A stretch of 64,000 bases of DNA from Chrysomallon squamiferum (lineage: Eukaryota; Animalia; Mollusca): NCBI GenBank assembly GCA_012295275.1, contig CM022674.1:13640001-13704000 (forward strand). Reading direction: 5' to 3'. Position numbers and translations under genes: made by a program. The notes under the pieces were generated by a model. That model did not search any database, was not told the origin of the DNA, and saw only the letters and a list, made by a program, of their open reading frames with translations. Below are positions 1 through 64,000 of this stretch, piece after piece (position 1 is the stretch's first letter; each line of letters begins with the position of its first letter).

Positions 1-881
1 GATACATACATACACACATATACACATACACACACATACATACATATATACACACATAAATACATATATACATACATAAATACATACACACATACATACA
101 TAATACATACGTACACACATACACACACATACACACACATACATACATACATACATACATACATACACATACATACATAGATACATATATACATATACAT
201 ATATTTTTGCGTACAAATACTGATTTTTTTAAACTTATTTTAAATTTATCTGTTTGGTCGTAAACTATATGCAATAATTACTACAACAATAGCAACAACA
301 AAAATCATCAGCAACTACAACAACAACAACAACAATAATAATAATACTAATAAACAGCAATAATAATATTATTATTACTGCTGTTATTGTTGTTGTTGTT
401 GTTATAAGATAATAATTTTATTATTTTAAGAAAGAATTTGTTTGTTTATAAATAAATAAATACTTTCTCTATCAAATCTGTTTATTCCATTCTTTTAGTG
501 CATCTTTCAACACTGTTCACGCATATTATCGCATATTTTCTATAAATATACTTTGTAAACGAAAATACTTCAGATATATGGCTTTTTTCTGATAGTACGG
601 GCTTTAAAATCTTGACACATGTAAATATGACCACAAGCGAATCGGTACTGGGTATAAAAAGAAATAACAAGCTGGTTTTAGTGCATAGTTTCAGTCGATG
701 GGATCTTCTGTTTGAGATAATTTACTGATACTACAAATTGAATTTATAAATGATTTCCTTTGACATTTCAACAGTCCAGGATCTTGGCGTCTTTATATAA
801 ACAGTTTTGTCGATTAACGTCATCACATCTTTACGTCTTAGTATAAACTGTCTGTCTGTCTCTGAATAAATTAACTGATTT

Positions 882-885
<4 letters not shown>

Positions 886-976
<91 letters not shown>

Positions 977-1090
977 GTATATCTATCTATCTATCTATCT
1001 ATCTATATATATATATATGCATTTATCTATCTAGTTATCTTTCGAACTCTCTCAATTATGTATCTATATTTCTTTTGTGTCTCTCTTTCA

Positions 1091-1170
<80 letters not shown>

Positions 1171-1171
1171 T

Positions 1172-1216
<45 letters not shown>
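886..1216 (+). repeat. (TC)n, (TATC)n, (TG)n and (TA)n cluster, representative of many such tracts (e.g. 12155, 16515, 23790, 25960, 33600, 34435, 59100)
   Basis: Directly visible. Confidence 0.97.
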
Positions 1217-4179
1217 CAATGTGTGAAACTTTCATTCTCGCTCTCTCATTCAATCTCTTTCAATTAAATATAATCTCTCAACATTTTTTTTTTTTTTTTC
1301 GTCTGGCTGTGAATATCTTAGTGATTTTTTATCTCGCTGTGTTAATAATTCAAAAATAAAAATAAAAAAGTAAAACTAGAATGTGTAATATTTCAACATT
1401 ATAAACGCTTTGTTAAAAAAATACCTAAACGACAACAGGCTACTTTGCAACACAAAAATGTAGTTTTCTTTTTATAGACTGGATGTCGCCGTTAAGTGTG
1501 AAAAATAGGATCTGTGTATGCAGCGTAACATTTAATGTACAGCAATGTGGAATGTCTGATTACAAAGTAACACGCTGGTGATGTCCCCTTGGCGTTTATT
1601 TGATTGCAAAGCAACACTTGTTTCTTATGTCGTGTTTGAAGTCGCTTTTTTTTAAATTTAGTTAATGTATTTTGTTGTGATGCTGTCACAAATCTTCTTA
1701 AAAGCAGCATGATTTGGAAATAGATTTTCATTTCTGGAGTGCGTTTGATTTAACACACAGATTTGCTGAGTGTTTTGTTTATTTTTGTTTTTTAAATTTT
1801 TAAAAAATTTTCTTGTTTTGGTTGTTATGTGAATATGCAGTTTATCAGTAAAATATTTTTACACAATTAGTTTTCGTTTAAAATTAAAAAGGTAAAATTG
1901 TTTTGTTTAGAATGTGCGAGATAACATCGTTTTATTTAGAATTCAGAAGTTAACATTACTTTGTCCCTAATTCATAAAAACAAACATTTTGTCTTATTTA
2001 GAAGTAAAACGCAACAAGAACAACAACAAAAACCTTCTTTTATTTAGCAAAAAAAAGCATTTTGTTTAGAATTTAAAAGCTGACACTGTTCTCAAAAAAC
2101 AAAACCAAAATATTTTGTTTTCTACGTTGTAAAATACTTGCGTATTTTGTTTCACAAATAAAGTTAAGTGATTAATTATTTATCATCAGCTAATGAACAT
2201 GAGAAATATTGTTAATTCTGAAATAAAACGCTGAAAGAAAACTCGGTACATGGTAATATGAAAAGCAAGGGAACTTTTACACGAATATTTCCATAGGAAT
2301 TATTTACGACGTATTTTGACACATCAGTCATTGCTCTTTGATTGGAATAGGAAATAGTCAGTATGGACAGAAGTCAGATTTGATCCTGCAATCCATTACG
2401 TCTCACGTTATTGATTTATATTTCCCAACAGAGTGGAAGTGATTACAGAAATTATAAATCTGAAAATCTGTTTCAAAAAAAAAAAAAAAAAATGTTATTA
2501 CGTTTTTGGATAAACGGATAGACAAATAGAATAGATAAACAGATAGACAGAGATATGAACAGATAGATAAACAGCGAGGCAGATAAACACACAGACAAAT
2601 AAACAGCAAGACAGACAGACATACAAAGACGCAGACAGGCATAAATATTTCAGATAGGCGAATAAAACGATTAGATGAAATTACGTAAAAAGAAGTTAGC
2701 TTTATTGTGACTGCAAGAAAACTTGTCTGAAAAACAAACAAAATTTATTTCTATTCAAACGTCTCAAAAATAAACTTTTGTTATTGGGCGGGAGAGGTTG
2801 TTTACGATTCTGTCAGAATTCTGAATCTCAAAATTTGTTTTAATATTCGTTTGACAAAGACACGGTCTAAATTCGACAGAAAAATGTCACAATTTCAGAT
2901 TCTTCAGAAACAGAAAAAAAAACCTAAATTTTTTTTTTTTTTAAATTTAATATCTTGAGAAAAAGTTTGATCTAAGGTTGTTTAAAATGACTTTTTGGAA
3001 AGGGTTTACTTTAAAAAATGAAGCATATCAGTCTAAGGCTTGAAAAAAAGATTAACCGAATTGTTTAATTTTCAAAAAATAAATAACAAGATTACTTAAA
3101 TATTTTTTCTTTTTTTTTAATATTCTTGTTATTGAAAAAAATGATAAAAAAAAAAAAAAAAAAAAAGTTAAATTCTTTTGACATACGTGAGAGAACAGAT
3201 CACTCAAACTTTCTTTAATTTTCCAAAAAAAATTTAAAAATTATTTTGATTTTTCACAAATCAAAACAGGAAAAATACTAAAATACTAACAGTGTCCAGA
3301 TTTAATCAATAGAGTGAAAAGATGTAATGTTCTGACAAAAGTAAAACAATTTATGTTTTCATAAAGAAAAAAAATTATCAATATCTTTAATGTTTGCTTT
3401 CTAAAAAGATACTCGAAAATTTAATTTAATTTCTTATGAAAGTAAAACTATTTAGTTTTCCTCAAAGTAAAAGGAAAAAAAAAAGTTCTATCCAAAATTT
3501 TATTTAATCTCGGAAAAAAGAATGAGATTTAGTTGTATGATTCATTTTTCACTTTAAGATCAAACAAACGAAAACAAAATGGTGAGATCAAATGATCATC
3601 TGCGCAAAAACGTTTATTTTATCACTTCCTGTGAGTTCCGAATGAACGCGAAAAACGAGTCGTTACGGAAACGAACGATGTTCCAATAGACTGGTTCTTT
3701 ACAATGTTTTGTTTCGTGTAAAAACGGAAGCACAAAAGGGGTGGCGTTTAATCTGGTTTATGTTTCTTTCTTTTTTCTTTTTCTTTCTTTTTCTTTTTCT
3801 CTCTTTTATTTCCCCTTCTTTTCATTTTTTCCCCCTTCTTTCGCTTTTATTCGTTCAATCTTCCTTTCATTAATCTTTTTGATGTTTTTAATTAACTTTC
3901 CTTTATTCTTTTGCTTCTCGTCTTTTTTTTTTTTTTTCTTTTTTTTTTTTTTTTCCTTCCTAATTAAAATTTCTTTTTCTTTTAATTTTCTTTTCTAATT
4001 TTTGTGTTAATATTACTAATATTTATTATTACGACAACAAACCATAAAGGGAAAATAAGAAGGAAACGAAATACAATACATTGATATGTGTGCTTGTATG
4101 TGAACTGTGTGTGTGTATGTTTCAAACAAAATTAGTTTTAGTGGATAATAACAGGTTGAACAGACACACACATGCCCAT

Positions 4180-4284
<105 letters not shown>

Positions 4285-5379
4285 ATATTTATGTGTATGT
4301 GTGTCTATATACACCGATATGTATGGCAGGCATTAAACTAAACCAAATCTTTTCACAATATTATTTTGTTACATCTTCATACATAGCGGATCTATGTTTC
4401 AAGAACACTTCACCAAATTGGTATAATATATAAACAAAACAAAAATCGATTACGAAAAGAAAGGTACAAATCTGAAGACGCAATGATTCTGTTAACGTAA
4501 ATACAGGCACGTGACTAATTCGCACTTTGCGGTCTTACCCGAGTTCGACATGTCCGCGCACGCGCTTATAGCCAGCTGTCGACGCACGACCTTCAAAAAC
4601 TTCCATTGTAGTTCGTCCGGTTTTAAAATTTCCAGAATAAAAATGTAAGTACTCATATTTCTCGTATTTTATCAATTATACTGTTACTGAATTTTTCCTC
4701 TTGCTGTTTTAGAAGTATTCTGTTTTTAATTTACCGACGAAAAAATATCTTCAAAAACTCATCCAGGCAAAAAAAAAAAAGGCGTGTACTTTCAATAATA
4801 TTTCATGTAGATCATCTATTTAACTTCATTTATGCAGAATTATATAATTAATGCCCAACAAAAAACAACGACTTTTTAGCGTTCCCAAAATTCATCTGGT
4901 AAATTCTGTAAACAAACGATTATCGTCTCGTTTGTGGTCACGTGATTAAATACTGCAATTTGATTGGATGTTAATTTTTATTCTACTTCAGTATATTAAA
5001 TGTTTATAATTATATCTGTAAATAATTAATTACCAATAAATTTAGCTAAGGAAGAATTTTAATTTCATGCAAGGAACCTGATATGCGGAAAATGTCCCAG
5101 GGTTTTCTTGCTTTTCAAGATGTGATGATTTAATAAACTTCGATCTCAATATTTGTTTTAATAAAGCTTGAAACAAACAGACCGCAATTTACAGGAATTT
5201 TCGGAACATAAAGTCGCTTATTTGATCAAGTTATCATCATAAATATTACATTATTTTTTTTTTTTTCCCCATGTTGTTTCCAGTTCTCCAGAAATAATTT
5301 TAATATGGGTACCACTTTTTCTTTTCTTTCTTTTCTCTTCTTATATCTTATTATTTTTCTGTTACATATCTACTACACT

Positions 5380-5900
5380 CAAAAACACAGACACACACAC
5401 ACACACACAACGCACACAAATACACACACACACAACGCACACAAATACACACACACAACGCACACAAATACACACACACACAAATACACACACACAACAC
5501 ACACACACACATACACATACACACATACACAACGCACACAAATACACACACACACAACACACACAATTACACACACATACACAACGCCCACAAATACACA
5601 CATACACACAACGCACACAGATACACACACATACACAACGCACACAACACACAACGCACACAAATACACACATACACATACACAACGCACACAAATACAC
5701 ACATACACATACACAAACACACACACACACACACACACATACACACACATACACAACGCACACAAATACACACACACACAACGCACACAAATACACACAC
5801 ACATACACAACGCACACAAATACACACACACACACAACGCACACAAATACACACACACACACAACGCACACAAAACACACACACACACACACACATACAC
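5380..5900 (+). repeat. CA-rich compound satellite with higher-order unit acacaacgcacacaaatacac
   Basis: Directly visible; source of the poly-TH and poly-VC ORFs. Confidence 0.95.
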
Positions 5901-6334
5901 TTATGAACATACTGATAACGAAGATTTAGGGACGGGAGTATTCTAGCTATACGTTAGTCCTTTCTCCGGTTCCGCGCCTAACCTGGTTTGTTGTATCAAC
6001 ATACTTATATTGTAATTGCCAGCGTACTCCATTGATTGGGCTGACTCGTGTTTGAACTCGAACATCCATCTTGCTGGGAAAGTGATATTCGCAGACGATA
6101 GCTAACTGTAATTCTTCGCGTGTATATTTCTCATATTTCGCGCCATCCCAGCCCGCCTGCAGTCTGCCTTTTTTGTTTTCCCAGCAATCCGCTGTCGTTT
6201 CGTTTGAGCAGACGTACTCTGGTACATTCCACTAGTAAACAGTTTCCTTTTCTTTCTGTTTTATAATTATCTTATTTGTTTTCATATAATTTTTTTCCTG
6301 TAATAGCATGATTAAAAAAAAAGAAATAAAATAT

Positions 6335-6454
6335 ATATATATATATATTACTTTCTTCTTTTTTTTGGCATAATCAAGCTAATGCAAACTTTATATTTAT
6401 TTATTATCCAAATAACTATATATATATATATATATATAGAAAATATGCGATATA

Positions 6455-6485
<31 letters not shown>

Positions 6486-6533
6486 GGCATAATCAAGCTA
6501 ATGCAAAATTTATATTTATTTATTATCCAAATA

Positions 6534-6569
<36 letters not shown>

Positions 6570-6573
6570 TTTG
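6335..6573. repeat. Tandem duplication (~119-bp period) ending in an (AT)n-centred palindrome
   Basis: ggcataatcaagctaatgcaaa.tttatatttatttattatccaaataacta occurs at ~6367 and ~6486; caaataacta...(AT)n...tagttatttg spans 6528-6573. Confidence 0.88.
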
Positions 6574-7579
6574 TCTTTAATCAAACTGGAATCTGTGACT
6601 GACGAGTCGATGTAATAAGACACAAATTGAAAACAGCGGTCTGCTCATTAAAATACTTAGCTGCATCTCCCTTGTTTACTTAATCACGTCTTATTTACCC
6701 TGTGTGTATTATATGTAAATATGTTACCTACTTGCTGTATGTAATATCGGGATGTATTCTCTACACCGGTATAGATTTTTAAATTAGTGTATTCATGTTT
6801 GTCGACATTTACTCTTTGTAATATCAAATAAAAACTTCAGGAAACCATCTTGTACAAATTTAATTATGTGTGTGGTTTTTTTAGAAAATGCATCGAATTT
6901 AAATAAAGTTTTAATATTTTTTTTTAATAAAGTAAGGAAAGAATGAATGGATAAGTGAATGAATGAAAGAAAGTAGAAAAGCATGATCGATAGAAGCAAA
7001 GGTAGATAGTCAAAAAAAAAAAAACTATTTCAAAAACTTATACAATCAAAAAAAAAAAAAAAAAAAGAAAGAAAAAAAAAAGAAGAAAAAAAAAATGAAA
7101 CTAGAAAGATAAAAGCTGACAACAAAATGAAGAATATAAAAATACAGTTCGTAAATAAACAAATAAACAAACACAAAAATAGATCAACGGACTGAATAAA
7201 GAAACAAATTGCGGAAAGATAGATAATTAAAAATGAATGTTACTAATCTATAAGCAGGTATATGGTTTCACTAAATGGGATTGTCTTTCTGCTATAACCA
7301 TAAATCCTAAAAATAATAACAGCAAAAAAAAAAAAAAAAACGCTCTTTTTGCACTTAATAATCGTTAATATATTCAGATGTCGTTCGTTTTTTTTTTTTT
7401 TTTTTCGTTGAGAGTACATACAGGTAGCGAGGGAGTTGTAAATTTCCATTCTGACGTCATAAAAGAAAAACCATGGTTTCGCATTTATTAATAATTTATA
7501 TTTATTTATTACTTCCACTTTAAGACATATAGAGAGAAAGAAGGGATAGATAGACATAGAAGAGAGGGATGGATGGATG

Positions 7580-7619
<40 letters not shown>

Positions 7620-8068
7620 AGGAATACTCGAAGATACGTAAATACACGGACAGATAACAGATTAATCTACGACTGTATGTAATAACAATTTCACCCAATA
7701 ATTTACTACACATTTTTACCACTGCACAGTTATAATCAATCTACAGTCTTATAAACGCGTGTTCGGTTCATTAACTCGTGGTATATGGGTTCGAATGACA
7801 TCAGGGGGATGTCAGTTATCACTTTTTGTAAAACATGAGCAGATGTCGGATTCTCGCAAAGATCACAGTCTATACGTTTATTTATTTTCATTACTTGTTA
7901 CACTCTGTTCAGGTTTCTTTCATATTTTGTTTTATTTTCCAGTTCTAGACTCGGGAGGAGCCAAGGGTGTTGTTTTTTTTCTAAGGGAGGCGCACGTAGT
8001 CACCGGATGTTTACTCGCATAAAAAGTGCCCGTATGAAAAAGTGATCGATCTTAGTTCTGGTAAGTGT

Positions 8069-8103
<35 letters not shown>

Positions 8104-8190
8104 TGCTCCAAATAGGCTCTTGACTAAAATCTGGAATAAACTCCCTGTTTAAAAAAAGTACTAATGCATTAACAACAACAACAACAACAA

Positions 8191-8246
<56 letters not shown>

Positions 8247-8250
8247 CATC

Positions 8251-8283
<33 letters not shown>

Positions 8284-8654
8284 AATAATAATAATAATAA
8301 TAATAGTAATAATAGTAATAATTTATAAAGGACCTCTTTTACTGCTATCCCAGATTCTTTATTTCGCCGAAAACCCACGAAATGTTCCGAATAACCTTTT
8401 CCCAAATGCCATCCTCCGAAACCTTCCGAAATAATTCTCAGAAGTGAATTAGGAACTGTAATAATTGTTTTAATCAAAACTGCCTCGAAGCAAAGCGACA
8501 GTTTTCTTATTATTTCTGAGGTCTCCAAGTTAGAAGTTCTTTATAAAAACACGACCAGAAATTCACTCGATGAGAATTTTTAGCGTGTATAATAATATGC
8601 TATTTCTTATTGATCCTAAACCCTTATCTGTCTGTCTGTCTGTCTATCTAGCTA

Positions 8655-8703
<49 letters not shown>

Positions 8704-8886
8704 ATGTATGTATGTATGTATGTACGTATATATGTATGTATGTGTATGTATGTCTATCTATGTATATATCTAACTATATGTAGGTCTACATACACATACA
8801 GACTGTTACCATAGGACAAACAAACATATATACATGTCTATAGATATAAAGATACAGATATATATACCTACAGTAACATTGTGAAG

Positions 8887-9050
8887 CTAGGGATTCTGCG
8901 AAAATTCCTAAAACTTTGAGGGAATTCGTGAAATTACATATTCACCAAATCATCTGAATTTTCTAGGGATTTCATAAAATCACGTAAAATTTCTAGGGAT
9001 TTCCTGAAATCGCTGAGAGTTCCAGAAATTTCGTGCAATTACTCCAGATT
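8887..9050 (+). repeat. Degenerate ~30-bp minisatellite (TTTCTAGGGATTTC..GAAATC)
   Basis: ctagggatt recurs at ~8888, ~8962 and ~8993 with further variants. Confidence 0.65.
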
Positions 9051-9110
9051 ATGCTCCAGTTACTTCGCTAACTTCCTCATCGTGGTTTATTACCAACTAC
9101 TACAGTATCA

Positions 9111-9177
9111 TGTCGCCCACGTCGGGAATCGAACGAACCGACTGCGACATCTGTTAGCGTTAACCTATGCGTGGCTA
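9111..9177 (-). mobile_element. Possible tRNA-derived/SINE head remnant
   Basis: Minus strand reads tagccacgcataggttaacgc...gttcgattcccgacgtgggcga, with a B-box GTTCGATTCC. Confidence 0.3.
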
Positions 9178-9378
9178 ATCGTATTAATACTTAATGTCAG
9201 TCTGTAATGCGCTTTATTCGTAACGTCATTACAAAATAACAGTTCACTGGAATGTACAATTTTCCTTACCGTACGTAACGTTTACACGTGAATATGCAAC
9301 GCTTCACTGAAAGCATTAATCTCATAAACATAACACGTATAGTTGTTTTTGTAATGTTCTTTGTGCATAATTCTTGTA

Positions 9379-9413
<35 letters not shown>

Positions 9414-9544
9414 ATCTGTCTGACTCTCTTTATCAAGCGCATAACACATAAACGTCAGAATGAATTTGCATTCACAAAAACATAACTATTCACATAATTA
9501 TATACAAACATACCTCTGTAACTGTTGATACCACCGTTCTACTT

Positions 9545-9582
<38 letters not shown>

Positions 9583-10429
9583 GCTACTACTACTACTACT
9601 ACCTCTACTACTACTACTACTACCTCTACTACTACTTCTACCTCTACTACAACAACTACTACTACTAATTAATACTACTGTTACTGCTGCCTCAACTACT
9701 ACTACAACTAACAACAACTATTACGTGAAAGAAATTTCTTCAGATCCGTGAACTGTCTCTAATCATCATGGACGAAGGTGAGACTGTTCAGACATTATTA
9801 TATAAACTATCAGGTTATAAATACAGCGAACAGAACCACATAACTATTATCCACTTTTCATCACCAATTATTTCGAAGAAGAAAAAAAGAAAAAAGAAAA
9901 AAGAAAAGAAAAACATTAATTAATTTCATCATATTAGAAGCTCATCTGCTTGTCTGAAACCAAGGTCGTTGCGGTCTTAATTTTCACGTAATGCCATAAT
10001 TTGTTTATTTAAAAATTAACAAGCTTCGTCTGTATTTTGAGTTGTAAATGGAGAGAGAAGGGTCGCATGTTTGAAACACGCAGTTTTAATGGATGCAGTA
10101 GACGCCATTTTCCTTAGACACGACCCTGATTATGGTACAAGGGTGTATGTCTTATTTAAAAAAAAAAAAGATGTCAGGTATGTTTAATAACACAGCTTGA
10201 GAAGAATATAATTACTGCGTAATTAATTCCGAGACAGACTCCGAGAGTCGCTAATCAATGTGCACGCGTTTCCATAGAAACCATTCATGCGGAGTGTTAT
10301 ATGTGTACACGGAAGTGTCTGACACCCGTCTCTTCCACGCAAACACAAAATTAAAAAAACTCGTTTTGTAAAATAAATTTTGACGACATTTCTATAATAT
10401 AATTTTATGTCTGTATGTAGTGTTTATAT

Positions 10430-10895
10430 ATGTATGTATGTACGTATGTCTATAGATGTCCCTGTTTTGTTTGTGTGACTATGTTTTGTTTTTGTTTTGA
10501 AGATTTGGAAAAAAAAGCACCTTTTTATTTGTTATGTATTGGACTTTAGAAAATACAAAATAAACCCACTGAAAAACAGTAGTTTATCAGTACCATTACC
10601 ATATATAGCTGCTGCTACATACATACATACCATATATATACGGTTGTAGGAAAAAAAAAATGGCACCTCATTTATTTTATATATATATATGGGTATATGT
10701 ACGAATGGATGCACGAAGGTGTGTGTGTGTTTACGTATGTACGTAGTATATGTGTGCATGTATGTGTATTTGTATGAATATATGTGTATGTACATATGTC
10801 TATAGATGTCCCTGTTTTCGTTTTGTTTTTTAAAGTATGTATTGGATAGAAAATAAAACCACTGAAAAATTAGCTGTTGCTCCTACCATTACTAC
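10430..10895 (+). repeat. Degenerate direct duplication, ~350-bp period
   Basis: tatgtctatagatgtccctgtttt at ~10445 and ~10795; tatgtattgga...ccactgaaaaa occurs in both copies. Confidence 0.7.
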
Positions 10896-10999
10896 CACTA
10901 CTACTACTACTACTACTATTATTAGTATTATTAGTATTACTAGTATTGTTACTATTGTTATTATTGTTATTATTGTTATTATTGTTGTCTGGTTACTTA

Positions 11000-11480
11000 T
11001 AGTTAAATGAGGCTGATGTCGTGAACGGTTTTTAACAAGGGTGTGGGCGAGCGTCGAATTTGTGTTATTTGATCGCCATTTGTAATCTAATTAGTCCCCT
11101 CTCCGGATGTATTCGTGCGCGGCGCGCTTCCCTCTCGGACTGAAAACAAAAGGTGCTTCCGATCATTTACGAAGTTACGTGCACGCCGGGGGAGCCTGGG
11201 TAATTTCTTTATCTGGTTACGTAGCGTGGTAGCAGGTTTGTTTACAAGTCAGCTAATTGAATTAACTCATCGTCGTGTTTGTTTTTGTCCTTAAGTAGAC
11301 AAACGCGCGAGCGAGCGAGCGAGCGAGCGAGCGAGCTCAGACGGGCCAAAGAACGTACTCCTTTTCTGGCGTGTTAATTAGGTCATTGGCCAGCGCGTTT
11401 ACAGGGAAGTTCAGCAAACAAACTGACGGATCAAAGGGGGGCGAAAAGGACTCTACGGGTGGGTGGGGTGAATTTTGAGA
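11000..11480. promoter_or_regulatory. CpG-rich island with two P3 homeodomain-dimer sites
   Basis: TAATCTAATTA at 11083-11093, TAATTGAATTA at 11254-11264, (GCGA)n at ~11306-11335. Confidence 0.45.
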
Positions 11481-12011
11481 TAGGAAATAGGTGTGGGTTT
11501 GGTGTATGTTTATTTTTATGTTTTTAATAGTTTTATTTTTGACGAAAGGAATTTAGAGATTAAGGAATTGCTGCAGTGTTTTGTCTAGTTGTGTTTAAAT
11601 ATTTGTTTTTCGCTGGCGAGCTTTCGATAACAAGCAAAATGAATGCAGAGTTTTGTTTCGTTCTTCAGAAGCGAAATATTTGGTTTAGTTCTGTAAACAA
11701 ATTAAAACATTAGATAAAAGATAAAAGTCAGCTAAGAAAAGCGAAGAAATTGCTGCCAAAATGTTTTGCGATACTATCTGTTTTACAACTGTTAAATATT
11801 TACAGAATTTTGTTTGTTAAAGCCTCCTTCTAGCAATAAGAACAAACTGTTTTTCTTAATTTTTTGTATAATATTTACAGACCTCCAAGAAAATGTTTTA
11901 GTTATTTGTAGACATTGCGATGCGAATAAAGAATTCAGTTTATTTTGCAGTCTTGCCAGTCTTTCTCATAAACATCATCATCATCATTGGTAGCAGTAGC
12001 AGTAGTTCTTG

Positions 12012-12054
<43 letters not shown>

Positions 12055-12152
12055 TTATTATATAGGTATGATTGATAATTATAATTGATATAATCATAAT
12101 TAAAAAAATTAAAAATTCGCAAGTAATGACTAATATAGATCTTAACCAATAA

Positions 12153-12251
<99 letters not shown>

Positions 12252-14691
12252 CTTTTGAATTTTCTTTTCTTTCTCTGCGACTGTCTTACAACTACCAATC
12301 TCCTCTTCTGCTGATCCTTTGGTTACTTTTTTTTTCCCCGCAGAGATTTCTTTTTGTGAAAACAAATCCCAAGAAAGCAACGAAAAAGTAGCAATCTCAA
12401 ATTATTTTTTTCTAATACTTAAAACTTTGCATTTACATTTTTCTAATTTATTTTCTGTCAACGGGGGAGTATCGTCTTTGAGAAATTCCCGTTTCTTCTA
12501 CATCGTCATCTTCTTTTTCAGTATCTTCTTACAATGTGTCTCCTTTCTTCAAATGTCTGTTATCATCATCATCACAGTCATCACAGTCATCGTTTTTATC
12601 ATCATCATCATCATTATCATCATTATGTTAATACTTAATCTGTTAAGATATTTCCAATGATAGTCACAATTGGCCTATACGGTTATTATATTTGTCACTT
12701 GCATATGGTTTCTGTAAGATGTCAAATGAAAAAATAAAATAAAAAAATAAAAATCCCTGAATTTAAAATAACGTAATCTTACTGTCTAAAAAAAATTACA
12801 TCAGTTTTATTTTTGTTTTGAAAAACGTCAAACTCACAGTAGCTGTGTTTATATTAAAGTCTATTGCTGTCTAATAGACAGTTCCCGGATCGCTATAAAT
12901 AATCCGGTTATATCTTCATCTTTTTTGTATTTTTATATATTTTTTTTAAATTAATATTTCTCAATATTTATTGATTTTTTTTTTCCCACCCTTCTTCTTC
13001 ATTTCATTTTTATTTATGACAAACAGATCGTAAAATTAATATCTGAATGGGAGAAATATGAAATATGAAGCGTGTACGCTGTGATATTCTATTTTGTTTA
13101 ATAATTTATACCACCCCCAGTGCACTTACTAAAGCCTTCAGCTGACAACTCCAGCTAGGGATGTGTGTTTAATACTGATAATTTGAACAAGAAGAAAACA
13201 CTTTATTTCACTTTGTATCTTTAGGGCTTTTTATTTCATTTTATTTTCTTTTTTTTTTTTTCTTTGTGTTCTTTTTTTTTTCTTTTCTTTTTTTTTTTTT
13301 TTTTTTTTAATTATTATCATATGAGATCATGTTAAGAACAAAGATATCGAAGTCAAGTTTTTTTTTATCTGCGAATGATATTGAATAGGCAGATTTTAAA
13401 AAGGTGTATGTTTGTTATGATGTGGTGTAAACTGATTAAAGTATTTATTATTGTTTTTGTTGTTGCTATTATTATTATTTATATATTAATTATTTTATAT
13501 TATTTTATTTCTTATTTATTTAAAAAAAAATGTTGTCTCTGTTTCAGTCTCTTTCTCCCCTTTTCTTTGTGTCTATGTGAACATCTGTCCTCAATCTATC
13601 TACCTACCTACCTACCTACCTATCTGTCTGTCTATCCATCTATATATATATAAAATCTACTATATATAATTATCTGTATATCTACTTTTTAAGAGTATCT
13701 TTTAGTCTTTAGGTGGCAATATAATAATAATAAAATCATTTTCATCATTTTCATCATCATCATCATCACCACCATCATTATCATAATCTAATAACAGTAA
13801 TTTTATCCAATCTCTAGACAGATCTTTTTTTTGCCCCAAAGGAAAAAAAAAAGAGAGAGAGAAAAAAAAAAACCCACTCGACACACTTTGATAAAGAAAG
13901 TGAATCAATTTATGCTAGCAATCTGAACGTACCAAAGGCTAACTGGTTAGAAAGAAGCCATGAGCGATCTAATTAATAAAATAAAATAAAAACGCAACGG
14001 AACGGAAACTGTAGGTGATTTCTTTTTCATGTCCATCACTGCAAGTGGCATTTTTTGCCCTTCCATACACCAGGCGTATTAACACTTCCGCCGGAAGCGG
14101 TTATTCGAACGCACTAAATAAATAGAACCGTCACGTGATACGGCCAGCTTGCCGTGCGGCGTTTTGGTGTTACGGTGTCACTAAATATTTCAAATGAGGC
14201 TAACTTCTAATTGAATGTCGATCTCTTCTAGATTTGTGTCTGTAGGGCTGGCCCTGTTTTGACAAGCAATAACACGTTAGTGTCACGTGCTTAGTTGACG
14301 TAATTGCTAATTCGGTTCCGACCGGCCCGAAGTGATGTCCGCGCATTTGCGATGTCGTAGCTGTAAGTGATTAGTTGGAGAACGAGTGTAACAGATAGAA
14401 AACAGTGTCACAGCCGAGGAAAAACGCGTTTGACATGATCATTTCGTAAAATGACAGAAAACACTGTCAGGCTTTACCACGGCGAAAGAAAGAAACTGTT
14501 TGACATGATCATTTTGTAGAATAAATAAAATGTTCAGTTAAAGTACGTATACGCCCCCACATATATACACACACAAATACACACACACAGACATACATAC
14601 AGAGATAGAAGCACGCATACAAACATATATCATCATATAACAAAATACAAATGTTCATGAATTCACGTTAAGATGTATACTGTTATTTATC

Positions 14692-14767
<76 letters not shown>

Positions 14768-16330
14768 TCTCTTATTAAAGCGTACAGACATAGAGATAAA
14801 ATACTCACAGACACACAGACACTCACAAGCATACCGTATTTTAGGTAAGGTGTGTTAATTAGGTGTTTGTACATAAGTATGTGTATGTGGCGTGTTTATG
14901 TGTGCAGTGTGTGTGTGCGTGTGTCTGTGTGTATGTGTGTTTGTTTGTGTGTGTGTGTGTGTGTGTGTGTCAGTCTGTCTCTAGATATTTTCACTGGACT
15001 TTAATTTCTGATACTTATGTTTATTTTGAGATCAAACTAATGATTGTATCAAATGTGTCAGCGACATTATATTTCTAAAAATATCACTTAAAACTGACAC
15101 AAATGTAAATTCGGTGACGTCCTACTACAATTATCTTTAATTCGACGCTTCTTAAAAACTTCGGAAGTTACAAACTGTTTTCACTCGTGCAAATGGATTA
15201 CAAAAATGATATCTTCATCTTTATGGTAATTTTTCATTTCAAAAATGATTTATATATATATATATTCGTTATACTGCGAATACTGAGACAACCAGAACAT
15301 GTACACGTCTAAGTTGTGCTAATCTTATAATTATTTCTGACAAACACGAAAATGTTTAAAGACTTCTACTTGTAACAGGAAGATATACTCAAGCCATTTT
15401 TTTTATTATTTTTTTTTTTTTGCAAGCGTGTAGAACGTAAACAAATATTATTAAAACTGTCAGGCTATGATGTTCACCATTCATAATATTTAATAAACTG
15501 TAGTGGTGTAAAGAAAGAGTTGTATAATATTTATGAAGATAAAAATAAAATTCTTAGTCTTTTATGACCTGATGGAACCTGCACGTTTTAAGAGTTCGAA
15601 GAAAATGTTATTTATGTTTCTGATCGTAAACGCAAACTCTTCAGAACTGTGAAAGCCCTACGCCATTTTTATTCCAAGACTTTGAAGAGGATTTTTTTTG
15701 TTCTTTTCTTGTTTGCAATCGTAAAACGTCATAGTATTTTGATAAATCGAGTTTGGTATAGTTTTTACAGTTAATAACTATTCTGTGTTTTTTTGTTTGT
15801 TTGTCGTAAACATAAAATCTGCAGTAACTTTGATGACTTGAGACATCCGAGTCTAAAACGGCCAGGAAGAACATTTTTTGTCGTAAAAAATAAACCCTCG
15901 GAAGCTGATGAAATGAAACATATATGTTGTAAATGTCTATGAAAATGATGTGTTGTCATCTGTGACCATAAACTTAGAAACTGATTATACTGATGGGTGC
16001 GTTGAGTTTTAACTGAGGTCATAAATTTTTGCTGCGTGGAAATCAAAGACAGAAGAGATTACGTCAAAGAAAACACCATTTCCTGCGCGTAAAAACTGAA
16101 CCAAATTAAGTAAATGGTTAAAACGCTAATCATGTAATTAATCAGTTGTGTTTTTTGTTTTTTTTTGTTGTTTTTTTTTATTTATTTATTTTTTTATCTT
16201 TTTTAATTAGGAAATGTTGTTTTGTATGATGTAATATGTTTTTTTTCTTTAATTATTAAAGACAAATAACGGGTTTTCTAAAAAAAAAAAAAAAAAAAAA
16301 ATAAAAAGTGGAACAGTCTACATTTGTTGA

Positions 16331-16509
16331 ACTAGTTTAGTTCAGTGGTTAGCACACTGGAGCGAAATGCTATCGGTTAGGGGGATCAAATCTGATTAGG
16401 GCGTCAATTTAGCTATTTCCAGTTCTGGCCGTTACTCACGAAGGATTGTTTTAAGACAAATAACAATCCTTCAGCAAAGAATTAGTGTTTTTCGTGTGCA
16501 TGGGAAGTT

Positions 16510-16593
<84 letters not shown>
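16331..16593 (+). mobile_element. Possible decayed tRNA-derived SINE
   Basis: A-box-like TAGTTCAGTGGTTAGCAC and B-box-like GGATCAAATC about 40 nt later, followed by a (GA)n tail. No intact cloverleaf. Confidence 0.35.
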
Positions 16594-16597
<4 letters not shown>

Positions 16598-17046
16598 TAT
16601 TAATCATTAGTTACTATCCAAAAATATTTTTCCCGTTCATTCCAGTGCCCTTTTTTGACTGAATATTATTCACCAGTCACTGCAATGACTTCCTATTCTT
16701 TCCAGCAGCGAAGTTCAATAATTAACCAGTTCATTAATCTGTACTCGCTCTTCAGTACAACAGATCTGTGCTCAAAACTCTTTTATCAGCTCACGTGATG
16801 TATGTGTCCTTGTCTTTAAAAGGTGCTTGAGAATAATTCATTGCATTTAACCAGTAACAGAAACCATAGAAAATCGTTTTATAGCCTCTAATAACCCGCT
16901 CGTAACATCTGATACCGTTAATGTAAAACTGTGTCGATGACAGTCATACCGTTAGTATTAGTATTATTATTTCTTTTCTTTTTTTTTTTACGCGATTTGG
17001 AATGAAACGTGAAATTCCGTGTTAAGAATGAAAGGTGAAATTCCAT

Positions 17047-17077
<31 letters not shown>

Positions 17078-17345
17078 TTCTTTTACCTGAATAATCAAAA
17101 AAAAAGACAAAGAAAAAGGATAGTTAATATATTTTTTCAAATGTTATTAAAAAAGCGAAAATGAAAGAAAGAAAAGAAGAGAAAAGAAAAGAGAAAGAAA
17201 AATGTCCAGACTATATCCGCAACTTGAATTAAAAAAAAAAAAAAAAAATATCATAAAGTATCTTCTCTCTCTCCAAATTTCTGAAGAGTTTACGTTTCAT
17301 AAAAAAAAGAATAATAATAAGAAAATAATAATAATACATTTGTGT

Positions 17346-17378
<33 letters not shown>

Positions 17379-17883
17379 GTAGTAGTAGTAGTAGTAGTAG
17401 TAGCAGTAGTAATAAATAATAATAAATAAATCAATAGATAAATAAATAAATAAAAATAAGTAATGAATTATTTTAAACTGTGACAAAAAAAAAAATTATT
17501 AACATAAAGTCTGAAAACAGTAAATTACCGAATCAGAGCAAAAAAAAAAAAAAAAAAACCCGAAATGAACGAACTTCGACGGAAAGTGTCGTAAGCGATA
17601 GCGAAACGTAGGCGAGAAGAAAATGAAATAAAAACAAGAGACAAGATGAGATTGTCGGATTTAAGCTGCTGACGGAAATACGATCTCACGCGGCTACTAA
17701 TACCGCTTCGATGACTATCGATCGCGATACTTCATATTTGTTATGACAGATACAAAGACGCGTGGACCACAAACAGTTTAGAAGCAGCTGTTTCCTTCAC
17801 CCGCGCAACAACACGCGAACACTGCTAGCGAACATTTACGATTTTTCTTTACGTTACCCGACCAGGTGCGGGTTTGCCCGAAC

Positions 17884-18145
17884 GACGTAGTATTAGGTAT
17901 ATACACATATCAAGATGATTATAATTAATTTTACTTATCATTCTTTTAAAAATTGTTTATATATATATATATGACGTAGTATTAGGTATACACACATCAA
18001 GATGATTGTAATTAATTTTACTTATCATTCTTTTAAAAATTGTTTATATATATATATATGACCTAGTATTAGGTATACACGTATCAAGATGATTATAATG
18101 AATTTTACATTACTATTCTTTAAAAAATTGTTTATATATATATGT
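17884..18145 (+). repeat. Tandem triplication of ~88-bp unit
   Basis: gacgtagtattaggtata...caagatgatt...aaaaattgtttatatata starting at 17884, 17973 and 18060. Confidence 0.92.
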
Positions 18146-18233
18146 GTGTGTGTGTGTGTTTGTATATGTACACATGTATGTATGTATGTGTGTATGTATA
18201 TATAAGAACGAACATACATGTGTATATAAAACA

Positions 18234-18283
<50 letters not shown>

Positions 18284-18349
18284 AACAATTTTTTTAAAGA
18301 ATAGTAAGTAAAATTCATTATACTTTTCTTGATATGTGTATACCTGATA
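18067..18349. repeat. Fold-back (inverted repeat) element
   Basis: 18275-18349 is the reverse complement of the third tandem unit. Pairing continues through (TG)n/(CA)n and tacacatgtatgt/acatacatgtgta. Confidence 0.88.
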
Positions 18350-18660
18350 TATATATAAAAAACAAGATAAAGAAAAAACAATGAATCGATCGGAAGGGTG
18401 TGAATAAAACTCTGCCCTAGGTCTGCCCTTAGTATTATTGATTGAGTTAATTCGCCTTGTTATCAACATGTTCGTTTGAGAATAATGTTTATTTAGTATA
18501 TTGATCTTCCTTAAACATCGGTAAACTTCGTTTGTGAACGTATTTGATTCTTTAAAATTAAGTAATTGACGACTTTGGTAAACTTTCATATTTGAAGTCT
18601 GCTTTCACAATGTTCCATTATCTATCGATCAGTTCACTAATTTATTAGTCTAAATAAAAT

Positions 18661-18731
<71 letters not shown>

Positions 18732-18826
18732 AAATGGAAAATATCAATATGCCACAAGGAATTACTGGTTTCAGTTGCGTCATTTCCGGAGATGAACGGA
18801 AGTTGTTCAGTCTTCTGTTGAATTTT

Positions 18827-18858
<32 letters not shown>

Positions 18859-19849
18859 TCATTGTTCAATTGTCTTGTTTTCTTTTTATTCAGATTGTTA
18901 TTTCATGTTATTATTTTTTTTTTTGTTTTTTTTTTAGATAAAATAAAACAAAAAAAAATTAAGTTAAAGAAAATTAAGTCGATAAAGCAAACGCGAAACA
19001 GCCATATAGAGGAACAAATTAAAATTCTATTTTTAGTAACTATTTCCGGATTTTTACGATTTGTATTCGTGCGAGTCAGTCTGACATTTAAAACAAACAC
19101 AGACAGTTGAGATCACTGAACTTTAAAGTCAAATGTCTAAACAGCATCATACTTTAGAATAATAATACACGGATCTTCATTATTCCTTCCTTTTTTCCTT
19201 CTTCTTCTTGTTATGATTATTATTGTTATTATTGTTATCATCGTCATCATCATCATCATTATTGTTGTTTTTGTAATATGAAGTAGTAGTAATAGTAGTT
19301 GTAGTAGGAGTAGTAGTAGTAGTAGTAATGTTATTTATTTACTTACTATATACCATTGTCGCTCTATATATATACATATATACACACACACACACACACA
19401 CATATATATGTACATATATATATGTATATATATATGTATATTTACGTGTATATATATATATACATACATATATATGTAGTGGTTATTTTCAATTAATTTC
19501 TATATAATTAAAATCCCTGTCATTCAGCAAGGCTGACAGAGATGCATTACGTCACGGAACACAAGACAACGTGAAAGTGTTACGAGACGTCTGAAAACTA
19601 CGTTACTGGTCCCTTTAAGAGAAGTATGCATTCAGTAATTCGCTCACCAGTTTCATTCATATACTCACCGCCACGTGCTCGCCGACACCAACAATTACTA
19701 GACAGCTACGTCAACGTCCTTACCTTGACTCAGACACTGATTTGAGCAGTCACCTGTATAATGCGACTGAAAACTGTAGGTACGGGGATCAGTTCCCGGT
19801 GCCAACTTCAATTACAAAACTTACTGAAAACTGTTCTTTGCTCTAGACT

Positions 19850-20550
19850 TCTGAAACTCTTTAACGTTTTAACACTATAACTCTTTAACATATTAACACT
19901 AAAATTGTTTTAATATTAACAATGACACTGTCTAACATACTAACAGGAAAGTAGCATTCTAACAGTAAGTCGTCTGAAGAATTAACATCAAAATTATCAT
20001 TCTAGCATTAAAACTGACTAGTAAATTAACACTAAAACTGTCAGATTTTTTAACATTAATACTCCTATCATACTAACTTTAATTTAATACTGCAAAGCTA
20101 AAGCTGTCTATCATAAACCATTATAACTAACACGAAACTAACATAATACGACTATTACTATCATACTAACATTAAAACCATCACACTAACAACTAACATG
20201 CTACCATTGCCACTAACATATTAACTAACATTAATACTAACTCTTCCACTATAAGTGACATGCTAAACAAAGCTATGTAAATACTGTTATGAAAAACTAG
20301 CATTATTACACTGAAACTTACTACCACTACAACTAACATACTAACGTCAAAACATCCTAAATTCTAACATCAAAAATGACTATTCTGAAACTGAAGCTAA
20401 CAAACTAACACAAAAGAACAAAACAAGCATCATAACATCAAAACTAACAAAACGCTACTGGCCAGCAAACACCCTAACACCAAATCTCGCACGTATCACC
20501 ACTGTGACTAACACACTAACACTAAAACTATCTAACACACTAACACAGTG
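19850..20550 (+). repeat. Degenerate ACTAAC/TAACAC-rich minisatellite
   Basis: TACTAAC at 19938, 20071, 20164, 20235 and 20339, plus about 12 more ACTAAC. Confidence 0.75.
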
Positions 20551-21281
20551 ACACTGTCTTGGGAAGACAATCGAACTTCACAGACCGTTTTTCCCAACAA
20601 AAAATCCCAGACGTGTTCAGTATGTCAAAAGATGTCAGCACTTTTACAGAAAGGTCGACTGGGTGACTCGATACCAGTGTGTTAGTGAATGGTAATTTGG
20701 AAAAAGAGTAACGTAGAACGTAATCGTTTTTCTGACGCCGAGATTTTAATTCTAGCGCTTGTTAGGAGTCACGTGTAAACCACAGGATATGCAACACTTC
20801 TGTCATGTTTCTGATGTTTTCTTCTTTCCAGTGTCGTCATAAACATAATCATTATCTAGGACGGAAATATTTCTCTCGATATTGTTTTTTAATTTTTTTT
20901 TTTTTTAATTTTTTTGACTTAAAATGTTAAAGTTTAGTCACGATTTTTTTACGTTTTGTTTCAGCTCTGTTGATTACTTTCTCTTATTGACGTACAAATT
21001 AAGTTTTAAAAAATAAAGAGAAATTCTGACGATATGTATATACATGTGTCCATGCACGTAACCACACAGACGTACACACAGATATGCATATAAAGCAAAT
21101 AAAAAAAACAAAAAAACAAAATAGAGTTTGAATGGTCTAACTCAAGAAAAACACTGAACAACTTATTTATTTTATTTCATATATATACACACACACAGTC
21201 ATACACATACATATAAACAGATACACAAGCACTTTTATTAAATTCAGCATCAACTATTTCAAAAATAAATATAAATACAAA

Positions 21282-21361
<80 letters not shown>

Positions 21362-21904
21362 TTATTAAGTTCAACATCAGATATTTCGAAAATAACCTCC
21401 TTTCCTTCAGACGTCAGTTAATTTTAGTCTTTCATACACACCCATCCAGTCGTAAAGGTTGCGTCTTGCCGAGCTTTGATATTCCACACGTAACATCAGC
21501 CGAACATCTGAAACACATCCAGGTCCCCTTATACAAGTGTTCATTCATTTAATCAGCGAGGAACTTACGTCAGTGTTCATTATGACGTCACCCAGATGGC
21601 GTTGATGTGTTTGACCTTTGAGGATTTCGTGTCAGACAGATGTCAGAACGAAACGTTGATGAAGAAATAAGCATTCATTAATTTTGCCAATATCCACGAC
21701 GTGTGTCAAACCTCGTTGACGACGTCAGACTAATAAAACTACGGAGATGCAGTGGGGTCAACATAACACCTTGATAATGAATCTTCGTATTGAACAGAAA
21801 AAAAAAAAAAAAAAAAAATTCTTCTTAGTATGTTATTTATACTAAGCTTCTTTTGATTTATAGATTAATGACAAAGGGGACAGGAAAAATGATTGAATCA
21901 GTAG

Positions 21905-22290
21905 AATGGATGGATGGATGGATGAACGAATAAGTGAGCGAACGAACGGAAAAAGGAATGAACGAATAAATAAATGTATGAATGAATGAATGAACAATTA
22001 TAATGAACGAAATAATGAAATAATGAACGAAAGAACGAAAGAACGAAATAATGAATGAATAAACGAAAGAATGAATGGATGAATGAATGAATGAAAGAAT
22101 AAATGAACCATTATAATTAACGAAATAATAAAATAATGAACGAATGAACGAAATAATGGATGAATGACTGGATGAATTAACCATTATAATGAATGAAATA
22201 ATTAAACAATGAACAAAAGAACGAAATAATGAAAGAATGAAAGAATGAATGAATGAATGAATGAATGAAAGAAAAAGAATGAATGAATAT
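21905..22290 (+). repeat. Degenerate (GAAT/GAAC/GGAT)n tetranucleotide tract
   Basis: Directly visible. Confidence 0.9.
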
Positions 22291-23788
22291 TTTTAATCGA
22301 AATCTTGACACGTTTGAATAAATAGGATTACTGATTTTTTTAATACAACATCACTAACAGTATTTTTTTTCTAAGTGTTATCCATCTGGTGGAAAACAAA
22401 AATTAACGTTATTATTTAACTGTGACTTGTGATTATCCTCAACTAGAGGGAAAAATAACCACGTCACTGATTAATAACTATTGTTTAGTCTGAAAGAGCT
22501 AAAGACTGGAACGTGACATTCTGAAGCTTCACTATTTAAAACTGACAAATACGGACATTTTTAATTTAAAATAAACCCTAATGATTCCAGAATTAGCGAT
22601 TAATGATGAAAATCCTAAAATGAAGAGATATATTTAAGGAATTGAAAACAACTACATTTTTAAATAAATAATAAAATTAAAAAAATTATTATCAAAAATG
22701 GGAAATAAGGAGATGTTATGAATGGGAAATAAAAACAACCTACATTTTTGTTTTCAGTATTAGTTTTCAACAAACAATGGCAAATGTCTTTAATTGTAAA
22801 GAGCAATTAACTGAAAAAATTACTTAATCTTGCGTGGTAATATTAGGAAAAAGCGTCATTATTTAATAATATTTAATATTTACAACAACAACAAAAATAA
22901 ATAAATAAAAATAAAAATAAAAATAAGGCTACTAATTGAATATAAAATATACTCGAAAAGATGAAAATGACTGGCACTGCGATTAATATTCAAATTTTTA
23001 TCCAAAAACCTTTTCAGCTTAATTAAATGGGGTCATATGTTAAAAAATTATTCACAAAATGCCCCACAGTATAATTCAGAAAATCATGTTCACTGACAAA
23101 ATGCCTTATATTCAAACCATGCTCTTTTTCTTATCAGAGCAAATATATTATAAAGACTGAGTACGAACATCTATGAAAGTTCTATTAACCTAAAGAGTGG
23201 TATCAGAAAACTGAAGAAACAAAACTAGTGCGTTTCCATAGAACAAGTTAGACTGACCTCACGACAGCAGAGACATAAAACTGCTGGTGTCGAAACACTC
23301 AGCGATTTTTCTCAAACAGTCTGTGCTTGTTATATGACGTCATAACCACCAGGTGTCGTAATAATGTCGGTGAGACCGCGAGATTTACGGAAGTTAACGA
23401 ATCACTTTATGGTGTTTACTTTTACTGTGAAATGTCACGTAACCCAAAATAGCCACGATTTCCTTCGATCCACGTTTCTCATTCTGAATTTTCTTGTCTT
23501 CGCCTTTCGCGCCAAGTTTATAAGCTGTTTGTTTGCAGAGCCAGAATTATCGCGCCGGTTTCCGTATTTGCTAAATGTACTTGAAAAAAAAAAAAAAAAA
23601 AATCGCTTCGCCGCTTTCCGCGGTTATCGCTTTTCTGTGTAATTAGTCCTATACGCAATTAAAGTGAATGCAACGACGTCATAAATGCGTTTGAAGACTG
23701 ACGTATGGATGGAATTACTTATCTTTTATTTTATTTCTGTTGCTTTGTCAGTTTCTAATTTTACCTCTTGTACACACACACACACACA

Positions 23789-23904
<116 letters not shown>

Positions 23905-24611
23905 CAATCTGTATCACTAAGCCTATATTTCTCTTTCTAAATCACTAACGGACAAGCTTCGGCCCACGGGAGTTTTCTGAGTGACACGCCCAATTCCTAC
24001 GAGTAGAATAACGTTTATTAACATTTTCCTTGTTATTTTTAGCCCTGTCCAAAGCGAGCCGTTTCTCGAAATTTTTAAAAAAAAATAAATAAATTGCCCA
24101 TGTCTGCTCTAAATCATTACTTTTTCTATTTTACAACGTCTTTTCACCAACAAGTGTTACCTCCAACGACGTTTACGACTCCAACGTCGTTTTGTCTCCA
24201 AGTTTCGACTTAGCCGAGCATTTGGGACGTATCATCCGGGTACTGGTACCAGCTCCAGGTTCGTCTCCCATAAAAGTAATGATCTGTTTCGTAGCAATCA
24301 TCACGTCACTGTTCTGCATCACTGGCATCGACGAAGTTGGAGTAGAATTTGATGAAGGGCCGAGCCAAAATGCAGAAGACTTCTAATGAATAATTCATGA
24401 GGACAAATCTGTCACTCGGCAGCTCGGGATTTCATTGATGTTCCAAAAGCAATGGGCTGTCAAACGTAACTCTGCGCGTGCGAACATCGCTAACGGTTGA
24501 TGAATATTCATGACATGAAATTGGATCAAACTGTGAACTGTTTTTAAGAATTTGTTGGGGTTTTTTTTTAAGCGAAGAGATTTTATTACTTTTATTTCTA
24601 CCTTATTTTTT

Positions 24612-24671
<60 letters not shown>

Positions 24672-24916
24672 TTCAAAAATGTTTTCTTTCTCTCTTTTTT
24701 TTTTTTTAACCTTTTCGTCTTCAATTTAACTTTCTGAGGATTTATGTTCACGAAATTTAATTTTTTTTTTTTTTTTTTTAAAGACATAAAGAAAGAGGTT
24801 TTAAATAGCTGTTTTCAATAATTTAAACATTAAATTTACTAATTTTATTAAATTATAGACACAGTTGTTACGTCACAAACTGTCGACATAAATTATAATC
24901 CACACTCGCGCGAACC

Positions 24917-24978
24917 CTCTACCCCAGACATACACCCTACCCCAGACATACACCCTACCCCAGACATACACCCCACCC
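24917..24978 (+). repeat. ~20-bp minisatellite x3 (ctacccagacatacacc)
   Basis: Three adjacent copies are directly visible. Confidence 0.85.
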
Positions 24979-25171
24979 TGCCTGTGCATATGTATAATAT
25001 TTATAAAACAGAGGCCCACGCAAAACGTTAGGATATATGTTTTGATGGACAGGGTTGTTGTTGTTACTGTTTCTTAGTACCAAAAACAGAATATGTTGTA
25101 ATAGTAGTAGTAGTAGTAGTTGTTAGTGGTGTAGTAGTAGTACCAAAAGCAGAATAGCAGAAATGATGTAA

Positions 25172-25210
<39 letters not shown>

Positions 25211-25394
25211 TGGTAGTAGTAGAAGTAGTAGTAGTAGTGTTGTTGTTGTGTTGGTGGTGGTGGTGGTTGTAATGGCGGTCGCAACATAAGGTGTTAAGTA
25301 GATCAAATAGTAAACGCTAAACATATAAAAAAGATACTAATAATACATTATTACTGTCAAATATGACAGTCACTTGACAAAAGTTTTCAAAAAA

Positions 25395-25425
<31 letters not shown>

Positions 25426-25987
25426 CAAGTGCTTATGTACGCATATTGCGCATGCTCCAGATAAACACAAAACAATTTATTTTTTTTCTCCCGCAAGACA
25501 ATGCCCGTACGGCTCTAAAAGGAAATTCATGTACCGTGACGTCATAACCGTCAAGCCTCGCCATTGTGTGTGTGTATTCTGTGAAGTATTTCCGTCCGCG
25601 GCTCGCAAGAGCTCCTCAGAATGTCTTGCTCGGACTTGAGTGCCTGCTGACAATCGCTCGGTTTTGTGGGAAGCATCGCGACGCGGGCCCGGCCGTACAT
25701 CAGAGAACAGTGACAGGTGGAAATCCCTCTACACGCATCTTCAATCGATGTTTATTAGAGAAATATGATGACCGCGATATTGGATTAGGCGCCCTTCAGG
25801 AACGGTTATACGTACGGGAACGGGAACGCAATTTACGCCGTTTTAAAACCATCACTTCGCTTTTGTGTTCTCTTTTATTTTTCTTGTACTGTTTTTCTCA
25901 CATACACATACATAGGTATATGTGTACATATTAACGTACATATATAAAAAATCTCTCTCTCTCCCTCTTTTTCTTTCTCTCTCTTTC

Positions 25988-26080
<93 letters not shown>

Positions 26081-26219
26081 CTCTTCAGTAATGTTTGTTT
26101 CATACGCTTCCTGTTTCTTCCTTTTCACCATTTTTATTCTTTCCTTTATATATTCATTTCTCTCTCCCCTCTCTCTTCAGTCTCAGACGCTTCCCAAATA
26201 ATACCATTTTTATTAATTC

Positions 26220-26600
<381 letters not shown>

Positions 26601-27645
26601 AAACGCAGAGACTCTCTTTCCCCTCTTACTCACTGGCTCTGGATCTGTTCCTGGGTTCTTCGCGCGGACAACTCCAATGTGCCCTTGAATTGGACCGAGC
26701 GGTTTTTGATTGAACAAACATTTATTAGATTTCGTTGACGTCTTCAAAGCAAGTTAGCGGCTGCTGCCTCAGCTGTCACAACGACACGTCAACGTCATCA
26801 ACGCTGCTGATGAAGTGGTACACAATTCCGTATTTGCATAACCCCGTAAACGAATTACAAGCTAATCCGAGAAATAAATTTCGTAAATAAATTTCGGATG
26901 AAGGGAGAGAACTCTAATTAACGTTATCGTAAAAATGTCGTTTTTGGAGGAATTTTTGGTAGCTTATAATGACTTAATACCGTTTTATTATTTTCTCTCT
27001 TAATTCTGTACTAGTAACTTATTTTATTTATTTATTTATTTTATTATTATTATCATCATCATCATCATCATCATTATTACTATTATTATTATGGTTTGTT
27101 ATATCAAACTTAACTAATTAGGTAAAACAAAATTTTAAAATAAACAAATAACACTAAATACACAAACAAACAACCATATAGGTTTAAGATAAATAAACAA
27201 ACAAACTAACAAAATATACATAAGCAAATAATTACTTAAACAAGAACACAGTTAAATAATTAAGTAAAAAAAAAAATGGAGACAAAGAAACAAGAGCAGT
27301 AAACATTACATATAAAGATACTACTCATGTACATTATTGGAACGAATTTACCGCAAAAACGTCACAGCATTTTTTATTGCAACAGTTGAATAAACAACTA
27401 GATTATTTCTGAGCGATACTTGAACTGATAAACCGATTCCTTCTCTCAATACGTCGTCCATTCTACCCACAGAATCACAAGAAATGAAAAGAGTAAATTA
27501 AATGACAAATCTCCAACCAGTCGAAACAAACATGGCGTCCTATTTCCGTCCCGGATTATTCTTGACGACGTAAGCGACATTCAAGATGTTTTTTTTTTTT
27601 TTTTTAGATTTGGTCTCAAACAGAAGAGTGGATTTCTTTTCTTTT

Positions 27646-27686
<41 letters not shown>

Positions 27687-28335
27687 TGTATTTCAAGAAA
27701 TAGGTTTGTCTCTGAAGCGAATAGGTTACTACATTTTATAATTATTTTAAAATTATAATTGGCCTTTTATTTAAATGATTTTTTTTTTTGTTGTTTTCTC
27801 TCTTTCCATAGTTTTCTTATTATGAGGTTATTCATCTGAAAGTATGAAATAAACTGAGAAAACCATAATTTTAGTATTTCTGTTTCTAAGTTAATTTCTA
27901 AATTAAATAAATATAAATAAAATACAAAAAAAAATGATGTAAAATTTATTAAACTTCTTTTTTCTTCTTCTCTTTTCGACTTTTCATTTAATTTTTGTTT
28001 TTTCCTTCGTCTCTGTTTTCTTTATCGTTGTTACGTTTTCTGTTTCTTAATTTGTCTTCTTGTGCCTTCCTATCCAATTGTTTCTTCTTTATCTTCTTTC
28101 TTTTTTTAAATTCTAATTTAACTTCTGTTTTCTCCATTGTTCATTTCTTCCTCTTGACTTTTTTCTTCTTTTTCTTCTCATTTCTTCCTTTCGTTTTCAT
28201 ATTTACAAGTTTTAATTCTTCGTTTTTATTTATTGTTTCATTTATTTTTATTTTTGTTATGTTTTCTGAATTTTTATTTCAATTTTTTTTTAAATTTGTT
28301 TTAATTTTTTTTATCTTTTTATTTTTTTTTGTCTG

Positions 28336-28429
<94 letters not shown>

Positions 28430-29744
28430 GATTATTATTATTATTATTATTAATAAGTTATTATTATTATTATTATTATTATTTTTAATAGAAGATTTTT
28501 TTTTTTTTTCGTTTTCTTCACGTCTTCATATTTCGTTCATTTATCTTTCGTCTTACGTCTAAAACTGAGACGTATCAGTATTACGGTTTCACAAGACAGA
28601 TTTTTCCCAGACGGATAATGACGCACGCTAATTTCAGTATCAGTCGACAAACTAGGTGTATTTTTATTACACTGCATAACAGACTGGGTCCTATTTCATC
28701 CCTAACAAGCCGACAGCATCACTTCTAATCATCATTATAAAACCAACTCTTAAACTCGAACCCAGAAAAAACATCTCTGTTTACAGATCTAGGCTGGGTA
28801 TTCACCATTCCTTGACTTATATTTTATTCTTATTTATTTATCTTTTTATTTTTTTTTTTTTTTTTTATTATTTCGTGAGGATTATTACAGTTCTTGTTCA
28901 TTACGACATTTTCGCATGCTGAAAGTTATATTGATAAAGATTGTGGAGACCCCCGTTTTGGTTAATTATGGATCGGTCCCTTGAAACGTTTTCATTTCGT
29001 TTTCTAATTTGAAATCGCTGATTCATTTGACGTAAAAAAAATTATTAAAAAAATTTCATTGCACTCTCAAGTTGAAAATAGTCATAAACAGTGGAGAAAG
29101 CGATATCAAGATTCAAAACTGACACTTTTTGCATCATGTGAATTTAAAAATTTTTAAATTAAATTTAAAATTTAGAAAAAAAAAAAAAAGGAGAAAAAAA
29201 CAACAGAAAAATCTTCAAAATTTATAGGATTTGTTTCTTATTAAATGTTTTTTGTGAGATGCATCTTTTTTCTGTTACTTTTGCTGATCCTACTACTAGT
29301 ACTACTTCTACTACAACTACTGCTATTCCTACTACTTCTTCTTCTACTACTACTACTACTACTATTTCTGCCACTACTACTACTACTACCACTATCCCTA
29401 CTACTCTTAGAAATGCTACTACTAATATTACTACTTTTGCCATCTGTTACTATTTTTCTACTATTACTACTACTACTGTTACTATTTTTACTACTATTGG
29501 TACTATTACAACTATTAATACTATTACTACTATTCTACTACTTCTATAGCTACTACAGTACTGCTGATGATATAACTACTACGAATAAATCTATTACTCA
29601 TATATTATTAATAACAAGAAGACATAAACAGTTGAGCAAGAAAGGCAACTACAACGACAACAACATCAGTATTAATAATAATAACAGTAATAGAAATAGT
29701 TAAGTAACAATAATAATAATAACAACAACAACAATAACAATAGA

Positions 29745-29777
<33 letters not shown>

Positions 29778-29847
29778 ACTAATAATAATAATAGTAATAA
29801 CGAAAACAGGTAATTCAACATTTAAATTCTCGAGTACGTTAACCTTT

Positions 29848-29883
<36 letters not shown>

Positions 29884-29917
29884 CTAGATTTTTTTTTTTT
29901 TTTTTTTTTATATTTAG

Positions 29918-29948
<31 letters not shown>

Positions 29949-29949
29949 G

Positions 29950-30125
29950 TCCCTTTGGCGCAAATGTAAACAGATACAAATTGGAAATCGTTTGTAGTTG
30001 TTTCGTTTTTGTCACTTGTGGAACCAGGCCAATCAGTCGGCCATCTTGGAAAGAAACATGGCGGTAGCGAGTTACGTCGCTTGAGGATAAAAAAGTAAAA
30101 CACAATGGCTGTGTCAGAAAGCTCA
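29950..30125. promoter_or_regulatory. Candidate promoter (CCAAT box plus two YY1-type motifs), possibly of the GPCR
   Basis: ggccaatcag at ~30027, ggccatcttgg at ~30039 and aacatggcgg at ~30055 in a CpG-rich patch next to poly(dA:dT) tracts. Confidence 0.45.
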
Positions 30126-30345
30126 TTACAGCAAACTTTGATGTTCTGATTATATTTTCTTGCCGTTTCCTTTTATAAAGTCGTAATTACAGAAGAGAAA
30201 ATATTGCTGAGATTAGGTCCGTCCGTACGTGTGTCGTCAGCCTTGAACGTGTTAAATAATATTTACAACACGAATATGTATTTATACATGTGTGTACATG
30301 CATGTTTTAATGCATATATATATGGATGGATGGATGGGTATATGG

Positions 30346-30381
<36 letters not shown>

Positions 30382-31305
30382 GTATATATATATGTGTGTG
30401 TGTGTATACATGTATCTATATGTGAATGTATGATATATGTATGACTGTACGAGTATTATGCATGTATAGAATGTGTAATATATATATTACGTTGAAAAAC
30501 CTGCACACTGTTGTTGTTGCTGCTGCTGTTGTTGTTATGTTGTTGCTCAAATATACATTTATCGAAGGCCTAACTATAAACAGTCTATCTCAGAAAAATA
30601 CATTTAACTCTTTCTGTTTCATTAAACGTTTGATTTGTTTGATTGTTTTTTTTTTTATTTTATATTTTTTTGAATTTTTTGGTTTTTTGATAAATAGTTA
30701 TTAATTCCATCCCTACTTCGTTCCTCCATCTTATACGACAAATTTAGAAACCTATAAATGTCAAGTTACACGTGACATAAACTATTTTCTTCTTAATATG
30801 AAACAGATAAACAAGATGTTAAGTTTCCTCCGTCGTTGGTGGCGGGTATAAAAATGTCTTGATTTAAAAACCTTTCTCTGACGTTATCGCTTGGTCACGT
30901 GACTCTAGGAACAGAATGTTGATTTTGTTTGACAGCACGAGTAATAAAGTGGCAAGAAGGGACCCTGGCTATCAAGAGGGATTAATATAAAAATGATTGT
31001 GTTTCTCTAAACGTGAGGGATATTGTGCCAAATCCGACGATAGTGATTTTAAATAGCTCTGCACTTTGGGAAGGCAGAGATATTTAAGCTACTTGGTAAA
31101 AAAAAAAATAATAATAATAGAGAGAGAGAGAAATAAATAATAATAATAAAATGAAATAAAATATTTTTTTGCCTGTAATTTTAAAAAGTTGGTTTTGGTG
31201 GTATTTCTCTTTTTTTTTTCTTCTTATTGTTTATATCTTTGTTTTAATTACTTTTAAAAAAAATATATATATGTTCTTTATTTTATTTTATGTTTTTATT
31301 ATTTC

Positions 31306-31401
<96 letters not shown>

Positions 31402-31664
31402 TTTATTTTTAATTTTAATTGTCTTGTTTTTTTAAATTTGGGATATTTGATATTTGACAGAAACAACGCATCTCAGGTTTAGATCATTTCACTGACGTTT
31501 TATTTTTATTCTCAAAATTGGATTTGCTAAAAAAAACAAAAAAAAACAAAAACAAAAGTAAAATAAATCATTGTCTATATGTCTGTTTGTCTCTGTGTGT
31601 ATCTTAAGATTTTTGTCTTTATTTCTTTTATTCTCACTCTCTTTTTTATCTTTAATACATGAAT

Positions 31665-31992
31665 ACATACATATATACATACGTACATACATACATACAT
31701 ACATAGATAGATAAACACACATATACACATACACATACATACACGCATACATACATATATATATATAGATACATACAAAAATACATACATACATACACAT
31801 ACATATACACACATACATACACGTATACACACATACATACACATACATATATACATACACAGATGCACACATACAAAAATACATACATACATACACATAC
31901 ATATACACACATACATACACGTATACACACATACATACACATACATATATACATACATAGATGCATACATGCATACATGCATACATACATAT
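31665..31992 (+). repeat. (CATA/CA)n compound tract with internal ~100-bp tandem duplication
   Basis: acatacaaaaatacatacatacatacacatacatatacacacatacatacacgtatacac occurs twice (~31771 and ~31869). Confidence 0.9.
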
Positions 31993-32393
31993 ACGAACTG
32001 ATGTTTCGACAGAAAATATCAGCTATCATTCATTTTCAAGTAACTTGTCATAATATATGCACTTTATTATTAACAAAGAATAGTTTCCCGACACAAATAC
32101 AACAATAATTTGTACATTAGAACAAAATCGTATTTGGTACCATGTACGTACTATGATGATAAACTTTAAAATCATATTAACACTTAATTAAGATAATAAT
32201 CGTCATTTAAAAAGAAATTAATATATTTTTTCTTCTTCTTCTTTTATTTTATTTTATTTTATTTTATTTATTTATTTATTTATTTATTTATTTTTTTTTT
32301 TTTTTTTTTTTTTTTCGTCTCTTTACTAAGACTAAACTGGTAAAATAGTCCTGATACTTAAACCAGATCGTATTTCTCTTTATTTTCATTCAG

Positions 32394-32635
32394 CCCGTGC
32401 ATTCGCTTCGTGTCCGTGCCACCGGCTTTGTTCCGGTCCTAATACGTATTCTGTTTATGACAGGGCGAGAGACTCGGCGTGCAGACGTGATGGTCAAGCC
32501 ACCTGCTGTTTCCTCAACGCTGACGTCGACGTCATGAACGTTCTGTGTGCAGCAGCGTGTACGATCGTCTTGGAGAGTTTGAAGGATACTGGTATGGCAT
32601 GAAAAGACAGCTGTCAAAACAAGATATTTACGAAG
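32394..32635 (+). other. Upstream exon of the GPCR gene (5' UTR with uORFs plus first 37 coding nt)
   Basis: Acceptor tattttcattcag|C at 32393/32394 and donor GAAG|gtatgt at 32635/32636. GC-richer than its flanks. The phase-1 end is in frame with the GPCR exon. Confidence 0.6.
32599..32635 (+). CDS. Putative first coding segment of the GPCR (MKRQLSKQDIYE-)
   Basis: ATG at 32599, 12 codons + G. Joining to acceptor 35159/35160 gives VGFSAQMANIT and to 35171/35172 gives AQMANIT; both are in frame. Confidence 0.45.
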
Positions 32636-33512
32636 GTATGTTTAGTGTTTTAATAAGCAAGAGTTTGCTGTTTTCTTTCTTTATGTTTTTTTCTTTTGTC
32701 CCTCTTCGATTTTCTTTCATTTCATTTTTTTTTAATTATTATTATTTTTTGTATTTCTTTATTTTTCTTTCTTTCGTTCTTTTCTCTTTGTTTTTTCTTC
32801 CTTTCTTACAATTTCTTTCTGTCTTTGTCTGATTTTATTATTATTATTATTATTATTATTTTTATTTTTATTGCTGTTATTATTATTATTATTATTATTA
32901 TTGCTGTTATTATTATATTTTTTTATTTTTTTTTTTGGCTTTCTTATTTTCTCTTATAACTTTATTCTTTTTTCCTTCTCTCTCTTCATTTCTTTTCCTT
33001 GTTTCTTTCTTTCTTTCAAATTTCTTTTCTTTATTTCATTCCTTCTTTTATTTTTTAAGTTCGTTTACTTTTAATGTTATTTATTATCTATTATTGTTAA
33101 TCGTTATTGTCACAGTATCAGCCGTTGTTGTTAATGTTGTTGTCACTGTCGTCTTTATGATTGAAATTTATTTTTATTTTACGTTTTTGGCTTTTATTAT
33201 TAAGTTCAACATCCTCCTTATACTTATCATCATCATCGTCGTCATTATTATTATTAGAAAATGACAATGTGATTTACAGTAAGTAAATAAATAAATGTAA
33301 ATAAATAGAAGAAAGTTCAACATAAGTAAACAAATAAATAAATATACAAACAAACAAAGAAATAAAAATTCAAATTAATTAAATAAATTCTATAAATAAA
33401 TTAATTAATTAATTATATATACAAACATTCGGATTTCGGATTTCGAAATTGCACATAATAGTATATATTTGTAAACTGACAGTAAAACTTATACAAATAA
33501 CTATGTGTATGA

Positions 33513-33545
<33 letters not shown>

Positions 33546-33581
33546 TGTATGTATGTATGTATGTATGTATGTGTATATATA

Positions 33582-33696
<115 letters not shown>

Positions 33697-34431
33697 TTAG
33701 ATATTTGATGTGCAGGTATTTAAATATTTGTGGTTATCTTAGCTATGGTCGCATTACTGGCTATTAATATCAACTTAATTTTATATTCATTACTTTTTAT
33801 TATATAAAAAAAACCTGTTACAGCTTATCTGCGTCAATGGATTTTATTTTGAAATTTAAAAACTGTATAAATAAAATAAAAACTGGTACTGATGGGAGAA
33901 TCGATCCAGTGACTTTTGAACGCCAGATCATTGACCTTCTAATGCTCTGCAGATTTCTTCTAATTCTCCAACAAACTGGCCACATTTTGATTTTCTCTCT
34001 CAACCACACTCGACTAATTCTATAATTATCTTGTTCTGTAATCTTCTTATTTACATAATCCCCGATGTCGTGTCGAGTTTGATTCGATCTAAGATTTTTC
34101 TGCTTGCAACTGCTTGTTATTCCATCAAACAGGCAGGCCCGTGTTTGGAGCTATATATATAGTCGTGAAAAAAGAAGATTTATATTTTTTTTTTTTTTTT
34201 TTAGTTTTAATCAATAGGTGTTAGTTTTTCTTCCTAGGAAAGGTTTTAATCACATTTTAAAAACAGAAGACAAGAAATTAACCCGGGCGGCAGCCATGTT
34301 TCATAAGTAGTCTCGATTACACCATGACGAATCTCGCCCGTGAGCGGTAATCGAGGTTAGAAAAAAAAAAAAAAAAAAACAGATTCAATTAACATTTCAT
34401 TATGGGATAGGAAGTCAGGACTGAGACTGGG

Positions 34432-34547
<116 letters not shown>

Positions 34548-34881
34548 GTATACTCAGATATTTTATTTATGCCTTAAACTCTAAATAATTATATTTTTCG
34601 AAATCAGATATTATTTATGTTTATAACTTTATTGTAAATGGTTATGAAAAAGCACTATATATATATAAAACACGCGCTCACATATAGATAGGAACAGATA
34701 CATAGATAAAAAGATAGATAGACTACAGAGGTCAGACAGATGAATATATAGTGTTACAAAATAATAGGAAGGTCAAATTCCTAATACAGTATTAAAAGTT
34801 TAAAATGAATTTCGGTATTAAATTTGATATGGTAGCACTTCTGTGTGTAAGTAGAGTAAATGTGTTAAATTAGTATTTCTA

Positions 34882-35098
34882 ACATTTTCAGCATATTTAC
34901 GCAACTGTTAACTGATCGTGTGATTCTACACGTCTAAATATATTTTATATTCTTTTTAAAATAATTTAATTCTTTGTTGTTAACACTGAGTTTTGGTTTT
35001 ACTGGTGTTGACGTGTAAAAACATTTTTTATTTCTGACTGATTCTATATAATAATCAGGTCATTTTAATAAATTTATATATATTTTTAAAACGGTTTA

Positions 35099-35133
<35 letters not shown>

Positions 35134-35140
35134 AATAAAT
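34882..35140 (+). repeat. Left arm of long inverted repeat flanking the GPCR exon
   Basis: Reverse complement of 37160-37412. For example taacactgagttttggttttactggtgttgacgtgta (34981) matches tacacgtcaacaccagtaaaaccaaaactcagtgtta (37278). Confidence 0.95.
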
Positions 35141-35159
35141 TTGGTTTTCTGTTTTTCAG

Positions 35160-36451
35160 TTGGTTTTTCAGCTCAAATGGCAAACATAACAGAAACCGCC
35201 ATCAACGACCCGCCGCTACATCCGGAAGCCAAACCGGAAGTCGTCTTTCCGTCTGTCCAGCTGCTCGTCGTCGTCGTCATGCTCTGCGTGTTCAGCGTCG
35301 TGGGCGTCATAGGCAACGCCATCGCCATCTACATCTTCGGCCGACGTCGCGACAAGACCACGTCGGTGATATTCATCTTGGCTCTGGCCGGAACGGACTT
35401 CTTCACGTGTCTCGTCATCATGCCGTGCACGATCACCTTCGAGCTCGTCCAGTACTACGTCGTGTACGACGTCCTCTGCAAGCTGTTCCTCTTCCTGCAG
35501 ACGTCCAACATCCCCTTCTCGGCCTTCATCATGGTCGCCATTGCGTTTGACCGATACTTCTGCATCTGTCACCCGTTCCTTCACGCCTTCACGGTGCCGC
35601 GAGCCAAACTGACCGTTTTCTTTCTCGCTCTCTTGGCCTTGACCCTCGGAACGCTGACGTCACTGTCGTTCGGCGTGTACGTCACGGTACCCAGTGACTC
35701 GCCGATGAACATGACGTGGAGCAATTCCAGCGAGCCGGAGATCATAACTGTTCTGACGGATTCACAGACTGCCTACAAATACCACGTAGCTGATTCGACA
35801 GCGCCCCCTGTCAGTAACGTCACACGTGACACCACGGTGAAGACGGAAGTCATATTCTATGGGTACTGCGACAACAACGAGCTCATTCTGAGTCGACGGT
35901 TCATGCATATTCATCAGAAGGTGTACACGGGATTTTTCCTTGTTGCTTTTATCTGTGTTGTTGTTTTATACACGCTGATTTACAAATCGCTCCTCATCAG
36001 GCGAGCGAAAAAAGCGAAACGTCGGAAAATGAATTACTACCAAAGTGTGGCCGGGGCAGAACAGTCCGTCGCGGTGGAGCCCCAGACCGCGCCCAACCAC
36101 ACCCAAATGACCGTGTTAAACGGAAACACGACCCACACTGAACTGAAACCGGAAGGAAGTGCTGGCGCCGGATCAAAGGGAGATAACCAGGCTTCCACCC
36201 GGCGCGTTGGAGGAGGGAAAGAGACGAATTTTTACGCCAACATTAAAACGGCCATGATGTTGTTTGTGGTTACGTTAGTTTTTATTGTGGCTTTTCTACC
36301 GTCATGGTTGACTGCCCATACGATACTGCCATTTAATCACGTGGTTTTCTACATGTACTTCACTTACAATGTGGCCAACCCTGTAATTTATGCATTTATG
36401 AATCAAACTTTCAGAGACGATTTGAAGAAAATTATTAAAGTGTGCAAATAG
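35160..36451 (+). CDS. Class A (rhodopsin-like) GPCR, orphan peptide-receptor type (CCK/orexin-receptor-like), main coding exon; internal ATG at 35177 gives 424 aa
   Basis: Seven hydrophobic helices. GN in TM1 (GVIGNAI), LALAGTD in TM2, Cys at the top of TM3, AFDRYFCICHP (DRY), AFLP in TM6, NPVIY in TM7 and helix 8 FRDDLKKII. Acceptor tttttcag at 35159, TAG at 36449-36451. Confidence 0.95.
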
Positions 36452-36459
36452 TACAGCGT

Positions 36460-36960
36460 TCTGATTTACGTGATACAACGTTGCAATTACACTATACTGT
36501 CAGAAATACGTAGTACAAAATTAGAATTACGTCATTCAAAGTTCTAATTACGTAATGCAATGTTGGAATTACGGAATAGTTTTAAAATCAAGAAACACAG
36601 TGTTTTAATTATGTAATACAATATTCCAGTAATGTAATACAGTGCTTGAATTACGTAACACAACATAGAAGTACGTAATGCGTTGTTTCAATACGTTGTT
36701 TCAATGCGTTGTTTCAATTGGAATTACGTAATACAATGTTTGAATTACACGATTTGGATTACGTAGAATTATGCATTAAAATTTTGAAGTAACAAATATA
36801 ATGTTTGAATTATTTGACCTGACTTGATATTACGTAATACACTGTTAGAATTTCGTAATAAATATATGAATTGCATAAACATACTGTTAATTACATAATA
36901 TGTTAGAATTATTTATACAATGTTGGATTTTTCTGATGTAGTGTTTCATTTGCGTATGAC
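36460..36960 (+). repeat. Degenerate ~21-bp minisatellite (consensus ~GAATTACGTAATACAATGTTT) in the GPCR 3' UTR
   Basis: Recurrent AATTACGTAAT and CAATGTT units. TTAYGTAA at 36548, 36609, 36651, 36724 and 36830, and reverse-strand at 36891. Confidence 0.8.
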
Positions 36961-37159
36961 AGGGTTTCAACTGCATATGATAATTTTGTACAGAATAATA
37001 ATAATGTCGTTTTCAGCTGTTGTCATTTTGAAACTATTGCCGGACCGAACGTTGCCACCAGAAAAAACTGAAAACGTTTTTAATACAAGTATTATCATAA
37101 ACTAGCACTAGAATATTTATTCATTTACTTATTTATTTTTTAATTTATTTATTTTTTAT

Positions 37160-37412
37160 TTATTTATTTATTTATTTTTATTTATTTATTTATTTATTTA
37201 TAAACCGTTTTAAAAATATATATATTTTATGAACAATGACCTGATTATTATATAGAATCAGTCAGAAATAAAAAAAGTACACGTCAACACCAGTAAAACC
37301 AAAACTCAGTGTTAGCAACAAAGAATTAAATTATTTAAAAAAGAATATAAAGTATATTTAGACTGTCGAATCACACCATCAATTAACAGTTGTGTAAATA
37401 TGCTCAAAATGT
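37160..37412 (-). repeat. Right arm of long inverted repeat flanking the GPCR exon
   Basis: About 220 bp of unique sequence plus a (TTTA)n tail, complementary to 34882-35140; about 90% identity by eye. Confidence 0.95.
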
Positions 37413-37760
37413 CCATAGGATATATTAAGATAAAATGAAAGACAGAATATATATATATACATATATATAAACGTTTCATGCTTATCTGAATGTTATTATA
37501 AGCACACAACAAAAATAATGAATTAAAATAAAATAGATAAAAATTGGCGTGAAATGTATTGAGTTTCCAAGCATCAGAAATAAATTTTATTTCTCATTAA
37601 AGCCATGAATTAAATCTTACAACCGAAAAAAACAAACTTATAAATAATTGTCAGTATGATTAATCTGAATTAGATAACTACGGGATTTCGGGTAAAACTG
37701 ATTACGTGCCTGGGATAACAAGCTCCAGAAGTATTTCGATATCTGCTAAGTAAAAGTACA

Positions 37761-37823
<63 letters not shown>

Positions 37824-37960
37824 TCTGACATCACCAACCAAAACAAAAAAATGATGTGCCTTTTAGTTTCCTTTAGTTATAGTTAAAAGTATCGTTGTTG
37901 TTCTTGTTGTTGTCGTGGTTGTTGTTGTTCTTATTATTATTATAATCATCATCATCATTA

Positions 37961-38022
<62 letters not shown>

Positions 38023-38519
38023 AATTACTACTATTATGTATATTATTTATTTATTATTATTATTATTAAAACCTTCATTACCATCATCATCATCATCATT
38101 AGTATATTGTAAATAACATCAGTGTCATTATCATCACTTTAATAGTAATGATATATCTGTGTATAGTTCAGATAAAAATGTAGTGCAGTGTAAATAATGT
38201 GTCACTATGATTATGATTTTATTCCTCTTTTTTTCTCTCTCTCTCTTCTTCAAAAAAAACTGCTGTTTAATGTTCGTTTACATAAACTGCTACCTCTGTA
38301 TTTAAAATTTCCTTTCTTCAACTCATTTATTTTTTTTATTATTTTTTTTTTTTTTTTTTTTTTTTCGATAGAATGAAGAAACATTTGCTATTGGTCTAAG
38401 GGAAATAATCCAGTTATAAAGCGAAACTTACAGAGTTATCTACTCATTATTAATATGATAGATTTTTTTTTTTTTTTTCGTTTTTCTTCTTCAACTGATG
38501 AATTAAACTATAGGTTTGT

Positions 38520-38536
38520 GTAGATGCATGTGTGTA

Positions 38537-38573
<37 letters not shown>

Positions 38574-39347
38574 CAGTGTGTGTGTGTGTGTGTGTGTGTG
38601 ATTATATTTCGGTATTTATGTATATACGTATGTACGAACCTGTTTATATATAGAGGCGTGTTTTTATGGATGTATGTATATGTATTTACGTACATAGACT
38701 CTGTGTATGTATATATGTAAGAGTATGTCAGTATGTATGTATATATGTATGAGTATGTCAGTATGCATGTATAAATATGTATGAGTACGTCAGTATGTAT
38801 GTACATATGAACGTTTCTGTGGGTGTGTAAGTATATGTAAGTACAAGAAGAATGTGTTATGATGTTATGAAAGCTGTAGTTTCATGGCCCGTGAACAAAA
38901 GCATATTACTTTCCACATTTTAATCCATATCTGAGATGCTGGTCAGAGTTTTAAAACATTTATAGTGGAGAAAATAACAGTGATTACTCAGATCTTGTTA
39001 CTGCTTGCGACTTGCCCCCATAACGGTTCAAGCTACGGGCCACAGAAAAACTATGTCTGCCACTGTAGGTATTATGTATGTGTGTGTGTGTTTCTGTGTG
39101 TGCGTGAGTGTGTGTCTATATAGGTTTGTATGTTTGTATATATGTGTGTAAGTACGTATGTATATCTATGCATGTTCGTCCATATGTATGGACGTATGTG
39201 TATTTGTACGTAGGTGTGTATGAACGTATGTATATTTGTATGTATGTACGTATGCATGTGTGTAAGTGTGTTTGTGTATATGTATGTACGTATATGTTGT
39301 ATGTTACTACTATACGTATGTATGTATGTGTATATATATATGCGTGA

Positions 39348-39382
<35 letters not shown>

Positions 39383-39740
39383 GTATAAATATGCCTTGTC
39401 GGTGTTTGTATGTATGTATGAATGAATGTATGTATGTGTGTGTGGCTGTATGTGTATGTTTATATGTGTCTATACGTGTCTGTGTGTGTATATATTTATA
39501 GTGTGTGAATATGCCCCTGTAGGTGTTTTTATATGTATGTGTGTGTGCGTGTGCATGTGCATATGTATGTACGTATGAATGTTGTATATATGTATGTATG
39601 TACGTCTGTGTGTATGTATGTATGTATGTACGTATGAATGTTGTATATATGAACGTATGTACGTATGAATGTTGTATATATGTATGTATGTACGTACGTA
39701 TGTAGGTATGTGTGTATGTATATATGTACGTATGTATGTT
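38520..39740 (+). repeat. TG/TATG-rich compound microsatellite region (interrupted at 38860-39070)
   Basis: Directly visible. Confidence 0.9.
38877..39052. mobile_element. Possible decayed MITE
   Basis: Imperfect terminal inverted repeats tagtttcatggcccgt / acgggccacagaaaaacta. No clear TSD. Confidence 0.3.
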
Positions 39741-40098
39741 TGATTGATTACAGATAATTGTTTGATTTATCAAATTATGATACACTTTAAATTTAAAATC
39801 ACTGTTCACACTTTGCGATACACCTTTTCAACTACAACTTAGTGAAAGTTTACATAGATTAAATTAGATTCGTGTGTGTACATATTTGTATATATTGTCA
39901 TTCATTGTCGAATGATGTTGTTATTATTGACTGCTTTCGAATTGTGTGATGACGTCACATCTAGTACCGATTGGACAGAACCTGAGTGACGTAATCTTTC
40001 ATTGTATTACAGAGTTTGTTGTGTTTATGTATGTACTGAATTTATTAAAATCAAATAAAGTTGACAAATGTAACACAAACATCATTACTTTGTTCTCA

Positions 40099-40141
<43 letters not shown>

Positions 40142-40192
40142 GTTTATTATTATGTTTATTATTATTTATATTATTATTACTATTACTATTTC

Positions 40193-40246
<54 letters not shown>

Positions 40247-41459
40247 TTTATATTAAATTTCATTATTTATTTTATTTTATTCTGCTGTTATTGGCTGTGA
40301 TGAAAGTAAAATAATAGCAATAGCAGGGATAGTAGCAGCAGCAGCAGTAGTAGTAGTAGTAACAACAGTAGTAGTAATAGTGGTAAAAGTAGTAGCAGTA
40401 GTAGTAGTAGTAACAGTAGTAGCAGTAGTAGTGGTTGTATTAGTGATAATAGTTGTAGCTGCATTGTTGGTGATATAAACTGAAAATTTGCTAGAAATGA
40501 TACTCTCAATGACGTGGAAATATTAATACTATTGTTAGTGTTAATAGAACTAGTAGAAGTAGTAGCAGTAGTGGTAGTAGTGGTAATAGTAGTATCAGTA
40601 GTAGCAACAGTAGTGGTAATAGTAATAGTTGTAGTAATACTAGTAGTGGTTATCCTTTTCCTAATATTACTTCTTTTTTTTTTTTAAATATCGTTCAACG
40701 CCATAATATCATTAACCTTTCTCTTTCCTTTTCTCCCCACTCCCTTCACCTTTACAGTTATTTCGTTATGTTCTGATTTTTATTATGATTTAACTGTAAA
40801 ACCATTTCATTTATTTCTAAAACAAAATGATTAAAGCGTATGTCGATGACTTTAGTATAGTGTTAAACGACCTGTTTACAGCCACTGGCCCCGGGGTCGG
40901 AGTTAAGAGACTTATTAATAACCTACATTTTAACATTTTTTACATAAGATGTTTACTCGTGCAGAACATCTTAAACTGGAGCCACAAAGGCTGTTAGCTA
41001 AACGAAGCGACCACGCGGGGCTAAGGAGAAACGAGAACATTAAGTAAGTTTGCACCAATCTGAATTAAACAAATAAAAAAAAGGATTTTTGATTACGTAA
41101 GACACTGACGCAGCATATTCTATCTCGTTTATGAATGCGACCTCTACAAATCTGCTTAAGTCTTGAGAAGAATTCGTCTTAGTCTCGCTCTCTCCTGGTA
41201 CAGATGGTGTACAGGACCCCTCGCTGGGTGGCCATTGTTACTGGTAAACAATCCGCTCAGCTCGCAAGCAAAACAAGACACATGTTCAAAATTCTTGATA
41301 GCCAAACCTCCAATTATCCAAAATTCCAAGTTGAATAGCATATTCCCCGCGAGCAGTCTTCGCCCCTTTTTCAAACAGTTGATGAGTGGATAAAGGGACA
41401 TAACTCTGTTGAAATTTGTTTACGTTTATTTTTCATTTGTTGTCCAGTGATTAGTTACC

Positions 41460-41560
41460 TATGTATTCGTCCGCTAATTCTGCGAGGTGATTGGCTCCTG
41501 TTGATTTTCTCGAGAAATGATTGGCTGTTTAGAGTATTCCCCGTGGCGAAATCCTGTCTA
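41460..41560 (+). promoter_or_regulatory. Candidate homeobox gene promoter with two reverse CCAAT boxes
   Basis: TGATTGGCT at 41488 and 41518 (30-bp spacing) flanking the palindrome tttctcgagaaa, about 370 bp upstream of the ATG. Confidence 0.5.
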
Positions 41561-41884
41561 ATCTCTGCTTGTTAACTCTTGAGTTCTTGCTGAACGCGAT
41601 TTGTTATTCTCAATCAAATTAGACGGGATTAGTTAACCGATTTGACGATGGTATAATGAAAGTAGTTACAGACAGTGTGAGACAGGTTACGGAGTTATAT
41701 CAGTCCGAAAATACGCCATTCAACGATAAACATGTCTTTAAATCTTTCTGTAATTTTGAAATCTTTTTTTAGTTTAACACTTATTTAGTAATAACCATTA
41801 ATGTCATAAATCAGAAGGAAGGAAAGAAACGTTAAGAAAGTCTCAAAAGATTTTGGACTTCGATTTTAAAAGTATTATTTCAAA

Positions 41885-42056
41885 ATGAAAAATGGAAGCC
41901 AACCTATTGATTTAGTGAAGAAATTGAATGATACTGATTCTAGGCAGATAGACATTGACGTAGAAACAGAAGATGATGACCCTGACCAAAAATACTGTAA
42001 CCATAGCAATCCGTATACGAAGGATGATCGACACAGATTAGATGAGGACATAATAG
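41885..42056 (+). CDS. Paired-class (Q50) homeobox protein, exon 1
   Basis: aaaATGa start, MKNGSQPIDLVKK...DEDII, donor G|gtaaga; phase 1 matches exon 2. Confidence 0.75.
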
Positions 42057-42793
42057 GTAAGAAAATACGAAAAATAGTTAATATAATAAAATACCGTTAA
42101 TATTTTGCGTCATCATGTGCAAATCATACTGAAGAATATCGCGGACAGAAACTCTTCAAAAATTACTTTAGGTGTTGTTGCTTTTTTTGTGTGTGTGTTT
42201 TATATATATATATATTAAAACATTTTTCCGTATGGTGTTGAAAATAACGAAATATGTGTGGGAGATGTATTTTCATATTTTTAATAGTCTTTTTATGTTT
42301 ATTATTTTTATTTTAACCTATGTCAATTTGTGTATTGTTTATGAAGTAAGTATCCATTTAGTTTCAAAATATTAAACACGTCTTTCACGAATTAACTGCA
42401 ATCTCACTGAATTTGAAAGTAGCCTACGTATTCGAATACAGATCAGTGTAGTAATAATAATATTAATAAATTAATTAATTAATTAATTTAAAAACAAAGC
42501 AAAAAAAACAATTAAACACATAAGATAAATATACATACATACATACGTACTTATAAATATATATATATATATACATATATAATGTATGTATTAATATAAT
42601 CATCTAAATTTAGCTGTGAAACTGTATGATATATCTGTAATTATTTAATTATACTTTTACTTATATTAGCTTCGTTGATAGTGATATTGGGACATTAATT
42701 TTCCACTTTTATTTTAATTATTTCCATCCGCCTTGAAGTCTGTTAGTCAAAACTCTTATTTCATCTGACAGTATAAAATTAATAATAATAATA

Positions 42794-42824
<31 letters not shown>

Positions 42825-43093
42825 TTACTTAAGAAATAACTAAGAAAAATTAAACAAACGAATGACAAAAAAATAATAATAATCATAATACCAAAGTGAT
42901 TCTAGTAGTAGTAGTAGTATTAGTGTTACTACTACTACTGCTATTACTACTACTACTAATAATAAAAATAATAATAATAATCACTGCTACTATATCAAAA
43001 TTATCAACAACTTAACCATAACAACATTAACATTAACAACAACAATTTTATTATTCTTATTATTATTCTTATTATTACTATTATTACTATTAC

Positions 43094-43211
<118 letters not shown>

Positions 43212-43259
43212 AACTACAACAACAATAACAACAACAACAAAAATATTATTTCATCACAG

Positions 43260-43447
43260 ATGAAGGTGACGGAGACTTCAACGACGACGACACGTCATCG
43301 AGTAAGAAACAACGTCGTAACAGGACGACGTTTACGGCGGAGCAGCTACGGGAACTGGAGACGGTGTTTCAGCACACCCACTACCCGGACTGCACCCTGA
43401 GAGAGCAGATCGCAGACAAAGTGCAGCTGACAGAAGCTCGAGTTCAG
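43260..43447 (+). CDS. Paired-class homeobox protein, exon 2 (homeodomain residues 1-46)
   Basis: acag| ... [48 protein letters not shown] |gtaaat. An intron between HD positions 46 and 47 is typical of the PRD class. Not present in the ORF track. Confidence 0.95.
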
Positions 43448-44428
43448 GTAAATTATATATGCCGTCGTCGTTGTTGCCGTTGTAACAGAACTCAGTGTCA
43501 GTGTTATTACGAGGTTCAGAAAGAATGAATTTTTATAGACGTAAAGAGTTTTTAGTATCATGTGTTTTGTGGATGTTGACGTTAGTGATGATTTTACTTT
43601 TTTTTTTTTTTTTTTTTTTTTGTCATCGCCATCATCATCATCATAATCATTTAAAAAACGTATAGAAAAAAGCATTTTCTGTGTATTTCTATATATATAT
43701 ATAGTATTGTTAAATGTATATATTATTATTACTATTATTAGTAGTAGCAGTAGTAGTAGTAATAGTAGCAGTAGTAGTAGCAGTAGTAGTAGTAGTACTA
43801 TTATTTTTATTATTATTATTATTACTATTATTATTATTATTATTTTATTATTATTACTATTGTTATTATTATTATTACTATTATTATTATTGTATGAAAT
43901 TTAAATTTATTAATACTAATAATATATATTTTATTTTGTAATGAAAATATATGTTGTAATACGAAAAGAATATTTTAATTTTAAAAACTGACATTTAAAA
44001 CTGAAATTAACAGTAACTAAACTCTATTTCCAACAAAAGAATCACAAGATTAAAACTGAAGAAAATAAGAAGAAAAATAAACCTAAATAATCATATTTTT
44101 GTCCTTTGTGCACATTAAAACAGAACAGCTGAAATTATATTTTGTTAACTATTTGTTTTATTTATTTCAATAAGTTTGACAACAATAACTCTCCAAAAAG
44201 CTTAGAGACTGCCAGTAAATATATTTGTTTTGTAATTTTAAAATAATAATAATAATAATAAGAAGAAGAAGAAGAAGAATAAGAATAAGAATAAGAATAA
44301 GAATAAGAATAAGAATAACAACAACAACAACAATCGTAATAATAATCGGAATAATGACGTCGACAGTCACAGTGGCATTAAGCATTAATAATAATACTGT
44401 CGAGGAGGACAGCATCAACAACAACGAC

Positions 44429-44465
<37 letters not shown>

Positions 44466-44617
44466 GTAATAATAATAATAATAATAGTAATAATAATAAT
44501 AATAATAGTATTAATAATAATAATAGGCAGATAGATTAAGGAAAGTCAAAGTGGAGGTTTTTACTATTACTACTATTACTATTATTTATTTATTTATTTA
44601 CTTATTTATTTATTTAC

Positions 44618-44656
<39 letters not shown>

Positions 44657-45691
44657 CTTATTTGTTTATTTATTTACTTATTTATTTAATTATTTACTTA
44701 CTTATTTATTTATTTATTTATTTATTTATTTCCTTATTTGTTTATTTATTTTTGATTATTATTATTGTTAAATTCTCATTATTGACGACAGTGTTAATTA
44801 TACGACACATTTGTTGGAACGAGAAATGTATCACTCATCGTAATATTTGTTTTAAAAAGAGAATTACTGAATAATAATTAGAAATTCGTAAATGTAGTTC
44901 TCAGAATCATTACTTTTTCTTACATTCAAGAAAAATATACAAATATTACACAGTATCTGTTGTCGTTGAAAATGGTTAATGTTTATTTAACATCTTTAAA
45001 TACTGTAAACAGTAAAAAGTTTCAAATTATTTGTAGCCATAAAAAAGTATAAATATTTCCATAACATATATAGCTTTAGACCAATGGATTGTTAGTTTTA
45101 ATAAAAAGTAAATTATTTTTTAAACATTAATAACAAAATGAAATACAGAAACAAAGGCTGATTTGAATTTATCACTCTTACTCGATTACATATTAGATTT
45201 AGATTTAAAAAAAAATATAGATGTTTATATATCTATGTGCGTGTATGTGTATGTGTGTGTGTGTGTATGTGTGTGTTATCACTTAATCTGAATTATATAT
45301 TATATATTTCATGAAACAAATTTATTCACACCCCCACAGTCTGACTACTAGCTCACACACACACATATTTGAATATTAATGAGATAACTAAAATAATGTG
45401 CATATTTCTTTACTAGCTCAAATGTAACTTGTATGATTTTAATTACAAACTCTGTAACGGAGAAAAACCTGGTTTTCAAAGTGAACGTAGAATAAAAATG
45501 TATATAAAACTTGAGTTACTAAAACTATATAAATCACACAGAAAGAAAAAATAAATGAAAAATAACTAAGCAAACAAATAAATATATTTTGGTTTCTTAA
45601 ACTGCTTAGACGATAATCAGACGAGAGGATGAATACATTTTTTTTCTTCTTATACATAATATATATATAATTAAATCACACACACACACAC

Positions 45692-45723
<32 letters not shown>

Positions 45724-46829
45724 GCAAGCCTCAAAGTTTTCATCCATACCGTCAAATCGTTATCAAAATTTAACGGTTATTGACAATCATTTTTTATATT
45801 TTAGCTATAATTCCTTTACAATATCAGAATTTTACTTGTTTATATTTTTCACTACAAATTCACTTCACTATTTTAACCTTTCTCTGGTGTATTTTTCTAT
45901 CTTCTACAATACTAATATGCTTTAATATTTTAAACACCTTTTAAATAATCTTTGTATCATGAGAGGAGCGATCATTTTATAAAAAGGAAAAGAAAAGTGT
46001 TAGTGACTGTAAAATAGAAATAATTTCGTATTTACATTAGTATATAAAGTTTCTTCATGTTAATTTTAAGTAAATAAATGTAAAATGTGAGAACAAAATG
46101 TTACTAAAGGCTTGTAATTATAGATAAAATGAAAATATTGAGAAATCTGTTGTTTTTACATTGTATATAATTGTTTAAATCGGTAAGAAGAAAACCGAAA
46201 TATTTATATAAAAAATAGACAAATGAGTGAATAAATAAATAAATAAATACATAAATAAATAAATAAATAAATAAATAAATAGATATTTCAGGAGACTGAC
46301 TATCTTTAAATAGAGGTCTACATGAAAATATATCTGGAGAAACAAATTTAAATTATAATTTTATTTTATATGATTACTTTAATGTTCTCAAAAAGAAACA
46401 AACAAAAAAACAATATAAATAAGAAAATAACAGCAAAACATAAATAAATAAATAAGTAAACAGTTTGTCAAATATATTATATTTTATTTTTTTTCGAAGT
46501 ATTCTAATATGTGTGTGTGTGTGTGTGTGTGTGTATACATGTATGTATGTATGTATAATTTCAGTGACAAATGTTTCCCTTCTCTTTATTACATAAAATT
46601 ATATTAATAACCCCCGAAAAAAATAAAATCGGATCAAGAAATCTAAAACAACAGCTTAAAAGATTGCACGAAAGATCATAATTTACAGTTGTATTCTATT
46701 AATGTATTTACCAAGTTTTATGACGCACTGCGCTTCATCGGCTTTCTATGACTTATTATGAAAATCTGCTTAGTTCAACTCGACATAAGTACACGCCTAT
46801 TAACTGTAGCATTTTCTACGTGGTGTATT

Positions 46830-47420
46830 AACTGAGAGGCACACCGGGTGGGCGGGCAGGACGCGCTAGCTGATCCTCGGAATATCCCTCAGTTCGGGTG
46901 TTAATCAAACCCGATTACTCGTCACAGCGGAAACACATAACAACAAAATAGATTTGCAAAAGAGATCAACAAGATTTGCGAACAATAAACTGCGCCCTCT
47001 GGAGAGTTATCCCCTCTTTATTTTAGATACCCACTTACCTGTTCCTAATCCCGTGTAATTAGCGGCTTTGTGAAAGATGGACTCTCGCAAATTGATAGGC
47101 TGACCGCGAGAAAGGGCGAGATCTCGACGGGGGGGGCGCCAGTCCCGCAGTGAATGCAGGACCGGGCTGCCGGGCGGGGGGGCAGGGGGATTACAGCGAG
47201 TCTGTAATTGGTCAGATTGTTTAGTTGAGAGGAATATCTCAAACAGTCAATAGACAAACAATGGACGTGAATTTAATCTTCTTATTGAGTTTGACGAATT
47301 TTTACATTTTATTTACACGTCTGCTGGCCTCGGTGTGGGCTGCGCGACACTTGATTAACCAGATCATGAAAAAGCTTTTCATTCGTCGACCCGAAACTTT
47401 CAAAGACGCCGTATCGCCAA
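46830..47420. promoter_or_regulatory. GC-rich intronic island in homeobox intron 2 (candidate enhancer)
   Basis: High CpG content, clustered TAATCC/TAATTA/GATTA sites, and a G-run cluster at 47128-47189. Confidence 0.45.
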
Positions 47421-49675
47421 TTAAAAACCGAGAAGATTTTGTTTTTATTTTTACTACAAAGCTTTCAGCAGAATTCACAGTGGTTTTAAATGACTGTCGT
47501 TTTCGGTTCATTGCTGATCTTGTTGCTCCTCCATCATTAGCGAAATTTCTATTGTTCGTTTATCATTGATCTGTTTAATATTTTTATGAAGCCTCGAGCA
47601 GTTTTTGTAAATAAGATGAATGGTGCTCCGAAAATATTGGTGTAATTTAACCAGCTGATTTTTTATATTGAATTTTTATAAAGTTAAGAGTTTGATTATT
47701 TATGCAAAAGAAAAATTAATCTAATTAGTAAATCATTTAATTTGCCTCTCTCTCTCTCTCTCTCTCTCTCTCCAATCGTTGTTGCTTTATAATTATGTCT
47801 GATTGTAATATAATGTTAGTAACAAAACAAGTAGTAACAAAATCATTGGTAATAACAGCAGTTTAATAGTAGTAGTAGTAGTATAGTAGTAGTAATAGTA
47901 GTAGTAGTAGTAATAGTAGTAGTAGAAGCAGCAGCAGAAGAAGAAGCAGTAATAGTGGAAGCAGAATCAATAATATTGATAGTAGCAGAAGTAATAGTAA
48001 TTAAAAGTGGTCCAGTGACTCAGCTAAACAATGTTGTCGTAGCTCGCCCTGTATTGAGAAGGTGTGGTCGTAGATCACAGGAATGTTTTAGGACACGTAA
48101 GTCTCAAACTGTGGTTCATTAATTTGCCAGGGCGGATGATAGGAGGGAAGAACAAGAACACATATTTTACAAAACACACATAGCAGTTATTAGTCAGTGG
48201 AGCAAGAAACCATGAATAATCAAATTCTTTTATCAGTGATAAAAATCTGTTTATTAGTCTCTACCAGGAACACATTAGCGATTTTTTCTATAATAATAAT
48301 CATAATAAAACAAACAAATAAAAAGATACATTTTTTTAAAAATGATTACCTAAGGCAGCCATTTTTGAAAATGTAGTAAATGTAACAGAAATAGTAGAAG
48401 CAGTTGTAATACTTAAGTAATAACAGTAATAGTTACTGGTTGTGCTATAAGCAGTAGTGGTAGCAGTACTAGTTCTTATAGTCGTAGTATAGTAGTGGTA
48501 GTAGTAGTAGTTGTTGTAGCAGAAGTAGCTGTGGTATTAATAGCGATGGTAGTAATGATGAAGCATGATCAATAGCAGTAGCAGGAATTTACCGGCAAAG
48601 AATGCAATATAAAACTTGATCTACATCTACTGTATTGTTCTGTTTTTGTGCTCTGTCTGTTGATGCTGCTGCTGATGATGACGATAATGATGACAACGTC
48701 GGCGGCGTCGAGTGCGTTTAAAAGTCTTGCGGTTTTCTTTAAAGGTATCACAGCAGTCGTGTGGAGCGAGGTGAAATAATTTCGGGGTACCTAATTTTAC
48801 GGCAATTATTCGACACCACGGGGTACCAGCGGGGTATGTTTAAATGTCTCAATAGAAGGTCGGCGTACAAAGGGTTAAGCTGAAAATAACGATGTATTAC
48901 TGATCAGATCAACCTGGGTGGCTGGCGTGTTTGTCTCACCATCCATACAGCATCGCCTTGAAGTTACAGAACACAAGCTTACATACCTACATACGTACAC
49001 ACACACACATATATACATACACATATGTGAATGCATATATTAAGTATATCTGTAAAGGATATTTGTGTGTTAGTGCAAGAAGTCGATATATTATTATACA
49101 TTCGATTTAATAAGTATCTGGATAACATATATGAGTAGTCTGATTATATAGTTAAAGTAACAGTAATGGATTCATTTATGTAGCGTAGTTGTAACAAGAA
49201 AGTACTAATGTATGACGTCTGATATTTTGTTTATTTAATTCATTTTATTAAGTATTACGGTTGTCTTATTTTTTTATTTTGTAACCGCATTTCTTTCTCA
49301 TATTCGTATAATAATAGTCATAATAATAATAATAATAATAATAAATTCACAAAATTATTTAATATCGGACGTTTCTGTATATTATATATATACAGATAGA
49401 TATAGATATAGATATATACACACATACACACATACACTCACATATATGAAACGTCAGGAGATAAAATTTTCTGAAATGCAACCTACAGGAATCTTTTGCA
49501 TGTTGCTTTCGTTTCTTTTTATATTTATTATTATCTAGAATTAATTATTATCAATGAAATACAACGATTTCGAGGAAGTCTATACAAATGTATGAGTAAC
49601 GGTTATTCATAACACTACAGGTAAATTTTAAATTTAGACATACATGTAATATTATGTTTAATTTTGTTTTCAAAG

Positions 49676-49925
49676 GTTTGGTTCCAAAACAGACGAGCAA
49701 AATGGCGGAAACAGGAAAAGACCATGGTGCGCATGATCGACGTGTGGAGACAACGTAGTGATTCCGTCCCAGCATTCATGTCACATCCGTTTGGATTACT
49801 TCCGCCTCATCTTCCGGCGATGAGGTCACCTCTCTTTCCATGGATGCCGCGCTACTCGTTGTCATTCCCTCCGTTTTTACCTGTTCCAACCTTGACTTCA
49901 GACAACTCACAGCCAGTGTTTAAAG
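49676..49925 (+). CDS. Paired-class homeobox protein, exon 3 (VWFQNRRAKWRKQE plus Pro-rich region)
   Basis: ttttcaaag|GTT TGG TTC CAA AAC, phase 0. Donor AAAG|gtgtgc at 49925; without splicing the frame stops at 49945. Confidence 0.92.
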
Positions 49926-50041
49926 GTGTGCAGCCTGATAATTAGAATTTATTTCAATACAAATACACCATTATTAATGTTGACTGACACGCTAATATTG
50001 AAAATTTAGTGCTCATTTCTATTTATTTATTTATTTATGTG

Positions 50042-50092
<51 letters not shown>

Positions 50093-50558
50093 TTTTTGTA
50101 TACATTTATCTAGGTATATCTATCTATCTGTATGTTTGTTTATTTGTTGTTTATTCCTTTATTCCTTTATTTTTTCATTTCTATTATTTTTATTTATTAT
50201 TACTACATTTATTTTATTATTTAAAGCAAATAAAATGTTTATGTTTTAATATAATCTATGTATTCATTTGTTACTTCTTTCCTTTTTATCAGATGTTTAA
50301 TAACGTATAAACTTTATTTATTTATTTGTTTACTTGCTTTGCTTTCATTTGTTTATTCTTTTATCCATTTTTAAAATAAATATTTATTTTTAATTATTTA
50401 TTTATTCATACGTTTATTTAATTGTTTATAGCAAATATTTATTTTTGACTTATTTTATTTTATTTATTTATTTTTTTTGTTTTAACTTATTTTATTTTAT
50501 TTTATTTTATTTATTGTTACTTACTTTCTTTCTTTCTTTTCTTTTTGTTAAAATGCAT

Positions 50559-50593
<35 letters not shown>

Positions 50594-50600
50594 TTTTCAG

Positions 50601-50788
50601 TTGACCTGGATCTCCGACCTCCAGCATCATCGACAGACAAATCATCCCCGAGATCTTACGAGACTTACGCACGAGATTATCTTTTACGCTTGTCCAATGA
50701 ACGTCAAACGAGAACAGAACGCAATAGTGACTCTAGTGACGTCAGAACAGACAGGAGTCCCGAACCGTCTAGTTCTGTGAAACATTAA
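50601..50788 (+). CDS. Paired-class homeobox protein, exon 4 (VDLDLRPPASSTDKSSPRSYE...SVKH*), total 265 aa
   Basis: ttattttcag| acceptor, phase-1 compatible, open to TAA at 50786-50788, GC-richer than flanks. Confidence 0.7.
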
Positions 50789-51012
50789 TGTTATATATGT
50801 ATAGCTATAGGAAGAAATATTATTGTTTTATTTGTAAATACTTGAAAGAGAGATCAAAGTAAAACTACAGCAATCGCCTAGCAATAATTGTAAATACTAT
50901 GACGTAATACTGTTTTGACGTCATATATTGTTAACGTGTTTGTTTCTATGCATACGCAATTTTTAAATTATAATAATAATAATAATAATAATTATTATTT
51001 TTTAAATTATAA

Positions 51013-51044
<32 letters not shown>

Positions 51045-51367
51045 GACATATATGTAAAAATGGAAAAAGACAATTGTGAATAAGTTTGGTATGACATAAT
51101 GAAAGAATGACTTAATAGGGCAAAAAGAATACGTAATAGAAATTAAGATTTATTGTTTCTACTAAGTTGAGATTTGTAACGCAGAAAAAAAAGAATGAAA
51201 AAAACATCATAATTGTTTTTTCAGTAGTTTACAAATTAAAAAAAAAATATATATATTATAAAGCAATTAAAAAACAATTTAGCTTATATTATTTTTTTTC
51301 TTCTAAAAACGGAAGCTAAATGTACTTTTCTTTTGCATATATATTCTTATTTTTATAATTTTTAATT

Positions 51368-51429
<62 letters not shown>

Positions 51430-52055
51430 TGACACGAATAAGCATAAGTCGACAAATATGTCGAAAGATAGATATATTTATTTTTGAAATATTAAATATT
51501 AATGATGCCCAAATCATTCCCTTAGTCTTTTAAATTCATAATCACAGCATGAGGAAAAATGGTTATTTTTTATTTAAAGAAAATGTAAAAAATGAATGGA
51601 CCATATCCATTTCCCGAAACAAAAATTAATATTATTTTTAAAATTCAAGATAAATGAATAAGTAGAAATATATACATTATGCAGAAATTTCGCCCAAAAA
51701 GGAAATAACAAACAAATATTTTGTAAGATTGAAATTTTAAAATTAAAATTTTAAGATTAAGAATAAAGATTTATTATAAAAAATAAGAAAAAAGATAAAA
51801 TTCAAATATTTAAAATCGAAAGAAAGAAGAAATGTTATATTAGCTGGTGGATTTGATATAATAAATTACGCACTATTAACCATTTTTTTTTTTTTATTTG
51901 TTGAGAGAATTTTCTGGGTTTATATGTATATGTGTGTATATATATATATACTCAGGTTGTTATTTATCTTTTGTTTTATATATGACATGTATTTTGAAAA
52001 ATAAAACTTTATTGTATACTCGAGTTTTCTTTACTATTCTTTATAATAATAACAA

Positions 52056-52097
<42 letters not shown>

Positions 52098-52117
52098 ATG
52101 AATGACGTAATTTAAAA

Positions 52118-52182
52118 AATAAAACTGCATGGCTATATAAAACACAAGTAGAGATTTGATTTAAAAGTGACATTTATTTATT
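52118..52182. terminator. Candidate facing poly(A) signals of the convergent homeobox and TMEM26 genes
   Basis: AATAAA on + at 52118-52123; AATAAA on - at 52173-52178 and 52177-52182. Confidence 0.3.
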
Positions 52183-53389
52183 GGCACATACACTATCTGA
52201 ACATAGGCCAAACACCAAAATACTTTTAAGACTTTTCCCCACATTTTCCAAATACAAATATTAATATTAGCAATTCAGTACCATTCAGTAATATCAACTA
52301 AATTTGTGTTATTATTCAAATCTGTGACTAAAGTCAAGTTAATAATGTTTAATATAACAACACTATGTTTAAATGTGAAAATCCACAAAAAAACAACTAA
52401 AATAGCAAAAGATATTTGAAACAGAAAGAAATACATGAATATATGAATATATATGAAGTTACGTCATTTGCGATTAAATGCATACTATTCCAGTAACAAA
52501 ACTAAATTTTAAAACAGTAATTAAAACAATGACCATTAACAAGAAAATCGATACTAAAATGAATCAGTAAATAAAAATAATTACAGCAAAACTAATTATT
52601 TTCAAAGAGAGAAGAATTCGGATAAAGGGAGGTAAACAACTTGTCTCGATTTTGATAAAGTTCTGCGTTTAGAACTGATGCAACTAATTCGAACGACAAA
52701 TACTTTCGTAACAACACAAACACACAAAATCGTACCCTTTACTCTAAACTTTTTGGTCTACCTATGTTATCTAGAACATAACAGTCTAAATGTTTTACTG
52801 ATGATAAAAGCAAGCATCCAGAAGTGAATAGACGATTGGCAAAGAGCAACATTTATCAGTGTGCCAGATTCTTTTCAAATTTTCTATAAAAATTGTGACA
52901 TAATAGTACGCAATAAAAATAATATAATAAGCTCTAAAAATCTGCATTAAATTTCATATTGTCATCCTTTATTATTACAATATGATTTTCTGCAAAAATA
53001 AACAAAACGATCACCTCAAAGTGCCTGTACATAAAATGTAATTAGGCTATTTTCCCACAGGTAGGATTATATGTAAACAAAAAAATTAAATTCATAAACT
53101 CTCAAGTACAGATTTACAGAATAATTTGATACCACAGTTACACAAATATACCGTAAATATTATCGAGCCGATACCTCTGAATTTTAATCACCAAAAACCA
53201 AATACAGTTCATCACATCAACAAATATCAGTTAAATATATTTTATTCTAACTAATGACACTGCAGTACTAACGTCCATATTGTACTAACAACATTTGTAC
53301 TGTCATTCCTGATCCTTTTCGTCTTTGCTGAATATTATCATATCTTGAGAAAATGTACAAGAGTGGAAATACCTATACTGCGACAATAA

Positions 53390-53810
53390 CTGTAGACTCA
53401 AATCCAATTTAAGACTTTAAACTCAAATTCAAAACTGACTTCGAATAAAGCTAATTTCAGAGGCCAACTCGCTAAATGCAAAACAGACTCAAAAATCGTT
53501 ATGCATAAAAAACAGTCTCAAAGCCAAATTTCAAGCATGAACACTGACTCAAAATTAAGTCAGTGAGTATAACCTCAGAGCCAACTCACTGACTACAAAA
53601 CTATGACTCAAAATAAACTCACCGAGTATCTCAAACCCAAATCATTGAGAATAATCCTAATATCGAATTCTCATTATACACTTTGACTCAGGTGACATTG
53701 TACAAGCTCAAACTGAAAATTCATTGGGTCTTTATTTAGCAACAATGCCAAAATCATTGAGTACAAAAACTCAAAACGTAAACACTGCGTCTACTTTGAG
53801 ACCAGAAACT
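53390..53810. repeat. Degenerate ~28-bp minisatellite in the TMEM26 3' UTR
   Basis: Recurrent gactcaaaa, gccaactc and cattgag motifs starting just after the stop of the tail ORF. Confidence 0.6.
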
Positions 53811-53820
53811 CTAATTTCCT

Positions 53821-54462
53821 CTACCCTCCAGTATCCTCTAGCTCAGAAGATTTCCGTTTTTTCTTCTTTTTCTCGTGCGTGTCAATTCCGCCGCCATCTT
53901 CGTCTGGAGCATTCAGCACAATCGACTTGTATTTCCCCGTTTCGTTGATAAACGCGATAGCAGACGCCAACTTCTTGGCTTCCTTCCAGTTCTGTTCCGC
54001 GGTTTTCTTCTTTACCTTCTTCTTCTTTCCTTTCGACTTCCCCTTCCCTTTTCCAGTTCGTTCTTCTTTGCAGCAGTTTGCAGTTTTGACTTCTAATGCA
54101 GCGTTTCTAGGTTTTAGATCAAAGTCGTCGATATCGCGGTCGCCATGTTTTATGACGTCATCGGGAAATGCACGTTTCCCATCAGCCCGTTCGACGTGTG
54201 TGCTCGTGCTGCACGACTGGTGTGCGTCTGTGAGTGATAACACGCAGTTATCAAGCACTTTCTGAATGTCAATCATATCAGCGTCAACATCGCAAAACGT
54301 TTTGACTGATCCCGACGATAGTGACTTCCCACAATTCATTTCTATATCCGGACTCGGAAGTGACGTAGATGTTACAGATTCTTGTCTCCTTAGGGAAGAG
54401 TTCTTTCCGTCGATGGACGACGACCTGCCCTTGTCAAACACCAACATTTTCGCCCCGTTTTC
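53821..54462 (-). CDS. TMEM26: Probable frameshifted C-terminal tail of TMEM26 (~210 aa, Ser/Lys-rich)
   Basis: A 208-aa ORF with coding-like composition overlaps the end of the TMEM26 frame. Adding one base in GAGAAAACGGGG fuses the two (...SDEKNGAKMLVFDKGR...). Confidence 0.65.
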   Translation of the reverse strand, partial: ENGAKMLVFDKGRSSSIDGKNSSLRRQESVTSTSLPSPDIEMNCGKSLSSGSVKTFCDVDADMIDIQKVLDNCVLSLTDAHQSCSTSTHVERADGKRAFPDDVIKHGDRDIDDFDLKPRNAALEVKTANCCKEERTGKGKGKSKGKKKKVKKKTAEQNWKEAKKLASAIAFINETGKYKSIVLNAPDEDGGGIDTHEKKKKKRKSSELEDTGG

Positions 54463-54878
54463 TCATCCGATATCAGTTTGACGCTTTTGTCAAAATCTTC
54501 GGCTATTATTACCTCGGCTGCGTCCGGTTTTTGACAAAACAAAATAATGAGTCGATAGAACTGAAGTGTAATAACCAGACTGTTCTTCAGCGTGAAGAAG
54601 AGATTTGTGTAACTCAGAACACGGTATCGGAAAATCAGCATCATGCGCAGAACGAGAAACGGTCCGTCCTGGAGCAGGACGCTTACGAGAATTGACAGAG
54701 CTTCAGTCGGGCAACATCGTCTTTTTCCGGAAGACCGAGTAGAGGCGGAACTTCTCGATTGAAGCAGAACGGGTCTCGTGGTTTTCGACTTCGTGGCTGT
54801 CAGGACGAAAGTGAATTGTAGAAGACTTGCCGTCCATAGCGACATGATAATTAGAGTGAGAATTCTGTTGTTTTTTAC
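54390..54878 (-). CDS. TMEM26: Transmembrane protein 26, last coding exon as literally read (350-aa protein)
   Basis: ctccag|VKNNRILTLIIMSLWTASLLQF...LQDGPFLVLRMMLIFRY...FFTLKNSLVITLQFYRL; hallmark QDGPFL and KN.LV..LQ.YRL. Confidence 0.9.
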   Translation of the reverse strand, partial: VKNNRILTLIIMSLWTASLLQFTFVLTATKSKTTRPVLLQSRSSASTRSSGKRRCCPTEALSILVSVLLQDGPFLVLRMMLIFRYRVLSYTNLFFTLKNSLVITLQFYRLIILFCQKPDAAEVIIAEDFDKSVKLISDEKTGRKCWCLTRAGRRPSTERTLP

Positions 54879-55241
54879 CTGGAGAAAAAAATTAATTAAT
54901 TAACTAATTAATTAATTAAATAATGTTTTCTATAATAATGTAACTTCTAATGAACTTACTATAGCAATAAACAAAACAAATTTAAACTTAAGAAAAAAAA
55001 GAAGAAAAAAAGCACCAGCGATAGTATTAAATTTTACTTTAAATAAACTGATTAAAGTGGATCTCACAATTCGGCAAATTTCTTGTTACATACATATTTT
55101 ATATTTTACAAACAAACAAGCAAACAAATAAAGAAAGAAAGAAAGAAATAAGTTGAAAGAAAGAAATAAATAAAAAGAAAAGAAAGCCAAAAACAAAAAG
55201 TAAGAAAAAATCCAAATATGAGGGAAAGTGAAAACTTGAAC

Positions 55242-55439
55242 CTTTTTCTCTTTGAATGCTTCAAACAGCTCAATGATATCAGCCGCCATTCCAATATACA
55301 CGAGCAGTAACTGCGACAATTGCTCTCGAGTTATCTCCCCTTTTGGCAGCAGCCATCTTCCGATAATGAGAATCAACAACAACATCTGTTCCAGAATTTT
55401 ACACCAGTCATCTTCTTTCAGAAAAATAGGAATCTTTAT
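55242..55439 (-). CDS. TMEM26: Transmembrane protein 26, coding exon 3
   Basis: ttacag|IKIPIFLKEDDWCKILEQMLLLILIIGRWLLPKGEITREQLSQLLLVYIGMAADIIELFEAFKEKK|gttcaa; hallmark GRWLLP..ITRxQLSQLLL..AADI. Confidence 0.93.
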
Positions 55440-55459
55440 CTGTAAGTTAATAATAATAA

Positions 55460-55575
55460 TAACAACAACAACAACAGCAACAGCAACAACAACATCTGTT
55501 CTAGAAGATTACATCGATCATTTTCTTTGAGAAATATAGGAATCTTTATCTGTAAATTAATAATAATAATAATAA
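55460..55575 (-). pseudogene. Tandem partial duplicate of TMEM26 exon 3 5' end including the acceptor
   Basis: tttacag|IKIPIFLKENDRCNLLEQMLLL versus true exon IKIPIFLKEDDWCKILEQMLLL; period 110 bp. Confidence 0.88.
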
Positions 55576-55757
55576 TTACAACAACAACAACAATAATAAC
55601 AATAAAATTAATATTAATGACAGTACCAATAACAGCAACAACAACTACAACAACAACAATAATAACAGTAACAACAAAACAATAATACAACAAGAACAAC
55701 AATAGCAACAATAATGATGATGATGACGGTGGTGATGATTTTGATATTGTTATTTAC

Positions 55758-55908
55758 CTGACCAGGTAACACAGTTCCGTGAATTCTTTTATGGACCTTT
55801 ATCTTGTTGTCATGGAAACCATGTAATCGCTTTTCCAGAAGATCTAATTCGAGAAACCAAATTGCTGGTACCGCTATACCGAGATACAGAAACACGCTTG
55901 GACAGATC
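55758..55908 (-). CDS. TMEM26: Transmembrane protein 26, coding exon 2
   Basis: ccaag|G ICPSVFLYLGIAVPAIWFLEL...PGQ |gtaaat; matches the FSPAIFLYL..VPSLWLLEL motif. Confidence 0.9.
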
Positions 55909-56411
55909 CTTGGCAAAAGTACGAAGGAGAGAAGAAAATAATAAGATAAAGAAATATTGAAAGCTTTATGAAAAGAAAGAAAGAAATCAGAAAATTTTAA
56001 AAATCTTAAATAATAGAATGTTCGAAATAAAGAAAGGATAAAAGTAAAATAAACACAATAAAAAAAATACATTTATTCCACAAATTAGATTACCTTTGTA
56101 GATGTAAAATACATTTACAAATAAAAATAAAATAATATGTGTGTATATATATATATATATATTAATGTAGTAAGAAGAAAAAAAAATAAAATAAAATAAA
56201 ATAAAATAAAAAGGCATAGAAAACTAAGCTTCTGTTATTCTGCGGTTTTATTATTTCATTTTTTTTTTTTTTTCCTTCTCGTTTTCTTTATATATAACCT
56301 TTATTATTTTGCCTTACTTTTTTCTTTTGGAACTTAAATAAATTATATAAAATATATATTTCAAAATTAAAAAAAAAAAATTAAAAAAAATTAAAATTAA
56401 ACATTTCTCAC

Positions 56412-56626
56412 CATTTCCACTCTCCACCTTTCTTCTTCTTCACGGTGAAGATCGCTTCAAACACCAGCAAAGGGAGAGAACACGTGAGGCACCAGAACAG
56501 CGGGTTCTCCTTTACAACGACCACCCGCCAAATGCAGACAAAACCGTGAGCGGCAAAGAGAGTCCTGCTCACTAGAGCCTTGATGATTCCAATCGCTGTG
56601 AGCGCTTTCTTCAAACACCTCTTCAT
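56412..56626 (-). CDS. TMEM26: Transmembrane protein 26, coding exon 1
   Basis: KALVSRTLFAAHGFVCIWRV...GGEWKW resembles the TMEM26 N-terminus (ALATRLLFLLHSLVGVWRV...GYKW). Donor TG|gtgaga, phase 2. Confidence 0.9.
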
Positions 56627-56669
56627 GTTTTTAGTAGGACGAGATCTGCTCGCGAGATTTATCTTGTAC

Positions 56670-56975
56670 CAGAAATAATCCTTTAAGATTCTGCTACAGT
56701 ATAAGACTGACCGCTTTGGGTTAAATACCCTGCGGTAAAGAGTCCTTTATGACTTTTGCAGTAATAATAATAACAATAAATGTCCTCAAGATAATTTGTG
56801 TCAGTGATAATAGTCCTACCTGTAGTGATATTACTCTACTGGGAAGAAATAGTCCTCTGAAGGAAGATTTCTTATGCTGTTATATAGACACTAGTCCGAA
56901 GATATTCCTCCAGTAGGAGATAAACCTTTAGTGATGCGGTGATAGTCCTTTTGAAAGTAAATAGTCCTTTACTCA
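56670..56975 (-). repeat. Degenerate ~20-bp repeat (AGGACTAT core) just upstream of the TMEM26 ATG
   Basis: Plus-strand agtcc at 56741, 56812, 56851, 56893, 56944 and 56963. Confidence 0.6.
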
Positions 56976-58189
56976 GTTTATTATCAGGGTGGTAATAATA
57001 ATTATAATTAGACATCAACGTACGTAACTCAAATAATGAAAGACATGTTCTTCAAAACTGCCATCAAACTCTGATACTCTGAAATCCCTGATTTTAAAGC
57101 AGTTCCCTGAAATGACAATAAAACGTACACTGTTCTAAAGTAAAATTCTAAATTCCTGTAATCGTTGTAAGTATAAATTATCTTGTATAAAAAAAAAAAA
57201 AAATTAAATCTGTCCGCAAAAACAAAATTATATTCCAGGTTTCCGAACAAACAGAAATCGCGCTAAATTCTTTTTCTTTTTCTTTATTTTTTTTTTTTTT
57301 TTTTTTTTTTTTGAATTCGTGTAAAATGAAAATCTAGATCTTTGTGTTTTTAAAACAAACTGTTCAATTAATTTTATTCTCCAAAACAAAAGTTCTAGAA
57401 TTCCAAGTTTCAAGACGCAGAAGAAATTGCACTAAATTCCAATGTTACTAGGTAAGATTATAACTCTGATGTTTTAATTTTTTCCCACAGACTGTCCAGT
57501 TTGTTTCATTCACAATTTACAACTCTACGAAAAGAAGAGATATTTCTTTTTCTGAATTCATTCAGAGAATTCGAATACTTTGTATGACTGGAGTTTCGTG
57601 TTTGTTTCTGAGTCACATACGTGAAATGTCGTCATCTCAATTTCGGTTATTTGGTTAATATGATGGTATTTTCGCACCTCGTAACTTGCAGAAACGATTT
57701 TCGTATTGTTAAAATATAAAATTAACCAATGACGACAGGAACTAATGGGAACAAAAATTGGGAACCTTCTTTTCACGTTAACATTAAATACATGAAATAG
57801 GTTTAAATTTTAACTACGCATTTTAAAACGAATCATTTACTTGTAATTGGACACAAAAATTAGCTAATAAAAAAAAAAGATGAAAATAATTTAAAATATG
57901 ATAATCATTTGAAGAAACAAATAAATTATAAATTTGTCCAGTGGTAAGCCAAAATATATATAAATAAATAAATAAATAAAAAATTAATGTAAATTTGAAG
58001 TTTTAATATTTCCATGCAAAAAATTAGTACATAAGTATCGCTATCGAAAATCGTCTGCTGTTAAAGAACCTTAACAGACAAAATTCATTAATTATTTGCG
58101 TAAATCTGGACCTAATATCTGTAATGGTCAAATTAATATCGTTTTGTTCACAGAATAATTGATTCGTTCGATTTATTTTTGATTGTTTT

Positions 58190-58265
58190 TAATATCAAGA
58201 TGGCGCCCTTTCTCTTGCAGACGTGACGGGGTCGGTGTCACGTGACAAAGCGCGAAAATCTTTCT
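58190..58265 (-). promoter_or_regulatory. Candidate TMEM26 promoter
   Basis: YY1-type AAGATGGCG at ~58197 and GTCACGTGAC (USF/TFE E-box) at ~58237 in a CpG-rich patch between the synaptotagmin 3' end and TMEM26. Confidence 0.45.
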
Positions 58266-59096
58266 TCAAACAACACGACTTTTGTTAGATAATTGTAACA
58301 TTTCCTGACTTATTGAGCGTTTTTCTGTTTGATGAATAAGTTTCATTTATAACTTAACTGTTCAGTGTTCATTCAGTCGCTTCTGAATTGTATTTGTGGA
58401 AATGTGTGTCGTGTGTGTATTACTCTTTGTATACAAGTGTATGTGGATGTGTTTGTATGCGTCTGTGTATGAGTATTTATGTATGTATGTACGTGTACGT
58501 ATGAATGTGCCTATGACGGTGATTGTATGTCTAAGTGTATGTATGCATGTATAAATGTTTGTATATGTGTATGTATGTATCTCTGTGTGTGTGTGTGTGT
58601 TTATATATATACACACATATATGTGTATGTGTGTGTTTGTGTGTGTGTATGTATTGTATTTTATGTTTGCTGTATGTTGACATCCATATTTATATTAATA
58701 TACAAAGTAAACTTGATATTAAAGTTTTATTATATTATGACAGTCAAAGGACCGTTATACATAAACACAGTGAAAAAGTAAGTAAATGAAAACAAACACA
58801 GTATTAGTTAACAACAACAGTTTATTATATTTTATTTATGTACAGTCTGAACAGAATCAAATGTTAATTCAAAGGCACTTTATAAAAAAAACAAAAAAAT
58901 TCCAGTAATTATAACTTTTCAAATAAAAATAAAATTATTTGTAAGTTTCCCTCACTGAATACATACTGCATAAATATAATGTTTATAATAATATTAGACA
59001 TATTTACATACATACACACATATATACACACATACATATACTTATATACAATCACATGCAGGCACATGTATAAATATTTTGTTTCTTTTTCTTTAT

Positions 59097-59186
<90 letters not shown>

Positions 59187-59393
59187 CACTAAAGCACTGT
59201 TTGTTGCTAGCTACCTAACAAGGGCCCACGGAACTATAATAAACTATATATATATGTATATACACACACAGAATTATCGTAACGCTATTAAGTAGATCCA
59301 TGTATTATTTAAATAAATAACTATCATTTGATTTTCACAACTTTCTTAAAATCAACCTGTATCCCTTTATATACATAATTAATTAGTATATAT

Positions 59394-59444
<51 letters not shown>

Positions 59445-60225
59445 ATTAAAATGACTATTCTAATTTATTTTATTTTATTTTAAATACAATATATTGCACA
59501 CCGGCCAAATATTAAGGTAAACACGTACCTCACTGGCAATATAATACTTGTATGTACATATCGATGATAATGATGATGATGATGATGATAATAATAATAA
59601 TCATCATAATATTTATAATAATAATAATAATAATAACAGCATAATAATGATTATTATATTAATACTAGTCATTATTGATATTATTTATGAATAACAATAA
59701 TAATAATAATAATAATAATAATTACAGTAATCATATTAATAATAACTATAACAATAGTAAAAATAATAAAAAAGAAGAAATAATAACAGTAAATATATAA
59801 TAGTATGTATATATGTAAGTGTAATGATTTTCAAAATATATATGTATGAAAAATTCAAAGATAACTAACAACAATAGACTCAAGGCGTCAGGAATCAAAA
59901 AAAAAAAAAAATAAAAAAATTAGAGAAAACGAAAGAAATTATTCAAAAAGGAAGAAAGAAAGAATGAAAGAAAAAACGAAAAATCTTTAGTGTTATTTTT
60001 CTGTAAAAATTAAAAATTGTCAGTAACAGTATCTCTCAAAAAATGTAAGTACATGTTATTTTTTATTATTATTTATTTATTTAAGCACAATATTATTTTA
60101 TTACGTGTGCACACATACGCACAGGTTCGCATGTTCACACACATACGTACTCATACTTATTTACGCAAAAAAATGATGATAAACAAAATATATTTTAGTA
60201 TAAGAATGACAATAAGTAAGATGCA

Positions 60226-60270
<45 letters not shown>

Positions 60271-60304
60271 TAACAATCATAATAATAGTAATAGTAATAA
60301 TAAC

Positions 60305-60345
<41 letters not shown>

Positions 60346-60348
60346 GTC

Positions 60349-60383
<35 letters not shown>

Positions 60384-60562
60384 TAATAATAATAATTTAA
60401 AAATAAATAAAACCTATAAAAAGAAAGTTAAATTATAATAAAAAGACCTACGTCAGTTGCACGCCAATTTACATTTCAATAAAACAGCACAAAGACACGT
60501 AAACCATAGGCACTTTTAAAAGAAACGTCTGGGTTTTTTATTTAAAAAATAATAATTTAAAT

Positions 60563-60603
<41 letters not shown>

Positions 60604-60626
60604 GCAAAGCATTAAAAATTCACAGA

Positions 60627-60946
60627 TCAGCTCTGAATTCTGTGCCAGCAAGTAACTTGCTTCCGAGGATTGTTCATCATTTCCCTCCACTGCGCATGCG
60701 CGTCTGTGTCAAAGTTCAGCCCTAAATATAGCCGACCAACCAGCATCTTCGTTGCTTTGTCGCCGGCTGCGTCCTTTTCCTGGTGTAGCACGGTGATGCT
60801 GAAGTAGACTTTGTCCAGCTGCGAGTGCGGCACGTCGAACGTCGTCGTTTCGTTGAAAACGGGGTTGACGTCGTCGGACCACACCTTCGTTTTAGCACGT
60901 TTCGTAATTCTACCGTCCAACATGAGAGCAATTTTTATGACAGTGT
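60627..60946 (-). CDS. Synaptotagmin-15-like protein, terminal C2B exon
   Basis: ttttcag|(D)TVIKIALMLDGRITKRAKTKV...NPVFNETTTFDVP...QWREMMNNPRKQVTCWHRIQS*; WHxL-type C-terminal motif. Confidence 0.93.
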
Positions 60947-61839
60947 CTGAAAAAAAGATGAAGAAGAAGAAAAACATTAAGTAAATTAACAATTTTTTAA
61001 TGTTACTATAGCAACTGATGGTGCAAGTTCGTCTGTACTATACTCACTGATGGGAACGTTTTTTTTTTTTTTTTACGAACTTGGAGAAAGCTGAAGACCG
61101 TTAGTTGTGAAGCGGAGGGGGTAAGGTTAGACAAGGTTAGTTAGTCACCTTACAAGAATTTTTTTTTTTTTTTTTGTAATCTGAAAATGCAGTTTGTTAT
61201 TGGGGGCTGGTGATAGAAAAATTATTGAATTATCTGTTACCTACCTAATTCGTAACATTTTCTAATTCATGGCAGAATGTTATTCATTTATTAAATAAAT
61301 ATTGTGAGTTTTGATTTTTTTTTTTTTTTTTGTACGATATTTTGTGTGTGTGTGTGTCTGAGTCTGCGTGTGATGTTTGTAAAATATGCAAGCACGCGCA
61401 TAATTATAGAAAATAAACAAGTTGATTTCAATGGCTAGAAACCTGACAAAGATTAGCAAATAAACATCACTAATTCCACACTAATACATTGAATATTAAA
61501 TAAAAGTTAGGAGAAGCTTGTCCTCCTCCATATCCCACCACGCCTAGATTTTCAGTACTCTCTGTACTGATTGTTAATCCAGTAGCTAGGTTTAAAACTG
61601 TTAAAATGTTAAATGATGATGTATACTAGTCTTAAGCCTAATGATTAAGCAATACATTGCCGTTAGTCAAATATTATATAAAAAATTATAAAATATATTT
61701 TTAATGTCACACATATAAGATTTCCGCATCTGTTAAATTAATTCTAATAATATTATATTGATTTTGTTGTTTCAGGAGATAAGAAATTCAGTTTAAAAAA
61801 TAAGTTATATTGCATGTATAATAAATTATAATACTTTTA

Positions 61840-62180
61840 CAGATAGAAAGACAAAGAGACAGACAGACAATATACTGACAAACAGATAGACTGACAGGAA
61901 GAAAGATAGATGGACATATGATGATAAATACAGAGATCGATGGATGGATGAATAGATAGACAAACAGATAGAGAGACAGACAGACAGAGATAGATCGACA
62001 GATAGATTGATACATATACAAATAGATAATGGACAAATAGATGCATACATACAGACAAAGAGACAGATCGACAGACTGATTGATACACAGACAGAGTGAT
62101 AATGGACAAAGAGATACAAACATATATACAGACAGACAGACAGATATATAGATAGAGAAAGACTGATATAAAATAGATAG
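61840..62180 (+). repeat. (GACA/GATA)n degenerate tract in the synaptotagmin intron
   Basis: Directly visible. Confidence 0.9.
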
Positions 62181-62309
62181 CAAAGAATGACTGATGGAAA
62201 TTTAGATTCACAATAGAAAAATGATCGATGGACTAATGGAATGGTGGTGACTGGAAAAGTGGTTATGAACAGAACTATGCCTGGACGGATAGATGGATGG
62301 ATGTCGTAC

Positions 62310-62427
62310 CTATTGTTCCTTTTTTGTTCTCCATCACTTTAAGTCCGTGTGCCTTTACTATAGTCAGACTGAGTTTTTCAGCTGTAGGTAAGTACATCAG
62401 AGCAATCTGCACCTCTCCTAGATTCTC
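62310..62427 (-). CDS. Synaptotagmin-15-like protein, C2B exon a
   Basis: ttacag|ENLGEVQIALMYLPTAEKLSLTIVKAHGLKVMENKKGTI G|gtacga; classic LGE...YLPTA.KL start of C2B. Confidence 0.92.
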
Positions 62428-62890
62428 CTGTAATAGTAATAATAACAACTACAACAACGACAACAACAGCAACAGCAATAATAATGATGATAATAATAAT
62501 AATAATAATAATAATAATTATTATAATAATAATAATAACTGATATGATGATGTAATGATGATTATAATGAGCTTTATGGTGATGATATAAATTTTGATGA
62601 TAATTATGATGATCCGTAGTAATAGAAATAATACTAGTTATAGTATTAGAAGCAACAGTAGCAGTTGTGGTTATAGTAATAATAATGGTAGTAGTAGTAG
62701 TAGTGCTTGTAGTAGTAGTAGTAGTAGTAGTAGTTGTAGTAGTAGTAGTAGTAGTAGTAGTAGGGGTCGTAGAAGTAGAAATAGTAATAGTAGTGACAGC
62801 AGTCATGAAAGCATAGATGATTATAAAGAAAAGAAAATGATGAAAACTATAAATAAATAAATAAATAAATAAATAAACAACATTACTCAC

Positions 62891-63412
62891 ATCTACTGGA
62901 GGCTGCAGCTGTTCATTAAATTCAATTTCCGTTTCCGTCTGCCACTCTATATCCAATAACGGAACGGTTATCTCCCCTACTACGATGTGGCGGGAGTATT
63001 TGTCGAAGTCGCAGACGAGCAGTTTAATCGTGTACGACCCAACGTCGTTCGGATCCACAGGCACTATAAACAGCTCATTAAACACAGGGTCGTCAGACCG
63101 GCGAAGTATTTTCGTCTGGAACTCCACATCGAGGTTGTTGATCATCTGCTCACGTGACGGTTTCCCGCGAAACGTGAAGAAGTGTTTTGGCGCGTGGTAG
63201 AGCCTCACTTTCACGTAGGGCGTCATGGCGCCGTGCGGCTCGGTAGCCGAGAAGTTGGTGAGGTTGACGACGCGAATGCTCAGTTTTCCGTCCACCCGGT
63301 CGTACATGAGTTTGAAAGCGAGGCGAGCTTCTTGGTAGATGTACAACGTAGGCGACGCCGGCGCCTCTGGTGAACTAGATGATGAGCGTAAACCCTCTTT
63401 CTTTGATCGATC
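62891..63412 (-). CDS. Synaptotagmin-15-like tandem C2 protein, C2A exon
   Basis: tttacag|DRSKK...LMYD...PYVKVRL...FQTKILRRSDDPVFNELF...DFDKYSRHIVVGEITVPL...PPVD|gtgagt. Confidence 0.92.
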
Positions 63413-63781
63413 CTGTAAATACATTATTATTAGTTGTAGTGATAGTAGTAGTAGTAGTAGTAGTAGTAGTGATAGTAGTAGTAGTAGTACTAGTAATTCT
63501 ATTTTTGTCAGTCAAGTGATAGTAGCAGCATTAATATCAAAACCAGCAGTTGTTGTAGTAGTTGTAGTAGTAGTAGTGGTAGTAGTAGTAGTAGTAGTAA
63601 TTATATTTTTATCAGTCAAGTGTTAGTAGCAGCAGTAATATCAGAACCAGCAGTTGTTGTAGTAGTTGTAGTAGTAACAGTAGTAATAATACCAGTAATA
63701 GTTGTAGTACGTAGTTAGTAGTAGTAGTAGTAGTAGTAGCAGCAGTAGTAGTAGTAGTAGTAGACTGTAGTAGTAGTAGTT

Positions 63782-63817
<36 letters not shown>

Positions 63818-63961
63818 ATAGTAGTAGTAGTAGTTAGTAGTAGTAGTAGCCGAAGTAGTAGTAGAGGTAGTATTATATCTACACAAAGGCTAACACGATC
63901 ATAAACACAAACACAAGAAACATTTAGACGTTTAGATCTACACATTTACTGGTCCCGGTAC

Positions 63962-64000
63962 CTGTTTCATTTCTATGATGTCCGCGTCCGACCAGTCGGA
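63962..64000 (-). CDS. Synaptotagmin-like gene, partial exon (SDWSDADIIEMKQ), truncated by window edge
   Basis: Open frame ending CAG|gtaccg, phase 0, compatible with the next exon. An alternative in-frame donor lies 12 nt further on (CCA|gtaaat). Confidence 0.6.

What the first reader, a model, noticed from the sequence alone, without database searches (positions are those of the whole stretch)
34882..37412. Main GPCR coding exon is clamped between ~250-bp near-perfect inverted repeats
Seen: 34882-35140 and 37160-37412 are reverse complements at about 90% identity, with perfect runs of ~37 and ~39 bp. Apart from a short (TAAA)n tail they are unique, non-microsatellite sequence. The left arm ends 19 nt before the splice acceptor and contains a branch-point-like ttctgac (~35032). 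The right arm starts about 700 nt after the stop. The loop holds exactly the 7TM exon and its proximal 3' UTR. Known: flanking complementary sequences promote back-splicing and exon skipping and are ADAR substrates, and coleoid cephalopods have very high A-to-I editing. Inference: this could be an intron-3' UTR duplex that gates splicing, circularisation or editing according to poly(A) choice, since AATAAA at 36857 would exclude the right arm. Alternatively it is an invertible or fold-back-mobilised gene cassette. No TSD was seen.
Basis: partly seen in the sequence, partly recalled or inferred. Interest (0 to 1): 0.85.

Follow-up and report, generated by a model that had tools for sequence, protein, structure and literature searches.

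The report
Microsatellite-seeded inverted copy brackets snail GPCR
About 255 bases of DNA stand in two mirror-image copies on either side of the last exon of a receptor gene in a snail; the gene is spliced normally, and the pair is most likely a harmless copying scar that started at two short simple repeats rather than a regulatory switch.

Summary
The inverted repeat is real: 34882-35140 versus 37158-37412, 241 matches, 11 mismatches, 10 gap columns. Contigs of 2 of 3 same-species DNA runs laid join each arm to its own outer flank and break exactly where shared 31-mers predict; depth fits two copies, not a repeat family. The animal is not a coleoid: the GPCR groups with the neomphaline snail Gigantopelta. 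All 4 transcript-type runs laid splice 32635 to 35160; one covers the right arm, without A>G differences; none shows intron cover or back-splicing. The orthologous contig of a related species shows neither arm at 80% identity or more. Both arms start at opposed TAAA/TTTA arrays; the window's only other non-microsatellite inverted repeat has the same anatomy with no exon inside. Best reading: a lineage-specific fold-back duplication primed at microsatellites, probably neutral. A transient duplex over the likely branch-point zone is physically possible in long-UTR pre-mRNA but no effect is shown.

The parts
32394..32635 (+). Upstream exon spliced to the GPCR exon; carries an in-frame ATG (MKRQLSKQDIYE) that would add 18 residues before the Met at 35177. 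5' edge inferred from a pyrimidine tract + AG ending at 32393
   Evidence: loose ends at 35158 in X6-X9 map to 32604-32633; donor AAG|GTATGT; translation of the spliced model
32636..35159 (+). Last intron (GT-AG, 2524 nt) holding the left arm
34882..35096 (+). Left arm, unique part (24% GC)
35097..35140 (+). (TAAA)n at the inner end of the left arm; lies 19-62 nt before the acceptor, inside the AG-free zone 35059-35157 where the branch point likely is
35160..37750 (+). Terminal exon: coding part plus 3' UTR; transcript contigs of run X6 cover 35158-37082, 37053-37111 and 37209 to beyond 37750 (true 3' end not mapped)
35177..36451 (+). Class A (7tm_1) GPCR reading frame, 424 aa from this Met; 71% identical to a Gigantopelta aegis protein; orphan molluscan peptide-receptor-like clade
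36460..36860 (+). Degenerate ~20-21-nt minisatellite in the 3' UTR, ending at the AATAAA at 36857
   Evidence: (family D16)
37112..37202 (+). T-rich/(TTTA)n array at the inner end of the right arm (pure arrays 37155-37174 and 37177-37200)
37203..37412 (-). Right arm, unique part: inverted copy of 34882-35096, in the long 3' UTR

Best explanation
The two arms are a real two-copy inverted pair that likely arose by one local fold-back copying event primed by the opposed TAAA and TTTA microsatellites, and it likely persists as a slowly decaying, unselected scar around a normally spliced GPCR exon. Inferred steps: a single-stranded 3' end in one array paired with the complementary array 2 kb away on the same strand, polymerase copied about 215 nt of the flank outward, and the end rejoined, leaving arm-TAAA ... 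TTTA-arm with no target-site duplication. Shown: two copies, inner ends at microsatellites, no match in a related species, splicing 32635>35160, transcription through the right arm in one run. Inferred side effect: in long-UTR pre-mRNA the arms can pair before the last intron is removed and may draw occasional ADAR editing or slow splicing, without this being a maintained function.
For: Two copies only: X1 and X3 contigs run unbroken through the outer ~130 nt of each arm into its own flank and break at 35010 and 37285, exactly the points predicted from the first shared 31-mer; the collapsed inner contig has 1.41-1.57 times flank depth against 1.33 expected for two copies, while simple repeats nearby sum to 438-685. 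Anatomy: after masking microsatellites (21% of the window) only 2 inverted-repeat loci remain, and in 2 of 2 the arms end inward at opposed microsatellites; the second (18067-18140 / 18276-18349, 91%) encloses only microsatellite, no exon. 18 TAAA/TTTA arrays lie in the window, so such primers are common. No TSD. No conservation: the 4631-nt orthologous contig of organism B (its loose ends translate to AEPGPDFLPT and NKASTRRVG, as in P0002) reaches about 530 nt upstream and 3100 nt downstream of the matched parts, lays on neither arm at 80% or more, and is unbroken, which a perfect 31-nt inverted repeat inside it should prevent. No sign of selection for pairing: of 11 mismatches 7 are transversions, 3 G-U, 1 A-C (3 of 4, p 0.63); the left arm of run X5 carries 4 changes in 209 nt against 1 in 322 nt of flank (p 0.08 for excess). 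Normal splicing in 4 of 4 runs, no intron cover, no joints, no A>G in the right-arm contig. Fold-back priming at inverted microhomology is an established route to inverted templated copies (PMC11724301 passages; PMC5941160 passages).
Against: The origin is inferred from anatomy at n = 2 loci; no pre-duplication allele or close outgroup was seen, and a body plus simple-repeat tail is also the anatomy of a SINE. Documented yeast fold-backs have a 41-nt loop and copy 2-150 nt, far smaller than a 2-kb loop and 215 nt. The right arm has 0 differences in 204 nt in run X6, whose coding part differs at 14 silent sites (4.7% of silent sites against 0.3% in the UTR, p 2e-7): the 3' UTR may be constrained, though not the arm in particular. 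The duplex would be very strong and raises the paired share of 35099-35140 from 0.41 to 0.95, and Drosophila rates (1.5 kb/min, median intron half-life 2.0 min; PMC5762160 passages) would let it form in time, so some effect is plausible. RNA evidence is contigs at depth 3-20 that drop rare forms; the right arm was covered in only 1 of 4 runs. In X5 the left-arm contig did not break at the shared run and its right arm was not shown, which I cannot explain with certainty.
Confidence: 0.62

Rival explanations
1. Whatever its origin, the pair has been co-opted: in long-3'UTR pre-mRNA the right arm masks the branch-point zone of the last intron, so 3' end choice or elongation speed sets how much GPCR mRNA is spliced (a kinetic gate), possibly relieved by ADAR editing.
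For: Right arm transcribed (X6); duplex -304 kcal/mol against -50 mean for 29-30 random windows; covers -19 to -278 of the acceptor, including most of the AG-free zone; contig depth falls from 19.7 to 6-7 just before the arm in X6; long-range pairings link splicing and polyadenylation in Drosophila Nmnat and in human conserved pairs (PMC2724269, PMC8052449 passages).
Against: No intron-retaining contig in 4 of 4 runs; no A>G in the right-arm contig; arms absent from the related species; left arm polymorphic; no compensatory change seen. Depth also declines steadily 5' to 3' in X7 of the same sample, so the drop need not be a poly(A) site. Conserved human pairs tend to avoid branch points.
Confidence: 0.12
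2. The arms are two independent insertions, tail to tail, of a low-copy SINE-like or truncated LINE element with a (TAAA)n 3' tail, comparable to an inverted Alu pair.
For: Body plus simple-repeat tail, both copies starting at the same 5' base; such pairs are the usual source of metazoan editing substrates (PMC9989829 passages).
Against: No third copy in the window or among the contig pieces listed at 80% or more in three whole-genome runs; contig breaks and depth fit exactly two copies; no Rfam match; 24% GC; no TSD. Caveat: 119 pieces were not listed and a filter removes some records.
Confidence: 0.13
3. The arms drive back-splicing of the coding exon into a circular RNA, as the inverted repeats around mouse Sry do.
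For: One coding exon between inverted repeats that lie close to the acceptor; 30-40 nt of repeat can suffice (PMC4201285 passages).
Against: It is a terminal exon: the best GT sites in the loop score 6 of 9 on a crude donor consensus against 8 of 9 for the true donor; Sry has consensus splice sites on both sides; the duplex would cover the branch-point zone needed for back-splicing; no backward joint in 4 of 4 runs (weak, since contigs and probably not circle-enriched).
Confidence: 0.05
4. The arms are terminal inverted repeats of a transposon-like or invertible cassette that carried, or flips, the exon.
For: Inverted arms bracket the whole coding exon closely; DNA contigs cannot orient the interior because the inner arms collapse.
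Against: No TSD of 4-12 nt, no further copies, no transposase in the loop; the gene has orthologues across gastropods; all 4 spliced runs show the standard orientation, and X6 transcribes the right arm with its own flank; a flipped allele would be cut off from its upstream exon.
Confidence: 0.05
5. Assembly artefact (fold-back chimera).
For: None found.
Against: Independent short-read contigs of 2 samples from 2 studies carry each arm with its own letters and flank; the arms differ at 11 sites and several indels; RNA contig X6 matches the right arm exactly.
Confidence: 0.02

Closest known systems
Fold-back / intramolecular template-switch inverted duplications (yeast DSB fold-back insertions, PMC11724301 passages; template switching between IR arms, PMC5941160 passages; human fold-back inverted duplications, PMC3907307, search listing only)
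   Same: Inverted copy that begins at a short complementary pair and extends outward; no TSD; two copies.
   Different: Here the primer would be a pair of tetranucleotide microsatellites 2 kb apart and the copy is about 215 nt; the event is old (4-5% arm divergence) and inferred, not observed.
Inverted repeats flanking circularising exons: mouse Sry, Alu pairs at ZKSCAN1/HIPK3/EPHB4 (PMC4201285 passages)
   Same: An exon enclosed by long complementary arms near the acceptor.
   Different: Downstream arm lies in the 3' UTR of a terminal exon, with no strong donor in the loop; arms are unique sequence; no circle seen.
Conserved long-range pairings coupling splicing and 3' end formation: Drosophila Nmnat intron 4 stem (PMC2724269 passages); human PCCRs (PMC8052449 passages)
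   Same: One arm upstream of an acceptor, the other inside the terminal exon.
   Different: Those are short, conserved across species and tested; this one is 255 nt, not found in a related species, covers the branch-point zone, and no distal alternative acceptor is known.
Repeat-derived dsRNA substrates of ADAR in metazoans, including the gastropod Aplysia (87% of sites in repeats; PMC9989829 passages)
   Same: Nearby inverted copies in one transcript, young enough to pair.
   Different: Not a multi-copy repeat; one arm is intronic so the duplex is transient; no editing seen in the one contig covering the right arm.

Membership tests
Local fold-back inverted duplication | Inverted microhomology at the inner ends, copy extends outward | tested here: met
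   TAAA 35099-35134 faces TTTA 37155-37200; unique arm lies outward
Local fold-back inverted duplication | Only two copies, no TSD | tested here: met
   (whole assembly not held)
Local fold-back inverted duplication | One arm is an insertion relative to the ancestral allele | not testable with these tools
   no pre-duplication allele or alignable outgroup flank; organism B does not align at 80%
SINE / dispersed repeat pair (inverted-Alu type) | Many copies in the genome | tested here: not met
   contig breaks and 1.4-1.6x depth fit two copies; no long third copy listed in X1, X3, X5 at 80% or more; 119 pieces unlisted
SINE / dispersed repeat pair (inverted-Alu type) | tRNA/7SL/5S-derived head | tested here: not met
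   0 Rfam matches at gathering score in the window; arm 24% GC; weaker thresholds not run
SINE / dispersed repeat pair (inverted-Alu type) | Simple-repeat 3' tail | tested here: met
   (TAAA)n on both arms
TIR DNA transposon / Pack-type or foldback element | Target-site duplication outside the arms | tested here: not met
   none of 4-12 nt within 8 nt of the ends; flanks read TA and CC at the aligned ends
TIR DNA transposon / Pack-type or foldback element | Same termini elsewhere in the genome | tested here: not met
   limits as above
IR-driven circular RNA exon (Sry / ZKSCAN1 type) | Donor site inside the loop downstream of the acceptor | tested here: inconclusive
   best loop GT sites 6 of 9 against 8 of 9 for the true donor on a crude consensus
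IR-driven circular RNA exon (Sry / ZKSCAN1 type) | Back-splice junction in RNA | tested here: inconclusive
   no joints in 4 of 4 runs, contigs only, depth 3-20
Conserved long-range RNA pairing (Nmnat / PCCR type) | Arms conserved across related species | tested here: not met
   orthologous 4631-nt contig of organism B has no piece on either arm at 80% or more; one species only
Conserved long-range RNA pairing (Nmnat / PCCR type) | Compensatory changes / mutational rescue | not testable with these tools
   both arms of one divergent haplotype were never visible in the same run
ADAR-edited inverted repeat | Both arms in one transcript | tested here: inconclusive
   right arm covered in X6, in line with the spliced exon but in a separate contig across the skipped TTTA array; nascent RNA not seen
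ADAR-edited inverted repeat | A-to-G clusters in the arms | tested here: inconclusive
   0 differences in 37209-37412 in X6; contigs drop minority letters

The most novel reading that the evidence does not exclude
A microsatellite-primed copying accident has built, within one snail lineage, a 255-bp clamp between the last intron and the distal 3' UTR that hides the branch point whenever polymerase reads through to the long UTR before the spliceosome commits, so that 3' end choice or elongation speed (for instance with temperature) sets the output of the receptor; opposed microsatellites would then be a general, transposon-free source of new long dsRNA in microsatellite-rich mollusc genomes.
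Probability: 0.1. Interest if true: 0.7.

Novelty: new member of a known kind. Interest (0 to 1): 0.24.

Why it matters
As it stands it is a clean example of a unique-sequence inverted duplication next to an exon, of a kind that other notes of this scan also report in other animals. The one point of wider use is the anatomy: both non-microsatellite inverted repeats in this window start at opposed microsatellites, which suggests a testable mutational route to long dsRNA in microsatellite-rich genomes. If the duplex proved to gate last-intron splicing it would be a young, non-conserved regulatory structure that conservation-based screens miss.

Tried and rejected
Whole-genome BLAST of the arm: no genome held; read-laying was used instead. 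Inward extension of the repeat over the acceptor and start codon (35144-35202 against 37004-37075): 49 of 1000 shuffles score as high, and folding gives it only about 0.3 probability against a local hairpin; rejected. Kinship of the arm with the 17884 repeat unit: 18 of 1082 window tiles score as high; rejected. A loose end at 37321 in X5 as a sign of a broken right arm: not found in the window and the depth fits a ~30-nt AT-rich chance match; rejected. Missing X5 cover of the exon and right arm: the run holds 0.63 of the words, so this is likely the tool's filter, and no conclusion is drawn. The two A>G differences in X6/X7 (35554, 35662) as editing: both are silent third positions among 14 silent differences of all kinds; read as alleles. 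A 50:50 bubble of two 61-nt contigs centred on A37083 in X6: the other letter is not printed, the site lies outside the duplex; undecided. Depth drop before the right arm as a poly(A) site: weak, contig means only. Inverted repeats around distant relatives: 1 of 19 metagenome loci (29-56% identity; 10 of 19 had at least 300 nt upstream and 1000 nt downstream) had an enclosing pair (L015, 169 nt, 70%, far from the exon, unrelated to the arm); no family-wide pattern. Rfam: 0 matches. Literature: searches showed no paper on this locus or on microsatellite-primed fold-back around an exon among the listed titles; the library lacks most subscription papers and no supplements were read.

Full report
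Observation. The inverted repeat is there as described. Local alignment gives 34882-35140 against 37412-37158 with 241 identities, 11 mismatches and 10 gap columns; without the microsatellite 198/11/7, E 4e-81 after masking. Perfect runs are 37, 41 and 48 nt. It does not extend outward (347 of 500 shuffles as good) and only marginally inward (49 of 1000; rejected). No direct repeat of 4-12 nt flanks it. blastn and a two-arm profile find no third copy in the window. Rfam finds nothing in the window.

Organism and gene. The loop holds a 424-aa class A GPCR frame, 35177-36451. The best of 491 hits are a Gigantopelta aegis protein (71%), an unnamed one (69%), abalones (57-59%) and limpets (52-54%); no named cephalopod protein is among the 120 listed, many of which are unnamed. 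In a tree of 26 rows (25 chosen by me from the 120 listed, nearly all named) the window protein groups with the Gigantopelta protein and the unnamed one at 100/99, within a gastropod clade; Gigantopelta is a peltospirid neomphaline snail.

Real, and two copies. No assembly is held, so I laid contigs of public runs on 34560-37750 (8 of the 11 runs found). In X1 and X3 (two studies) contigs run from each unique outer flank about 130 nt into the arm with 0-2 differences and stop at 35010 and 37285; these are the break points predicted from the first 31-mer the arms share. The inner parts collapse into one contig at 1.41-1.57 times flank depth, against 1.33 expected for two copies; simple repeats nearby sum to 438-685 against 49-76 for single-copy parts. 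No listed piece is a long third copy at 80% or more, but 119 pieces were not listed and a filter drops some records. This excludes an artefact and a young high-copy element. The best DNA holder may be the source sample. DNA contigs cannot orient the interior.

Transcription. X6 and X7 are labelled 'DNA?' by guess but behave as RNA; X8 and X9 are RNA of a second study. All 4 (3 samples) leave the stretch at 35158 with the same 30 letters, which map once, to 32604-32633: the intron is 32636-35159, GT-AG, and 35160 is the acceptor. None covers 34774-35094, and none shows a joint. X6 covers 35158-37082 (depth 19.7), 37053-37111 (two contigs, 3.6 and 3.3) and 37209 to past 37750 (6.1), the last with no difference within the arm; X7 reaches 37071. 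So AATAAA-36857 is read through, and the right arm is likely part of a long 3' UTR (the link across the skipped TTTA array is inferred). Contigs at this depth hide minority forms.

What the duplex could do. The arms pair at -304 kcal/mol against a mean of -50 for random windows. The last AG before the acceptor is at 35057-35058, so the branch point more likely lies in 35059-35140 than at ttctgac (inference from the recalled first-AG rule); pairing of 35099-35140 rises from 0.41 to 0.95 with the right arm present, while the pyrimidine tract is unchanged (0.75 against 0.71). With Drosophila values (1.5 kb/min; median half-life 2.0 min; last intron slower than transcription of the last exon in 92% of genes; PMC5762160 passages) the right arm would appear 1.3-1.5 min after the acceptor, so the duplex could form in some molecules; rates in this snail are unknown. 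Back-splicing needs a donor in the loop; the best sites score 6 of 9 against 8 of 9 for the true donor, whereas Sry has consensus sites on both sides (PMC4201285 passages).

Is it maintained? Run X10 (organism B) has a 4631-nt contig whose loose ends translate to peptides found in P0002. It spans the positions equivalent to both arms if gene structure is similar, lays on neither at 80% or more, and is unbroken, so it holds no perfect 31-nt inverted pair. Arm mismatches show no bias to wobble pairs (7 transversions, 3 G-U, 1 A-C) and no A>G skew. The left arm in X5 has 4 changes in 209 nt against 1 in 322 nt of flank; one of them (G after 35064) matches the right arm, one breaks a perfect run. 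Against my reading: X6 differs from the window at 14 silent coding sites but at none in the right arm and at few in the whole UTR (p 2e-7), which may mean UTR constraint or simply a mosaic haplotype; and X5's left contig did not break where X1's and X3's did. Among 19 distant relatives in metagenome contigs 1 has an unrelated, distant enclosing pair.

Origin. Both arms end inward at opposed TAAA/TTTA arrays. After masking microsatellites, the window has only one other inverted-repeat locus (18067-18140 / 18276-18349), and it too ends inward at opposed microsatellites and encloses no exon. Fold-back of a 3' end onto an inverted microhomology, extension and rejoining gives exactly this layout without a TSD (PMC11724301 passages; PMC5941160 passages), though the documented loops and copies are smaller. 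I put this at about 0.62, a co-opted splicing gate at 0.12, a pair of low-copy SINE-like insertions at 0.13, circularisation and a mobile or invertible cassette at 0.05 each, artefact at 0.02.

Comparison and novelty. It is laid out like Sry or inverted-Alu exons and like the Nmnat stem (PMC2724269 passages; PMC8052449 passages) but fails or leaves open their defining features: multi-copy origin, a donor in the loop, conservation. Eight literature searches listed no paper on this locus; seven papers were read as passages only, none whole, no supplements. Earlier notes of this scan on other genomes describe similar unique inverted pairs around exons as probable scars (unchecked AI notes, not support); look-ups by place and sequence gave nothing. 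Verdict: real, ordinary in kind, probably neutral; interest 0.24, with a 0.1 chance of a young branch-point clamp that would deserve 0.7.

Noticed in passing
window 17884-18349: Three direct copies of an ~89-nt unit, each ending in (AT)n, followed by an inverted copy (18276-18349, 91% over 75 nt) across a loop made only of microsatellites: the same inward-facing-microsatellite anatomy as the GPCR repeat, with no exon inside.
   Followed up: partly
window 35395-36421: Run X6 (X7 likewise where covered) differs from the window at 14 coding sites, all silent (4.7% of silent sites; 7 are C/G swaps; 3 match organism B), against 4 substitutions in 1173 nt of 3' UTR; X1 and X3 share only 2 of the 14. 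A deeply diverged allele confined mostly to 35395-36260. Unexplained.
   Followed up: partly
window 37083: Two 61-nt contigs of about equal depth (3.6 and 3.3) in X6 differ at one letter, by geometry the A at 37083; heterozygous site or editing, letter not shown.
   Followed up: partly
window 32600-32635 and 35160-35176: The upstream exon supplies an in-frame ATG that would extend the receptor's N-terminus by 18 residues; X7's contig reaches about 49 nt beyond the inferred 5' edge of this exon, so a further exon likely lies upstream.
   Followed up: partly
window 36460-36860: Degenerate 20-21-nt minisatellite (core AATTACGTAATACA) filling the proximal 3' UTR.
   Followed up: no
window 49625-49945 (+), 53821-55508 (-), 60627-63511 (-): Neighbouring genes: an exon starting KVWFQNRRAKWRK, which looks like the end of a paired-type homeobox (recalled motif; no Pfam hit), TMEM26-like exons, and two C2-domain exons of a synaptotagmin-like gene.
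   Followed up: no
L015:644-808 and 6433-6588: A 169-nt, 70% inverted pair encloses a distant relative of the GPCR in a metagenome contig; looks like dispersed repeat sequence.
   Followed up: partly
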